Virus record (IMG/VR): IMGVR_UViG_3300021961_000124
Span: 1-55,870 of that record
Reading direction: 5' to 3' (one strand)
Source of the DNA: a virus
Taxonomy: Duplodnaviria > Caudoviricetes
DNA: 55,870 bases
Below, piece after piece: positions 1 through 55,870 of the stretch (position 1 is its first letter; the number at the start of each line of letters is the position of its first letter). A model generated the notes under the pieces. The model worked only from the letters and a program-made list of their open reading frames with translations, searched no databases and was not told the origin of the DNA. A program made the position numbers and the translations under genes.

Positions 1-182
1 GCAGGTACATATTCTTTATCTTCGCAGTTATTATCCCAACCGCTAGGCATACCATTATAGCCAATGCTGATAATTCTATCATCTTTTACCACAATCGCAC
101 CTACTTGCAAACGTTTTGCTGAACTTAGTTTTGAAAATCGTTCTGCCACATCCATATAAGCGTCTATAAATTTTTGTTTCAT
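1..182 (-). CDS. dCMP deaminase, N-terminal part (runs off the window)
   Basis: Not in ORF track. Manual translation from ATG at 182: MKQKFIDAYMDVAERFSKLSSAKRLQVGAIVVKDDRIISIGYNGMPSGWDNNCED; VGA..V + GYNG motif of the dCMP deaminase/ComEB family. Confidence 0.9.
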   Translation of the reverse strand, partial: MKQKFIDAYMDVAERFSKLSSAKRLQVGAIVVKDDRIISIGYNGMPSGWDNNCEDKEYVP

Positions 183-201
183 TTAGCAACAAGCCTATAT
201 A

Positions 202-954
202 TCATTCGGGTAAATTGGTATCGTGTGCATCTAATAGATATCGTTTACGAACTCTCATTAATTTTGTCCATCCTTTGAATGACATAAACATTGATTGTAC
301 TATTGAGCTATGTCGAAGGTGTGTACTTTGCCGGATATTTCCAGTTCTACAATGTACAGTGTTCCTATAAATTGGTACTACTTGGCATAAAGGTTCACCC
401 TGCTTAATCAATGTAGTTACTGGTTCTTTTAACATAATATTAATTGGGCTTTGTAAGGCACCAATATCATGGTCAATTATACCGGGCATTGCTTGCCAAT
501 TCTGATCTTCGTGGTATAACATTGGAAGATATAGTAAACTCCAATCTGGTGCTGTATATGTACGCCATGGATTATCTAATTTTACTGGAGTTCTTACTTT
601 GAATGTCTTCTCCATAAAGTTAGATATTTGTTCAGGGTGGTGAAATCCGTGCTTGTAGGTAGGATCACTATAACGGGCTCTAACTGAACCATCATCCATA
701 GGATATATTTCTATATCACACCAAGCTGGAATTACATAACCTAGTCCAATATATTCACTTATACCAGGACATGCCTTAATTGTTTTTGTACTATCAATCA
801 TATGCTCTTGTTTATTAATAAAAGCAGGCATATTTGAAAATTTTTCAGGAACAAACTCTCTTGCAGGACGGATTGGCGCAAACTTTCTTGCAGCCCAATT
901 ATCTGTTTCAAAATATACTTGATATTTTTTCTTTTTGAAAAGATTCTTAAACAT
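202..954 (-). CDS. conserved phage hypothetical protein (possible dUTPase-like beta fold)
   Basis: Likely start MFKNLF at 954, next to the thyA stop; GYVIPAWCD, PGIID and IKQGEPLCQVVP segments recall a recurrent large-phage family. Confidence 0.6.
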   Translation of the reverse strand: MFKNLFKKKKYQVYFETDNWAARKFAPIRPAREFVPEKFSNMPAFINKQEHMIDSTKTIKACPGISEYIGLGYVIPAWCDIEIYPMDDGSVRARYSDPTYKHGFHHPEQISNFMEKTFKVRTPVKLDNPWRTYTAPDWSLLYLPMLYHEDQNWQAMPGIIDHDIGALQSPINIMLKEPVTTLIKQGEPLCQVVPIYRNTVHCRTGNIRQSTHLRHSSIVQSMFMSFKGWTKLMRVRKRYLLDAHDTNLPE

Positions 955-955
955 A

Positions 956-1822
956 TTATACAGCCATCTCTGCTTTAATACTATCCATTGGATTGTAATC
1001 AATTAATTTATATTGGCTAGGTGTAGTTTTTACAAGTTCTACAAGGTCTTTAAATTTGGGCATTTCAAGTTGAGGTAATTCTCTTGGTTCTCTTGAAATT
1101 TGTTCTTTAACCTGTTCAAAATGATTTTGATAGATATGACAGTCACCGCCAGTCCAGATAAATTCGCCAACTTTAACTTGCAAAAGCTGAGCAAACATGT
1201 GAGTCAGCAAGCTATAACTAGCAATATTAAATGGTACACCTAAGAACATATCAGCACTACGTTGATATAGTTGGCAACTTAATTCACCATTGTGGATATG
1301 AAATTGAAACAGTGTGTGACATGGAGGTAGAGCCATTACATTTACACGATCAGCATTCCATGCACTAACAATATGTCTGCGACTGCTTGGGTTGTAGTAC
1401 ATGTTTTCTAGTACTTCTGCAATTTGATCAACAAACCCAATTTGTGCATCCCATGTACGCCATTGATGACCGTAAACAGGACCTAAATCTTTTTCAGTAT
1501 CAGTATTTGTGTAACCTAATGCTTTTGCCTGATTGTCAGCATTAGCGGTCCAAATAGTAGTCTTGCCTACTAGCTCTTCTCTAGGTTTACCATAGTGTAT
1601 TTCTGCAAGTCTGCGCTCGTCGCTTGATCCTTCAAGCATCCATAGTAGCTCGCTTACTACACTTTTCCATGCTAATTTCTTAGTAGTAACTGCTGGAAAT
1701 CCTTTGCGTAGATCAAAACGCATTTGGTAACCAAACACACAACGAGTTCCTACACCAGTCCTATCGTCAGCATCCTTGCCGTTTTCTAAAATATATTTTA
1801 GTGCATCAATATATTGCTTCAT
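956..1822 (-). CDS. thyA: thymidylate synthase
   Basis: DRTGVGT, LGPVYGHQWR, catalytic MALPPCH, YQRSAD and PFN motifs; start MKQY at 1822 overlaps the DHFR stop. Confidence 0.97.
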   Translation of the reverse strand: MKQYIDALKYILENGKDADDRTGVGTRCVFGYQMRFDLRKGFPAVTTKKLAWKSVVSELLWMLEGSSDERRLAEIHYGKPREELVGKTTIWTANADNQAKALGYTNTDTEKDLGPVYGHQWRTWDAQIGFVDQIAEVLENMYYNPSSRRHIVSAWNADRVNVMALPPCHTLFQFHIHNGELSCQLYQRSADMFLGVPFNIASYSLLTHMFAQLLQVKVGEFIWTGGDCHIYQNHFEQVKEQISREPRELPQLEMPKFKDLVELVKTTPSQYKLIDYNPMDSIKAEMAV

Positions 1823-2307
1823 TTTTGTTTCTTCCAAATTTGAAACATAACACCCGGATGTACCTCTTGACTATCTAGTGTAAATTTATCTTCAATATTG
1901 TCTAAAGATAAAAACGTATCACAATCATAATCACCCGGTATACGACTTAAATAAAATTCATCAATAATATCTAAAGTTTGATTAACAATTTTAGGTCCCC
2001 CAATAATCCAAGTAATGAGACCTCTGTGTTCTTCTGCCACATCTTTAACCCATTGATTAAGATCTCCCTGAATGTAATCGTGTGCTCCTGGATAATCGTT
2101 GGGTCTTGTTGTAACTAAAATATTCTTACGTTTGGGCAATGGACGGGGCATATGAGGATCCTCCCAAGTAGTGGATCCCATAATAACAACGTGCCCTGCG
2201 GTATTATTTTTAAACCACTGCAAATCTGTACTGTTATGTGACCAAGGTAATGTTCCATTCCTGCTAACACCACCACGATCGTCACAGGCTAATATTGCTT
2301 TAATCAC
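1819..2307 (-). CDS. folA: dihydrofolate reductase
   Basis: [29 protein letters not shown] and CDTF motifs; probable GTG start at 2307. Confidence 0.93.
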
Positions 2308-2644
2308 CTTGTCCTGGCTCCTCTGAAAAATGATTCTCAAACTTTTCCGGTACACCATCCCACTCAGATGCGTCTTCAGGAGGTGTACCTTTTTGTGTTA
2401 TATTTGGCCAGATTAAGCTATACTTTTGATTAATTCCAAACCATTTGTCTTTTTCAACTCCTAAAAATGCGTCTGAAAGTATTGCACCAGGGCCGCATTC
2501 TGGTTCGCAAACGCCGCAATCGATGCACTCGTCTGGATTAATTACTAGAAAGTTCTTACCTTCATAAAAGCAATCTACTGGACAAACTTCAACGCAATCC
2601 ATATTTTTACATTTAATACAGTTATCAGTTACTAGATATGTCAT
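2300..2644 (-). CDS. fdxA: 7Fe ferredoxin (FdxA family)
   Basis: [29 protein letters not shown]...[16 protein letters not shown], the proteobacterial FdxA signature, with a WPNIT C-terminal domain. Confidence 0.93.
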
Positions 2645-2645
2645 T

Positions 2646-3560
2646 TTATAGCCTTGATAGACGAATTAGTGTTGCAGCTAAATTAATTTCAGCATCTACA
2701 ACTAACGTATGATCTACTAATCCTTGTTTAATAATTAATACTGCTTGGTCTTGTTTTTCGTTGTCACCGAACATGTTAATGTTATCATAAAGCCAACGAT
2801 ATATTTCTTCCATTTCTTCTGGTCTAACTGTGCCACATAATAGCTTACGTGCTTCTTGAATTTTACCAGCTTTAAATAATTCTACCATTGCTAGTTTCCA
2901 GTCAGCTTCGTTTTTATCATTTTTATCAGGTGTATTTAAACTACTGTTAATAACATTTTGCTGTAACATGTTAATGCACTTACGTAAGTCTGGATATGTT
3001 GCTTTTACGTATGTGTCTAACGTATCTAGTTCAAACTGAATGTTTTCTTCAAGTAAAATGGTTGCTACTCTAGCAGTGAATTCAGTTTGGTCTACTTTAG
3101 CAATATGAAATCCCTGACAACGACTATGTATTGCTGGAATAATTCTATTTGGATAGTTGCAAGTTAAAATAAAACGTGCTGTAGTATGATACTCTTCCAT
3201 AACACCGCGTAAAATTGCTTGTGCATTTGGTGTTAGATAATCTGCTTCGTCTAACAATACAACCTTAAAGTTTCCAAATGGAATCATTTGGACAAAACTA
3301 GTAATCTTGTCACGTATTGTGTCTGCATTGTTTTCGCGACTAGCATTGATTTCCATTATATCTAATGGATTAATATCTAGCTCATTAAACAAAATTTTAG
3401 CAAGGGTAGTTTTACCAATGCCAGCATTACCGCTAAACAACAGATGTGGAATGGTTTGTTCTTTAATCCAAGAAGTTATTTGTTTTTTCTGTGCTTCATC
3501 ACGAAAAACATATCCTTCTACCGTCTTTGGACGCCATTTTTCTACCCATAGTTCTTTCAT
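2646..3560 (-). CDS. sliding-clamp loader ATPase subunit (gp44/RFC small subunit-like)
   Basis: WVEKWRP, Walker [12 protein letters not shown], Walker B LLDEAD and SRC motifs. Confidence 0.95.
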
Positions 3561-3748
3561 TCTTCACCTTCATCAGAGTCAACTTCTGTTTCTTTTTGTT
3601 TTGGTTTCGGCCTACCATAATAGTTTTTATATTCAATTTCACTTCTTTGTCCGTACGGAATTTTTTGAATTATACCACCGTTTTTGATAAATTCTGCAAC
3701 TGCATCTGTAGTCTCTTCTTGATCTTTGGGAACTGGATTCATGCTCAT
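3557..3748 (-). CDS. small protein, possible SutA-like RNA-polymerase-binding domain
   Basis: 63 aa; AVAEFIKNGGIIQKIP resembles the EF.xxGG.I/V motif of the SutA C-terminus (from memory); acidic tail. Confidence 0.45.
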   Translation of the reverse strand: MSMNPVPKDQEETTDAVAEFIKNGGIIQKIPYGQRSEIEYKNYYGRPKPKQKETEVDSDEGEE

Positions 3749-4281
3749 TTTTTAACTCCTAACTCATTGTATGCTACTTGTACTGATTTAGCCTGAAAGT
3801 AGGCATCTGCAAGTGCGTTGTGAAGATTTGTTTGCATAGCTTTGCGTGGATCAACTTTGCACAAACTAAACAATGTTCGACTATCCTTTACTTGCCAGAA
3901 GTTATAAGGTATAGGTAGTTCTAGTGATCGATACATGTTTTCAACAATAGTAAGGTCAAAACCGTATCCGTGACCCCAAATAGTATCAACACCAACAAAC
4001 CAACGATTGAGCTGTTTTAATGCTTCTTCAACTGTAATAGCGCCGGCCTGATCAAACGCTTCTTCCATTGCTTTAGGATCTTGTTCCGACCACCATTTAA
4101 TAGTGGCATCAGACGTAGTTCTTCCTAAATGATCCTGATCGTCTATATCAATTTTAAAGTATATTTCGTCGTAGGGTTCATCATTGCTAAACGGGTTAAA
4201 TTTTACTGCCCCAAGACTTAGCACAGTTGAACTTGGACGAGTGTCCAAAGTTTCGAGGTCAATCATACCGTGGATTGCCAT
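3745..4281 (-). CDS. 3'-5' DEDD exonuclease (DexA/Rv2179c-like)
   Basis: MIDLETL, WGHG..FD, D.RT and HNALADA motifs; start MAIHG at 4281. Confidence 0.88.
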   Translation of the reverse strand: MAIHGMIDLETLDTRPSSTVLSLGAVKFNPFSNDEPYDEIYFKIDIDDQDHLGRTTSDATIKWWSEQDPKAMEEAFDQAGAITVEEALKQLNRWFVGVDTIWGHGYGFDLTIVENMYRSLELPIPYNFWQVKDSRTLFSLCKVDPRKAMQTNLHNALADAYFQAKSVQVAYNELGVKK

Positions 4282-4282
4282 A

Positions 4283-4450
4283 TTAATTTTTCCTATTTTC
4301 TTGTCCAATGCCAGAAACAATTAAAAACACATACAGGATTGGCCATGCCCAGCCTGTTAAAAAACCTGTAACATGCAAAATCATTAACGTAATGCCAGTA
4401 GCACCAGTTGTTCCAATACCAGTTTTTTGTGGTGGAGTAGGTAATTGCAT
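4283..4450 (-). CDS. 55-aa membrane protein
   Basis: Not in ORF track. MQLPTPPQKTGIGTTGATGITLMILHVTGFLTGWAWPILYVFLIVSGIGQENRKN; AAGGAG RBS 7 nt upstream and its own promoter. Confidence 0.75.
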   Translation of the reverse strand: MQLPTPPQKTGIGTTGATGITLMILHVTGFLTGWAWPILYVFLIVSGIGQENRKN

Positions 4451-4475
4451 AAGAGATCTCCTTAGTTATACTAGT

Positions 4476-4504
4476 ATTATAACACCAGCTAACTAAGGAG
4501 TCAA
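4476..4504 (-). promoter_or_regulatory. sigma70-like promoter embedded in an RBS-sequestering hairpin
   Basis: TTGACT-N17-TATAAT; perfect 11-bp inverted repeat CTCCTTAGTTA (4458-4468 / 4490-4500). Confidence 0.7.
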
Positions 4505-4509
4505 GTAGT

Positions 4510-5184
4510 TTATTCTTTATTGCCGAATAAATTTAGCAACATTTGGAAAAGGTTAATGAAGTTTAGATACAGATTTAATGCAAATTGGATGCCGTATTTA
4601 GGATCGCCGCCTGATTCATAATAAATGTTTTTTGCATTTTGGGTGTCCCAAGCTGTAAGTCCTGTGAAAATTAGTACACCTAGTATACTAATAGTAAACA
4701 TCAAAGCACTACTTGCAAGAAAGATGTTTACAATACTTGCAATAACAATACCAATCAGTCCAATAAACAAAAAACTTCCAAAACTTGTAAGATCACGTTT
4801 TGTGCTATATCCATACAAGCTTGCGCTTGCAAAGGTAGCTGCTGTGATAAAAAATACTTGAGCTATGCTTGCAGCGGTATAAACCGCAAAAACAGTACCA
4901 AGGCTTACGCCCATAACTGCGGTAAATGTGTAATAGAAGTTTCTAATAGACTCGTAACTCCAGTCTCGCCCTGCAAAACTGTAGTATAGAATCATACCAA
5001 GTGGCGCAAAAACAAACAGCCAGAGCAATGACCCCATTGCCTGTAGCGCACCTGTTGAATATGTTAACCATGCAACAATACCACTAATGCCTAAGCCTGC
5101 GGCTGTGTGATTGTACATATTGAGCATAAACTGACGAAGGCCTTCGTCGTATGCTAATTGTGATCTATTTACAATTCTTTCCAT
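4510..5184 (-). CDS. Bax inhibitor-1/YccA family membrane protein
   Basis: About 7 TM helices; YGYSTKRDL, GLTAWDTQ and ALNLYLNFINLF motifs. Confidence 0.92.
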   Translation of the reverse strand: MERIVNRSQLAYDEGLRQFMLNMYNHTAAGLGISGIVAWLTYSTGALQAMGSLLWLFVFAPLGMILYYSFAGRDWSYESIRNFYYTFTAVMGVSLGTVFAVYTAASIAQVFFITAATFASASLYGYSTKRDLTSFGSFLFIGLIGIVIASIVNIFLASSALMFTISILGVLIFTGLTAWDTQNAKNIYYESGGDPKYGIQFALNLYLNFINLFQMLLNLFGNKE

Positions 5185-5195
5185 TTACTTTCCTT

Positions 5196-5591
5196 TCATG
5201 TTGTCTTATGTTCTTCGCAAGGTTCTTTGATGTACTGCTCTAAATTCGGAGGAAGCCATCCTTCCGGTTTAAGTACTTTTCCATCTTCACGCTTGCGAAC
5301 TTTTCTAGTCATAGGATCAATTTTTGCCATATTTGTGTTCATGACTTCTTTCCATGCACATTCGCCACACGCACCTAATGAGTTAATAGCACCAATAGTA
5401 ACAACTAGGATATCAATGAGAGCATCTAGCTGCTCAACCTTGTCATCTGCTGCAACGGCATCTCGAAGCTCACTTACTTCTTCATCAATTAAATCTCTGT
5501 AAAGCTTATATTGTGCTTCGTTGTATATGCCTACACTTTGATCGCAGGCTCTCATAAAGTCTGTTTGGTCTCTAAAAGGATTTGATATCAT
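5196..5591 (-). CDS. MazG-like/PRA-PH all-alpha NTP pyrophosphohydrolase
   Basis: LIDEEVSEL...DALID, EV..NM.K and KREDGKVLKP motifs. Confidence 0.88.
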   Translation of the reverse strand: MISNPFRDQTDFMRACDQSVGIYNEAQYKLYRDLIDEEVSELRDAVAADDKVEQLDALIDILVVTIGAINSLGACGECAWKEVMNTNMAKIDPMTRKVRKREDGKVLKPEGWLPPNLEQYIKEPCEEHKTT

Positions 5592-5719
5592 TTAAAACTC
5601 TTTGAATGTTCGTCTGTTGTGTCTTTTAATTTGCTGCTAAGATAATGTGCTATCACTACGGTCGCAAAGATTGTCGCAGCAATAATTACCTCATATAATC
5701 CATGAAGATCGTAGTTCAT
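5588..5719 (-). CDS. 43-aa single-TM hypothetical protein
   Basis: Not in ORF track. MNYDLHGLYEVIIAATIFATVVIAHYLSSKLKDTTDEHSKSFK fills the gap; its stop overlaps the next ATG (ATGA). Confidence 0.55.
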   Translation of the reverse strand: MNYDLHGLYEVIIAATIFATVVIAHYLSSKLKDTTDEHSKSFK

Positions 5720-5728
5720 CACATTTCC

Positions 5729-6142
5729 TTACAGGTCTAGGTCTGGTCGAACAAATGAACCTGGATCAATAGAAGCAGGACCGTCTGTGTATTCAGCACC
5801 GATTCTTACATCGTTAGGTTTTTCTTCCGAGTACATCAGAATGCTTTCAGCTTCCACCATACGAATTTCTACTTCTCCAGATCCTTCGTCAACTTTCATT
5901 CCTCGTGTCCAACGACCGTGTTCAACAAGTATCCAATCTCCAACATTGTATGCATCTTTGTTTTCAGGACCTTTTGCATGTACACGACCCCATCTAGGAT
6001 AGATACCGCGTGTTTTACCGTCGTCACTACCAATAATAATACCACCTTTAGTTGTTTGTTCACCAAAGTACATATCAACTACTAAAACCCTATTTCTTAT
6101 AGGTCGTAGCTTACCTTTTATAGTATTAAGATTCTGAGCCAT
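5729..6142 (-). CDS. groES: GroES/cpn10 co-chaperonin
   Basis: LRPIRNRVLV, TTKGGIII, V.A.GP and VGD..L motifs. Confidence 0.88.
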   Translation of the reverse strand: MAQNLNTIKGKLRPIRNRVLVVDMYFGEQTTKGGIIIGSDDGKTRGIYPRWGRVHAKGPENKDAYNVGDWILVEHGRWTRGMKVDEGSGEVEIRMVEAESILMYSEEKPNDVRIGAEYTDGPASIDPGSFVRPDLDL

Positions 6143-6489
6143 TAATCACCCTTTTTTACAAAATTGCCTTCGTCGTCCTCAACCCAAAGATCTTCTTCGA
6201 GCATTTCAACTTCTTCAGTAGTTAGCTCTTCTTTTGGAACAACAATTGCTGCTTCTTTTTTACCTGTGTGGCCTCTAGAATCAAGTGGTCTTTTTGAATA
6301 ATGATCCTTGATTATTTCTTCACGCTTTTTAACAATTTGACCGCCTGGCCCTAACTCGTCGCCACGGGCATTTACACGAGCATTTCCTACAGCAGGAGTA
6401 AGCTCATTCTTTTTGCGTAAAAATTCCATATCAATAGGCTTGCCTCTCATTGATCGGTATTGTTTACGTCCGGTTTGCATTTTACTCAT
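6142..6489 (-). CDS. conserved phage hypothetical protein
   Basis: Start MSKMQ after a GGAGG RBS; AVGNARVNARGDELGPGG motif. Confidence 0.7.
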   Translation of the reverse strand: MSKMQTGRKQYRSMRGKPIDMEFLRKKNELTPAVGNARVNARGDELGPGGQIVKKREEIIKDHYSKRPLDSRGHTGKKEAAIVVPKEELTTEEVEMLEEDLWVEDDEGNFVKKGD

Positions 6490-6515
6490 AATAACCTCCT
6501 TAGTTATATTTGTAC

Positions 6516-7049
6516 TTATCTCAAGAACTCTCGCCAATCTAGGCCATATTGAATAGAATTAATGCGATGCACTCCAATCAAATACAGTACATAGCTTGCT
6601 ACAGAGCTACCACGTCCAACACCCCATACAATATTGTTTTCACGCATAAAATCCACAAGATAAATCATATATCGTAATAAGTTAAACATATCACGATTTT
6701 CGTACTCTTTTAATTCTTCCATTACACGTTCAGAAACAGCAGTAGTCCAATAATTGTCTGCTGCTTTTTTTAGAATGTATTTGTATATATCTAAAGTCTT
6801 ATACTCGTCTGGCATAAACCATTCAGAACGTAAAGCTGAATCAAATTGTGTTTTATCAACATCTAAAGGCACATAAGTTGTAAGCTCACTAAGTCCTTGC
6901 TCACGCATTGCAGCATTGAATTTGCTAATTTCTTCATCGGGTGTACATAACACCACATGAACTTTATCTGCATGACCTGAATAGATCATGTCAATAAGGT
7001 CGCGATTAGTGAAGCGGGGTATTCCTAGTTCATCTGTTATCATTAGCAT
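6516..7049 (-). CDS. DnaE (Pol III alpha) palm-region-like fragment
   Basis: ERVMEEL..Y and WGVGRGSSVASYVLYLIG match the DnaE GxGRGS motif; only 177 aa. Confidence 0.8.
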   Translation of the reverse strand: MLMITDELGIPRFTNRDLIDMIYSGHADKVHVVLCTPDEEISKFNAAMREQGLSELTTYVPLDVDKTQFDSALRSEWFMPDEYKTLDIYKYILKKAADNYWTTAVSERVMEELKEYENRDMFNLLRYMIYLVDFMRENNIVWGVGRGSSVASYVLYLIGVHRINSIQYGLDWREFLR

Positions 7050-7058
7050 TCTTACAGT

Positions 7059-7298
7059 TTAACTGATGTTAATTAAACTGTCAAGTGAATTATTTGGATC
7101 TTGTTGGTCTTTTAAACGTTGAAACTCTATAGCTCTACGAGTATGAAGTTCTTGTTTATAAATTTCAAGTATATTAACAATTTGTGACTGTACGCTGGTA
7201 TTGTTAGTTTGAAAATATTTGCGCTGGAGATCGTGAATTTTGTTCTCTAGCTCGTGTAGTGTTAAATTGGACAAATTGTCAATTAACGGATTAAGCAT
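7059..7298 (-). CDS. hypothetical protein
   Basis: 79-aa ORF, tightly packed, helical/coiled-coil character. Confidence 0.65.
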   Translation of the reverse strand: MLNPLIDNLSNLTLHELENKIHDLQRKYFQTNNTSVQSQIVNILEIYKQELHTRRAIEFQRLKDQQDPNNSLDSLINIS

Positions 7299-7300
7299 TA

Positions 7301-7915
7301 TTACTCGCTATAAACGCCTTTGTATTCAGCAAAAACAGTTAGTCCCCCATTATACGACCAAAAATCGATGATAACAGGGTTATCTATTCCGTCAACTAGT
7401 AGTGTAGCTGGCCAATTTGGACTTTTCTTAATTACTCCGCCAGATGTGTTAAATGTAACAGTTTTGGCAACATCGTCTGAGCAAGTTAATTCTACAGTTA
7501 GTTTTGCAAGTCTGTTTTCAATATCAGTACTTGGCCAGTTAGATAGAGTAAATGCCAATCCAGCGTTCTCTGTTCCAATGTTTATATTTACACTCTGGTA
7601 ACGGCCGTCTAAAAATGATATTTCAGGATCTACATCAGTTTCATCTAATGTTATTGAAACAACTGTTACTGATCCTTTATTAAAATAAGTTTCTGTGACA
7701 ACTTCTAAACTTGCATCAATGATGTGCGATCCGTTGAAATCGCTATTTTCATCTTTTCTAGCTGCATTATTTTGTAAATCTGTAATTTCTGTTGCTGCAT
7801 AAGAAAAGTTTTGCTTTATAATAGCAAAATTATCACGGAAACCTTGTGTGTCGTTATCTACGCCTGCAACCGGATATGTTGCATCGATAGTACTGCTTGA
7901 TATGCTACTGGCCAT
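7301..7915 (-). CDS. putative virion structural protein
   Basis: N-terminal YPVAG.DND.QGFRDNF motif; TATAAATA late promoter and GAGGA RBS upstream. Confidence 0.7.
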   Translation of the reverse strand: MASSISSSTIDATYPVAGVDNDTQGFRDNFAIIKQNFSYAATEITDLQNNAARKDENSDFNGSHIIDASLEVVTETYFNKGSVTVVSITLDETDVDPEISFLDGRYQSVNINIGTENAGLAFTLSNWPSTDIENRLAKLTVELTCSDDVAKTVTFNTSGGVIKKSPNWPATLLVDGIDNPVIIDFWSYNGGLTVFAEYKGVYSE

Positions 7916-7938
7916 TTTTTATCCTCATTAGTTAACTA

Positions 7939-7946
7939 TATTTATA
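7939..7946 (-). promoter_or_regulatory. T4-type late promoter TATAAATA
   Basis: Exact T4 late consensus 23 nt upstream of a structural gene; TAAATA cores also sit near 11490, 17780, 27460, 39186 and 40374 (-) and 27490, 34062 and 41722 (+). Confidence 0.7.
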
Positions 7947-7950
7947 CACT

Positions 7951-10900
7951 TTAAACATTGAATTGATAATTTGCGAACAGAATATATTGCTCATTTATAT
8001 TTCCTTCTGTTTTTTGTACAATGTAACGATCAATTTGAAAATCCAATAGCCTAAAATCAAAACCACTATTTTTTATGTTAACCATAATATCATCAGCAGT
8101 ACCAGGTTTACAGTAGCAAATTGGAACGGCACTGACATATCCAAGCTCTTGGAACCCTGTTTGTGTGGTTCTCATCCATAGCGGTAAATAGTTTCGTTCA
8201 GATTTTCCGATATCCTTTATATTTCTACGCATATTATCTATACTAGATATATATCTTCTTTGATCCTTGCCGTCGGAAACTTTAACTGCATTAGAATCTG
8301 TTTTGATTGTATTTGCAGGAGTTGGTCTTCTGCGCATTGGTTCGCTGTCTGATACTTGCAGTTGCACTAATAGTTCAGAAGTATTTGCTATTTCTACGTA
8401 AAAATCATTATTGTCTACGTTTAAAGGTACTCCGCCGTCTCTAGTATCAATAATAATTTTATCTACTTCAGGATAAAAGAATGTAACAGTTTGACGTCCG
8501 TATACAGGAAGCTGCACAGCACCTAGACCTGTTTTAGTTTCGTCATCTTTTGGTGCAAACTGTATACTATCAACAGTTATATTATTTTTTGTATTTATTA
8601 AAAATTCTTTTTGAGTTTTTCCAGATTTTGGCTTAGCCCTATCAATTATATCTATGTAAATAACTTCATAGATAACATCAGATGTTCCGGGTTCCTTTGC
8701 TACAGCTTTTTTAATGTCTCCCATTAAATATCGAGTTTTCTTATGATTTTTTGCAGCCGCCGAAACAAACTTATCTACTGACTTTGCCTCAATGCCTGCA
8801 TACACTAACATTTTTAGTTTTTTCTGTATTCCAAAACTTTCATCATCAGGTCGATATATGCTTTCAGGAGTAAAAACTTCCGGAGTTGATAAAAATACTC
8901 TGTACTGATTTCTTTGTTCTTGTTTTAAGAACGGAGTTGCGTAAATGTTTGTATAACGAGTAGAATCGCTATCATCAACTAGTAGTGTAAATTCTCTACG
9001 TATAGCAACTAGATTGAATCTATCTCTTGCTTCAACAGTAAACTTATACTCTCTATCAAATGTTGTTAGACCAGGTTGATAACCGTCCCAAGTATTAGCG
9101 CCATTATCAAATGTTGTTAAGCCTAGTTTTCCAGGTTCTGGAAATTGTCTAGCTGATCCTATAATTTCTCCGTACGGGTTCATACGCATACCGTTAGGAA
9201 GTTTACCATCAATGATATTGTATATCATTTTAGTACCCGGTACCGTTGTTTCAGCCTCAACTCTTAGGTTACTAATAAAATTAGCATTTATAGTTCCTAA
9301 ATCAGCATCTGTTAGCCATTGTATTGCCGAATCAATATAACCAATTATACTTAATTCAAATGTCTTAGCAGTGCTTGGTATTACAGTTTCATCTTCACTT
9401 ACTATTACAATATTTTTAGAAAAGAAATCATTTTTAAATAAAGCAATACCGATGTTTCTTCCTTGATTAATTTGACTAATTAATGGTACGTCAAAACTAA
9501 TTCTATCTTCGTTGTCTCTTAACAGTTTAACAGTTATTTCGCTACTGTCTGTGCTGGTGTCAAAAAAGTTTTTTACGTTTGTAATAATTCTACTTTCAGC
9601 AGTACTTAGAATTTTAATTTTCCAACGGTTTTGGTCTATAATATCAATATAAGGTGTACCACCAAACTTATATTCTAGAGCCTGATATGTAGCAGTAATA
9701 ACATCTTCATTACTTAAATCACGTATCGTCTCTGCTATTTCAACCCATTTGTCCTCTTCAAAAATAATTTGAACAACTCCATCTACTGTTATTAAATTTC
9801 CGTCAATATCAGTTTGTGGTTGTATGTTATGAGCTGATAAACAGCGATATATTTTGCCGTTGCCACCGGACTCTACAGTATAAACAGCTATGTCGTTTGC
9901 AAAGTAGTTTTCATATAAATCTATGTTTTGCGGAACACCAAATGGAAGTATTGGATCAGTTGAAGGATCTGTTTGAATTATTTCATATTCTATATAAGGT
10001 AGTATGTCTTGTATAACATAACCTTCGTCATCATTAAATCTAATAGTTCTGCCTTGGTATTTTTCTTTGTCTTTTTCGTTTAACCTAGATACAAATATAT
10101 GATCTTGACCGGTTCTAGCTGTTCTGCTTGTTATAAGAGATACATTTGGGCCAATAGTATCGTTGACATAAATTAAATCATAGTCTGCGTTCCTATCATC
10201 TATGTTTATTACAGAATATTCGCGTTTGTTAAGTAGTATTTTTCTTCCTATTAGTTCTTTTAGATCAGAAATACCATCTACACTAGTTAAATCTGTTTTA
10301 TATACTTTAAAGAAATCTTTTCCTAATAAAGTATCTTCATAGAATGTTCCAAAAATTGTAGCTGTTTCTAAATCACCTTCAAATCTAGTTGCTTTAATTG
10401 TAAACTTATAGTCTCGTGTAACAGCTGGTTGATAAGGAACCCTACCTGTTAGTTCCCCTGTTGATGAATCAAGTTCTAACCCCGGAGGCAATATACTAGG
10501 AGTGCCGTCGTCATTTACATCTTCTAAGGTATAAACAACATTTCCGACTAGAGTAGAGTTATCAACTATATCTAAGTAAACAGATACATAATTTGATGCT
10601 CTTTTAAATCCTAAATTTCTAGGGGTTACCCATACTGGAGTTCTAAGATGGGTAACGTCTGCTGTAAACACACCAGTACTTGATTTCATCACAGTATTAT
10701 CTGAGCGTAAAAAGTCATCGCCTACAACGTAAATGTTGAACTCTCTACGAGCAAATGTGTCGCCGTCAGTTACTGTTACAGCAAATGGATAATAGCGGTT
10801 TAGTTTTCTTAAACTAACAGTTGATTCAGAATAGTCAAACGAAGTTGTATCGTAGTAAAAACTGCCGTAACCGTTTCCTGGCAAAACAGCATAATCAAAC

Positions 10901-11469
10901 GGAAAATCTCCGTATGGCATTGAATCGTACTGTCCGCTAGTAAACCTTTTATCTAAACTTAATAAAGGTTCAACTATGCCTGTTAGTTTACCATCTCTTG
11001 ATAATTTAATTCCTGGAGGAAGTGTACCATCACCGTCAGCGATAAAATAATCTAATACATCGCCCGCAGGCAAATCATTATCTGTTGCTAGTAACTGGAA
11101 GTCAATTATTTCGCTATCTAAAATAAAGTAAGTAGTTGCGCTACCTACCGGTAATAGACCTGGAGCGGTTAGCCATACTGGATCGTCAGGACCAACAACT
11201 ATGAATTTTAAAGTTCTGTCGTCAAAGTATCCCTCCCAGTGGGCACGAAGTACAACATTTGAAACAGTATCTGTAACTACTTCAAACGGTGTACCTACAA
11301 CTTTTGTTCCTTCAATACGTAAACCTGCAGGAAGATTTCCGCTGATGATTTCTAACTCGATACCCTGATATCCATTTGCTACAGGCAAGGCTATTTCAAT
11401 AAGGTTTCTTTCTATTAGAAGCCCTATTTGAGTTCCACTTATTACGTTCCAAAGAGATATATCAGCCAT
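7951..11469 (-). CDS. large virion/baseplate protein with putative Ig (He_PIG-like) repeats
   Basis: Repeated G.LP.G(L/I/M)...G...G units followed by F.V.A/T.D strands; 1172 aa in the late block. Confidence 0.75.
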   Translation of the reverse strand: MADISLWNVISGTQIGLLIERNLIEIALPVANGYQGIELEIISGNLPAGLRIEGTKVVGTPFEVVTDTVSNVVLRAHWEGYFDDRTLKFIVVGPDDPVWLTAPGLLPVGSATTYFILDSEIIDFQLLATDNDLPAGDVLDYFIADGDGTLPPGIKLSRDGKLTGIVEPLLSLDKRFTSGQYDSMPYGDFPFDYAVLPGNGYGSFYYDTTSFDYSESTVSLRKLNRYYPFAVTVTDGDTFARREFNIYVVGDDFLRSDNTVMKSSTGVFTADVTHLRTPVWVTPRNLGFKRASNYVSVYLDIVDNSTLVGNVVYTLEDVNDDGTPSILPPGLELDSSTGELTGRVPYQPAVTRDYKFTIKATRFEGDLETATIFGTFYEDTLLGKDFFKVYKTDLTSVDGISDLKELIGRKILLNKREYSVINIDDRNADYDLIYVNDTIGPNVSLITSRTARTGQDHIFVSRLNEKDKEKYQGRTIRFNDDEGYVIQDILPYIEYEIIQTDPSTDPILPFGVPQNIDLYENYFANDIAVYTVESGGNGKIYRCLSAHNIQPQTDIDGNLITVDGVVQIIFEEDKWVEIAETIRDLSNEDVITATYQALEYKFGGTPYIDIIDQNRWKIKILSTAESRIITNVKNFFDTSTDSSEITVKLLRDNEDRISFDVPLISQINQGRNIGIALFKNDFFSKNIVIVSEDETVIPSTAKTFELSIIGYIDSAIQWLTDADLGTINANFISNLRVEAETTVPGTKMIYNIIDGKLPNGMRMNPYGEIIGSARQFPEPGKLGLTTFDNGANTWDGYQPGLTTFDREYKFTVEARDRFNLVAIRREFTLLVDDSDSTRYTNIYATPFLKQEQRNQYRVFLSTPEVFTPESIYRPDDESFGIQKKLKMLVYAGIEAKSVDKFVSAAAKNHKKTRYLMGDIKKAVAKEPGTSDVIYEVIYIDIIDRAKPKSGKTQKEFLINTKNNITVDSIQFAPKDDETKTGLGAVQLPVYGRQTVTFFYPEVDKIIIDTRDGGVPLNVDNNDFYVEIANTSELLVQLQVSDSEPMRRRPTPANTIKTDSNAVKVSDGKDQRRYISSIDNMRRNIKDIGKSERNYLPLWMRTTQTGFQELGYVSAVPICYCKPGTADDIMVNIKNSGFDFRLLDFQIDRYIVQKTEGNINEQYILFANYQFNV

Positions 11470-11507
11470 TTAACACACTTCCTTTACAGTATTTATCGTA
11501 AAGATTG

Positions 11508-12218
11508 TTATAGTGTGCCGCCTTCAATTGTCCTGTATTCGGGGTGTGGAAATGTGCCAAAGTCTATGTCTAGCTCTGATGATAGCCACTGCACTACATT
11601 TGAGTAATTTACGCCTAATACACCAAAATCCCAGTAGTTATTAAACCACAAGTTAATATCTCTAATATCAATACTGTGTACTAGACCTGTTAAATTGCCT
11701 GTAAAAGACCCTGTTACATTAGTAGCATCAACATTGCCAATGTTTAAAAGGTTATTTCCTTGGCCGTCTAGATCTCCACCTAGCTGCGGAGTTGTATCGT
11801 TGGATAATTCTCTCCAACCTGTATAATTAATTCTTAATGCGTCACCAACAACAGAAGTAACAATATCTTGGCCACCTTGAACATTTAATGTTGCTATTTC
11901 TTCTAAAACAATAGTGCCAGTGTCTGGATTAACTGTTAGTTTTTTTAATCCGCCGTTTGCGTTTATTGTAACACTCTCATTGTTTGATTCTAGGGTTACA
12001 TCTGTTCCGGCAATGATTTTTTTAAACTGTAACTCATAGCCAACAAGCTGTGCAAAAAGTCCTTCGCCGCTATCTCCTAGATTTACAGCAGTTGACCTTT
12101 CGTAATCTCTAAGATCTAACTCCTCAAAGTTGTTGTTTACCTTAACAAAGGCTTCACGGAGGTCATCACCTGTGCCGTCGTTAGCTGTAATTCCTATGTT
12201 TATTAATTGAATTGCCAT
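11508..12218 (-). CDS. baseplate/tail-associated protein (gp9/gp10-like N-terminus)
   Basis: N-terminal INIG..ANDGTGDDLREAFVKVNNNFEEL; DTTPQLGGDLD tail-fibre motif. Confidence 0.72.
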   Translation of the reverse strand: MAIQLINIGITANDGTGDDLREAFVKVNNNFEELDLRDYERSTAVNLGDSGEGLFAQLVGYELQFKKIIAGTDVTLESNNESVTINANGGLKKLTVNPDTGTIVLEEIATLNVQGGQDIVTSVVGDALRINYTGWRELSNDTTPQLGGDLDGQGNNLLNIGNVDATNVTGSFTGNLTGLVHSIDIRDINLWFNNYWDFGVLGVNYSNVVQWLSSELDIDFGTFPHPEYRTIEGGTL

Positions 12219-12239
12219 GTAATTCTCCGTTTTTAATAT

Positions 12240-13793
12240 TTAGCTAGAGGTTATCTTTAACGTATATGCTCTGTTAAAAGGTTGAAACGCAAATCTATTT
12301 TCACTACCTAGCAAACTTCTAGTATTAGTGTAATCAACTTCGCTACCGCTACTGTATAGTTTTCCATTTCTAGACTTCCCTAGCAGCCATTGAGTAAGCT
12401 CTGCTGTGGTCTTATCTGGATTTAGTTGTAAGTACAATGCAGCTAATCCGGTTATTTGTGGAGCCGCCATACTTGTTCCGCTAATGTTTGTTTGCTTGTA
12501 ATTACTATCTAAATAATAATTTTGCGATCCAGCCCCCCAACTATTTGTATTACTGGTTGAACTCATTATGTTGGTACCGGGAGCCCATATGTTTACTCCG
12601 GGACCACATTCACTACTGATTGCCTTTTGCTCCAAACCTCCAGCATGAATAGCACTATCAACGTTACCAACTATAAATGCTTCATCGGAGTATGGACTAG
12701 AACCCCTATTATAGTAAACAAGACCATTGTTTGTAATAGCATAGTTGTTATAATCGAGACCGTTTTCGACATCTATTTTATGGTATTGATTGCCTGCTGC
12801 AATAACTACATGAACACCTTCGTCAATTAGTTCTTGAACGTCAACATCGATAGAACTTACACGTACATTAGTGTAATAAGTAGTTCCATCGCTTAACGGT
12901 ACAAGGCCAAGTGCCCAACGTTCGCTACCAGTATCTATAGCAGTTCCTGAAAATGTAGTACCTCTATAATTAATGCTGCTTACACTAGTATAGGTGGCAT
13001 AATAGCCCCAACTCATATTAACTATAGTAGGACGTTTAACTCCAGTAATAGGATCAACAGGTTTATTACGATGCCAAAGTTTAATTATATCAAAACAATT
13101 AGATTGTGAAATACCACTGTAAGGATCTGTACTACCTTCTAAACCTGCTACTTTTACTGCATAAATTCTTGCATCCTTAGCCCAACCAAAAGTTTTTCCG
13201 GCGGCAATGCCAGCAACATGTGTACCGTGACCATCATAATCTGTATAAAATTCAGTTGGCATGGTTCCGGTGAGTCCGCTTTCCGCATACCAGTCAATCT
13301 CGTAAACACGACTGTTTCCTTGTGAATCTTGAAACTCTGGATGATCTGCTTGTATGCCGCTATCTTGTATAATAATGTCTACTCCAGTGCCTTCTAGAGT
13401 ATAAGTATAGCCACCGGCTACATTGTTGCCTATATAAGGATTACTTTCGGCAATTATTCTACGTAGACCCCAATTTACATGAGACCCACTATCACTAGTT
13501 GTTTTTGCAAAGTCTGATTCTTGTATTGCTCTGCGCTTTATTATTAGATCGTCTCTTTGTTCGGGCGGAATTTCTACATCATACACTCTAGGATCACTGC
13601 GTAGTTGAGCGGCCTCAGCGTCTGTTAGTGCATAGTGACACATACGCAAACTGCCATCACGATTGTTAACTATGTCTACTCTACGTGTAGGAACAAAGCC
13701 GTCGTCTTCGCTAGCGTTTTCTATTTGTTCCCAAAAGGCATCATAGTCAACATCTCGATTTAAACTAACAATATATTCTTTTGTTTCACTCAC
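12240..13793 (-). CDS. subtilisin-like S8 serine protease
   Basis: Catalytic triad motifs IQDSG, HGTHVAG and GTSMAAP; oxyanion AAGN. Confidence 0.93.
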   Translation of the reverse strand: MSETKEYIVSLNRDVDYDAFWEQIENASEDDGFVPTRRVDIVNNRDGSLRMCHYALTDAEAAQLRSDPRVYDVEIPPEQRDDLIIKRRAIQESDFAKTTSDSGSHVNWGLRRIIAESNPYIGNNVAGGYTYTLEGTGVDIIIQDSGIQADHPEFQDSQGNSRVYEIDWYAESGLTGTMPTEFYTDYDGHGTHVAGIAAGKTFGWAKDARIYAVKVAGLEGSTDPYSGISQSNCFDIIKLWHRNKPVDPITGVKRPTIVNMSWGYYATYTSVSSINYRGTTFSGTAIDTGSERWALGLVPLSDGTTYYTNVRVSSIDVDVQELIDEGVHVVIAAGNQYHKIDVENGLDYNNYAITNNGLVYYNRGSSPYSDEAFIVGNVDSAIHAGGLEQKAISSECGPGVNIWAPGTNIMSSTSNTNSWGAGSQNYYLDSNYKQTNISGTSMAAPQITGLAALYLQLNPDKTTAELTQWLLGKSRNGKLYSSGSEVDYTNTRSLLGSENRFAFQPFNRAYTLKITSS

Positions 13794-13816
13794 AGTTTAA
13801 TCCTATTAGTTAAATC

Positions 13817-16800
13817 TTATGCGCCAGTTCCGCTATTAAGTGCTTTGACCAGTGTAGCCAATCTGTCAATGGCTGCACCTATAGTTATTGGAGCGGTTCC
13901 GCTCCAGTCCCCTGGTGTTTCTGCTGTATATGCTAGTGATCCATTTACTGTACCGTTAACTAATAAATCTTTAATCGTTAAATCACCAGTAATTATTACA
14001 TCGCCAGTTATGGTGCTAGTGTTAATTATAGTACCAGTCAAGTCACTCCAAAATACGTATAGGTCAACATCAACTTCTGAATTTACTAGAGTCCATGTTG
14101 TAAGATCTGAACTGGCTGCACGATACACTTCTTCGTAATCGTTGCCAATGTAGAAATAACCATTGACGTAGTCCATAGCATCAATGAAAACACCGTGGCT
14201 TGCCCTTGCTGTTGCTGTGCCTGTGAAAGTGTCAAGAGCACTGAAGTCTGAAGGTGTAGTCAATGTTTGATCATCATACAGTATATTTCCAGCACCAACA
14301 TTTAGATAATATGTTCCGTTGTATCCTGCGACGCTAGAACCTGTGATTACAATTTTCTCACCATTTTTAATAACACCGTTGCCTGCTTCTGTTGGGATTG
14401 AAGTGTATGTGAGTGCGCCTGTACTGTTGTTAATATCTGTGACAGTAAAATCAAACGGATGTATTGTAACAAATTCCCAAGTGCTACCGTTGTCTGTAGT
14501 ATAAACCACATGACCATCTTCGGTTCCAGTTGCAATTACACCGTCACCTCCTGCGGCTGTGTCACTGAACGCCGGAACAGTATATCCTATTGCATTTGAC
14601 AGACTGGTTAATGGATTGTTTTCCGTCCAGGTACCTGTGCGTGGATCGGTGCTGGTATTAACGGCACTGGTTGAGTCATTAAACACATACCATGAAGATC
14701 CACTCCATGCTGTAAACAACCCATTCTCCGCATAATCTACGGCAGTGCTAAACTGATTGGCAGTTGTTGGATTGGAGCTCAAATCAGTAATGTAAACACC
14801 GCCGTTCACACTGGTTGCTTGTACTGAAAACGCCCATCCCACACCGTTGTAGTCAACGTCACTGAATCTACTGTTCTCACTTCCACCAGCTGCTAAGTCA
14901 TTTAACAGTCCAGCATCTGTGATAGTTTTCCAAATCCAGTTAATGCCATCTGTAGAATAGCCCCATCCGCAGGTTTGTGGCGTTCCAGCATAATAACCTG
15001 CTGCAACAAAATAATTGTTTGCGTAGAGCATGTTGGTTATGTACAAAGATGTAGATATTGCAACTGCGGTTCCTGGTGAACTGAAACTGGTATATCCAAG
15101 ATCACCACTATCATTTGCCACAACAATAGTTGTTCCATCAGTTGCAATTGAACCAACAAAAATACCAGAATCAACTGGGCTGGACCATGTTGTTCCATCG
15201 GTGGATGTGATTATATTTCCGTCATCATTGCCTACAGCAAACGCATAAGTTGTTGTTGCACTACCAACACCACCACCGCCTGATGGGTCAGCATAGGTTA
15301 ATTCTTTTGTAGTAGCATTATAGTAAACTGCTTTGGCAGTATTACCTGTATCTTCTCTAACTGGATTGATATACAAACCTGATTGATCACCGTTCAATGG
15401 TGTACTTGAAGCATTGATCATAATGCTGTTAGCAGGCTGGTTAGGTGTACCGTCTCCATCCATGTTACCGCGAGCTGCTTTGAAACCAATAGCAACTGAG
15501 TAGTCGCCTTGATCAGTTGCACCAGCACAGAAACCTATACCTACTGCTCCGACGCCTTGTGTAACATTACCTGATCCACGTCCTACAGCAATCGCTTGAT
15601 TACCCTGTGTGTTGTAACCTGCACCTTCACCTAGAGCAACGGCACTATGACCTTGACTAGTTTCTCCTGCTCCTTGACCAAATGCTATAGAATCTCCATC
15701 ATTGTCTTTAATAACAGCGCCGTTGGTTAATGTTATTGTGTTGAATGTAACATCGTCTGCTGAGTTGACTAATTCTACCCAGTTGCCTGCGTGTGCAAAG
15801 TAGCCTTTACCTGTTGCGTGTACATGCGCAAACATACCATGATATATGTTTGCATTAGGTAACTCCCCTAGTGTACCGTAAACATTCGAATATACAATTT
15901 TACCTGTAGTAGTAATATCATATGTTTGGCCATTTAAGTTACCACCTAATTGCGGAGATGTATCGTCGACTAAATTAAATGTAATATCACTTGTTAGTGC
16001 TAGTGTTCCTGTGCCTGCTGGTATAGTATGTGTGTTGAGTGTTCCAACTACTTCAACTCCAGATGAACTAATATTAAATCTAGTTGTTTCTGTAGCACCA
16101 CTTTTTGTTAGAAATGTAAAACTTCCGCCATCTACACCAACAACATTCCCAACTCCGTGTAACTCACCTGGGAGGGTCAGTGTGCCATTACCTTCAAATC
16201 TCCAGTAATTTGAACCAGTTAGTTCACCAATATCTACATAATAAGGGGAGTTGCCAGCGTCAATGCTCATTCCCCAGTTGTTTGATAAATCACCTGTTCT
16301 AGCAAATATAGCTGTTTGAGTTTGTGTCGATTGTAGGGTACCCGGAAATTCTAAAGTAGGAACAGTTCCTTCACCAATGTCACCGTATATAAAACTCCAA
16401 GTCTTATCACCAGTTGTTACAGTCCAGTTACTATCTACTTCTACATTCGCCTTTAATACTCCAGCTACGCCGTCTACTAGTAGTGTACTATCATCTGCAA
16501 ATACAGAACCATTCATGTCGCCATTAAAAAACAATGCCGTGCCACCAACTACCACAGAATCTACATACTGTTTTGTGGCAACATCTTGTAAATTAATTGG
16601 ATCTGAAACATTTGTTATTCTACTACCACTTGCAACTATATCACCTACTCCAGCAGCAGCATCTAAAACAATGTTGTTTCCAGATTCAATCGTAACAATA
16701 CCTAATCCGGTAAATTCTAAACTGTTAGCAGTAATAGTGTCAAGGGTAATGTTTACTGCTGACAAATCTGGAGGTGTATATGTAAATACACCATTTGTAT

Positions 16801-17761
16801 TGTTGTATACTAATGTTCCAGATCCTGATGCAGGATTTGACACTACACTAAAAGCAGTAAGGTCGATACTTCCGCCGCCACCTGCGCCAGTTAAAATGTC
16901 AACACCATTTATTGTAGATCCTGCTGGAAGGTTAACTGCTCCGCCTGTCGATGTAATTGTAGCATCACCAAGGTAAATTGATGTACCACTTAGATACAAA
17001 TCTCTAAATTTGTGTGTAGCATCACCAATATCATATTCTTCATTGGTATTGGGTACTATATGACCTTTAACTGTACCGTCTAAGTTAATGGCATTATTGA
17101 TACCATCTACTAGAACTGTAGAATCGTCACCAAAAACTGAACCAACAAAATCTGCAATTATACCATTTTCAACAATTTCGTTAATAGTTGAGCTAATTAA
17201 TGAATCTACGTCTGCAGAATTTACAAATCCAAGATCATTTGTAAATTCTGATAGTGCTGTTGGTGCGCCGCCTAATGATGCATAAGCAATTTCATTAGTG
17301 TCTGCATTAAATATTAAACTTCCATCTCTACCTCTAAGATTAGCTATTACACTAGATGCATATATAGTTCTCCATCTTAAATAAGATGCACCTATATCAA
17401 ACGCAGCCGTCTCAGTTGGGTTAATAGATCCTGTAACACTCATGTTCCAAACATGTAAATCGTTTAGTTGGTCTAATTCACCAAATTCTAACCTAGTTCC
17501 ATCAGAGCTTACTCTTACGTATTTGTTTTCATGTCCTTCATATGTAGCAGGAGTGTCTTCTAATTCAATAAACGCTGTAGGCAAAACAGGTTTCCCTGCA
17601 ATTTCAATCTTTGCAGCACGTATTGTACCTAACGCATTAATGTCTTTTACTTCTTCGATATTGTTAGTTCGAAGATATAAATTGTCATCAGTTGGTAGTT
17701 CTTTTAATTTATTACCATCCGTTGGATCAATTATTAGTGGAATTCTGTTTGCCATGCTCAA
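13817..17761 (-). CDS. long tail fibre/receptor-binding protein
   Basis: 1314 aa; GSVFxDDSTxLVDG twice, DVATKQYVD, YadA-like 14-aa AIA(I/L)G repeats, and S/T-x-DG-x-x-W (BNR-like) repeats in the C-terminal third. Confidence 0.82.
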   Translation of the reverse strand: MSMANRIPLIIDPTDGNKLKELPTDDNLYLRTNNIEEVKDINALGTIRAAKIEIAGKPVLPTAFIELEDTPATYEGHENKYVRVSSDGTRLEFGELDQLNDLHVWNMSVTGSINPTETAAFDIGASYLRWRTIYASSVIANLRGRDGSLIFNADTNEIAYASLGGAPTALSEFTNDLGFVNSADVDSLISSTINEIVENGIIADFVGSVFGDDSTVLVDGINNAINLDGTVKGHIVPNTNEEYDIGDATHKFRDLYLSGTSIYLGDATITSTGGAVNLPAGSTINGVDILTGAGGGGSIDLTAFSVVSNPASGSGTLVYNNTNGVFTYTPPDLSAVNITLDTITANSLEFTGLGIVTIESGNNIVLDAAAGVGDIVASGSRITNVSDPINLQDVATKQYVDSVVVGGTALFFNGDMNGSVFADDSTLLVDGVAGVLKANVEVDSNWTVTTGDKTWSFIYGDIGEGTVPTLEFPGTLQSTQTQTAIFARTGDLSNNWGMSIDAGNSPYYVDIGELTGSNYWRFEGNGTLTLPGELHGVGNVVGVDGGSFTFLTKSGATETTRFNISSSGVEVVGTLNTHTIPAGTGTLALTSDITFNLVDDTSPQLGGNLNGQTYDITTTGKIVYSNVYGTLGELPNANIYHGMFAHVHATGKGYFAHAGNWVELVNSADDVTFNTITLTNGAVIKDNDGDSIAFGQGAGETSQGHSAVALGEGAGYNTQGNQAIAVGRGSGNVTQGVGAVGIGFCAGATDQGDYSVAIGFKAARGNMDGDGTPNQPANSIMINASSTPLNGDQSGLYINPVREDTGNTAKAVYYNATTKELTYADPSGGGGVGSATTTYAFAVGNDDGNIITSTDGTTWSSPVDSGIFVGSIATDGTTIVVANDSGDLGYTSFSSPGTAVAISTSLYITNMLYANNYFVAAGYYAGTPQTCGWGYSTDGINWIWKTITDAGLLNDLAAGGSENSRFSDVDYNGVGWAFSVQATSVNGGVYITDLSSNPTTANQFSTAVDYAENGLFTAWSGSSWYVFNDSTSAVNTSTDPRTGTWTENNPLTSLSNAIGYTVPAFSDTAAGGDGVIATGTEDGHVVYTTDNGSTWEFVTIHPFDFTVTDINNSTGALTYTSIPTEAGNGVIKNGEKIVITGSSVAGYNGTYYLNVGAGNILYDDQTLTTPSDFSALDTFTGTATARASHGVFIDAMDYVNGYFYIGNDYEEVYRAASSDLTTWTLVNSEVDVDLYVFWSDLTGTIINTSTITGDVIITGDLTIKDLLVNGTVNGSLAYTAETPGDWSGTAPITIGAAIDRLATLVKALNSGTGA

Positions 17762-17786
17762 ATCCTGTTCATTTTATATATTTACC

Positions 17787-18194
17787 TTAAATTGGAACTT
17801 CGCCATTTAGCGCATATATTGCACTTGCTATTCTGTCCAATGCTTCGCTAACAGTCTTTGGAGCAGGAGCGTCCCAGTGTACATTTGATTCTGGTATGTA
17901 TTTTAGCGATCCATTGTTGACTATTAGATCTCCTTCTGCTGACATGCTTAGTCTTGTTCCAGTTAAATAAACAAAATCTTTTATGTACACATCCGCCCAT
18001 TGTTTGTTTGAACTACCTATATCATAGCTTCCGTCAGTACCAGGAAGTAACGATGATTCAAGTGCAGACGGATCTGCAAAATTAGCATCATACAACTCAT
18101 TAAAGTTATTGTTAATTTTTGTAAATGCTGCACGTAAAGGATCCCCGTCACCTTTATTTTCACTTGTACCTATATTAACCAGTTGTTTTGCCAT
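17787..18194 (-). CDS. small tail/baseplate protein (gp9/gp10-like N-terminus)
   Basis: MAKQLVNIG...GDGDPLRAAFTKINNNFNELY; its C-terminal ALDRIA resembles the tail-fibre AIDRLA. Confidence 0.7.
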   Translation of the reverse strand: MAKQLVNIGTSENKGDGDPLRAAFTKINNNFNELYDANFADPSALESSLLPGTDGSYDIGSSNKQWADVYIKDFVYLTGTRLSMSAEGDLIVNNGSLKYIPESNVHWDAPAPKTVSEALDRIASAIYALNGEVPI

Positions 18195-18330
18195 TTTGAG
18201 TATTTCCCTTTTGAACAGTGATTCTTAGTTTAGTAGGAGTAACAACAACTTGACGTTGTTGTTTATCCCTACTTACTATAGTTTTTGCCTTACCAGCATC
18301 AACCATACGTTTTATTTGATTTTGGTCCAT
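18175..18330 (-). CDS. 51-aa basic hypothetical protein
   Basis: Not in ORF track. MDQNQIKRMVDAGKAKTIVSRDKQQRQVVVTPTKLRITVQKGNTQNGKTTG; ATG overlaps the upstream stop (TAATG). Confidence 0.55.
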   Translation of the reverse strand: MDQNQIKRMVDAGKAKTIVSRDKQQRQVVVTPTKLRITVQKGNTQNGKTTG

Positions 18331-21300
18331 TAGTGTTTCCCTACAACGATTTCAATTACACCTTTTTCAGGAGACTCTTTATTTTCCAATGCCTTACCAA
18401 TAACTGTCCCAACTTCTGCTTCGTTATTGACCGTAGCATATCCCGGAATAGCAGCCGAAACTAACAAGTCACCTTTCTTAACTCGTCCTAGAACTTTACA
18501 TGGAACTCGTCCTTGTAGTGCAATTCCTGTTACATTATCACCTGTTAGTTCTGAGTTCATTAAGTGTGCAGGATTTGTAGTAACAACACCAGCAACTCTA
18601 CGATCACCTCTAAATATTGTAGTAGTAACTTCAGCTTCCCCGCCAAATACTAAAACTGTTCCTGGTTCGTAAACATTATCGCCTAAATAGTTTTCTGCTA
18701 AGTCAGCATAGTATGATTCAGTTGCAGTTCCACGGAACGTAGTTGCATACACATTAGCGTACTTTAATGTAGCACTACCTATGTTGTAGATGTTGTCAGT
18801 GTCAGGTAAAGCACCTGCTGAACTAAACTTCATAGGTACAACACTAGAACTTGTAGCACTGTCTGCTGTAACAATAGCAACTTGGCCTGCTGTTGTTTTA
18901 CCAGTATTAGCACCAATAGCAATACCAGTAGAAGCCTGCGTTCTTTCTCCAGGTGCTTCAATAAATGAGCTGTATATCCAGTCAACACCTAGACGCTTTT
19001 CACCTGCAAAGTTAGAAGCAGTTTGTAGCACACTCTGATTTATACCAGTACCGCTAATGTTTACGTTACCTGGTATTTGTAAGTCTGGATATGTTGGACT
19101 TGCGCCGCCAGAACCACCAACTGCACGTAGTATTTCACCTTGTGCTGGTGTTTTTATAACAAGTGTAGTTGTATCCAAACTCAACACTTCGTATGTTGAC
19201 GAGCCGCCAAGTTTCAATGAGTTAACTTGAATACTTCCATTTGCATCTGTCTTAACAATTGAGTTAACCTCGCCTGTCTTTGATACATTAGTATAACCAT
19301 AAATACCTGTACCTGTTTTGATTAGTGCATTTCCAGGATCAGATGCTGTAGGAACTTCAACAGTAAAGTCATTATCCTCAAGGCCGCCGCCATCGTGTAC
19401 TACTGTACTAAATGAAATTTGTGATGCAGGGCCTGTACTTGCTGCGCTTCTGCCTACAACTGTTTTTGTTGCAACGTCCTCAATTGCTGTTAGAGTAATA
19501 CCACCATCCTTTAATGACACAAAACCATTATCAGTAGTAAAGTTAGTTGAGCTAAATGCAGCAACACCTAGGTCGTTTTGCGTAATGCCTGTAGAATTAG
19601 CAAGAGTTGCAGCTTTATTCATTGTCAACTTGCTTTGCAAAATACCTGCACTAGCTGATATGTCACTGTTTACAACAGAGTTTGAACGAATTTGTAAACT
19701 TAGGTTAGTTTGTCTAGCACTAGGAACACCAGTTCCTGTTAGTGCTCTAGTTGCAGTAATAGACACATCACTGCCTGTATCCCAAACACCGTTTGCCCAT
19801 TCATCCATTGGCCCGTCAACTATTGCGCCACGGGTTCCTGTTGGGTTTCCGTTTACATAAACAGTAAGGTTTTGTCCAGTTTCAAATTGTCCACTAGTTG
19901 GCGTGTATATAATAGCTTGGGAGTTGCCTTCATAACTAGTAACACTAAGCACATCTATAACATTACCAGCACCTGTTGGAGTTTGTACTATATCGGCAAC
20001 TTCAAATGGACCTTCGTCGATATTTGTTACTATAACTTTCTTAAATCCTGTTGATAGTAACACTTGTGATGCAGCTATATTGTTGAGTTCAACATCTCTT
20101 AGTTTGTAAAGCGAATCACTATTTGCTTGTGCAGCGTCAACATATGCTTTAGTAGCAGCATCTGAATTTGATGTTGGTGCTCTTAGATTAGTAATAGAGT
20201 TTCCTGCTGCATTCAGGTCGTCAGTCATTGGCACCGCGCCGTTAGGAGCAAGAACACCTGGGCCTAACGGATTTGAAATAGCTGTACCATTGACATCGTA
20301 GCCTAAACGTCTATTAACATACCCACGTACAGCACTTTCTGTTGGTACTGTGTCCGATGCGTTATCAGTCATTGCTGAGTCTGTTGAGAACTCAGTAATA
20401 ACAACACCACGTTTAAAGCCTAGACCGTCAACGTCTGACAGTGCAAGCGAAGCACTAAATGTAACAGTACCAGTACCTTGGTCAACGCTAAAGAAGCGTC
20501 CTACACGGAAGATACCGTTTTGGTCTGTGCTTACATAGAACACACGACCTGCACCACGTTCTATTACTTCTTTGGCTTGATCTGATTCTCTTGGTAGACC
20601 GTAAATAAAATTAGGATAGTTACTTTGGTTAAAACCTCCTGTTCCTACATCTAGGAAGTCATGACCTGTTGCACGACATGTTGAAATGTTAACTGTAACA
20701 TTACCTGTTGCGCCTGACTTTAGACCTGCTCGTAATGTAATTGTTTCGTTACCTAATACAACAGGTCTTGATAAACCTACAACAGGTGTAATATTAATAT
20801 CAGATCCTGGAATTTCTAGCAAATCAACTATACCGTACTCATTACTATCAGACACAGGCCCAATGATGTTTCCTGCATTTACAGCACGATAGTTATAAAC
20901 ATAATATTTTTTGCCTCCCCATGTAGTCATTGGTGCTTCAACTAATGTTGCAGTACTCCATCCTAATGGTCTGTTTTCAATTGGCGTTCTGGCATTATTA
21001 TTAAGTCTAAATATTTCGTTATCGTCTAGTCCTACTTGTAAAGCAAGAACGGTATCGCCTATTGTGCCGCCTTTTGTAGTTCCGGTACCTGATAGCGCAA
21101 CTTCTTGAGCTTTTGCACTATCAATTACTAAACGAATGAAGTCGTAACCTGTGTCAAATCCTGCTTGGGACTGATCATTTGATAAAAGAGTTCCTAAACT
21201 ATCAGATCCTAAGAAACTAATAGATCTGTAAATTTGATCTGGATTCTCATCAAAAATAACAGCAGTTGATGGACGAATTGACAACACATCGGGTCTTACA

Positions 21301-24300
21301 ATATCACCTAATATGTGTGTTTGATTTCGTCTAAAGTTAATGTCATCTCCCCATGATACAGCTTCTAACAGTCCTGTGGATTGATATCGAACATCGGAAG
21401 TTGAAAATGATAGTTTATAAACTTGTCCATCTTTTTTAGGTGTACTTGCATCGACAAAAATATTTCCAGTAACTGATACAGCAGTTATTGCTCCAATTGG
21501 ATCAACTTCTGTAACTTCTACAATAGCATCATTGCCAATCCCAATACTCCCTGACGTACCTCCCATATATGTCCCATCAAGTGTAAAAGTGTCTCCTACA
21601 GTATAATCTGTTCCTGGTGTGGTTATTACTGCTCCGTAACCGTTATCAATTGATTTATATACTGTAAACACAGCCCCAATAGCAGAACCGTTTGCTATAA
21701 CATTAGTAGTTGGTATAGAACTATTAATTCCTTTTAAACCGCCTAGTATATGATTAATCTTAGTTACGTTTGCAACCTCATATCTAGCGAATGCTGGGAA
21801 TACAGGATGCCATAAATCAATTTCAGCTCTATTACTTGGAGCATTTGCCATGTCATATACATGGATATACAATTGCTCTGCGTTATTCCCATATCCAGTA
21901 TTATCAACACTTATTGGAACACTTGTAGGACCTAGATTTGTAACTGTTGAGTCTCCAGTTATTGGTCCTGTAATTTGCAATTCATTAGAGGTATCGAATG
22001 CACCATTTACATCTGTTAGATAAATTACATAAGATCCTGTTCCGCCATCAGATACTTGACTTGTTGATACTACAACTGTTCCTGTTGCACCTGTATTAAT
22101 CTGTGTAATTTCTTCGCCTTCAGTTAATATCTGTGCGCCAGTTAATGTTAAAATAGTATCAGCACTAAACGATTTAGCAGGTTCTGCCATATCTTGTACT
22201 AGGATTACTGCGTCAGGAATTTCGTTTGGATCTGAACCTTCTGCAATTAGACCGTATTCACCGTAACAAGATGATCCAGTAATAGATCTAATTTGTGATC
22301 CGTTTTTAGCATAGTATGAAACCCAGCAATAGTAGGTAAACATAGATACCATTTCTGATAATGCACCGTTCACTGCAACAAGACCATATCCTAAATCGTT
22401 TACCTGTGTAAAGTCATTGCCTAATATACTTCTGTTACCTGCTGTTTGTAGTGTTACTGATAATGGTGACGGAACACTTTGAACAACACGTCTTACAATA
22501 ACAGCAGTATTTGTATCAATCTCAACTTTTGCTTCTATTAAATCTGCTGCAACCCATGCGGTACTTGGATAAGAAGTTGCAGGTAATGCGTTAGTAGTGC
22601 CCGATGATATTACATTTTTTACTATAGTTACTAATGATTCTACTTCAGTTGCTTCGGTTGCACTTGCAGGTGTTCCTGTATTTGTTTGACCAGCATAGCT
22701 TTCTGTTACAATGTCACTAACAATTGATGCTAGCTGTGCCATTGCAGCAGCAGTTACTGATCTTTGGGCCAACGGTAATACACTAACTGCAAATGTAAAA
22801 TAAGATTTTGCAGCGTTAATAGATGCTGTATTGCCGCCATACTGTATATCATAGCTTAATGCATCAACAATATATCCTACGTCTCGGCGACACTTATCTT
22901 CATCATAAGTAAATCCTGCATAGTTACTGTTAATCCAAGTAGTTAGTTCAGTGCCAATGTATGCTCTATTTGCTTGCAGTAGCTCTCTTGCATAGCGTTT
23001 GTTAACATCAACACCTGGGTCTGTCCACACTAAGGGATCAGCATTTCCAGCACCATTTGAAAGAATATCAGTTATTTCATTAAATGCTGCTGTTATTGAA
23101 TTTGTAATTCCTACACTGCTTGAAACACTTGATAGAGCAAGAACTTGATTCTTTGCTTCTTCGATTGCATTTACTGTAACTGCTCTTTGTCCGCCTTCTC
23201 CTGTACTAACAACTAGTTCTGCAGATGTTGTACCACGTTGATAAGCAAGTCCGGAGGTAACTGCATTATAATTTGTACCAAACAACAAGTCATAACTAGT
23301 GCCTTGGATCATTATTTCAGTATCTCTTGCACAAATTTCTGAGTCAAATTCAAAATCACCAATTGCGTCTAGATTAACTCCGGTAATTAAGTTACTTGTA
23401 ATTCCTGAAAAACCATTTCCGTCATTAGAACTTCTATCAAGTATAAGTTGAGCAGTACCATATTCTGCATCGTATGCTGTACATGCGTTAATCTGGAATC
23501 GTCTGCCATCGATATAAAATGCGCTTGGAGTTTCAGGTTTTCTAATGAATAGGCCTTGGCCTGGTAAACTCTTAATGTTTACTCTAAATGGATCACTTGG
23601 ATCAACAAGTCCTACTACTTGAACTGCACTATTTCCTGTAAATGCGTCAACATACATTCCTCCACGGAATGATTGTTTGTTAACTGACTGTGAAAACGAT
23701 GCTGCTACTTGAATGTATGGAGATTTAGTTAGTACCTGTCCCTGCGGATCAAGTACACACATAAATCCACCGTGTCCTTGAACAGTAATATTACTAATGC
23801 GTGTTGCATCGTTCATTAAGAAAACATCCATCTCGTTGTTTCTTTTTGGTGGATTGTAATCTTCGTTAAATGCAAATACAACAGTACCTATTAACTGAGA
23901 TATAGTATCTGATGGTCCAAAAACTTCATCCCAATATGTTACCTGATCTAAAGAGAATGAACTTGACGAAGTATGTTCTGATTTACACTGGAAATAAAGT
24001 TCATCACCTAAACCTGTAACGAATTTAACAACGTTACCAACCCTGTATAAAGTTGACGAGGCCCATAGATCCGGATCTGCTTCTCCATTATAAAGGTCTG
24101 CTTCTGGATATTCTAGGTCAACGCCATATATCATTGCAGGTTCTTCGCCACGCAATAACGATTCTGCTATCGTATGAATGTATTGCATCCCTGCTACACA
24201 TCCATCTACATTAATGCCTCCTAATGATCCGTCGTAGAATTCACCTTGCATTTCTAGAGAAAATTCATTTCCTCCGTTTCTTAAATCTTTTACAAGTGCA

Positions 24301-27068
24301 TCAATAATAAATCCGGTATCACGTTTGCTTTTTGTTTCGCTATAATTACCAATCATAGCAGGGTAAGTATTATTAATGTATTCTACTACTTGCTCTTGTA
24401 TAAATTCTTTGTTATCAATAAGTGTTAGTGCCGCAGTTTCCCATTTGCCAATGTTTTTATAGCCAGCACCTACGTTTTTCTGCCTTCTTGGATCAGCTAC
24501 ATAATGGTATCCAAAATACCCATCAATATCACCTGTTAACGGGTTAACATATTCAACACCATTTGGCACACTAGTAACAGTAAGGATTGCTTTTGGTGCG
24601 CCCCCTTCGCCTAACTGATCATCTAAAATTTCAATAGTATCGCCAACTCTCCAGTCTTTACCTGAATTAACAATATTAATAGTTGTTATAGCACCATTTC
24701 CGTCAACTGTTATCTCAAATGTTGCATCTTTACCATAACCACTAGTTGAATATTGTGTAGGTATAATTGTATATGTTCCTGCTACACGATTTGCATCAGC
24801 AGGAGTAACTGTTTCTACACTTTCAATTAATGACTTACCTAATACTAGTCCATCAAACTCTCTATCTCTATAAAAGAATGAAGTTGCATATCGAGATTGC
24901 GAAACTCGTCTTTTAGGCTTAATAATAGAACGTCTAAATTCGTCACCATTGATTGTTACGTTTGGTGGAATACGAATAGGATAGTCTTCTTCATATACTC
25001 CTGATTCTACCATAACAGTAACTTGGGCTTCTCTAGAAATATTTCCGTATTCTAGTTCTTCGTCAAGTAAAAACACTTTTGGTTCTAATAGCTGAACTTC
25101 AATTTCATCTGTCTCAGTAATACTAACAGGTCTATCTCCTGATTCATGTCTATAGTCGATAATTCTTGCTAGAGCACCTGATGTGCGACCTCTAATAACC
25201 TTGCCTGGAATAATGTCTGTGTTTTCAGGACTAGCTTGATCTACAAATCCAAAGTTTCCGTTTCGTACATTAAGTCTGTAACTTCTTTCGCCGTCTACTA
25301 TTGCTGGCGCATCTAGTAGACCGTCATTAATAACATCTAGAATAACACTAAATTTACCATTGTAGGTTGATCCTGCATCTGGGTCTGGTATGTTTACAGA
25401 GTCATAAAATGGTTGTACGCGAGTCTGATAAAAAGTTTCAGATGGCTCGTCGGCCGGATTTGCACCTTCTGATAACCAAGTACTGTAGTCTAAGATGTAT
25501 TGAACAAGGTCCCTTGCATGTTCGATACCTGCTATAGTCTCAGTTCTTTGAGATCCAATTGCTTTCTTTGCAGAAGGACTTGAATAATATCTAACGCCAG
25601 CCCAGCGGGACAAATAGTTAGCGTTATCACCTAGCATGCCATCTAATGTCACTGCTTCAAGAATGTAACCTACGTCTCTTTGACAGATTTCAACATCGTA
25701 TGTTCCAGCAAAACTTGGATATGTTGCATCTATAAATGCAGTAACTTCTTTTTGTATAAACTCTTTGTTTGCTATAATAAGACTTCTTGCGTTAGTCCTT
25801 TGAATATCAGCACCGGAAATACCTGCCGAAAGTATTGTTGACGCAGTTGCTCCAGTGTTATAGGTCATTGTCTGCATCATTGGGCCTGGAAGATAAGCTG
25901 AGGATAGAATTACTTCTTCTGCTTTTCTTACAGCAGCATTGATTGTTCTGTATGCATATGCAGGATTACGTCCTTCTTTACCAACAGGAGTATTTGTTTG
26001 TCTGTCGTCACCGTTCTGGGCAACAAATATGTTTACAGCACTGGTTGCAGCAGCATTATCAACATAAAGTTTTGTTGCGGCTTGTAAATCATCAGGTCCA
26101 TTTGGCAGACCAAAACCAGAAAGTTCACCTGGATGATCTGATAAATTTAAAATACCTGTCATTGTGTCGCCTTGACGACGAACTACTGACTTTCTTGGTA
26201 TAGCAACATTGTTTAAAAAGTTTCCTGCTAGTGAGGTATCATACGCAGAGTCAGTAATAGTAAAGGTACCAGTACCACCGCTTAATAGTATACGTTCTGT
26301 TCCATTAACAGCGCCTAGTTCTGTTTCGTGTAACGATATTGTGTTTGAGTCTTGCACACGAACATACGCAATGCCGCCTGTAGTTACACCAAATGGGTCT
26401 GTTCCTGTAGAACGGAATATAAATGGAGCGCCATTATATGCTTGTGATAGACCATGTGAAGGAATATTTAGACTTCCTAGTACTAAATTGGTTACTGTTA
26501 AAGTGTAACTATTTGTACTAGTTGGTTCATCTGGCAAACGTAGGCCGCCGCCAGCAATATCTTTTGACTGATAATTTCTATCAGCATATGCTTTATCAAT
26601 TACTAAGGAGTCTATACTTAGGTCTGTTCCATACACAGAGTTAAATGTGTCAATAGCAGCCTGCGTTATTCTAACGTTTGCAATTGGTTGCGAGGCAGCG
26701 TTTAGCGGCCCGCCTAAAATAGGTTCAGGGTCGTTTGAAACTTTTGAAACTAGCTGTCTTACAATTAATTTTCCGTCTACGCTGAAATCAAAACCTATAG
26801 TATCAATAGTTCCATTTAGCTCATTATCAGATGCTAATTCTAAAAACGCTATACCAGAGCCATCTCTTTTAACTGCTGGTACCTTGTTTTCATTTCCTTC
26901 GTATGAATTAGGAGTATCCGAAAGGTCAGTTAAACTAATCTGGCCACCAATACCAAAAACAGCATACAGTTCAGTAAAGTTTTCATTTACCTTACGAAAC
27001 GATTCGCGTATACTATCGCCGGTACCGTCGTTACCTTCTACGCCAATATTAACATTTTGCTTTGCCAT
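18330..27068 (-). CDS. giant (2912 aa) virion structural/tail protein
   Basis: gp10-like N-terminus; AATK.YVD motifs; pectin-lyase-like GVYEE.YPI.IP..V.I.GDE.R; four (C/S)xRDxG(Y/F)I-type helical repeats; C-terminal YADLAENY...YEPGTV domain. Confidence 0.8.
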   Translation of the reverse strand: MAKQNVNIGVEGNDGTGDSIRESFRKVNENFTELYAVFGIGGQISLTDLSDTPNSYEGNENKVPAVKRDGSGIAFLELASDNELNGTIDTIGFDFSVDGKLIVRQLVSKVSNDPEPILGGPLNAASQPIANVRITQAAIDTFNSVYGTDLSIDSLVIDKAYADRNYQSKDIAGGGLRLPDEPTSTNSYTLTVTNLVLGSLNIPSHGLSQAYNGAPFIFRSTGTDPFGVTTGGIAYVRVQDSNTISLHETELGAVNGTERILLSGGTGTFTITDSAYDTSLAGNFLNNVAIPRKSVVRRQGDTMTGILNLSDHPGELSGFGLPNGPDDLQAATKLYVDNAAATSAVNIFVAQNGDDRQTNTPVGKEGRNPAYAYRTINAAVRKAEEVILSSAYLPGPMMQTMTYNTGATASTILSAGISGADIQRTNARSLIIANKEFIQKEVTAFIDATYPSFAGTYDVEICQRDVGYILEAVTLDGMLGDNANYLSRWAGVRYYSSPSAKKAIGSQRTETIAGIEHARDLVQYILDYSTWLSEGANPADEPSETFYQTRVQPFYDSVNIPDPDAGSTYNGKFSVILDVINDGLLDAPAIVDGERSYRLNVRNGNFGFVDQASPENTDIIPGKVIRGRTSGALARIIDYRHESGDRPVSITETDEIEVQLLEPKVFLLDEELEYGNISREAQVTVMVESGVYEEDYPIRIPPNVTINGDEFRRSIIKPKRRVSQSRYATSFFYRDREFDGLVLGKSLIESVETVTPADANRVAGTYTIIPTQYSTSGYGKDATFEITVDGNGAITTINIVNSGKDWRVGDTIEILDDQLGEGGAPKAILTVTSVPNGVEYVNPLTGDIDGYFGYHYVADPRRQKNVGAGYKNIGKWETAALTLIDNKEFIQEQVVEYINNTYPAMIGNYSETKSKRDTGFIIDALVKDLRNGGNEFSLEMQGEFYDGSLGGINVDGCVAGMQYIHTIAESLLRGEEPAMIYGVDLEYPEADLYNGEADPDLWASSTLYRVGNVVKFVTGLGDELYFQCKSEHTSSSSFSLDQVTYWDEVFGPSDTISQLIGTVVFAFNEDYNPPKRNNEMDVFLMNDATRISNITVQGHGGFMCVLDPQGQVLTKSPYIQVAASFSQSVNKQSFRGGMYVDAFTGNSAVQVVGLVDPSDPFRVNIKSLPGQGLFIRKPETPSAFYIDGRRFQINACTAYDAEYGTAQLILDRSSNDGNGFSGITSNLITGVNLDAIGDFEFDSEICARDTEIMIQGTSYDLLFGTNYNAVTSGLAYQRGTTSAELVVSTGEGGQRAVTVNAIEEAKNQVLALSSVSSSVGITNSITAAFNEITDILSNGAGNADPLVWTDPGVDVNKRYARELLQANRAYIGTELTTWINSNYAGFTYDEDKCRRDVGYIVDALSYDIQYGGNTASINAAKSYFTFAVSVLPLAQRSVTAAAMAQLASIVSDIVTESYAGQTNTGTPASATEATEVESLVTIVKNVISSGTTNALPATSYPSTAWVAADLIEAKVEIDTNTAVIVRRVVQSVPSPLSVTLQTAGNRSILGNDFTQVNDLGYGLVAVNGALSEMVSMFTYYCWVSYYAKNGSQIRSITGSSCYGEYGLIAEGSDPNEIPDAVILVQDMAEPAKSFSADTILTLTGAQILTEGEEITQINTGATGTVVVSTSQVSDGGTGSYVIYLTDVNGAFDTSNELQITGPITGDSTVTNLGPTSVPISVDNTGYGNNAEQLYIHVYDMANAPSNRAEIDLWHPVFPAFARYEVANVTKINHILGGLKGINSSIPTTNVIANGSAIGAVFTVYKSIDNGYGAVITTPGTDYTVGDTFTLDGTYMGGTSGSIGIGNDAIVEVTEVDPIGAITAVSVTGNIFVDASTPKKDGQVYKLSFSTSDVRYQSTGLLEAVSWGDDINFRRNQTHILGDIVRPDVLSIRPSTAVIFDENPDQIYRSISFLGSDSLGTLLSNDQSQAGFDTGYDFIRLVIDSAKAQEVALSGTGTTKGGTIGDTVLALQVGLDDNEIFRLNNNARTPIENRPLGWSTATLVEAPMTTWGGKKYYVYNYRAVNAGNIIGPVSDSNEYGIVDLLEIPGSDINITPVVGLSRPVVLGNETITLRAGLKSGATGNVTVNISTCRATGHDFLDVGTGGFNQSNYPNFIYGLPRESDQAKEVIERGAGRVFYVSTDQNGIFRVGRFFSVDQGTGTVTFSASLALSDVDGLGFKRGVVITEFSTDSAMTDNASDTVPTESAVRGYVNRRLGYDVNGTAISNPLGPGVLAPNGAVPMTDDLNAAGNSITNLRAPTSNSDAATKAYVDAAQANSDSLYKLRDVELNNIAASQVLLSTGFKKVIVTNIDEGPFEVADIVQTPTGAGNVIDVLSVTSYEGNSQAIIYTPTSGQFETGQNLTVYVNGNPTGTRGAIVDGPMDEWANGVWDTGSDVSITATRALTGTGVPSARQTNLSLQIRSNSVVNSDISASAGILQSKLTMNKAATLANSTGITQNDLGVAAFSSTNFTTDNGFVSLKDGGITLTAIEDVATKTVVGRSAASTGPASQISFSTVVHDGGGLEDNDFTVEVPTASDPGNALIKTGTGIYGYTNVSKTGEVNSIVKTDANGSIQVNSLKLGGSSTYEVLSLDTTTLVIKTPAQGEILRAVGGSGGASPTYPDLQIPGNVNISGTGINQSVLQTASNFAGEKRLGVDWIYSSFIEAPGERTQASTGIAIGANTGKTTAGQVAIVTADSATSSSVVPMKFSSAGALPDTDNIYNIGSATLKYANVYATTFRGTATESYYADLAENYLGDNVYEPGTVLVFGGEAEVTTTIFRGDRRVAGVVTTNPAHLMNSELTGDNVTGIALQGRVPCKVLGRVKKGDLLVSAAIPGYATVNNEAEVGTVIGKALENKESPEKGVIEIVVGKH

Positions 27069-27079
27069 TTATAACTCCA

Positions 27080-27439
27080 TTATCCTATGAATTGTGGTAT
27101 GTGATTGTCAAAATTTACACTTACGCCGCAGCCGCAACTAGTACGTGCGTTGGGATTGCTTATTTCAAACTGTTCGCCTGTTAGGCTACGAGCATAATCA
27201 ATTTGTGTTCCTACAAGAAAGAACAGACTATATGATCCAATGACTAAGTTTCCATCCCCTGCAGAGATTACTTCGTCACTGGGATCTAGCTCGTTTTCAT
27301 TTTTTATAGTTCCCCAGTCGTACTGAAAACCAGCACACCCGCCTCCTGTGACGTTTAGACTAATAGCAAAACAGTCATAGTCTTTGCAAAGTTGATTAAT
27401 TTGAGTTTGTGCAGATTCAGTTAGTGTGCATATTGACAT
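27080..27439 (-). CDS. HesB/IscA/ErpA A-type Fe-S cluster carrier
   Basis: GGGCAGFQY and NPNA..SCGCG.S motifs. Confidence 0.93.
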   Translation of the reverse strand: MSICTLTESAQTQINQLCKDYDCFAISLNVTGGGCAGFQYDWGTIKNENELDPSDEVISAGDGNLVIGSYSLFFLVGTQIDYARSLTGEQFEISNPNARTSCGCGVSVNFDNHIPQFIG

Positions 27440-27500
27440 TTTTTACCTCTCTATGTTTATATTTAGCGAACATTTTTATAATCTTAATGTAAATATAGTT

Positions 27501-27788
27501 ATGTTCTTAGGTCAGTTTACAGAAAAAACACGGCATGAGCGTATATCAAAGACAGGTATACGTCATGAATATTTTAGACACAAAACGTTTGTACGTTTAA
27601 GGTGTGACAATTGTGATAATGATTTTGTTAGAGAACGAGGAAATATGGATCCTAAGAGACTTAATAACAACTACTTTCATGTTTGTGAAAGATGTGATGC
27701 CAAAACCTTCGGACAAAAGAAAGGCGTGGAACGCAAACAAGTTTGGGATCTCCACGCCTCTAGTGATTTACCAATTAGTAAACTATAG
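27501..27788 (+). CDS. small CxxC...CxxC (zinc-ribbon-like) protein
   Basis: CDNC and CERC; start MFLGQF just after TAAATA (27490-27495). Confidence 0.65.
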   Translation: MFLGQFTEKTRHERISKTGIRHEYFRHKTFVRLRCDNCDNDFVRERGNMDPKRLNNNYFHVCERCDAKTFGQKKGVERKQVWDLHASSDLPISKL

Positions 27789-27789
27789 T

Positions 27790-29061
27790 TTAATTTCTTA
27801 CTATACCTCTTTGAGCTTTAAGTTGATTGTATCCTTCATCATCTAAGTGTGTAATAGCAAGCCAAGCATGAGTCATCTCATCCGCAGTTCTACTACCGCC
27901 TACTACCCAAAAATCTGGGTCTGGATTGTTTGGATTGTTTGCAGTATTGTCATACCACTGTTTTAAAATAATAACTGCACCTGCAGGTATTAGTGGTGCT
28001 ACATCAGGAGCGTACAAGTGACTGTGATGCCATGTTGCACTCCAGTTTGATATTTGACTTATTGCTTCTGTTCTGCCAGTTTCGGGATAAAATATTTCCA
28101 AACTTGCAGCATTCATACGCAAGTGGCCATGCGGTTGAAAACTATCTAAACGCACAGGATGATCGAAACTGTGAAAGCCCTGCGTCATTGCATATCCATT
28201 GGGTGGGACTACTAAGTCGTCCTGATTGCCAAGGCGATACAAACTCAAATCTTGTTTGTATTTCAGTTGTGCGCTTTCCTCTTCTGTGTATAACCAAAGA
28301 CCAATCTCTACCACGTTGTCTTTGATAACTGATCCTGGAGCCATTGCGCCAAGCCCACCAGGGAACATGTGTATATCCCAACTTACTTCTGCATTTGCTG
28401 GAATAGTACGGCACACCCCTTGTGGTACTATCTCTCCCCACTTTCCCATAGCATACTCTGTAAGCATACCTTCACGCCCTTCTGCTGTTATAATACTTGA
28501 GTTTGCATGATGTACTACACTTTTAGCATTGCCACGTGGTTTAACTTGTACTGCTTTGATACAACGGTCTTCAGTTAACCCTGTTGGTACTAAATGCTTG
28601 TGCCACATATCATTACCACTTGCAGGAATGTCTATTGCTACTGAAGGAATAATTGCATCAGGTAAACCAAAGTCTTCTTCAAAGTTCCACGCTTCTGGAT
28701 CTCGCATTTCTGGTAGTTGTACTACAACATCAGCATTACCATAAGGTGAACCTGCATTTACCCATGCTACTACAGCATCAATTTCTTCTTGTGATAAACG
28801 CCAGTCACCTTGCAGGTCCTGTATGCCAATACCATGATCGTATGCATAAGGAGGCATTTCTCTATTGGCTACTCTCATTTGTATAAGAGGAGCCCACGGT
28901 CTTACTTGCTCGTATGTTTCAAAACTCATTGGTCCGATGCCACCAGGACGGTGACACGTTACACAGTTATTGTTTATGATTTCAGCAACATTATCTGTAT
29001 AGGTTTGTGCAGCCAGTGTAACTGGGATTAAGGCTGCGAATAGTGCAACTAGGTGTTTCAT
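27790..29061 (-). CDS. secreted cytochrome c + copper type II (PHM/DBH-like) monooxygenase
   Basis: Signal peptide MKHLVALFAALIPVTLAAQ; heme motif CVTCH with distal MPP; Cu ligands VHHA, H, PHGH and the C-terminal DEM. Confidence 0.82.
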   Translation of the reverse strand: MKHLVALFAALIPVTLAAQTYTDNVAEIINNNCVTCHRPGGIGPMSFETYEQVRPWAPLIQMRVANREMPPYAYDHGIGIQDLQGDWRLSQEEIDAVVAWVNAGSPYGNADVVVQLPEMRDPEAWNFEEDFGLPDAIIPSVAIDIPASGNDMWHKHLVPTGLTEDRCIKAVQVKPRGNAKSVVHHANSSIITAEGREGMLTEYAMGKWGEIVPQGVCRTIPANAEVSWDIHMFPGGLGAMAPGSVIKDNVVEIGLWLYTEEESAQLKYKQDLSLYRLGNQDDLVVPPNGYAMTQGFHSFDHPVRLDSFQPHGHLRMNAASLEIFYPETGRTEAISQISNWSATWHHSHLYAPDVAPLIPAGAVIILKQWYDNTANNPNNPDPDFWVVGGSRTADEMTHAWLAITHLDDEGYNQLKAQRGIVRN

Positions 29062-29147
29062 ATAATTTCTCCTGAGGAACAATTATATTTAAACACATTT
29101 TTTGCAAAATACAACCTAAACTTGTAAAATGTTACAATTTATTACAA

Positions 29148-29321
29148 TTACTCTGCTTTCCAGATAGTCCAAGCACCATACGCAATAGCGCCGTAAGCTA
29201 CTAGAGCAGCGATTGGCTTGAAGATTAGGAACGCAACGCCTGCAATAATTAATACAGCACCATCCCAGGATGTGCGTTCCTTAAGACGATCGTTTACCCA
29301 TTTTGTTACTAAATTTATCAT
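29148..29321 (-). CDS. 57-aa two-TM membrane protein
   Basis: Not in ORF track. MINLVTKWVNDRLKERTSWDGAVLIIAGVAFLIFKPIAALVAYGAIAYGAWTIWKAE; AAGGAG RBS; ATG overlaps the upstream TGA. Confidence 0.75.
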   Translation of the reverse strand: MINLVTKWVNDRLKERTSWDGAVLIIAGVAFLIFKPIAALVAYGAIAYGAWTIWKAE

Positions 29322-29611
29322 TGTTTACTCCTTACATAGCTTTCTAGTGCTTCTAGCGAGCGTTCTTGTCTAGCTAGTTTACGTTCAAGAATATCAAGGG
29401 CTGCTCTCTGCTTTCTTGATTGTTCTTCTAAACTGCGAACATATTCTAGTGTTGGAATTTCTTTCTGAGAGCCGTCTTCAGCAACCATAGTAAAACGATC
29501 GACGCCCTGTGCTTTTAGACCGCCCGTTACACGATTTGGATTTTTATCTGAAGAGTGAGTTAAAGCTGGTTGTTGCCTATTTCTACCATACATTAAATTC
29601 AAATAGCTCAT
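29318..29611 (-). CDS. hypothetical coiled-coil protein
   Basis: 97 aa with a C-terminal heptad pattern; GGAGG RBS. Confidence 0.7.
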   Translation of the reverse strand: MSYLNLMYGRNRQQPALTHSSDKNPNRVTGGLKAQGVDRFTMVAEDGSQKEIPTLEYVRSLEEQSRKQRAALDILERKLARQERSLEALESYVRSKQ

Positions 29612-30357
29612 TTAATTCCTCCGTTAAAGTATTTATTTAAAATTTCTTTGATTTTGAATAAACTTTTATATTCTAATATGTTATCACTCATGCTATTAAT
29701 ACTATCTACTATGACTTGACGCTTTTCAATGTCATCCCAAAATGTGCTTAAAGGACAGGTTTCAACATTTACAAAAAACAAACTGGTTTCGTTATCTCCT
29801 AACGGCATTGTGGTTTGAGTTTCCATTCTAAAATACAAGTCGTCTATAGTTGTATGCCTAGTAACTTCAGGTTTATTAATTTTAGGATGATTGCTTAATT
29901 CACCTGTTGTACTTATAGTCCATACATATCTACGCATACTACTTTGAGTTGCCATTGTTTCTGCAATTCGTCGACTCATTTTTCTTAACATTTCGCCGTC
30001 ACCCACCGGACCGTGTATTTCTGTTAAACTTAATCCTACACGTTCACTAGGTACCCATGAACTAGGATAGCAAAAACATATTGCTTCTAACACACCTTTG
30101 TGCATAATAGCAACATCTTCTTTGAAGTTTAAAGAAAATTCAACTATATTGTCGGTGATAATTGGAACGTCTAGTAGTCTACAGGCCTGTTTTACTAGAT
30201 CTGGTCTACGAGAGGCATACAAGTCTGTACTAAAACGATTAAGCTCAAATGTTTTATCTTTAATATGCGAAAAGTTTTCAACTGTCTCATAAACTGTGCC
30301 TGTGTTTTTCGACATGACAGGCGTTGTTCGATATGGAACTGAGACTGGAAAATACAT
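29608..30357 (-). CDS. heme-dependent oxidative N-demethylase alpha-like protein (DUF3445)
   Basis: ED.AI...L.A.C.C.PS.W...E..G..L.EIH.PV, R..W and R.E.QT motifs. Confidence 0.78.
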   Translation of the reverse strand: MYFPVSVPYRTTPVMSKNTGTVYETVENFSHIKDKTFELNRFSTDLYASRRPDLVKQACRLLDVPIITDNIVEFSLNFKEDVAIMHKGVLEAICFCYPSSWVPSERVGLSLTEIHGPVGDGEMLRKMSRRIAETMATQSSMRRYVWTISTTGELSNHPKINKPEVTRHTTIDDLYFRMETQTTMPLGDNETSLFFVNVETCPLSTFWDDIEKRQVIVDSINSMSDNILEYKSLFKIKEILNKYFNGGIK

Positions 30358-30358
30358 G

Positions 30359-31462
30359 TTAAGCTAATTCAAACTCAGGAATTATACTCACGGGTTCTTT
30401 AAAGCCCTTCCAGAACTTATATAGTTCAATACTTGCTAAGTTCTTATGCTTTGATTCACACATAATATCAAAGTTATCAATAAACGACAGTGCCCATTCA
30501 TTAGCAAAACGGTTAGGATAGTTGTCGCTGTGTGCTCGCAACTTTTGTTTCTTATGTCCTGCTTCAAGTAGTCTATTCATATCAGGAAGACTGTCATGTT
30601 TAAACTCTATAGGCAAATGTTCGTTGCGGCTATATGAATAATGCATTACAGGACGAACACCTCTCCAACTATCTATTATGCGTAGAAGTCTATCGTCGGC
30701 GGGCTGAATGTATTCTCCTGTAGCGACCCAGTGATGGTGTATGTCAAGCACGAGTGCGACATGTTTTTCAAGTTCGAGGCTGGTGTCGATGCCCCATGAC
30801 ATTTCGTCGTTTTCGATTGTAATTGTATTTCGTGCTTCCGGCGAGAGTTTTGGTAAAACATCAATGATGCCTTGTGGGCCTCGGCGACCCGAAATGTGTA
30901 CGTTGACTTTAAAGTCTTGCCACGTCCGGCCGTAACCCATCCATCTCGCCATGTCAACATGATATTCAAACTCCTCTATACTACGCTCTACAATTTCAGC
31001 ATTGTCGCTAGCCAATACAGTAAACTGACCAGGATGCATAGATAGCCTAACGTCAAGACGCCGAGCCAAATCACCAACTTTGATAAATTCTCTTGCACAA
31101 AACTCACGTACACTACTAGTGCGCCAAAAATAACTCCAGCTTGACTCAGTATAAACAGGTAACACATCGCTGCCCAGGCGGACCATTCGTAACTCATTAG
31201 GCAAACTTCCTACATACTCCACTAGGTTGTATATTGCTTGAATATTATGTACCATAATATCCCACAACCTTTGTTCTGCAACTTCGCGTGACTGGCGGTT
31301 AAGCCAGGCAACTGTAGTCGACTTGGTATTTAGTGGACGTTGGATTTCTTCAAGAAGTTTGGGTTTTAGTGTTTGGTCGCGATGCATGTACTTACATGCA
31401 AAACCGATACGCTGCTGTTGTGCCTTCATAAAATCGCCTGCTGTTGTAAATTTTAAGTCCAT
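30359..31462 (-). CDS. uvsE: UV damage endonuclease (UvsE/UVDE)
   Basis: RIGFACK, RLSMHPGQF..LAS, IENDE, LDIHHH and RAHSD motifs. Confidence 0.94.
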   Translation of the reverse strand: MDLKFTTAGDFMKAQQQRIGFACKYMHRDQTLKPKLLEEIQRPLNTKSTTVAWLNRQSREVAEQRLWDIMVHNIQAIYNLVEYVGSLPNELRMVRLGSDVLPVYTESSWSYFWRTSSVREFCAREFIKVGDLARRLDVRLSMHPGQFTVLASDNAEIVERSIEEFEYHVDMARWMGYGRTWQDFKVNVHISGRRGPQGIIDVLPKLSPEARNTITIENDEMSWGIDTSLELEKHVALVLDIHHHWVATGEYIQPADDRLLRIIDSWRGVRPVMHYSYSRNEHLPIEFKHDSLPDMNRLLEAGHKKQKLRAHSDNYPNRFANEWALSFIDNFDIMCESKHKNLASIELYKFWKGFKEPVSIIPEFELA

Positions 31463-31467
31463 AGTTT

Positions 31468-31496
31468 ATTATATTGCCTTTATTGATAATTGTCAA
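31468..31496 (-). promoter_or_regulatory. sigma70-like promoter of uvsE
   Basis: Perfect TTGACA-N17-TATAAT, only 5 nt before the first ATG. Confidence 0.8.
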
Positions 31497-32098
31497 TCAT
31501 ATGTTTCTTTATAGTTAAAACTAATTACAATTCTATTGTCATATTGGTTTTCATCAGTGCCGTGCTCCAACCAACTTGGAAATAATATGCAACGACCTGT
31601 ATCAACTTTTACATCTACATATTTTGATGTATACATAGATCCATCAAATGCTGGTGCTTCAGACATTCTATATATTGAAGTGGGATTGATAAAAAATAAA
31701 TCAGCACAATCTTCACCGGCATCTATATACAGTGCTCCGCTTATTGAAGAACGTTCATGCCTATGGGGTATAACGTTGCTGCCTTTCGGCATTACGTTAA
31801 ACCAGCTGTTAACTAGTGTTTGTTCTCGAAGCCCCAAATGTTGCCTATAATAGTCAACACACTCATCTATATCTTTTCTAAGAGTTTCTAATTCTGGTGC
31901 TGTTAATATACATTTTCCTAAACCCCACGACGACTTACCGTCCGACATTAGAGCATGTTCGTCTGCTTGATTATGTTTTACTTCTTGTTCTATTAGAGAT
32001 TTTGCAGTTAACAAATTGGGATTGTTTGACAGGTCAAACAATCCTATCGGAATTGCAAACAAATCATTAAACGATACTTTAATTTTTGTGTCCGTCAT
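31493..32098 (-). CDS. putative 2OG-Fe(II) oxygenase (TIGR02466-like)
   Basis: SWFN, HRH, ISGALY, LFPSWLEH and RIVISFN motifs. Confidence 0.88.
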   Translation of the reverse strand: MTDTKIKVSFNDLFAIPIGLFDLSNNPNLLTAKSLIEQEVKHNQADEHALMSDGKSSWGLGKCILTAPELETLRKDIDECVDYYRQHLGLREQTLVNSWFNVMPKGSNVIPHRHERSSISGALYIDAGEDCADLFFINPTSIYRMSEAPAFDGSMYTSKYVDVKVDTGRCILFPSWLEHGTDENQYDNRIVISFNYKETYD

Positions 32099-32099
32099 G

Positions 32100-32801
32100 T
32101 CATACCCAATTTTCTTTACACCATTCATCGATACAATTGTGTGGATTAGGATCACCGTGGAATACAGCGATACTAGCTTCGTCTTTTATTTTTGGAACTC
32201 CTGGCTCAATAAAATTCCTATTGCCTCTGTTATCTCGCGTCATCGCAGGTTTTCCTCTCATCTCCCATTTGTAACTTTGTATCCATTCGTCAGGCCAAAA
32301 TTCAAAATCTGTTTTAATTACATCTCTAATCCAGTCTTGGTCACCGTGATATCGTTTAATCACTGCACTAGGTTGTTTGATAAAATTATCATAAACATTA
32401 CGGTGTTGCCCTGTTGTTAACCTAAAAACGCTACTATTAAATTTTTGATAGTTTTTAACTACATACCTATTAAAATCTCGTATAATCAAGAAGTTCCCAG
32501 GTTTGTAAGTAAACAGTTTGTCGATATTACGAAATATAATTAAATCTAAGTCTAAGAATAATATAGTACCATGTAAATTTAACCCAGGATTAAAAAACAT
32601 AGGCTTATACCACCAACCTGACACTCCTGACAGAAGTTTTAAATCTCTTACAGTTACGTTAGTATTGATACCTTTTGAGTTTTCAGTAAAACATATAAAC
32701 TCATGCGGAACTGTTAAATTACGCTGTACCATAGAGTACAGTTTATTAACATATTCCGCAGAATACTTGTCACCGTATTTTAAACAAACAACGTAGTTCA
32801 T
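32100..32801 (-). CDS. GT-A glycosyltransferase
   Basis: CLKYGDKY..EYV, GWWYK, DxD motif (FLDLD), NSSV, GDQ and FHG.P.P. Confidence 0.82.
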   Translation of the reverse strand: MNYVVCLKYGDKYSAEYVNKLYSMVQRNLTVPHEFICFTENSKGINTNVTVRDLKLLSGVSGWWYKPMFFNPGLNLHGTILFLDLDLIIFRNIDKLFTYKPGNFLIIRDFNRYVVKNYQKFNSSVFRLTTGQHRNVYDNFIKQPSAVIKRYHGDQDWIRDVIKTDFEFWPDEWIQSYKWEMRGKPAMTRDNRGNRNFIEPGVPKIKDEASIAVFHGDPNPHNCIDEWCKENWV

Positions 32802-33370
32802 TAACCTTCGTAGATCGCAGAATTGGCACTATGTTCAAAAACTTCAGCACTCTTTAGGTTAACACCTTGTCCAACAGGATAACGTGCTTCAAAAGTTTTT
32901 CCGTTTGGAAGTGTGTATGTTCCGCCGTTTTTGTAAGTGTCTAGAATAGCTTTCATGTTATTGAATACAAGCTCTGCAAATTTCTCGCAGCCTACTCCTG
33001 ACACAACTCTAAGATCGCAAACTGCGCCACGCTCGTTTGGAGGAATGTCTGTTGGGATCTTTCCAGTACCTGAATGAAACGGATCTCCTATGTGCGACAA
33101 CTGCACAAACCTATCCAAATAGGGATCGTCTTGTGCAATAATCAGAGTGTGATCGAACATGTATTCTGACCATTCTTTAAATGCTTTAAGTCCACCAAAG
33201 TCCATAACCCAGTTACGATCATCTAGTGTTTCGCTTTCAAAGACAAGTTTAATACCAATTGAATATCCATGTAGCAGTGAACAATGTGAATGTGTACTGC
33301 GCCATTGTCTAAATGTGCAAGATAGACCTCTATCGTTGCCGTATGTTTTTGTTGAATAATATTTTGCCAT
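32801..33370 (-). CDS. queD: 6-pyruvoyl/6-carboxy-tetrahydropterin synthase (QueD/PTPS family)
   Basis: HCSLLHGY, MDFG.LK, FDH, GCE and E..NSA.Y motifs; start MAKYY after AAGGAG. Confidence 0.85.
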   Translation of the reverse strand: MAKYYSTKTYGNDRGLSCTFRQWRSTHSHCSLLHGYSIGIKLVFESETLDDRNWVMDFGGLKAFKEWSEYMFDHTLIIAQDDPYLDRFVQLSHIGDPFHSGTGKIPTDIPPNERGAVCDLRVVSGVGCEKFAELVFNNMKAILDTYKNGGTYTLPNGKTFEARYPVGQGVNLKSAEVFEHSANSAIYEG

Positions 33371-33450
33371 CTCTAGTCTCCTTTTTAGGTAGCAAGTTTG
33401 ATGACACGCAGAGTATTTAGAGTGGGATGAATGCCTAAGGCCACTTGTTG
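33371..33450 (-). ncRNA. candidate preQ1-I-like cis-regulatory RNA in the queD 5' UTR
   Basis: AGUGG-(CCUUAGGCAUUCAUC)-CCACU hairpin followed by CUAAAUAC; lies between a TTGACA-N17-TAATAT promoter and the queD RBS. Confidence 0.45.
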
Positions 33451-33461
33451 TTAACAATTAT

Positions 33462-33490
33462 ATATTAACTTATATTACTTATTCTGTCAA
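33462..33490 (-). promoter_or_regulatory. sigma70-like promoter of queD
   Basis: TTGACA(33490-33485)-N17-TAATAT(33467-33462). Confidence 0.6.
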
Positions 33491-34052
33491 GAGAAACATT
33501 GCGCTCTTTCCAGGCTTTGGGCAACTCCCAACCGTCTTCTTGATATACTATAAATTTTGTTTTTGGAAAACATTGAAACACCATGCCAATTTGATGTATC
33601 CAATATCTGGAATCAATGGCAGCACTGGTACTTTCTTTGTATCCGTTAGTATCTTTATATACGTTGTTAATTAACTGATTCTTGCTATATAAGTCAAATC
33701 CTAACAACTTAACTTCTCGTTCGTGCGAGTAATTAGCAGCAATTAGTACAGCATACGGCCCACTACCCCAATGATGAGGGTCATCCCATCTATTAATATC
33801 CTGATAAGGAAGATCGGGTACTGCTCTTAAATTAGAAACATTTGGATAACGCAACATCGATTGTTGTCTTGTATAAATCAACGTTGGATAAGTTATTTTT
33901 CGACGAACTGCTTCGTCAACCATTTTTGTATCAATACATACTAGATAATCTAGGTTAAAATCTCGCATTGCACCATTACACCCAACTAATGGACCATTAA
34001 GTGCAGAAACATCAATTCCTGCACGACTTTCACCGTTGCCAATTACTAACAT
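33465..34052 (-). CDS. MptE/DUF115- or sialyltransferase-like Rossmann protein
   Basis: VIGNGESR, GCN, YLVCID, SG..A..IA and LLGFD motifs. Confidence 0.6.
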   Translation of the reverse strand: MLVIGNGESRAGIDVSALNGPLVGCNGAMRDFNLDYLVCIDTKMVDEAVRRKITYPTLIYTRQQSMLRYPNVSNLRAVPDLPYQDINRWDDPHHWGSGPYAVLIAANYSHEREVKLLGFDLYSKNQLINNVYKDTNGYKESTSAAIDSRYWIHQIGMVFQCFPKTKFIVYQEDGWELPKAWKERNVSLDRISNIS

Positions 34053-34102
34053 ACGAATATTTAAATAAATACACATAATAAAAATTCATTTTAGGATCTA
34101 TT

Positions 34103-36136
34103 ATGGCAGGTGCAGCATACTACGACTTTTTTAGAAAAATTACTTTACAGCCTGATGGTGTGACGCTGGAGGCTGACAGTACTTCGGACACGCTAACAAT
34201 TACTGGCGGAAATGGTGTTGCGTTTAATCCCGATGCTATTACTGATAGTTTTGAAATTGATGTGAACTACCAAATATACGTTCCTATTGGATCGACTTCT
34301 ATTCATTTACAGGATGTAAATGCAAACACATCAGCAGTTTCGTTAACTCCTGGGTCTAATATTGTTATCAGCAGAATTTCTGATAACGAACTTGAAATTA
34401 TTGCTACAGTTGGCGGCGCAAGCAAAAGTATTTCTACTATAAGTGCTACAAATCCTGTTATTGTTACAACCACTTCTGATCATAGTTTTACAGAAGGTAC
34501 TGAAGTTACTATTACTGATGTTGTAGGTATGATAGAAGTTAACGGTAACGAATACTATATGGATATCCTTACCGGAAACACGTTTGCATTGTACTCTGAT
34601 CCAAGTCTAACAGTCCCAGTTGACGGGACCACATTTACACCTTACAGTACAGGCGGTGTTGCAACTGCTGACTATACCTCTGCTAAAGCAATTAGTGCAT
34701 TAGTAGACGTAACACTAACTTCACCAGTAGAAAATCAGATTCTAATATACGAAGGCGGTGAATGGGTAAACTCAAGTACCTTTACTGGTAATGTAATTGG
34801 CAATGCTTCTTCAGCAACTACAGCAACTACAGCAACTACAGCAACTACAGCAACTACACTAGTAACTGCTCGTACAATTAGTTTAACAGGTGATGTTACT
34901 GGTAGTGTAAGTTTTAATGGTGGCGCAGATGTTTCTATCGCAGCAACAATTGCTGCTAATAGCGTGGCACTGGGCACTGACACAACGGGTAACTATGTTG
35001 CCGCAGGTGCTACAAGTGGTAACGGTATTAGTGGTAGCGTAAGCAGTGAAGGCGGAACATTTACAGTTACATCAAATGCAACTAACGCAAACACTGCTTC
35101 AACTATTGTTTTCCGCGATGCAAGCGGTAACTTTAGTGCTGGCACAATTACTGCTTCACTTAACGGTAATGTAACAGGCAATGTAACAGGCGACCTAAAA
35201 GGATCAGTATTTGGTGACGACTCAACTACTATTGTTGATGGTGTTAATGGCGGAGTATATGCTACCGCTCTTAGAACAAGCGAAACTGCTATTGCTCTTG
35301 GATATCTTGCAGGAGATATAAACCAGGCTGATAGAGCAATTGCCATTGGTAAACTAGCAGGTTGGTCAGATCAAGGTTTAGCCAGTATTGCTATTGGAGA
35401 GACAGCAGGTAATACCACACAAGGGGAAACTGCTATCGCAATAGGTTATCAGGCAGGCAATGCTAATCAAGCTGATAGCACCATTGCTATAGGTTATCAG
35501 GCAGGACAAACTTACCAGAGCCAGTATGGTATAGCTATAGGTGCAGGTGCAGGCAAGGAAAGCCAACAGCAAGATGCTATTGCTATTGGACGCAACGCAG
35601 GCCGTATAGGTTGGGGTATAGGTGCGGGAAGTGATACAATTGCTATCGGTGGACTTGCAGGATATCAGTCACAGGCACAGTACGCTATTGCAATTGGTTA
35701 TACTGCCGGTCGTGGCGGTCAAGGACAAGACGCTATTGCTATAGGGCGTTTTGCAGGATTTGATGGAACTATCTCAGCACAATTACCTAACAGTATTGTA
35801 ATAAATGCAACAGGCAATTACCTGCCGTCGAGCAGCTATTCAGGATTGTTTATTGCACCTATTAATAATAGTGCTAGTGGTAATAATTTTTTAACGTATA
35901 ACACAATTACCAAAGAAATAAAACATACAAGCACACTAACTGGAGATTTGAATGGCAGTGTATTTGCAGATGATTCTACAGTATTAGTTGACAGCGTTAA
36001 TGGAATAATAAATCTAGTAAATAGCACAACAGATAACTTAACAGAAGGTTCAACTAACCTTTACTATACAGATGCAAGAGCACAGACTGCTACAACTGGT
36101 AGAGCTATTGCAATGTCAATGATTTTTGGAGGATAA
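34103..36136 (+). CDS. tail fibre protein with FCCH-like domain and YadA-like head repeats
   Basis: ISATNPVIVTTTSDHSFTEG...GMIEVNG (E1-FCCH-like); ARTISLTGDVTGSVSFNG; about 11 AIAIG..AG repeats; GSVFxDDST twice; EGSTNLYYTDAR. Confidence 0.82.
   Translation: MAGAAYYDFFRKITLQPDGVTLEADSTSDTLTITGGNGVAFNPDAITDSFEIDVNYQIYVPIGSTSIHLQDVNANTSAVSLTPGSNIVISRISDNELEIIATVGGASKSISTISATNPVIVTTTSDHSFTEGTEVTITDVVGMIEVNGNEYYMDILTGNTFALYSDPSLTVPVDGTTFTPYSTGGVATADYTSAKAISALVDVTLTSPVENQILIYEGGEWVNSSTFTGNVIGNASSATTATTATTATTATTLVTARTISLTGDVTGSVSFNGGADVSIAATIAANSVALGTDTTGNYVAAGATSGNGISGSVSSEGGTFTVTSNATNANTASTIVFRDASGNFSAGTITASLNGNVTGNVTGDLKGSVFGDDSTTIVDGVNGGVYATALRTSETAIALGYLAGDINQADRAIAIGKLAGWSDQGLASIAIGETAGNTTQGETAIAIGYQAGNANQADSTIAIGYQAGQTYQSQYGIAIGAGAGKESQQQDAIAIGRNAGRIGWGIGAGSDTIAIGGLAGYQSQAQYAIAIGYTAGRGGQGQDAIAIGRFAGFDGTISAQLPNSIVINATGNYLPSSSYSGLFIAPINNSASGNNFLTYNTITKEIKHTSTLTGDLNGSVFADDSTVLVDSVNGIINLVNSTTDNLTEGSTNLYYTDARAQTATTGRAIAMSMIFGG
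34812..34856 (+). repeat. 9-nt tandem repeat (CAGCAACTA)x5 encoding (ATT)5
   Basis: Five perfect in-frame copies read directly from the sequence. Confidence 0.95.
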
Positions 36137-36137
36137 A

Positions 36138-36497
36138 ATGGCAGCACCAAATATAGTAGGTGTAACAACGATTACAGCAAAAACAGCTGGTCAAGCAGTT
36201 ACTACTTCTCCTACGGCTATTGTAACTAATGCTAGCGGTAGCGGAGAAGTATATAAAATTAACACACTAATTGCTGGTAATGTAACAGGTAGTGCTCAAA
36301 CAATAAGTGTTCAAGTTTTTAAAAACCAAGCAACACAATATAGAATAGCAACCGCTGTTTCTGTACCAGGGAATTCAACTATTGTTATACTTGCTAAAGA
36401 CAGTTCAATTTACTTAGAAGAAAATGATAGCTTGAGAATTTCCGCAGGCAATGCAAGTGCATTAGAAGCTGTTTGTAGTTACGAAGTGATCAGCTAA
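36138..36497 (+). CDS. small tail-associated beta-sandwich protein
   Basis: MAAPNIV...YKINTL...VP.NST...YLEE.DSL...SYE; GGAGG RBS; follows the tail fibre. Confidence 0.72.
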   Translation: MAAPNIVGVTTITAKTAGQAVTTSPTAIVTNASGSGEVYKINTLIAGNVTGSAQTISVQVFKNQATQYRIATAVSVPGNSTIVILAKDSSIYLEENDSLRISAGNASALEAVCSYEVIS

Positions 36498-36498
36498 T

Positions 36499-37047
36499 AT
36501 GTTTAGATGGCGAAACGGAGGAGTAAGAGGAGCAAAAATAGGAACGTCTTCTCGTATACTATCTGCTGACCAACCCCGTGGCCGTGGCAATGGCGGAATT
36601 ATTGGTAATCGTCGAATAGATAGCAACCTAGATAACAATGTTAACAAAACCAGCGGCATTTGGGACATTGACGGTATAACACTTGTTAGTCATAACGTTA
36701 CTACTACTGAAACTGTAGATAATTCTTATTATGAATATCCTCCACCTTATGAAGATTTTGCGGAAACTAGCAGAAGTTATCTAGGTGGCGGATATAGATG
36801 GTTTCCGGGTGCTGATGCTACGAATTGCGGAATGCCAACATGGCCGGATGGTGATATGGGTGGACATAGTGGTAGTAATTTACAAAGGACATGGACTCAA
36901 GTAGGGAGCGTAAATTGCTCTGGTTGGATATTTGACGTATATCAAGTAAACGGCTATTATTACACAGTTTATCCTGCTCCAATCTATCACGAAGTCATTG
37001 AAAATATTCAAGTAACGAATACATACAGTGTATGGAATTATTTTTAA
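36499..37047 (+). CDS. putative tail fibre tip/adhesin
   Basis: NGG.IG and SGIW N-terminal motifs typical of short tail proteins; aromatic-rich C-terminus. Confidence 0.55.
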   Translation: MFRWRNGGVRGAKIGTSSRILSADQPRGRGNGGIIGNRRIDSNLDNNVNKTSGIWDIDGITLVSHNVTTTETVDNSYYEYPPPYEDFAETSRSYLGGGYRWFPGADATNCGMPTWPDGDMGGHSGSNLQRTWTQVGSVNCSGWIFDVYQVNGYYYTVYPAPIYHEVIENIQVTNTYSVWNYF

Positions 37048-37063
37048 AAATAGGATTAATATT

Positions 37064-37453
37064 ATGGCACTAGCATTTCAAATTGACGAATTTCAAACAA
37101 TACTTAAAAAAGCAGACGGAAAAATCTTACGATCCAATGCTAGACCTCCTATGAGCTTTGATTATGAGGTTTTAACATTTACCGAACAAGATAAAAGTCG
37201 ATTTTGGGCAGGTCAGCGATATAATCTAACTACTGACGAAATAGCTGAAGTACAGGCTTATGTTGACAGTGTTGAAGAGGACACTAACCTAACAGATCAC
37301 ATGACTGTGATTCATCAAGCTAAAAAAATACTTGCAGCAACTGACTGGTACGTTGTTAGGTTGTTAGAAACTGGAACTCCTGTTCCAGAGGACATATCTA
37401 ATATGAGAACACTTGCTCGAAAAAATATAAACGATGCAGAATCAAATATGTAA
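37064..37453 (+). CDS. tail fibre assembly chaperone-like protein
   Basis: C-terminal L.ATDWYVVR..E.G..VP.D....R..AR motif. Confidence 0.7.
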   Translation: MALAFQIDEFQTILKKADGKILRSNARPPMSFDYEVLTFTEQDKSRFWAGQRYNLTTDEIAEVQAYVDSVEEDTNLTDHMTVIHQAKKILAATDWYVVRLLETGTPVPEDISNMRTLARKNINDAESNM

Positions 37454-38885
37454 TGTAGTAATTGTTGGTGGCGGCACGGCCGGCTGGAGCACGGCTGCAT
37501 TACTGTCGTCTAATCCTAAAATTAATGTTACAGTAATAGAACCTAGTGACATTCCTACTATAGGAGTAGGCGAAAGTACTATACCTTATATTAACATAAT
37601 TCATCAAAAGATGAAGTTGTCAGTATTCAATACATCAGAATGGCTTAAAGAAGTTAACGGTACGTTAAAATTTAGTATTGAATTTGCGGATTACCACAAA
37701 CTAAATCATAAATGGATTCATCCGTTTACAAGCAACTTAACCCAAGATGACAACATAACTAATCTTACTTGTAGCAGTCAGCTTCCGTTGAATGTATATC
37801 AAGATCAACCTGACTTTGTTATAGACAATTATTCTTTTCCTAACTTGTGTAATCGTCAGTTCACTCACTACTACGACCAAGACAAATTTGTAATGACACC
37901 AACATCTGGCTATCATATTGATGCTGTTCGTTATGCTAATCTACTTAAAAGAGAAAGTCTTAAACGTGATAACTGCAATTGCCTAGATTTAAAAATTAGC
38001 AAAGTTGTAGTTGACGAGAACAACTATGTTAAAGAACTGCTAACAACATCTAACGATGCTATACATGCAGATTTGTTTATAGATTGCACTGGATTCAGTG
38101 CAATACTGTCTAATGCAGTTGGAAGCAAGTGGGATGATTCTTACAGTAAACGATTATTTGTTGATACAGCATTAGCAATACAGTTGCCATACATAGATGA
38201 AAAAACGCAAATGCGCAATACAACGTATTGCCATGCATTAGGATATGGATGGGTATGGAACGTTCCTTTGCAAAATCGTATCGGAACAGGCTATGTATAC
38301 AGTTCAAAATACACATCACAAGAAGCTGCTACTGAAGAATTTAAACAACACTTGCACAGCAAATACGGATATAACAAGGATGAACTAGAATTTAGAAAAG
38401 TTCCGTTCAATGTTGGTATGCGTCCCGAATCTTGGAAAAACAATGTAGTAGCTGTAGGTCTAAGCAGCTTCTTTTTAGAACCAATCGAAAGTACAGCAAT
38501 TGCACATCTGCAACATCAAGCAGTTACTATACTTAATATGTTAGAGTCAAATTGGATTTCAGTTGAAAATAAAAGAAAAAGGTTTAACAGTCTAAACAAA
38601 TCGAGTTTAGATGCTATAGCAAGTTATATTGAGCAGCACTATATCTTCTCTGATAGACAAGATACAGAATTTTGGAGGGCTTTTACTAGCCTAGAACTGA
38701 CTGATGCACAGAAACAAATTTTAAAAGCGTTCACGGACAGTGAAATAACTTTTAATGCACAGTATGCGAAAACACACTATGACGGGCATAGTTTATTTTC
38801 GCAAAGTAGCTATATGTTTCTGTTTTTAGGATACGATATTGCGCCTAATCAGACAACTGACCGGATTCGACAATATCTTTTCTAA
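37434..38885 (+). CDS. flavin-dependent (tryptophan) halogenase family protein
   Basis: GGGTAG FAD motif, IGVGESTIP, conserved Lys in GTLK, YHIDA, FIDCTGF, WxWxIP-type motif GWVWNVP, and F.EPIEST. Confidence 0.92.
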   Translation: MQNQICNVVIVGGGTAGWSTAALLSSNPKINVTVIEPSDIPTIGVGESTIPYINIIHQKMKLSVFNTSEWLKEVNGTLKFSIEFADYHKLNHKWIHPFTSNLTQDDNITNLTCSSQLPLNVYQDQPDFVIDNYSFPNLCNRQFTHYYDQDKFVMTPTSGYHIDAVRYANLLKRESLKRDNCNCLDLKISKVVVDENNYVKELLTTSNDAIHADLFIDCTGFSAILSNAVGSKWDDSYSKRLFVDTALAIQLPYIDEKTQMRNTTYCHALGYGWVWNVPLQNRIGTGYVYSSKYTSQEAATEEFKQHLHSKYGYNKDELEFRKVPFNVGMRPESWKNNVVAVGLSSFFLEPIESTAIAHLQHQAVTILNMLESNWISVENKRKRFNSLNKSSLDAIASYIEQHYIFSDRQDTEFWRAFTSLELTDAQKQILKAFTDSEITFNAQYAKTHYDGHSLFSQSSYMFLFLGYDIAPNQTTDRIRQYLF

Positions 38886-39159
38886 TCTGTTCTATTTCTT
38901 TTTTTACTTCATTGAAGTTGGACATAGCACCATACATTACTTCAGTTATTTGTGCTATTTTATGTATAGCCCACCACCACCAAATAATTGCGGTAGTGAA
39001 CATAATTATAAACCCAATGGTTAATGCTCGTTCGTAACTGTTATTAAAATCAAAAAACCATATAAAAAATAAAACAGATAGTCCAACCAATGGTGCTACG
39101 GCTGCAAACCATGCCCAAATTTTAATTTCTTTAATTGCCTTGTTTCGAAAATTTAACAT
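38845..39159 (-). CDS. 104-aa two-TM membrane protein with C-terminal coiled coil
   Basis: Start MLNFRN; two hydrophobic segments; TATAAATA late promoter inside a hairpin upstream. Confidence 0.72.
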   Translation of the reverse strand: MLNFRNKAIKEIKIWAWFAAVAPLVGLSVLFFIWFFDFNNSYERALTIGFIIMFTTAIIWWWWAIHKIAQITEVMYGAMSNFNEVKKEIEQIRKDIVESGQLSD

Positions 39160-39164
39160 GCCTG

Positions 39165-39209
39165 TATCTCCCTCTATAAGCAAATTATTTATAGAGGAAA
39201 AACGAGATA
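39165..39209 (-). promoter_or_regulatory. late promoter TATAAATA within an RBS-sequestering hairpin
   Basis: TATCTC/GAGATA and CCTCTATAA/TTATAGAGG inverted repeats; TATAAATA at 39186-39193. Confidence 0.7.
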
Positions 39210-39230
39210 TTAAATTATAGTTTTTTGGAT

Positions 39231-40349
39231 TTAGCTGGAAATCTGCCCGAAGTTTTTCCATTCGCCGGGCGTTCCGTCTTTTACACACACCCATCCAACG
39301 TAACCTGTTGGTTGTGGATGTATGTTCCAAACAATATCGCCTTTTTGGTAGCTGCCGCTGTTTGGAGCACGATCACCGACCTCTTGTTTCTTTCCTTGGA
39401 ACTTGACCGGACCTGCTGTTACAATATCACAATCTGGATTGTTTACATTAATACCTAGATTACCTTGGACTGTGGTCTTTGATCCTACATTTGCTCCAAT
39501 TGTGATATGACCTGATCCTGATATAGAAATTCTTGCAGTATTATCAGTTATAATTTCTAAATTGCTTGTGGTCCAGTTGCCTATTCTTGTTCCACGAATA
39601 GTCTCGTTATCGATTACAAATTCGCCATCAATGCTTGCAATACTTAATGCACCGTTTGGAGATTCTGTTCCAATGCCTATACGTTGATTTGTGCTTTCGT
39701 AGAAAACATGCTCATCGATTGTCAAATTGCCAGATGTTCTTAGGTTCCTAAGTGTTCCAACTGTTGTTAGATATGATGTTGTAACAGTTGGTCCAAGTTC
39801 TCCTGATCTTAGTACAGCATTCCCTCCGATAGCAAAGAACTTTTCTGTGTTTAGATCAATTGAATCTGAGCTCCAAAAGCGATCTGGATTGCCTCTGTAA
39901 ACTAGTTGTTTCACACCATCTGAAGCTCTCCAAACTAGTCCCTTATTGTATACAGAGTTACTTTGGTCTGGATGGAACTCAATCGGCGATGTTCTTTCTT
40001 GTCTTATATCCGCCGTTATTTCGTTAACGTGTAATTTTTTAGCAGTTATTTCACCTTTAACAAACAAACTTCCTGTAACGTTTGTGTCTCCTAGCAAGTT
40101 TTTAATGTTTATGTTGTCAGTATGTACACCTTTGTCGTTGATCAGTAACACTTGCTTGCTTGCATCGTCTTTGATGCCAACACTTGCAAAGTTAAGTATT
40201 TGTCCACCATTAATATGGTTTCCACTAAGTGTTCTATTTCTTATTTCGGGCATTTGTGGCTCGCGATTAGCAATGCTTTCTACTGCTTTGTAGAGAGCAT
40301 CCATACCCTGTCTAAGATTTAATAAGTCAATGTCTACTGAATCGCTCAT
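39231..40349 (-). CDS. putative tail/virion protein
   Basis: SYLTTVGTL..L, RIGIGT.SP and C-terminal GDIVWN..P..GY.GWVC...GTPGEWK motifs; ATAAATA upstream. Confidence 0.72.
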   Translation of the reverse strand: MSDSVDIDLLNLRQGMDALYKAVESIANREPQMPEIRNRTLSGNHINGGQILNFASVGIKDDASKQVLLINDKGVHTDNINIKNLLGDTNVTGSLFVKGEITAKKLHVNEITADIRQERTSPIEFHPDQSNSVYNKGLVWRASDGVKQLVYRGNPDRFWSSDSIDLNTEKFFAIGGNAVLRSGELGPTVTTSYLTTVGTLRNLRTSGNLTIDEHVFYESTNQRIGIGTESPNGALSIASIDGEFVIDNETIRGTRIGNWTTSNLEIITDNTARISISGSGHITIGANVGSKTTVQGNLGINVNNPDCDIVTAGPVKFQGKKQEVGDRAPNSGSYQKGDIVWNIHPQPTGYVGWVCVKDGTPGEWKNFGQISS

Positions 40350-40379
40350 GAAAGGTTTCCTGTTTATTATTAGTATTTA

Positions 40380-41660
40380 TCAGGAAACCTTTAGAAGGAT
40401 GGTATCTGCGTTAATGCGCCCGTTAAGTTTAGTGTCAGTTGTGTTAATTTCTTCCAAAAACTTGCGTAAAGCAACTTTTCCCGCTGCTTTAAAGTCTTTA
40501 ATCTGTACATCTGGTTTACGCAGGGTTTTTTGAATACTAAGTGTTTCATCGTATCCAATGATTGTAGTACCTTTAACACTAAGTCCAGTACCGTCTCGAG
40601 CCATGCCTTTAGGGTCAACATTGGCTGCAACATACTTGCCCAACTTTCGAGATTTTGTGTTAAACACCCAAAGCTCACTAGCCCCTACAATATCAATTGG
40701 ACTAATACTTGCAAGTTGATACTTGTCGTCTGCTTTAGCGTACTTGAGCTTTTCTACAAGTTTATCAGCACTACGTGGTTTAGCCTTGCGCGGCTTCCGT
40801 GTAGCCTTTGCTTGGTCGATAATGAAGTCAAGTGCAGACAGCAGACTTTCAATTGCTTCAGAATACTTTTTAATGTCTGCTTTTTTAAGATGTGCATAAC
40901 CCTCTTTTAGCTGTGCCCAAAGATCTGCTTCTTTCTCATCCATCTTAGCAAGTTGACCTGCTGTGGGATAACGTTCGAGTTCTTTAAAGTCGTCCAATTC
41001 GCTTTCATAAAAAGACTTCATTTTACGAGCATGGGCTTGTGTTACACCCTTTTTAGTAAAATGCTTTTTAAAGTCAAATCCTTTGGGATCAAATTTTTCT
41101 TTGTTAACAACAAATCCTTCTAACCAACTTTCAATGTCTTCACAAGCGTCTTGTGCTTGTTCTGTAATACGCTCTTGGATAGACGGAATATATTTGGTTG
41201 ACTTTTCTTTTTCTTCTTCCTGCTTTTCCTCTGCGATCAGACGTCCTTTCGTAATACACTCATCTAGTGACTTACGTACAAATTCCGTTGCAGGTTTTAG
41301 GTCTCCCATTGTGCCAGGAAGACTGTTCCAGTAGTCTGCATGTTTTGGATTAAGGTCTGGCATTCCTGCACGAAGCAGTTTGCAAGAAATAGCCAACGTG
41401 CTACTTGGGCCTTGTTTTTTGGCTGCTTCAATATCTTCTCTGCTGTAACCGTTTTCCTTCATCCAGCCATATACTTCTGGGGCAATGTCACTTGTCTTAA
41501 AGTTCTCATAAATGTCCTGACGATAGATGTGGACTTTGCGATGATAGGTTGCACCATCCCATTCTTCCCAACCTGTAAAGTCATACAGATTTTTCTTGTT
41601 TTTTGGAATGTATACTGCCCGTGTTTTTTTCTTACGCGGAGTCTTTATAGAAAGTGCCAT
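40380..41660 (-). CDS. conserved T4-like phage hypothetical protein
   Basis: 426 aa; C-terminal LWVFNTK.RKLG.Y...GL.VKGTTI...KTLRKP...NGRIN; own promoter. Confidence 0.75.
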   Translation of the reverse strand: MALSIKTPRKKKTRAVYIPKNKKNLYDFTGWEEWDGATYHRKVHIYRQDIYENFKTSDIAPEVYGWMKENGYSREDIEAAKKQGPSSTLAISCKLLRAGMPDLNPKHADYWNSLPGTMGDLKPATEFVRKSLDECITKGRLIAEEKQEEEKEKSTKYIPSIQERITEQAQDACEDIESWLEGFVVNKEKFDPKGFDFKKHFTKKGVTQAHARKMKSFYESELDDFKELERYPTAGQLAKMDEKEADLWAQLKEGYAHLKKADIKKYSEAIESLLSALDFIIDQAKATRKPRKAKPRSADKLVEKLKYAKADDKYQLASISPIDIVGASELWVFNTKSRKLGKYVAANVDPKGMARDGTGLSVKGTTIIGYDETLSIQKTLRKPDVQIKDFKAAGKVALRKFLEEINTTDTKLNGRINADTILLKVS

Positions 41661-41692
41661 TTTGAATCCCTCTAAAGTTTGTCTATATTGTT

Positions 41693-41720
41693 ATTATATA
41701 GCCGTCTACAGATTTGTCAA
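41693..41720 (-). promoter_or_regulatory. sigma70-like early promoter
   Basis: TTGACA-N16-TATAAT, back-to-back with a GATAAATA on the plus strand. Confidence 0.7.
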
Positions 41721-41752
41721 GATAAATATTGATCTACAGAGGGCATTTTTCC

Positions 41753-41977
41753 ATGGCACGAAAAATTTTGGCAAAACCATTTATTCCACCAAATACTTGT
41801 CCCCATATAGACAGGATTTCGGATCTAGTAGACGAAATAGGAGAATGCGTTGACGACATTCGTTTGTTAGAGCAGCTAACCAACACAATAAAAGCAGAGC
41901 TAGAATATATACGAAGGTCAAACGAGCTACTACGGACAGCATCCAAATATTGGCACGATAAAGCTACCCGTTCTTAA
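41753..41977 (+). CDS. 74-aa hypothetical protein
   Basis: MARKILAKPFIPPNTCPHID...ELEYIR..NE.LR; AGAGG RBS and TAAATA upstream. Confidence 0.65.
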   Translation: MARKILAKPFIPPNTCPHIDRISDLVDEIGECVDDIRLLEQLTNTIKAELEYIRRSNELLRTASKYWHDKATRS

Positions 41978-41979
41978 CT

Positions 41980-43287
41980 TTACAATTTTTCTCCAATTTC
42001 AAAACCTCTAAATGTTTTAAATCTTGGAAAACGCAGGCTGTAGGATCCGTCTTGATTTTGGGTAACGGCATCTGCTCTTACTTCAACGAGTTGACCAACG
42101 ACAGCACCGCGAGCAGTCCAAAACTGATCTCTATCACTATCGCTGAAACCACTACCAACATTGACGGTAATAGCTTTCCCGTCATCGGATCCGGAGCAAA
42201 CCAGAGCTCCAAGTCTACCCAAATTTCTTCCAGTGCCTTCCTCAACATTGGTTACCTCCAAAGTGACTTCAATAAATGGTTTGGCTTTAAGCCAAGCATG
42301 ACTCCGTTTACATTCGTAGGGTGCATCTACATCTTTGATCATTACACCCTCGTATCCACCGTCTACAGCCGCTTTATTAAGCCCTACAAAGCGTTTGTTC
42401 CCTTCAGGAGTGTCTAAGTCTACTGTTTCCCACTTCAACGCTTGTACGTGCTTTAAAAACGCTGTATGCTTGCTTACCCAAGACTCTACAAGCAAAGAAC
42501 GGATGTGCTGTGGCTTATTCCATACACCTTTTTGAAAGTCTTCCAAAGGAACAACGTCAAACAAATGTAGTACAGCATCACCTGCACTTACATTGTCCTT
42601 ACGATGTACCTGCTTCATTAGGTCTTGGAAATTGGCACTCATTACTTCGCCATCCAAAACCAAATCATAGGGTGGCGGATCATATGAAACTACTTTCTTA
42701 ATCTCATCAACAATATGTCCAAAATTATGGAACTGTTTTCCGTTGCGACTAAACTGTTCAATGAGTCCATTTTTACGAACTACAGTTAGTACACGTACAC
42801 CGTCCAATTTAACTTCAATCTGTTTCTTGCCAGTCATCTTCTTTTCGTGATTGGCACTATCATGTGCAAGTTGGCAAGTAAACACAGGAACACAATCTGG
42901 AACTACCTTGTTTACAGTCTTTTCACTTACGCCACAACGTAGGTCTTTGATAAGGATACGACGATACCAGTCATTCCATTGCGTTTTTGTAGCAATACTC
43001 ATTGCAAGCTCGATGCCATCACGAGCCGCATGACCTGTTAGTTCACGACGTTGCAGTTTGTCTGCTAGGTCTTTGAATACATCCCAAGCAAGTCCTTGTC
43101 CATCTTCCGTTGCTTCCGGAACTTGTTTAACACCAAATGTAACAAGTGGATCCAGTGCCATTCGTACACCATCAAAGAACTCTGGCAGTCCTTCCTTGTA
43201 TGCGGCTTCAATGATTGCTTCCTTGTTAAGGCGGCTTGGATGATCTTCTAATGATCGAATAATAGCATCTGGTTGTGTACGCATCAT
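41980..43287 (-). CDS. ATP-dependent DNA ligase
   Basis: KxDG (EVKLDGVR), LDGE, EGVMIK, WLK.K and SLRFPRF motifs. Confidence 0.96.
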   Translation of the reverse strand: MMRTQPDAIIRSLEDHPSRLNKEAIIEAAYKEGLPEFFDGVRMALDPLVTFGVKQVPEATEDGQGLAWDVFKDLADKLQRRELTGHAARDGIELAMSIATKTQWNDWYRRILIKDLRCGVSEKTVNKVVPDCVPVFTCQLAHDSANHEKKMTGKKQIEVKLDGVRVLTVVRKNGLIEQFSRNGKQFHNFGHIVDEIKKVVSYDPPPYDLVLDGEVMSANFQDLMKQVHRKDNVSAGDAVLHLFDVVPLEDFQKGVWNKPQHIRSLLVESWVSKHTAFLKHVQALKWETVDLDTPEGNKRFVGLNKAAVDGGYEGVMIKDVDAPYECKRSHAWLKAKPFIEVTLEVTNVEEGTGRNLGRLGALVCSGSDDGKAITVNVGSGFSDSDRDQFWTARGAVVGQLVEVRADAVTQNQDGSYSLRFPRFKTFRGFEIGEKL

Positions 43288-43291
43288 GTCC

Positions 43292-43636
43292 TCAACTAAA
43301 ATTAAAATGGAACTGCTGTTTAAATGAGAGGTTGCCTGGTTGGTCCTCACTGTTTAATAATTGTAACACAGGATCAGGAATAAATCTACCAAATTTTTGG
43401 ACGAATTCTTCTCTAGTCAAGTTCTCAGCACCTTGTGCGTAGTAACTGCCAAATTCCTCCACAAACTGTCTTGCGGCGCGAAACTTGGCACTGTTCTTAA
43501 TCGTATGATTTGGATATTCACCTTCATAATCGTCAGCGTAGGGATACGCACGAGTGATGAGCAAACACAAAGTTCTGCCCTCACCCGTAGCGTAATAGTC
43601 ACATGCTAGAAACTGATACAGTTCGTCTATCATCAC
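43292..43636 (-). CDS. hypothetical protein
   Basis: 114-aa ORF overlapping the upstream stop; YYATGEG motif. Confidence 0.65.
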   Translation of the reverse strand: MMIDELYQFLACDYYATGEGRTLCLLITRAYPYADDYEGEYPNHTIKNSAKFRAARQFVEEFGSYYAQGAENLTREEFVQKFGRFIPDPVLQLLNSEDQPGNLSFKQQFHFNFS

Positions 43637-44199
43637 ATCATAGGTCCGTTACCGTTTCTAAAACCTACACTCCCACCTTCTGCTTCAATGCGTTTGATAA
43701 CATCTTCAAACAGGATAGGAGCAAAGTTTGGAGTCTGTTCTACGCACACACAGTGGTAACGAACGTCAACAACACCATCTTTCTTTACACGATTGGCATG
43801 TAAGTGTCCGTGAATGTTAACTCCAAAGCGACCTAAACTATCCTCGTGGATAGGAATGTGCGACAAAATCATTCCGTTCATCACGTGGTATGCACGTAGT
43901 TCACGGAAGTACTCACGGTACTCTGTATCACGAAAGATATCGTGGTTGCCGCGGATCAACACCTTGTCGCCGTTTAAGCGAGCAAGTGTAGGCAATGCCT
44001 TGCGGTTAATGACAACGTCACCTAAATGGTAGACCTTGTCATTTGGACGCACACGCTCGTTCCAAGCAGCAACCATTGCTTCATCCATTTCCGTAGGATC
44101 ATCCCACGGACGCAATTTGGTAACACCGTCGTCCCGTGTAAAACGGCAAACGCCAGCGTGTCCAAAATGCGTATCGCTTACTAAAAATACGCTAGGCAT
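43633..44199 (-). CDS. calcineurin-like metallophosphoesterase
   Basis: SDTHFGH, HLGD, GNHD and HGHLH motifs. Confidence 0.92.
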   Translation of the reverse strand: MPSVFLVSDTHFGHAGVCRFTRDDGVTKLRPWDDPTEMDEAMVAAWNERVRPNDKVYHLGDVVINRKALPTLARLNGDKVLIRGNHDIFRDTEYREYFRELRAYHVMNGMILSHIPIHEDSLGRFGVNIHGHLHANRVKKDGVVDVRYHCVCVEQTPNFAPILFEDVIKRIEAEGGSVGFRNGNGPMM

Positions 44200-44208
44200 A
44201 TTCGTCTC

Positions 44209-44508
44209 CTAAACTTGTGTGGGTTTCGTACCCGTGATTGTGTACAGTTTCATTATAATAGCATCAACTGCTTCTTCTGTCAAATGTCCAAGAACATCAT
44301 CGTCCTCTGCTGTGATTCCGGGCAAGCGAACGAATCCATTTGCTACTCCGTCAGCGGCATTAAACACAGCGATCTCGTAGAGTCCACTGTCGCGACCGTA
44401 GCCGTCGTCAATGATGCTCAGATGGTACTTACCAAAATCCAATACTGCTTGATTACCCAAAATACCTGTGTCGCTCTTAGGCAACAATTGAAAATCTTTT
44501 AGTTTCAT
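44209..44508 (-). CDS. hypothetical protein
   Basis: 99 aa; YG...GLYEIAV and DDVLG.L motifs; AGGAG RBS and own promoter. Confidence 0.72.
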   Translation of the reverse strand: MKLKDFQLLPKSDTGILGNQAVLDFGKYHLSIIDDGYGRDSGLYEIAVFNAADGVANGFVRLPGITAEDDDVLGHLTEEAVDAIIMKLYTITGTKPTQV

Positions 44509-44528
44509 GACCTATCTCCTTTTTGTTT

Positions 44529-44556
44529 ATTATAAGACAGTTTTTAAAATTGTCAA
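44529..44556 (-). promoter_or_regulatory. sigma70-like promoter downstream of tRNA-Cys
   Basis: TTGACA-N16-TATAAT. Confidence 0.75.
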
Positions 44557-44565
44557 TTAAAAAAT

Positions 44566-44641
44566 TGGAGTAGCGGATGGGATTCGAACCCACATTATAC
44601 AGTTTTGCAGACTGCTGCCTAACCGCTCGGCGCACCGCTAC
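44566..44641 (-). tRNA. tRNA-Cys(GCA)
   Basis: Acceptor GTAGCGG/CCGCTAC, anticodon loop CT-GCA-AA, TTCGAAT, U73 and encoded CCA. Confidence 0.93.
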
Positions 44642-44646
44642 ATATA

Positions 44647-44733
44647 TGGTGGGGAAGGATGGATTTGCACCAACTCACCTGTAAAGGAACGGATTTACAG
44701 TCCGCCGCGACTCTCTAACTTCGCCGCTTCCCC
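44647..44733 (-). tRNA. tRNA-Tyr(GTA), non-canonical D/T loops
   Basis: Acceptor GGGGAAG/CTTCCCC, GCGGA-CTGTAAA-TCCGT, long variable arm, A73-CCA; T-loop TGCAAAT. Confidence 0.88.
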
Positions 44734-44738
44734 AAATT

Positions 44739-44813
44739 TGGCATAGGTGGAGAGATTCGAACTCCCATCGCAAGGTTTTGGAGACCTGCATCTTGCCATT
44801 AGACCACACCCAT
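44739..44813 (-). tRNA. tRNA-Trp(CCA)
   Basis: Acceptor ATGGGTG/CACCTAT, loop CT-CCA-AA, TTCGAAT, G73-CCA. Confidence 0.93.
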
Positions 44814-44824
44814 ATTCAACTCAT

Positions 44825-44858
44825 AAAAAAAGCCCCTAATATTGCTACTAGGGGCTTT
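44825..44858 (-). terminator. intrinsic terminator (attenuator 3:4 hairpin)
   Basis: AGCCCCUAGUA-GCAA-UAUUAGGGGCU, with a U7 tract ending 11 nt before tRNA-Trp. Confidence 0.9.
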
Positions 44859-44879
44859 CAGAACGTATTAAAAATCACG

Positions 44880-44942
44880 TCAAGACATACCCCACCATTT
44901 TGATAGGCACCAACGATAATACATTGTAGTTGTCTTGAACAT
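44880..44942 (-). CDS. 20-aa Trp/Tyr/Cys-rich attenuator leader peptide (MFKTTTMYYRWCLSKWWGMS)
   Basis: Not in ORF track. ATG TTC AAG ACA ACT ACA ATG TAT TAT CGT TGG TGC CTA TCA AAA TGG TGG GGT ATG TCT TGA; AAGGA RBS 8 nt upstream; lies between a promoter and a terminator. Confidence 0.82.
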   Translation of the reverse strand: MFKTTTMYYRWCLSKWWGMS

Positions 44943-44962
44943 GTTAATATTCCTTTGTTTAG

Positions 44963-45000
44963 TATTTATATACTATACTTTATTTATAATCTTTTGTCAA
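44963..45000 (-). promoter_or_regulatory. promoter(s) of the leader-tRNA(Trp,Tyr,Cys) unit
   Basis: TTGACA(45000-44995)-N17-TATAGT(44977-44972); two TATAAATA late-type motifs (44988-44981 and 44970-44963). Confidence 0.8.
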
Positions 45001-45011
45001 CCATTATTTTT

Positions 45012-45040
45012 AAAAAAGATCGGCACGTATGCCGACCTTC
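45012..45040 (-). terminator. intrinsic terminator after tRNA-Ala
   Basis: GGUCGGCA-UACG-UGCCGAUC followed by U6. Confidence 0.85.
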
Positions 45041-45049
45041 TTGATTGTT

Positions 45050-45125
45050 TGGTGGAGGATAACGGGATCGAACCGTTGACCTATAGCTTGCAAAGCTACC
45101 GCTCTCCCAGCTGAGCTAATCCCCC
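45050..45125 (-). tRNA. tRNA-Ala(TGC)
   Basis: GGGGGAT/ATCCTCC with G3:U70, loop TT-TGC-AA, CCA. Confidence 0.95.
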
Positions 45126-45131
45126 GTTTAA

Positions 45132-45602
45132 TTAGAACTTAAAGTTAATACCAACAGTTGCAACATCACGTGGTGTGTTGCCGTCCCAGTCGTTAACGTA
45201 GCGATAACGAACGTCTAGGTCTACTGATTCGGTAATTCCGTAGCGAATTCCACCGCCAACGTTATAGGTCTTTACATCACCTTCTAGTGCCCAACGATAG
45301 CCAACACCTGCTAGTACATATGGTGTAAAACTATTGATTGTAACGCTAGGAACAACGTTTAAAGCGATGTTCTTTTCTTCTGACTTACTGTAGTCGAAAG
45401 TCCCTTCAACGCCAATGTTAATACCAGTCATTGATGCAACGTTCTTGCCTGCAACAACACCGATACTCCAAGGTGCGTCTGTATTAATGCCATCGGATAT
45501 GTTGCCGCCAAATGTGCCGCCAACATATGTATCCTTAGCAAATGCACTAGTTGCTCCTGCCAATGCTAGAGCTGTGGTTAGTGCGATCAAAGTCTTTCTC
45601 AT
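45132..45602 (-). CDS. 8-stranded outer-membrane beta-barrel protein (OmpA/Omp25/Ail-Lom-like)
   Basis: Signal peptide ending AFA; PYVLAGVGY, GGGIRY, LDVRYRY; C-terminal Phe (GINFKF). Confidence 0.88.
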   Translation of the reverse strand: MRKTLIALTTALALAGATSAFAKDTYVGGTFGGNISDGINTDAPWSIGVVAGKNVASMTGINIGVEGTFDYSKSEEKNIALNVVPSVTINSFTPYVLAGVGYRWALEGDVKTYNVGGGIRYGITESVDLDVRYRYVNDWDGNTPRDVATVGINFKF

Positions 45603-45664
45603 GTGTCATGTTTCCTTTCTATTTGTTGGTCAAAAACCAACATGCTATTTAGTCCATTGAGAAA

Positions 45665-45741
45665 TGGTCCGAGTGGAGAGATTCGAACTCCCGACCCATT
45701 GGTCCCAAACCAATTGCGCTACCAGACTGCGCTACACTCGG
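45665..45741 (-). tRNA. tRNA-Pro(TGG)
   Basis: CCGAGTG/CACTCGG, loop TT-TGG-GA, TTCGAAT, A73-CCA. Confidence 0.95.
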
Positions 45742-45746
45742 ATTTT

Positions 45747-45833
45747 TTACCATCTAAAGAATAAAGATGCTATAAACATCCCTATAATCAAAGGTACTGT
45801 TAGTAAAACTGCTGTAAAAACTACTTCAGTCAT
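45747..45833 (-). CDS. 28-aa hydrophobic peptide
   Basis: Not in ORF track. MTEVVFTAVLLTVPLIIGMFIASLFFRW; ATG overlaps the upstream TGA (ATGA). Confidence 0.45.
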   Translation of the reverse strand: MTEVVFTAVLLTVPLIIGMFIASLFFRW

Positions 45834-46033
45834 GACCAACATACCTTTGATATGTTTACACCAGTACTTGTTTTTTCTTCAGTATATTTACAAAAAAGTA
45901 ATGGTCTCTCTGGGGGTAATGGCATATAATCTGCCGGAATTACCCCCAGAGGTACTATCCGTTCGTCTACATATGTTGCACTACAACCTGCAAGGGTCAT
46001 AGCTAAAAGTATAAAAAACGGTATTTTAATCAT
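45830..46033 (-). CDS. small lipoprotein
   Basis: Signal peptide with lipobox LAGC; Pro-rich middle; two further Cys. Confidence 0.72.
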   Translation of the reverse strand: MIKIPFFILLAMTLAGCSATYVDERIVPLGVIPADYMPLPPERPLLFCKYTEEKTSTGVNISKVCWS

Positions 46034-46036
46034 AGT

Positions 46037-46399
46037 TTAGCCTGCGCTTCTTGTTATAAAGTTTACTCGTACTTTTGTTGGCTTGAAATACTTTTCGATA
46101 GTATCCTGTGCAATGCCAATGTCAACTGGCTTACACGAGAAAATATCAATATAAGCATCACCATTAATATCAACTAGGTGTCCACTTATATTGCTAGTCT
46201 CAATCATCTGACAGAAACTAATTCCTGCCTTGTCTGGGGCATGGGTAGCAAAGTGTTCAATCATTGGCTCCCCAAATGCAACCATATCAATGGCTGGTAC
46301 TAACTCTTTAATAAACTTATACACATTATCTTTGCTTGCTACTAATTCCTTATCACAAGCGGCGCAATCAAACATTGCATGATAACCCCAGTATGCCAT
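46037..46399 (-). CDS. pyruvoyl-dependent S-adenosylmethionine decarboxylase-like protein (copy 1)
   Basis: WGYH..FD...C, IDM...GEP, Q.IETSNISGH and YIDIFSCK motifs; start MAYW. Confidence 0.87.
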   Translation of the reverse strand: MAYWGYHAMFDCAACDKELVASKDNVYKFIKELVPAIDMVAFGEPMIEHFATHAPDKAGISFCQMIETSNISGHLVDINGDAYIDIFSCKPVDIGIAQDTIEKYFKPTKVRVNFITRSAG

Positions 46400-46436
46400 C
46401 AACAAATTCCTTTCCGTGTTCTCTAGGCATTGTGAT

Positions 46437-46519
46437 TGGTGCCCTTGGAGGGACTTGAACCCCCACGCTCTCGCACTAGAACCTAAATCTAGCGTGTCTA
46501 CCAATTTCACCACAAGGGC
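46437..46519 (-). tRNA. tRNA-Leu(TAG)
   Basis: GCCCTTG/CAAGGGC, loop TT-TAG-GT, variable arm, A73-CCA. Confidence 0.95.
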
Positions 46520-46530
46520 ACTAACATATA

Positions 46531-46604
46531 TGGTGCCGGTACACAGAATCGAACTGCGAATTGATGATTACAAGTCAACTGTTATACCATTTAACTATAC
46601 CGGC
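46531..46604 (-). tRNA. tRNA-Thr(TGT)
   Basis: GCCGGTA/TACCGGC, loop CT-TGT-AA, TTCGATT, CCA. Confidence 0.93.
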
Positions 46605-46652
46605 ACGGCAACTACTTTACTTATTTGCTATTTGAAAATAGCAAATGAATTC

Positions 46653-46726
46653 TGGAGCGGGGTGCGGGAATCGAACCCGCGACTCTAGCTTGGAAGGCTA
46701 GGGTAATACCATTTTACGAACCCCGC
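46653..46726 (-). tRNA. tRNA-Gly(TCC)
   Basis: GCGGGGT/ACCCCGC, loop CT-TCC-AA, U73-CCA. Confidence 0.95.
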
Positions 46727-46734
46727 TTACTAAA

Positions 46735-46938
46735 AGTGCTTCCTCCCTGCGGCGGTAATTATACTGCATCAAGAGCCAGGAACCCCCAACCCCATCACAC
46801 ACAGCCTCCACCCGCTCCCCGACCAGGGAGGATTCTCGCATTGCCAGCGCCAGTTCGGTTAGACTGGAACCACCCGTGGCTATCACACCACTTCTCATCC
46901 TCCGGGTCAGAGTATCCGTTGATTAAACGGAACGTCCT
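46735..46938 (-). ncRNA. unassigned ~200-nt structured RNA in the tRNA array
   Basis: GC-rich island in an AT-rich genome; several helices including perfect UCCUCCCUG/CAGGGAGGA and G-U-rich stems specific to the minus strand. Confidence 0.65.
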
Positions 46939-46939
46939 T

Positions 46940-47305
46940 TTAATCCGCTTGTCGTGTAAGATAGTATTTTCGATATTTTTTGCATCCAAAAAACTCTTTC
47001 ATACTAGTCTCTACAACTGCTTGATCAAACGGTTTACAACTAAAAACATCCAAATAAATGTGTCCTAAGCTATCTACAAAGTGTGCTGTAATACTACTAG
47101 TTACTATTACCTGAACTACAGTAAAGCCCGCTTTGTCTAAGAATTTTTCCGCCGTATATTCGATTCGAGGTTCGCCAATTGGTTCCATATCAATATCAAC
47201 AACCAACTTTCGAATCCATCGATCAACGTTTGAAAAATCTGACATTAAACTATTATCACAGCCTGAACAATCTAATATTAGATGGTAACCCCAAAACGTA
47301 TTCAT
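46940..47305 (-). CDS. pyruvoyl-dependent S-adenosylmethionine decarboxylase-like protein (copy 2)
   Basis: WGYHLILDC..C, IDM...GEP, Q.IVTSSITAH and YLDVFSCK motifs; GGAGG RBS. Confidence 0.87.
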   Translation of the reverse strand: MNTFWGYHLILDCSGCDNSLMSDFSNVDRWIRKLVVDIDMEPIGEPRIEYTAEKFLDKAGFTVVQVIVTSSITAHFVDSLGHIYLDVFSCKPFDQAVVETSMKEFFGCKKYRKYYLTRQAD

Positions 47306-47353
47306 AATCCTCCCATATTGAAAAACACTCAGAAATGCGTTTCAATATAGAAT

Positions 47354-47443
47354 TGGCGGAAGTGGTAGGATTCGAACCCACGGAAGAGTCTCCCCTTCAA
47401 CTGATTAGTAATCAGCCGCCTTAAGCCACTCGGCCACACTTCC
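47354..47443 (-). tRNA. tRNA-Ser with ACT anticodon
   Basis: GGAAGTG/CACTTCC, G73-CCA, long variable arm GAAGGG-GAGA-CTCTTC, anticodon arm GCTGA-TT-ACT-AA-TCAGT. Confidence 0.88.
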
Positions 47444-47449
47444 TAACTT

Positions 47450-47524
47450 TGGCTCCCCAGGATGGACTCGAACCACCGACCAAAAGATTAACAGTCTTCT
47501 GCGCTACCACTGCGCCACTGGGGA
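47450..47524 (-). tRNA. tRNA-Asn(GTT)
   Basis: TCCCCAG/CTGGGGA, loop CT-GTT-AA, G73-CCA. Confidence 0.95.
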
Positions 47525-47538
47525 ATATAACTATTCAA

Positions 47539-47605
47539 TTGTCAAAGATCGATACAACTATGTTGTATATGTAACGTATTATATAGCCTATAGAACTCTT
47601 GTCAA
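47539..47605 (-). promoter_or_regulatory. tRNA-operon promoter followed by a boxB-like hairpin and boxA-like sequence
   Basis: TTGACA-N16-TATAAT (47605-47578); hairpin ATACAAC-ATA-GTTGTAT (47568-47552); GATCTTTGACAA (47550-47539). Confidence 0.65.
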
Positions 47606-47806
47606 CTACTTTTTTGACAAAATTTTATTTAAAATTGCTTCTGCATCTGGATAAGACTTCATTGCATCAATAATGTTGTCTACTGCTTCAATGCGTATCA
47701 TCTCTGCATTCGTGTTTGCAGGTTTAGGATAATCAAAAGACTGGAAATTATAAGGTTGCCAATTCTGTTGCCAAGAATATGAAATGCTGTAATTTTTATC
47801 TGCCAT
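47606..47806 (-). CDS. hypothetical protein
   Basis: Probable start MADKNY overlapping the upstream stop; 66 aa. Confidence 0.6.
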   Translation of the reverse strand: MADKNYSISYSWQQNWQPYNFQSFDYPKPANTNAEMIRIEAVDNIIDAMKSYPDAEAILNKILSKK

Positions 47807-48195
47807 TATGCTAGTTCCAATGTATGCTTGCAGGTGTGACGGAAAGTAAAACCAGGACAAGTGCAAGTGACCTTGCCTGCTTCTTTAACTACAATGTAAC
47901 TGTTGCCTTTTGAACCTTGTACTACTTTTTCAATTCGCTGTTCTTGCTTAGGCTGTTCGTAACTTACTGGAAGATCGTTAACTCCAACAATACGTTCACG
48001 TTGAATCACACGAACAGGAAAATCACGAAGACCTGTAGTCAAACCCACTTCGTTGGGCTTGTACCATTTTTCGTATACAACTTTGCCTGTGTATGTGTTA
48101 AACTCTTGTGAAACGACACCTGGTGCGTACAAGTGTCGTTTGTCCCACATGATGTTTTTAACACGAACAGTTACTTCACGACCTGCTTCTAACAT
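47806..48195 (-). CDS. SWIM zinc-finger protein
   Basis: V.GSKGNSY.V...CTCPGFTFRHTCKH. Confidence 0.85.
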   Translation of the reverse strand: MLEAGREVTVRVKNIMWDKRHLYAPGVVSQEFNTYTGKVVYEKWYKPNEVGLTTGLRDFPVRVIQRERIVGVNDLPVSYEQPKQEQRIEKVVQGSKGNSYIVVKEAGKVTCTCPGFTFRHTCKHTLELA

Positions 48196-48207
48196 GATAA
48201 ACTCCCG

Positions 48208-48729
48208 TTACGGTCTAGGGCTAACACTCATGTACAATTTTACACTATCACCAACGCTGTAAGCTCTTTTGCTTATAAAAGATCCGCTAAATTCTTTCCA
48301 AGTCCAAAACACTTGATAATCACGAATTTTTTCTTTGTAGCTAGAAGTTACAGTTTCTGTACATTGCTCTACTCTACGATAGCCTACAATGTTTCCATTT
48401 CTTCCATTGTTGGATCTGCTGCCTATTACAGCACCAGTAGCAGCACCTACTCCTGTAGCGGCTTCTCGGCCTCGACCGTTCCCTACTTGATTGCCAATAA
48501 TGCCACCGATAATAGCACCTACTACTGCGCCACCAACGTTAGTCTCATCACTACTAGAATCATAGATTGGAACCTCTATATCTCTACATTCAGTTTTTGG
48601 TATCCAAATTTGTTCCATGTAAGAGTTAGTATCAACTCGTGTTACTTCACCAACAATCATAGTTGGTTGCGCTAAAGCGGTGCTAGCAAGTCCAAATGTT
48701 GCAATTGTAATTGCGATAAAACGCTTCAT
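48208..48729 (-). CDS. glycine-zipper 2TM (YcfJ-like) protein
   Basis: Signal peptide; GAVVGAIIGGIIGNQVGNGRGREAATGVGAATGAVIG; flanking Cys pair. Confidence 0.85.
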   Translation of the reverse strand: MKRFIAITIATFGLASTALAQPTMIVGEVTRVDTNSYMEQIWIPKTECRDIEVPIYDSSSDETNVGGAVVGAIIGGIIGNQVGNGRGREAATGVGAATGAVIGSRSNNGRNGNIVGYRRVEQCTETVTSSYKEKIRDYQVFWTWKEFSGSFISKRAYSVGDSVKLYMSVSPRP

Positions 48730-48762
48730 ATAAGTATCCTCTTTTAGTTATACTATGCTTAT

Positions 48763-48790
48763 AGTATAGCATACTTATATAGGATGTCAA
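48763..48790 (-). promoter_or_regulatory. sigma70-like promoter
   Basis: TTGACA-N16-TATACT. Confidence 0.65.
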
Positions 48791-49405
48791 CTATTTTTTA
48801 AACAAATTTCCAGAAATACTAATACGATACTCGTCACTGGTATAAAATGGATATACTTGATGGCTTAGAGATGCCGGAAACATAATCATTTTCCCTTCAA
48901 AACTTTTGTCAACTGGAATTAGCCAAGGTTGTATTTGTCCAATTGTGTTAATGAATTGGAACGAAAAATGTCCTGCATTATTTCTTTCCTTTTCTATGTC
49001 TGGAAATACTGCTACCTCGTCGTCTATGTTATACGGAACTTTAATCCATAGCACAAAAACAAATTCACCGTTGTGGGTATGCAACGGATTAAACTCGTAC
49101 TTTTCTTGAAAATTAACCCAAATTTCTCTAACACACAGATCGTTAGACGATGTGTCTGCATATCTATGCGTTAATTTATAATGCTCTGCTAATCTTAATG
49201 CTATTTTTTCTAAATGTGCGCTACACTTAGTTAATTTAAATTCTTTTCGTATATGACCAACTAAATTGCTATTCCATTTAGTAGAAGACTGGAAATTATT
49301 GTATATCTCGTCTATTTCATCTTTTATAGGTTTTAGATCAATTTCTTCTAAGTCGCAACCAACAAAACCTAAATTAGGAAAATGACAATAAAAAAATTTA
49401 TCCAT
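48791..49405 (-). CDS. putative 2OG-Fe(II) oxygenase
   Basis: WVNFQ..EFNPLHTH.G, MFPA.L.HQVYPF and RISISGN motifs. Confidence 0.88.
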   Translation of the reverse strand: MDKFFYCHFPNLGFVGCDLEEIDLKPIKDEIDEIYNNFQSSTKWNSNLVGHIRKEFKLTKCSAHLEKIALRLAEHYKLTHRYADTSSNDLCVREIWVNFQEKYEFNPLHTHNGEFVFVLWIKVPYNIDDEVAVFPDIEKERNNAGHFSFQFINTIGQIQPWLIPVDKSFEGKMIMFPASLSHQVYPFYTSDEYRISISGNLFKK

Positions 49406-49407
49406 TA

Positions 49408-49779
49408 CTACCTCTGAATGTCTAAGTGTATTTTAGCTTTGGTTATCTCATCTGCGTCTAAATATACTTCTTGGACTCGATCGTATCTAAAACTCCTAAA
49501 CGCTTGTGCATTAACGTCCCAAACTACAACTGTTTTATCTGATAGTTCTCGAACTTTCTTTTGAGTTAATGGATCGTCTTTTTTTGGAACTGGTTTAAAT
49601 TCTTCCATTAACGTACAAGTCATTAGTCTTTCGTCTCCATCTAATTTAAGGAAACGCACCATAATGATGTTACTTTCTAGGAGGCTGATCAGTTCCTTTT
49701 TTGTCGGTATCCCTTTTATCCTTGCTACGGTCTCGCTGGCCAAAGATTCTGTCCCAGCCATCTCGGTACTTTGCATCAT
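49408..49779 (-). CDS. WYL_2/SH3-fold protein
   Basis: V.F.K.DG..R.M.CTL and VWD.....FRSF..DRV motifs; AAGGAG RBS. Confidence 0.8.
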   Translation of the reverse strand: MMQSTEMAGTESLASETVARIKGIPTKKELISLLESNIIMVRFLKLDGDERLMTCTLMEEFKPVPKKDDPLTQKKVRELSDKTVVVWDVNAQAFRSFRYDRVQEVYLDADEITKAKIHLDIQR

Positions 49780-49816
49780 CTGCTCCTTTTCTTCTTTTGT
49801 CGCCTTTTCCGCTCAT
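49670..49816 (-). CDS. 48-aa basic peptide overlapping the WYL_2 gene
   Basis: Not in ORF track. MSGKGDKRRKGADDAKYRDGWDRIFGQRDRSKDKRDTDKKGTDQPPRK; GGAGGAG RBS; ATG overlaps the upstream TGA. Confidence 0.6.
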   Translation of the reverse strand: MSGKGDKRRKGADDAKYRDGWDRIFGQRDRSKDKRDTDKKGTDQPPRK

Positions 49817-49974
49817 AACTCCTCCCATATTCCTATTAGTTCAGCAACAGCGAATAGTATTACAAACCAGCCAATTGCATTAGTAGCAAACGCAGCAGCA
49901 CAACCTGCAAGGCGCAGTCCGCTTTTAATCATGCTTAATTTAAAATGTTTATTACTTGGGTCTTTTGGTTCCAT
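49813..49974 (-). CDS. 53-aa membrane protein
   Basis: Not in ORF track. MEPKDPSNKHFKLSMIKSGLRLAGCAAAFATNAIGWFVILFAVAELIGIWEEL; GGAG RBS. Confidence 0.72.
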   Translation of the reverse strand: MEPKDPSNKHFKLSMIKSGLRLAGCAAAFATNAIGWFVILFAVAELIGIWEEL

Positions 49975-49975
49975 A

Positions 49976-50563
49976 TTATTCTCCGTTCCATAATCTTTTT
50001 AAGTTAATATTAAACGACAAACTCATTCTTACATTATCTGTTGTATTTTCAGTTACTTGATGATGTAACCATCCTGGAAATAAAATAAGAGCACCCTCTT
50101 GAGGAGGATAAACTGCTAAATGCTCTGTAAAAAAAATAGTTGCATCATATGCAGGGTTTGGGTTTAAAAATTGTATTGATCCGTCTTTACCGTTTGTTTT
50201 ATAATAATAAACACCAGCTATGTCATTTTTTGCATGATTGTGCATAACTGTATGTTCGCCTTTTTTTGTATAAGTCATCCATGACTGTTGTATTTCAAAT
50301 TTGAGCGGCGTTCCATTCATTGAGTTGATATAAGCATTGGTGTGCTTTTTAATAAACTTTTTTAATAGTTGTAGATCATATTGGTCAATAAGATTATCTG
50401 TAAAAGATACATCGCTTAGGCTATGATTACTACTAACCCAATCTGGTCTTTTAGAATACTGTATATCTTTACACTTGCTAGAAATTTCGTTATTAATAGC
50501 AAGTGTATCTATCTTAGTTGCCAGTGTTCTGTAAATTGGAGTAGAAAAAATTGCTTCATTCAT
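49976..50563 (-). CDS. putative 2OG-Fe(II) oxygenase (TIGR02466-like)
   Basis: SW, HNH, AGVYY, LFPGWLHH and RMSLSFN motifs. Confidence 0.88.
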   Translation of the reverse strand: MNEAIFSTPIYRTLATKIDTLAINNEISSKCKDIQYSKRPDWVSSNHSLSDVSFTDNLIDQYDLQLLKKFIKKHTNAYINSMNGTPLKFEIQQSWMTYTKKGEHTVMHNHAKNDIAGVYYYKTNGKDGSIQFLNPNPAYDATIFFTEHLAVYPPQEGALILFPGWLHHQVTENTTDNVRMSLSFNINLKRLWNGE

Positions 50564-50566
50564 TGA

Positions 50567-51187
50567 TTAAGATCTTTTTTCTGCTATCTTATCTGCTAGA
50601 CCCCAATTGATTGCTTCTTGAGCAGATAAAAAGGTGTCAAATTTCATTGTATCAAGAAGTTCTTCGTATGTTTTGTTGGCACTATTATGTCGCGCATATA
50701 GTTCAACAAGGCGTTTGTTTAAACGCTTTGATTCTTCAAAGTGTCGAATGTTATCTTCCATCTCAAGTTCCTGCACATAAACTGATCCGCCTGTACCTCG
50801 TGTACCTGAGCTTACACGGTGGATCATTGTACGGCTTTCTGGAAGAACAACTCGTTTACCTGGTGTGCCTGCTTGTGCTAAGAAACTACCCATACTTGCG
50901 GCTTGACCCATCACAATAGTACGCACATCAGATTTAATGTACTGCATAGTGTCATAGATAGCAAGTCCGGCAGTAACTGAACCACCCGGACTATTAATGT
51001 ACAAATTAATATCCTTGTCAGGATTTTCACTTTCTAAGAATAGCATCTGTGCTACAATTAGATTAGCCATCATATCTTCAACTGGACCGTTTAGCATAAT
51101 AATACGGTCTTTGAGCAAGCGGCTATAGATATCGTATGAACGTTCGCCGCGAGCTTCTTGTTCTACTACAATTGGTACTAATGGCAT
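50567..51187 (-). CDS. clpP: ATP-dependent Clp protease proteolytic subunit
   Basis: [19 protein letters not shown], catalytic AASMG, MIH and D.FLSA.EA..WGL.D. Confidence 0.95.
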
Positions 51188-51429
51188 TAACGGCCTCTCC
51201 CTTGATAAGTTACAGTTTCTTTAGGTCCTTTTGAGATAAACTCTAATCCCGCCATTGAACCCACGTACATTTTTTTATTAGTTACGTACGAAAGCGTTAA
51301 TTTAATTTTTCGTTGGATACTTACTGACAAAGAAACTAAAGGCCTAAATTCTAAAATTTCTGCTTCAATATCCTGTCCTTTATCAACATTGTGCAATATG
51401 CATGTATCGTCGTATCTTGATTTAATCAT
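51187..51429 (-). CDS. hypothetical protein
   Basis: 80-aa packed ORF; YVG.MAGLEF.S.GP motif. Confidence 0.65.
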
Positions 51430-51682
51430 TTTTTTGTGCCGTTACAAGAAGGTTAAGTATATAATTCTCTACTAACAATTTAGTTATTGTTGCCATGGCT
51501 ACAGCAGCAAAATTTGCTTCTGCAATTCCATCAAACTGGTCAACAACATTACCAGCCATCATTTTAAATGCTTCTGCTTTGTTAACTCCCATAGCCGCCC
51601 AATCAATTGGATATGCCAACTGAGCTTCCATAGCTAATGTGGCTAGTTGTGTTACAATTTCTTCTCTGTTTTCCATTGGCAT
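51422..51682 (-). CDS. hypothetical protein
   Basis: 86-aa ORF with AGGAG RBS. Confidence 0.68.
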   Translation of the reverse strand: MPMENREEIVTQLATLAMEAQLAYPIDWAAMGVNKAEAFKMMAGNVVDQFDGIAEANFAAVAMATITKLLVENYILNLLVTAQKND

Positions 51683-51685
51683 CTC

Positions 51686-51892
51686 CTAATGTATCATTTT
51701 TGTATCTTCGTCATTGTTTACGTCAATGCCAAAAACATCTTTGCATAATTTAACTATTGTTTCAGGAACTATATCATCTTTACCTGTTGGTATCCAAAGT
51801 CCTTTAAGCCTACCTGTTGATCCGCACACAATAAGTCCATAATCGTTTTCAGTCAGTGCTTCATCAAATTTAATTAACTTAGTCATAGTCAA
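51686..51892 (-). CDS. hypothetical protein
   Basis: 68-aa packed ORF with GGAG RBS. Confidence 0.62.
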   Translation of the reverse strand: MTMTKLIKFDEALTENDYGLIVCGSTGRLKGLWIPTGKDDIVPETIVKLCKDVFGIDVNNDEDTKMIH

Positions 51893-51919
51893 CTCCTGTC
51901 CTGTATTAGAGTAACATGT

Positions 51920-52138
51920 TTAGACAGTTTTGTCAAACTCTTTATTAAGATAAAATTCGATAATTCTTCTGTCAATAATTCCTTTAGGATTACCAAAGCT
52001 GTTTGAAACAACAAATCTAAAAGGACACTTGCCCCAAGATTTATCTTTTAAAAAGTTAAAATAAAGTCTACGGTGTTCTCTGTTATCTACATCAAATTCA
52101 ACAATTGGTCTCATATGTTTATATAGTGAATCTAACAT
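51920..52138 (-). CDS. hypothetical protein
   Basis: 72 aa; F...N.EHR and W..CP.RF motifs. Confidence 0.65.
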   Translation of the reverse strand: MLDSLYKHMRPIVEFDVDNREHRRLYFNFLKDKSWGKCPFRFVVSNSFGNPKGIIDRRIIEFYLNKEFDKTV

Positions 52139-52345
52139 CTAGTTTTTACCTTTCTGAAAGAGATATTCTCTCTTCAGCCACCATTTATACTTGTTAAAGT
52201 ATTCTTTTACATTGCCACAAGGAGTTGTCTTCCAAAGGTTGCACTCATCAACGTGGTCGTACCATTTCTCCTGCAACCAAAGTCTAAAGGGCTTTGGTCT
52301 AGTCCCAAAGACTTTGGTAGTATTTTCCAAAGAGTCTAAACCCAT
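52139..52345 (-). CDS. hypothetical protein
   Basis: FR.W.Q..W..H..E and YF..YKWWLKREY motifs; true start uncertain. Confidence 0.6.
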   Translation of the reverse strand: MGLDSLENTTKVFGTRPKPFRLWLQEKWYDHVDECNLWKTTPCGNVKEYFNKYKWWLKREYLFQKGKN

Positions 52346-53015
52346 TTTGAATCCTCGCTTCGTATGCTTTGCGTCCTTCCCAGTCGTACACTTTAGTATC
52401 GTTAGGCCCGTGTATCATTTGACTCATACCGCCTTCCAGTTGTACCCACTGTAGATCGCTTTCACCAGTTTCAAACTGATCTTCCCAGCCGTCATTGACC
52501 TTGCTGTCAAACGCAAAGATCATTTCGCCCATGACCCAATCCCAGCGTTCATGATGCTTGTCATCTACTTCACCGTTGTCTTTCTGCTTCTTAGTAAGTT
52601 TCTTACCGTGCAGTTCCTTGGGCACATCTTCCAAGTCAACGTAAGGAGCACCGTGCTTTTTTTCTTTCAGTTGCTTGAGCATAGGCAACACGATGTAGGC
52701 AAGTGTGTGATCCATGCTCCAGGTGTCCCAACGATCAATGTGTACTTTAATTGTACGCTTCTGCTTGCTGTGGATCCAGCTAAGGAAACGATACAGCAGA
52801 GTCATGTGACGCTCACGACTCCACGAACGGATTTCGCCTACTTGTGCTTCTGGTTCAACCTCTCCGTGAGCAAGCCATTCTCCAAAGTTGTGAACCCACT
52901 CTGGCTTGCGAGGAATACCGTACTCGTCCTTTTCTTCTTTAGCCCAGAAGCAGAGAAATTCTGCTAGTTGGTAAGGTCCAAACCAGTCTTTGTAGGGTCC
53001 TATGCGTACTTTCAT
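52299..53015 (-). CDS. conserved phage hypothetical protein
   Basis: 238 aa; IDRWDTWSMDHTLA.I..PML.QL and G..LFGKYY..LWD motifs. Confidence 0.78.
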   Translation of the reverse strand: MKVRIGPYKDWFGPYQLAEFLCFWAKEEKDEYGIPRKPEWVHNFGEWLAHGEVEPEAQVGEIRSWSRERHMTLLYRFLSWIHSKQKRTIKVHIDRWDTWSMDHTLAYIVLPMLKQLKEKKHGAPYVDLEDVPKELHGKKLTKKQKDNGEVDDKHHERWDWVMGEMIFAFDSKVNDGWEDQFETGESDLQWVQLEGGMSQMIHGPNDTKVYDWEGRKAYEARIQNGFRLFGKYYQSLWD

Positions 53016-53491
53016 ATATCTTTTCCTAAAATCCGTTCACATTCCTCACGGAGGATATTCTCCATGTGCTGATTAAATGTAATATCTTGATCATGTGCTT
53101 GTTTCATTAGAGTATACAACACATCGTCAGATATGTCAACTGGAATACTTATACGAGTGTCATATTCTTCGCCTGCAATGATAGCCTGCGCTTTTTGGAT
53201 GAAGTCACCGTCGGACTCTAGATCCGTCCAGTTAACATCGTCCCATGCTTCCTTATCTACAGCAAGATCTTGATCATAAATGCGATAAGCTCTATTATTA
53301 GCATAGTCACAAACTTCTACGCAATAGACTCGTTGATTATCTTTGGGTGCAAAAATAATGTCCAACGAATAACCGTCTTGCTCTCCACTCCAAGAATTTA
53401 AACTATAGAGAGCAGGTACACTACCATAATAATCACCACCTTCGGTGATTTTGTAATCTACTAGTTCCATCCATTCTTTAAGTGTAATCAT
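53012..53491 (-). CDS. hypothetical protein
   Basis: 159-aa packed ORF; AH..DITFNQ C-terminus. Confidence 0.7.
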   Translation of the reverse strand: MITLKEWMELVDYKITEGGDYYGSVPALYSLNSWSGEQDGYSLDIIFAPKDNQRVYCVEVCDYANNRAYRIYDQDLAVDKEAWDDVNWTDLESDGDFIQKAQAIIAGEEYDTRISIPVDISDDVLYTLMKQAHDQDITFNQHMENILREECERILGKDI

Positions 53492-53494
53492 TTT

Positions 53495-53809
53495 TCATCT
53501 CCAAGTTCTATGATTTTCAGCAACATGCTCACGACCGTCGTATTCGTGAATGTGCCATTCGATGTTATCCGGGATTTCAACAACTGCAAGATCAGATGCA
53601 AAGCCGTTGGCTTTTGAACCAAGTGTTTCTACAATCTCTACAAGGATTGGATCGTCTCGAGTAATATCGTATATATCTAGATACGAGTATCCTTCGTAAG
53701 ATTTGGTCCACTTGCCGGGATCAAGGTTTTTCTTTTGGGCATATAGTTCTTGGGCTTCTTTCGACAAACCAAACCCACCAAAACATCGATTAATTACAAC
53801 TTTGACCAT
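53495..53809 (-). CDS. conserved phage hypothetical protein
   Basis: KVVIN.C.GGFGLS, R.DP.LV..VE and EYDG.E.V.E.HR.W motifs. Confidence 0.78.
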   Translation of the reverse strand: MVKVVINRCFGGFGLSKEAQELYAQKKNLDPGKWTKSYEGYSYLDIYDITRDDPILVEIVETLGSKANGFASDLAVVEIPDNIEWHIHEYDGREHVAENHRTWR

Positions 53810-54269
53810 TTTCTTTTTCCTTTGCTAGTTCTGCTACCATTAAGAATCGGTCATATGCTTTGCGAACAGTTGGGTTCTTCAGCAACTTGTCTGCTTCTTC
53901 CTGCATTGCCTTTACACCAACTTCGGCAAGGTCTCGTGTGCTACTGAATGTTAGGCTGAAGAACTCATCTCCAAACGCTGCCTTCATTTCTTCCCAAGCC
54001 TTACGCTGCCGTTCCGTGATAGGACGTTCTTTTGGACGAGCTTCGCTTTCTGTATATATTGCACGAGCGATAGCATCTTCAGCAACTCGCCCTGCGGCAA
54101 TCATTGGTGCATAAGCAGGGTCAATGCCATAGCGAGTAGACTTGCCACCAGGATAAGACATAATGATGTGACAACCTTTTGGAAAACTATCCATAAGATC
54201 GCTGTCATATTCTGAAACCGGAACATATCTGCGTCCTTGTTTAATGTAGTAAAGTTTTTTCATGTCCAT
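53790..54269 (-). CDS. hypothetical protein
   Basis: 159-aa packed ORF; probable start MKKLYY (54263). Confidence 0.7.
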   Translation of the reverse strand: MDMKKLYYIKQGRRYVPVSEYDSDLMDSFPKGCHIIMSYPGGKSTRYGIDPAYAPMIAAGRVAEDAIARAIYTESEARPKERPITERQRKAWEEMKAAFGDEFFSLTFSSTRDLAEVGVKAMQEEADKLLKNPTVRKAYDRFLMVAELAKEKENGQSCN

Positions 54270-54493
54270 CGCAGTATAAAAAGAGTTAGAGCTCGGTCGT
54301 TAGGAATTCTTACAGTCATTCCTTCTTGTGTACAGTTGTTATTATTACACCACTCAACAAGATTGTCAAGCTCTAAAGTCCAATAAGCAAAGTCTGTTAG
54401 AACAACAATGTGTTCATTTTTGAAATCATGTAAATCTACACCTGCTACTATGAAACGGTTACGTTTCCAGTCAGCTAGGATGTCAGAACTCAC
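54260..54493 (-). CDS. hypothetical protein
   Basis: 77-aa ORF ending F.LRW. Confidence 0.62.
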   Translation of the reverse strand: MSSDILADWKRNRFIVAGVDLHDFKNEHIVVLTDFAYWTLELDNLVEWCNNNNCTQEGMTVRIPNDRALTLFILRWT

Positions 54494-54732
54494 TTTTTGC
54501 TTTCCTCGTATTTTGCTACCATGCGATAAACTGGTTCCATTTTTTCTTGAAAAACATCTGGAGCAGCCTCAGAAGCTCGTTGTAGGTCCCATTCATTCGG
54601 ATAATGTCTTAAACACCAGATAGCCTGTTCACGAACTTCCTTAGGAACACGAGCATACTTACGTGTAGCTAAGTCTCGCAAGAATTGATATGTATTCCGT
54701 ACTGCACGATATCTTTCGTCAGGTAGAGTCAT
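54490..54732 (-). CDS. BPSL0761-like hypothetical protein
   Basis: MTLPDERYRAV..T..FL.DL...PK.VR..A...LRHYP. Confidence 0.72.
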   Translation of the reverse strand: MTLPDERYRAVRNTYQFLRDLATRKYARVPKEVREQAIWCLRHYPNEWDLQRASEAAPDVFQEKMEPVYRMVAKYEESKK

Positions 54733-55205
54733 AGGTCTTCCAATTTAACACGTTTAATGTCATCAACAAAGATTTTTAAAGTCTTGTTGTCGTCTTGTAG
54801 ATTATAACGCACTCTTTGATCTTTGTCAATATATTTTACATATGATCGACCTTCTTCGTCAATTACTTCTAGGCGATCAATGCCGCTCATCTTTTGATAT
54901 TCTTCTCCGTCAAAGATAGCATTGTGGATAGCCATGTATCCACAGTCCATACCTGCGCCATACATGCCTGGATCAAATCCAAATATATCGTACAACACAT
55001 AACGGTAGGTTCCGTTATATTTGATATCGCCTAACCAAATACGTTTACAAACAGCATAGAAGGCATCTTCACGCTCTTTCTCAGAAAGATTATTCCACCA
55101 AGTGTCATTCTCAGCCTCGTACTTTTCTTTGGCCTTTTCCATTTCTTGACCAATATCGCTTAACGCTTGTAGAGCTTCTTGGGTTTGTTTTTCTTTATCG
55201 TTCAT
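54729..55205 (-). CDS. hypothetical protein
   Basis: 158 aa; C-terminal RLEVID..GR.YV...LQDD.KTLKIF module. Confidence 0.7.
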   Translation of the reverse strand: MNDKEKQTQEALQALSDIGQEMEKAKEKYEAENDTWWNNLSEKEREDAFYAVCKRIWLGDIKYNGTYRYVLYDIFGFDPGMYGAGMDCGYMAIHNAIFDGEEYQKMSGIDRLEVIDEEGRSYVKYIDKDQRVRYNLQDDNKTLKIFVDDIKRVKLEDL

Positions 55206-55447
55206 TCTTCAACTCCGAAATGTTTTAGGATCATCTCGCTCACAGCAATCTCACCAATCGTAGTCATTTCCCCAGTGGATTTGAAAGGAAGATTGGCACA
55301 TTCTCTCACAATCAACTCGGCGAACTTTTCAGCAAAGCAATCCGGGATATACATCTTTTCCAGTTCATCATTTAGCGGATTACCTGGAAATGGGTTATCA
55401 ACTGCTATTACAACCTGTTCAGCAAGTTCTCGGATTCGTTCGTTCAT
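55202..55447 (-). CDS. MNERI...EKFAELIVREC family small protein
   Basis: MNERIRELAEQ...EKFAELIVREC...KHFGVEE. Confidence 0.72.
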   Translation of the reverse strand: MNERIRELAEQVVIAVDNPFPGNPLNDELEKMYIPDCFAEKFAELIVRECANLPFKSTGEMTTIGEIAVSEMILKHFGVEE

Positions 55448-55787
55448 AGCCAACTCCCAGGTAATACATAAGGCTTCTTATTAGCACCACGCTCACGTAC
55501 ATCAATCTGACGATGCTTGACTTTCAACTTCTTGGCAAAGTACCTAGCCCTACCAAGATAAGGAGTAGCAATAAAATTACGCCAACCACCATCGGGAAAT
55601 GTTTGTGGCTTATTCAATGCCACATAGTAACGTTTCTTATGATAACACTTCATCATTCAACTCCAAAATGTTGTTTGATAATAACCTGAGCAAAGTTCAA
55701 ACCAGCAGCAACTTGCGGAGGAGCAGTATCTTTCTGATCTTCGATTTTATTTGAACATTCTCTCACAATCAACTCGGCGAACTTTTC
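55298..55787. repeat. 33-nt exact direct repeat (55298-55330 and 55755-55787)
   Basis: ACATTCTCTCACAATCAACTCGGCGAACTTTTC occurs twice, encoding EKFAELIVREC in two paralogues. Confidence 0.92.
55444..55656 (-). CDS. basic hypothetical protein
   Basis: 70-aa ORF overlapping both neighbours. Confidence 0.6.
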   Translation of the reverse strand: MMKCYHKKRYYVALNKPQTFPDGGWRNFIATPYLGRARYFAKKLKVKHRQIDVRERGANKKPYVLPGSWL

Positions 55788-55870
55788 TATACTCTCAAGT
55801 ATTTTTAATCCACCTCTGCCGTCATCCGACCCATTCCATTGTTGAGATTCTTCCCACAGTTGTTTAGTTC
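55653..55870 (-). CDS. second EKFAELIVREC-family paralogue, C-terminal part (start outside the window)
   Basis: Manual translation ...TKQLWEESQQWNGSDDGRGGLKILESIEKFAELIVRECSNKIED...IIKQHFGVE. Confidence 0.72.
   Translation of the reverse strand, partial: TKQLWEESQQWNGSDDGRGGLKILESIEKFAELIVRECSNKIEDQKDTAPPQVAAGLNFAQVIIKQHFGVE

What the first reader, a model, noticed from the sequence alone, without database searches (positions are those of the whole stretch)
44566..45040. Candidate leader-peptide attenuator controlling phage tRNA-Trp/Tyr/Cys: a sensor of host tRNA depletion
Seen, on the minus strand in order: a terminator after tRNA-Ala (45040-45012); promoter TTGACA-N17-TATAGT (45000-44972); an AAGGA RBS; a 20-codon ORF MFKTTTMYYRWCLSKWWGMS (44942-44880); an intrinsic terminator AGCCCCUAGUA-GCAA-UAUUAGGGGCU with U7 (44858-44825); then, 11 nt later, tRNA-Trp, tRNA-Tyr and tRNA-Cys with 5-nt spacers. 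The next gene has its own promoter (44556-44529), so the controlled output is only these three tRNAs. Six of the 20 leader codons are Trp(3), Tyr(2) and Cys(1), exactly the three downstream tRNA identities, and all three are rare residues. The classical alternative pairings are present: 1:2 = UCAAGACA (44938-44931) with UGUCUUGA (44887-44880), a perfect 8 bp; 2:3 antiterminator = GGGGU (44893-44889) with GCCCC of the terminator's left arm, closing an inner GACGUG/UACGUU stem; 3:4 = terminator. Established: this is the trpL/hisL/pheL attenuation layout, known upstream of amino-acid biosynthesis and aminoacyl-tRNA synthetase operons. Inference: a ribosome stalled at YYRWC masks segment 1 and frees segment 2, giving read-through. 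The phage would then make these tRNAs only when host Trp/Tyr/Cys decoding fails, for example after cleavage by anti-phage anticodon nucleases or in starvation. I am not aware of attenuation controlling tRNA genes in a phage. Caveat: a stall at the distal WW (codons 16-17) would cover segment 2, so those codons may be structural rather than sensory.
Basis: partly seen in the sequence, partly recalled or inferred. Interest (0 to 1): 0.96.

Follow-up and report, generated by a model that had tools for sequence, protein, structure and literature searches.

The report
Leader-peptide attenuator controlling phage tRNA genes
A tiny translated reading frame followed by a transcription stop signal sits directly in front of a phage's tRNA genes, and in over a hundred related phages its codons change in step with the tRNAs behind it, which suggests the phage gauges how well those codons are being read before it makes more tRNA.

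Summary
A single sequence was only suggestive: 11 of 290 small ORFs in the window are as W/Y/C-rich. Comparison settled it. A profile search found 111 homologous modules in uncultivated phage contigs. All 101 members complete at the 5' end keep the ORF, and 98 run in frame from a start codon to a stop codon that pair with each other. tRNA-Trp is the first gene downstream in 95 of 96, usually abutting the terminator's U-tract. Leader codons follow the downstream anticodons: ATA with tRNA-Ile(UAU) 3.0 versus 0.25 per leader, and likewise Tyr, Gln, Ser, Cys and Arg(ACG). The score is 207 versus 132 ± 7 for permuted operons. The signal is absent in the other two frames, and no scrambled codon assignment among 20,000 reaches it. 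The matching codons sit exactly where a stalled ribosome still allows the antiterminator to form. This is most likely a ribosome-mediated attenuator that gives phage tRNA operons feedback control. Seven literature searches found no precedent. All evidence is computational. The link to host tRNA-depleting defences is untested.

The parts
45014..45041 (-). Intrinsic terminator ending the upstream unit (156-aa gene plus tRNA-Ala)
   Evidence: Hairpin of -15.5 kcal/mol followed by a T-run.
44972..45000 (-). Sigma-70-type promoter TTGACA-17-TATAGT of the leader and tRNA transcript
   Evidence: 11 of 12 consensus positions. TTGAC is invariant and the -10 element is conserved in the 50-sequence family alignment.
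44958..44979 (-). Inverted repeat overlapping the -10 element and the transcript's 5' end. It could be a 5' stem-loop or an operator.
   Evidence: It folds as a hairpin. The palindromic block is conserved across the family. Its function was not tested.
44951..44955 (-). Shine-Dalgarno AAGGA, 8 nt before the ATG
   Evidence: A Shine-Dalgarno-like motif was found in 99 of 101 family members complete at the 5' end.
44880..44942 (-). Leader ORF of 20 codons, MFKTTTMYYRWCLSKWWGMS
   Evidence: A homologous ORF is present in 101 of 101 family members complete at the 5' end, and 98 of those end at the same structural stop codon.
44929..44943 (-). Segment 1: 5' arm of helix P1, which includes the start codon
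   Evidence: -22.8 kcal/mol, z -3.7. Covariation: the first base of the start codon pairs as A-U in 32 sequences, as G-C in 18, and is unpaired in none.
44907..44921 (-). Sensor codons Tyr8 Tyr9 Arg10 Trp11 Cys12
   Evidence: These are positions 9-13 before the stop. Across the family, cognate codons peak at positions 8-9 (0.76 and 0.71), and the antiterminator is still allowed from position 8 upward. For the window itself.
44891..44907 (-). Inner hairpin P2: CCUAUCA (codons 12-15) paired with UGGUGGG. It sequesters the G-run when no ribosome is present.
   Evidence: Minimum-energy folds.
44876..44893 (-). Segment 2: G-run GGGGU (44893-44889) plus the stop-codon arm UGUCUUGACGUG. It pairs either with segment 1 or with segment 3.
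   Evidence: The G-run is invariant in 50 of 50 aligned leaders.
44851..44867 (-). Segment 3: UACGUU plus GCCCC, the left arm of the terminator. It is the partner of segment 2 in the antiterminator.
   Evidence: -14.2 kcal/mol. Across the family the antiterminator helix can pair in 88.3% of cells, against 37-62% for slid controls.
44825..44858 (-). Intrinsic terminator (segments 3:4): 14-bp stem, GCAA loop, U7
   Evidence: -20.8 kcal/mol, z -5.35. One stem pair covaries, C-G in 29 sequences and U-A in 14.
44739..44813 (-). tRNA-Trp (CCA), first regulated gene
   Evidence: tRNA-Trp is the first tRNA in 95 of 96 complete family modules.
44647..44733 (-). tRNA-Tyr (GUA)
   Evidence: All 5 distinct leaders with two or more Tyr codons are followed by a tRNA-Tyr.
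44566..44641 (-). tRNA-Cys (GCA), last regulated gene
44529..44556 (-). Separate consensus promoter of the next gene (99 aa, 44508-44209). It bounds the regulated unit.
   Evidence: 12 of 12 consensus positions.

Best explanation
This is a ribosome-mediated (leader-peptide) transcription attenuator in front of a phage tRNA operon.

Proposed sequence of events:
1. A strong promoter starts a transcript whose first 63 coding nucleotides are translated as they are made.
2. Segment 2 (the G-run plus the region around the stop codon) has two possible partners. One is the start-codon region (helix 1:2, with an inner hairpin that hides the G-run). The other is the spacer plus the left arm of the terminator (antiterminator 2:3).
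3. If the ribosome reads quickly through the Tyr, Trp and Cys codons to the stop codon, it covers segment 2. The terminator (3:4) then forms and transcription stops 11 nt before tRNA-Trp.
4. If the ribosome waits at those codons because the matching charged tRNAs are scarce, segment 2 is free. The antiterminator forms, the polymerase reads through, and RNase P and other processing enzymes release tRNA-Trp, tRNA-Tyr and tRNA-Cys.
5. The output relieves the stall, so the loop is a negative feedback on decoding capacity.

Shown by computation: the parts, their conservation, the covariation of helix 1:2 and the terminator, and the frame-specific match between leader codons and downstream anticodons.

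Inferred: that stalling raises read-through, polymerase pausing and coupling to the ribosome, and the physiological trigger. Candidate triggers are host tRNA pools that fit the phage's codon usage poorly, or loss of host tRNAs during infection.
For: Window:
- All parts are present and the hairpins are far more stable than shuffles.
- With a ribosome footprint at Tyr8-Cys12, the transcript cut before the terminator's 3' arm folds into the antiterminator. With the footprint at Trp16, Trp17 or the stop codon it does not.

Family size and ORF conservation:
- A profile search found 111 homologous modules, one per sequence.
- 101 are complete at the 5' end and all 101 have the ORF. 99 have a Shine-Dalgarno-like motif.
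- In 98 of 101 the ORF runs in frame from the start codon in the 5' arm of helix 1:2 to the stop codon in its 3' arm. Lengths are 18, 19, 20, 21 or 22 codons, so every length change is a whole codon.
- tRNA-Trp(CCA) is the first tRNA in 95 of 96 complete modules.
- The tRNA starts within 15 nt of the U-tract in 76 of 100 modules, and no longer insert has a promoter-like site.

Codon and anticodon match in 64 distinct modules, as cognate codons per leader with versus without the tRNA:

| Anticodon | With tRNA | Without | Modules (with/without) | p |
|---|---|---|---|---|
| Ile UAU (ATA codons) | 3.0 | 0.25 | 8/56 | 1.8e-8 |
| Tyr GUA | 2.0 | 0.38 | 4/60 | 8.8e-5 |
| Gln UUG | 2.89 | 0.80 | 9/55 | 1.4e-5 |
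| Ser UGA | 3.55 | 1.75 | 11/53 | 2.4e-4 |
| Cys GCA | 1.27 | 0.75 | 40/24 | 2.6e-4 |
| Arg ACG | 1.0 | 0.12 | 5/59 | 0.0016 |

Controls on that match:
- Total score with Trp excluded is 207, against 132.2 ± 7.3 when operons are permuted (0 of 10,000 reach it).
- The same test in frames +1 and +2 gives z -2.0 and -1.5.
- With leader-operon pairs held fixed and codon sets permuted among the 15 anticodons, 0 of 20,000 permutations reach 207 (maximum 200).
- Phylogenetically independent pairs go the predicted way about 19.5 times and the opposite way about 1.2 times, summed over eight anticodons.

Position of the matching codons:
- They peak 8-9 codons before the stop (0.76 and 0.71).
- This is the last position at which a stalled ribosome still permits the antiterminator: formation is 0.71 and 0.95 at positions 8 and 9, and 0.06-0.16 at positions 0-7.
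- TGG lies 7-11 codons before the stop in 62 of 64 modules.

Structure:
- Helix 1:2 plus the terminator pair in 84.9% of cells, against 35-52% for slid controls. There are 44 double-sided changes, against 14.3 ± 2.9 in shuffles (0 of 500 reach it).
Against: - There is no experimental or expression evidence. The public runs are contigs only, and the one RNA run laid covers only tRNA-like parts.
- The antiterminator shows conserved pairing potential but little true covariation: 5 cells with double-sided changes against 2.3 in shuffles, reached by 26 of 500. Part of its invariance was imposed by the search patterns.
- In minimum-energy folds without a ribosome, the terminator's C-run pairs with upstream sequence (my criterion for the antiterminator) in 55 of 63 leaders. 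The energy gap to the 1:2 state is only 0.6-4 kcal/mol, and in one inspected case (L149) the partner was the Shine-Dalgarno region, not the G-run. The untranslated default therefore depends on folding kinetics that I could not simulate.
- A ribosome stalled at the sensor codons does not physically cover the 5' arm of helix 1:2.
- The codon match is one-sided and incomplete:
  - 10 of 64 distinct modules carry only tRNA-Trp under my 60-nt spacing rule, yet most keep Cys and Pro codons. One search shows further tRNAs beyond larger gaps for L223 and L233, and L167's single called tRNA is Cys.
  - Only 9 of 18 Gln-rich leaders have a tRNA-Gln.
  - Pro (p 0.09), Met, Arg(GCG), Gly, Lys, Ala and Ser(GCU) show no association, several of them on 1-3 cases only.
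- None of the single-anticodon sign tests on independent pairs reaches 0.05, because there are too few pairs. I tried two thresholds for four of the anticodons.
- The 84 closest relatives by flanking genes lack the module. Some of them have terminator-like hairpins directly before tRNAs with no ORF (L052, L039).
- Making more tRNA would not relieve a stall caused by amino-acid starvation.
Confidence: 0.8

Rival explanations
1. The promoter, small ORF and terminator form an independent small gene (a 20-residue peptide or a small RNA) that happens to lie upstream of the tRNAs. The tRNAs are made by constitutive leakage through the terminator, and the codon match is coincidence or general phage codon bias.
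For: In the window alone the W/Y/C enrichment is only about 1-4% unusual. Related freshwater phages have terminator-like hairpins directly before tRNAs with no ORF (L052, L039). Many leaders keep Cys and Pro codons with only tRNA-Trp behind them.
Against: The codon and anticodon match is frame-specific. It beats all 10,000 operon permutations and all 20,000 permutations of the codon assignment. Matching codons are confined to a five-codon window at the structural switch point. tRNA-Trp is first in 95 of 96 modules and abuts the U-tract. General codon bias would not place three ATA codons only where a tRNA-Ile(UAU) follows.
Confidence: 0.07
2. The leader senses the tRNAs directly as RNA, in the manner of a T-box. 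Codon-like triplets pair with anticodons and stabilise the antiterminator, and no ribosome is involved.
For: Codon-like triplets that match the downstream anticodons lie next to an alternative terminator/antiterminator fold.
Against: The match exists only in the frame set by a conserved Shine-Dalgarno motif, start codon and stop codon (frame 0 z 10.2; frames +1 and +2 z -2.0 and -1.5). All length changes keep the frame. Several different codons occur in tandem. Rfam reports no T-box match, even at E up to 10. The leader transcript is about 150 nt, shorter than the T-box leaders I recall (recalled).
Confidence: 0.03
3. Translation of the leader does control tRNA output, but by another coupling or with the opposite sign. 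Examples are ribosome position affecting RNase P or RNase E processing or transcript stability, or fast translation favouring read-through.
For: The terminator hairpin and U-tract form the immediate 5' leader of pre-tRNA-Trp. The 1:2 and 2:3 states are nearly isoenergetic, so the real folding path is unknown.
Against: Across 63 leaders a ribosome at 0-7 codons before the stop blocks the antiterminator, and one at 8 or more codons permits it. That gives stall leading to read-through. The layout is the classical four-segment one, with covariation in helix 1:2 and the terminator.
Confidence: 0.1

Closest known systems
Leader-peptide attenuators of amino-acid biosynthesis operons (E. coli trpL, hisL, pheL, leuL, thrL, ilvL)
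   Same: A short ORF with a Shine-Dalgarno motif. Regulatory codons sit at the point where a stalled ribosome decides between an antiterminator and an intrinsic terminator. The layout is four segments, 1:2, 2:3 and 3:4. The energies have the same pattern as the values recalled for trpL (here -22.8, -14.2 and -20.8 kcal/mol).
   Different: The regulated genes are tRNAs, not enzymes. The sensor is a mixed set of codons (Trp plus Tyr, Cys, Ile-ATA, Gln, Ser or Arg) that changes with operon content, where the classical leaders have a run of one amino acid. The start codon lies inside helix 1:2. The element is viral. There is no sequence or structure homology: Rfam Phe_leader 23.2 bits against a gathering score of 55, Trp_leader 16.9 against 41, Thr_leader 15.2 against 55.
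pheM leader of the E. coli pheST operon (attenuation control of an aminoacyl-tRNA synthetase; recalled, not checked here)
   Same: Leader-peptide attenuation applied to the translation apparatus itself.
   Different: The output there is a synthetase, so it responds to charging. Here the output is the tRNA, so the loop corrects tRNA abundance and cannot correct amino-acid shortage.
T-box riboswitches
   Same: Transcription attenuation that reports on a specific tRNA through codon and anticodon recognition.
   Different: A T-box binds uncharged tRNA directly and has no ORF. Here the signal is frame-specific and tied to a conserved Shine-Dalgarno motif, start and stop. Rfam gives no T-box match.
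Promoter and stem-loop cassettes and short ORFs reported in the tRNA regions of T4-like and T5 phages (recalled from the older literature; no paper was read here)
   Same: Consensus early-type promoters, terminators and very short ORFs interleaved with phage tRNA genes.
   Different: As far as I recall, no codon and anticodon correspondence or alternative antiterminator has been described for them. None of my seven full-text searches returned such a description.

Membership tests
Ribosome-mediated (leader-peptide) transcription attenuators, as a mechanistic class | A short translated ORF with a ribosome-binding site upstream of the regulated genes, on the same transcript | tested here: met
   AAGGA, 8 nt, ATG, 20 codons. 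The ORF is present in 101 of 101 family members complete at the 5' end, and 99 have a Shine-Dalgarno-like motif. Translation itself was not observed.
Ribosome-mediated (leader-peptide) transcription attenuators, as a mechanistic class | Leader codons correspond to the amino acid or tRNA whose supply is being reported | tested here: met
   Frame-0 score 207 against 132.2 ± 7.3 (0 of 10,000 reach it), with no signal in frames +1 and +2. 0 of 20,000 permutations of the codon assignment reach it. Exceptions are listed.
Ribosome-mediated (leader-peptide) transcription attenuators, as a mechanistic class | An intrinsic terminator between the leader ORF and the regulated genes, with no promoter after it | tested here: met
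   -20.8 kcal/mol with U7. The tRNA starts within 15 nt in 76 of 100 modules, and no promoter-like site occurs in the longer inserts. No promoter-like site lies at 44971-44814 on the minus strand.
Ribosome-mediated (leader-peptide) transcription attenuators, as a mechanistic class | An antiterminator that excludes the terminator and is itself excluded by a ribosome that has reached the end of the ORF | tested here: inconclusive
   Predicted in the window and in 63 leaders as a function of ribosome position. Pairing potential is 88.3% against 37-62% for slid controls, but covariation is weak. The state without a ribosome is ambiguous in minimum-energy folds (55 of 63).
Ribosome-mediated (leader-peptide) transcription attenuators, as a mechanistic class | Read-through rises when the cognate charged tRNA is limiting | not testable with these tools
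   This needs a reporter assay or a coupled in vitro assay. No raw RNA reads were available.
Curated Rfam leader families (Trp_leader RF00513, Phe_leader RF01859, Thr_leader RF00506 and others) | A score at or above the family's gathering threshold | tested here: not met
   Only tRNAs pass at gathering thresholds. The best leader matches are 23.2 against 55, 16.9 against 41 and 15.2 against 55 bits.
T-box riboswitch | A specifier loop and T-box sequence that bind tRNA directly, with no requirement for translation | tested here: not met
   No T-box match at E up to 10. The signal is confined to the translated frame.

The most novel reading that the evidence does not exclude
Phages carry a programmable decoding-capacity sensor. 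It is a leader peptide whose codon set is rewritten whenever the tRNA operon behind it gains or loses a gene, so each tRNA cassette is transcribed only while the codons it serves are being read slowly. As far as my searches show, this would be the first leader-peptide attenuation reported to regulate tRNA genes, and the first in a virus. It would let a phage answer a mismatch with the host tRNA pool, degradation of that pool during infection, or cleavage by anticodon-nuclease defences, with exactly the tRNAs that are missing.
Probability: 0.7. Interest if true: 0.92.

Novelty: new variant of a known kind. Interest (0 to 1): 0.9.

Why it matters
Phage tRNA genes are common, but how their expression is controlled is largely unknown. 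Recent work links them to codon-usage mismatch and to host defences that destroy tRNAs; I recall that work and did not read it here.

A self-contained sensor that reads decoding capacity and then produces the missing tRNAs would explain three things:
- How tRNA cassettes can be shuffled between phages and still be regulated.
- Why tRNA-Trp heads the operon in nearly every module.
- What the many very short ORFs in phage tRNA regions may be for.

It extends a textbook mechanism to a new class of output, the tRNAs themselves, and closes the shortest possible feedback loop in translation.

The module is small, about 190 nt, and modular. The idea can be tested directly in a defined transcription-translation system. 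The module could also serve as a natural part for building circuits that respond to specific codons.

Tried and rejected
- **Nucleotide search of GenBank phages with the region.** Only the tRNAs match.
- **GenBank phages with a typical family leader.** Only a 40-nt terminator-like match in a Pelagibacter phage, so no cultured phage with the module was found.
- **Flanking phosphoesterase in GenBank phages.** Only distant relatives.
- **99-aa neighbour in GenBank phages.** Four Methylophilales phage records at 39% identity.
- **80 viral loci found through the phosphoesterase and 4 through the 156-aa gene.** None holds the leader. This first made me favour an orphan cassette. I dropped that view.
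- **Exact and back-translated patterns of the window's own leader, terminator and Trp-Tyr junction in viral contigs.** No matches.
- **RNAalifold on the MAFFT alignment.** It recovered only fragments because of indels in the ORF centre. I replaced it with per-sequence analysis and explicit pair counts.
- **Genome collection scan.** None is a family member by profile, so it says nothing firm about cellular genomes.
- **Public runs.** All are contigs. One estuary run holds the identical leader plus one divergent variant. The RNA run covers only tRNA-like stretches. This gives no evidence on expression, transcript ends or habitat.
- **Thermodynamic argument against the antiterminator (the terminator wins in every full-length fold).** Rejected as a refutation, because classical attenuators are also decided by folding kinetics.
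- **Not used:** protein homology, structure and complex prediction tools. The question did not need them.
- **Literature.** Seven full-text searches. I saw only the listings and the starts of abstracts. No paper was opened and supplements were not consulted. The older subscription literature on T4 and T5 tRNA regions is outside the library.
Full report
**1. Observation**

- ARAGORN and Rfam place tRNA-Ala at 45125-45050, tRNA-Trp(CCA) at 44813-44739, tRNA-Tyr(GUA) at 44733-44647 and tRNA-Cys(GCA) at 44641-44566. The spacers between the last three are 5 nt.
- The consensus scan finds TTGACA-17-TATAGT at 45000-44972 (11 of 12 positions) and TTGACA-16-TATAAT at 44556-44529 (12 of 12).
- The ORF list gives 44942-44880, MFKTTTMYYRWCLSKWWGMS. 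AAGGA lies 8 nt upstream of its ATG.
- The terminator at 44858-44825 folds at -20.8 kcal/mol (z -5.35; 0 of 200 shuffles are as stable). It is followed by U7 and ends 11 nt before tRNA-Trp.
- The whole leader folds at -48.4 kcal/mol (z -5.43).

**2. How much the window alone shows**

- Six or more W/Y/C residues occur in 11 of 290 small ORFs of similar length in the window. All three residues together occur in 3 of 290. After selection from a 56-kb window this is only suggestive.
With the footprint at Trp16, Trp17 or the stop codon it does not.
- In full-length folds the terminator always wins. That does not refute the model, because such switches are decided by the order of folding.

**3. Relatives**

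- GenBank phages share only the tRNAs.
- Eighty viral contigs that share the neighbouring phosphoesterase at 80-91% identity have quite different tRNA arrays and no homologue of the leader. The same holds for four contigs that share the upstream 156-aa gene.
- In 18 of the 80 contigs, Trp, Tyr or Cys tRNAs lie in mixed arrays.
- Some contigs have terminator-like hairpins directly before a tRNA with no ORF (L052, L039). One has a consensus promoter directly before tRNA-Cys (L018).
- At that stage I favoured an orphan cassette with a leaky terminator.
- The 99-aa gene downstream of tRNA-Cys then served as a specific anchor in the metagenome collection and gave 34 loci. Six of them carry a homologue of the leader, at 72-74% identity over about 180-205 nt, each upstream of a tRNA-Trp and each with a different tRNA set behind it.
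- Two degenerate patterns built from conserved blocks found 91 and 101 stretches in the viral contigs.
- A profile built from 50 distinct leaders then identified 111 family members among all sequences held. There is one per sequence and none in the 84 freshwater relatives.
- Five matches of the first pattern and sixteen loci of the second are chance hits with no tRNA.

**4. The ORF is conserved as an ORF**

- Of the 111 members, 101 are complete at the 5' end and all 101 have the ORF. Ninety-nine have a Shine-Dalgarno-like motif, and two (L223, L232) have a weaker one.
- In 98 of 101 the ORF runs from the start codon inside the 5' arm of helix 1:2 to the stop codon inside its 3' arm. The length varies: 18 codons in 3 members, 19 in 43, 20 in 27, 21 in 7 and 22 in 18. 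Every length change is therefore a whole number of codons.
- The other three members stop at a TAG immediately before the G-run (15 codons).

**5. The regulated genes**

- tRNA-Trp(CCA) is the first tRNA in 95 of 96 complete modules. In the remaining one (L167) the 76 nt before the called tRNA read by eye like a tRNA-Trp that ARAGORN missed.
- The tRNA begins within 15 nt of the end of the U-tract in 76 of 100 modules, and within about 1 nt in 61.
- In 18 modules a structured insert of 72-93 nt intervenes. None of these inserts has a promoter-like site.
- Transcription of the tRNAs must therefore pass the terminator.

**6. Codons follow anticodons**

In 64 distinct combinations of leader and operon, cognate codons are more frequent when the tRNA is present:

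| Anticodon | With tRNA | Without | Modules (with/without) | p |
|---|---|---|---|---|
| Ile UAU (ATA codons) | 3.0 | 0.25 | 8/56 | 1.8e-8 |
| Tyr GUA | 2.0 | 0.38 | 4/60 | 8.8e-5 |
| Gln UUG | 2.89 | 0.80 | 9/55 | 1.4e-5 |
| Ser UGA | 3.55 | 1.75 | 11/53 | 2.4e-4 |
| Cys GCA | 1.27 | 0.75 | 40/24 | 2.6e-4 |
| Arg ACG | 1.0 | 0.12 | 5/59 | 0.0016 |
| Glu UUC | 0.5 | 0.02 | 2/62 | 7.9e-5 |

- Pro (1.70 against 1.46, p 0.09), Met, Arg(GCG), Gly, Lys, Ala and Ser(GCU) show nothing. Several of these rest on one to three cases.
- With Trp excluded the total is 207 cognate codons, against 132.2 ± 7.3 when operons are permuted among leaders (0 of 10,000 reach it). With Trp, Cys and Pro all excluded it is 110 against 46.9 ± 6.6.
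- An earlier run on 52 modules gave 175 against 131.4 ± 5.7 when permutation was confined within two clades (0 of 20,000 reach it).

Two controls keep the relatedness of the sequences intact:
- The same test on triplets in frames +1 and +2 gives z -2.0 and -1.5.
- With every leader left with its own operon and the codon sets permuted among the 15 anticodons, none of 20,000 assignments reaches 207. The maximum is 200 and the mean is 89 ± 29.

On a tree built without the sensor codons, independent pairs that differ in a tRNA go the predicted way and the opposite way as follows:

| Anticodon | Predicted way | Opposite way |
|---|---|---|
| UAU (Ile) | 4.7 | 0 |
| GUA (Tyr) | 3.0 | 0 |
| UUG (Gln) | 1.6 | 0 |
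| UGA (Ser) | 2.8 | 0.1 |
| ACG (Arg) | 1.1 | 0 |
| GCA (Cys) | 3.9 | 0 |
| UGG (Pro) | 2.4 | 1.0 |
| CAU (Met) | 0 | 0.1 |

- No single sign test reaches 0.05, because there are too few pairs. I tried two thresholds for four of the anticodons.
- Telling individual cases:
  - All 8 operons with tRNA-Ile(UAU) have two or more ATA codons in the leader.
  - L216 has CGC-CGC in place of the usual Pro codons, and tRNA-Arg(ACG) in place of tRNA-Pro.
  - All 5 distinct leaders with two or more Tyr codons, the window among them, are followed by tRNA-Tyr.

**7. Exceptions**

- The match runs one way. tRNA-Gln occurs only behind Gln-rich leaders (9 of 9 operons), but only 9 of 18 Gln-rich leaders have it.
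- Ten of the 64 modules have only tRNA-Trp under my 60-nt spacing rule, yet most of them keep Cys and Pro codons. One search shows further tRNAs beyond larger gaps for L223 and L233, and L167's single called tRNA is Cys.
- Two explanations fit. tRNA genes may be lost faster than leaders adapt. Alternatively, some codons, above all the CC-rich Pro codons, may be kept because they pair with the G-run.

**8. Structure and the switch**

- Helix 1:2 and the terminator pair in 84.9% of cells, against 35-52% when partners are slid. There are 44 cells with changes on both sides, against 14.3 ± 2.9 in shuffles (0 of 500 reach it).
- The first base of the start codon pairs as A-U in 32 sequences and as G-C in 18, and is never unpaired. 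One terminator pair alternates between C-G (29 sequences) and U-A (14).
- In the main family the antiterminator is longer than in the window. In L118 the G-run and the stop-codon arm pair with the 3' part of the spacer and the terminator's left arm, around a small spacer hairpin. This is -20.8 kcal/mol alone and -25.6 kcal/mol in context.
- Its pairing potential is conserved (88.3% against 37-62% when slid), but true covariation is weak (5 cells against 2.3; 26 of 500 shuffles reach it). Part of it was fixed by my search patterns.
- I placed a 29-nt footprint at every codon of 63 leaders. The antiterminator forms in 0.06-0.16 of leaders when the A site is 0-7 codons before the stop, in 0.71 at 8, in 0.95 at 9, and in about 1.0 further upstream.
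- The cognate codons peak at exactly positions 8 and 9 (0.76 and 0.71) and fall to 0.1-0.2 elsewhere. TGG lies 7-11 codons before the stop in 62 of 64 modules.
- The sensor codons are thus the last ones at which a waiting ribosome still leaves the G-run free.
- In the window these are Tyr8, Tyr9, (Arg10), Trp11 and Cys12.
- One caveat. In minimum-energy folds without any ribosome, the terminator's C-run pairs with upstream sequence (my criterion for the antiterminator) in 55 of 63 leaders. The gap to the 1:2 state is only 0.6-4 kcal/mol, and in L149 the partner was the Shine-Dalgarno region, not the G-run. In the window the 1:2 state wins. Whether untranslated transcripts terminate, as in trp, or read through depends on kinetics that I could not compute. 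The sign of the response to stalling is the same either way.

**9. What it is and how it most likely works**

- It is a ribosome-mediated attenuator that sets transcription of a phage tRNA operon according to how fast the codons served by that operon are being read.
- Slow reading leaves the antiterminator free, and the tRNAs are made. Fast reading brings the ribosome over segment 2, and the terminator forms.
- The output relieves the signal, so the circuit is a negative feedback on decoding capacity.
- It can correct a shortage of tRNA but not a shortage of amino acid. This points to tRNA abundance as the relevant variable: host tRNA pools that fit the phage poorly, or pools that are depleted during infection.

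**10. Comparison with what is known**

- Mechanistically this is the trpL, hisL and pheL layout.
- It is not a member of any curated leader family. Only tRNAs pass Rfam's thresholds. The best sub-threshold matches are attenuator-type elements far below their cut-offs (Phe_leader 23.2 against 55, Trp_leader 16.9 against 41, Thr_leader 15.2 against 55).
- It is not a T-box: there is no match, and the signal is confined to the translated frame.
- The window is a tailed phage. PHROGs finds tail fibre and structural proteins, a DNA ligase and an endonuclease.
- No cultured phage in GenBank carries the module.
- Seven full-text searches found no description of attenuation in front of tRNA genes, in phages or elsewhere. 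I saw only listings and the starts of abstracts. Older subscription literature is outside the library.

**11. Verdict**

- It remains to be shown at the bench.
- It is a new variant of a known kind of system, with a new class of regulated product and a sensor that is rewritten along with its cargo.

Noticed in passing
window 44958-44979 (-); family alignment A2, about columns 41-60: An inverted repeat overlaps the -10 element and the first transcribed bases (types GTATAGTATA..TAC and GTGTATTATAAATACAT). It is conserved across the family. It may be an operator for a repressor or a 5' stem-loop that stabilises the leader RNA.
   Followed up: partly
L107, L110, L129, L142, L144, L169, L181, L184, L205, L209, L223, L233 and others, between terminator and tRNA-Trp: 18 of 100 modules have an insert of 72-93 nt. 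Most fold as a long closing stem with two or three inner hairpins (about -20 to -26 kcal/mol), which looks like a cloverleaf, but ARAGORN does not call them tRNAs. They have no promoter-like site. They could be a degenerate tRNA, a processing element or a small mobile element.
   Followed up: partly
L164 and L202, insert between terminator and tRNA-Trp: Read by eye, these two inserts seem to hold a second short ORF with a shared ...EYWRWMK... motif (two Trp codons). This was not verified with a tool.
   Followed up: no
L201; L215, L227, L231, L238, L221, L235: ATA-rich leaders are followed by a tRNA with anticodon CAU where a UAU tRNA would be expected. These 'Met' tRNAs may be tRNA-Ile2, whose lysidine-modified CAU anticodon reads ATA.
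   Followed up: no
window 47354-47443 (-): ARAGORN calls a tRNA-Ser with anticodon ACU, that is with A at position 34. This is unusual for a Ser tRNA that reads AGY codons.
   Followed up: no
window 46940-47305 (-) and about 46037-46400 (-): Two paralogous ORFs are interleaved with the tRNA genes. They share an N-terminal motif, WGYH..DC..C. They were not searched against any family library.
   Followed up: no
window 37434-38885 (+): A 483-aa protein matches the PHROG annotated as tryptophan halogenase (E 4.8e-111). This is an unusual auxiliary gene for a phage.
   Followed up: no
window 18330-27068 (-): A single ORF of 2912 aa. It was not analysed.
   Followed up: no
L052:772-809, L039:820-857, L018:1513-1543: Freshwater relatives have terminator-like hairpins 7-10 nt before tRNA-Thr and tRNA-Arg with no ORF. 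They also have a consensus promoter, whose spacer is itself a hairpin, directly before tRNA-Cys. tRNA expression is therefore organised differently in the window's closest relatives by flanking genes.
   Followed up: partly
window 44209-44508 (-): The 99-aa gene next to the tRNA operon is absent from the 84 relatives found through other flanking genes. It travels with the leader and tRNA module in six marine or estuarine metagenome contigs. This suggests the module and this gene move together.
   Followed up: partly
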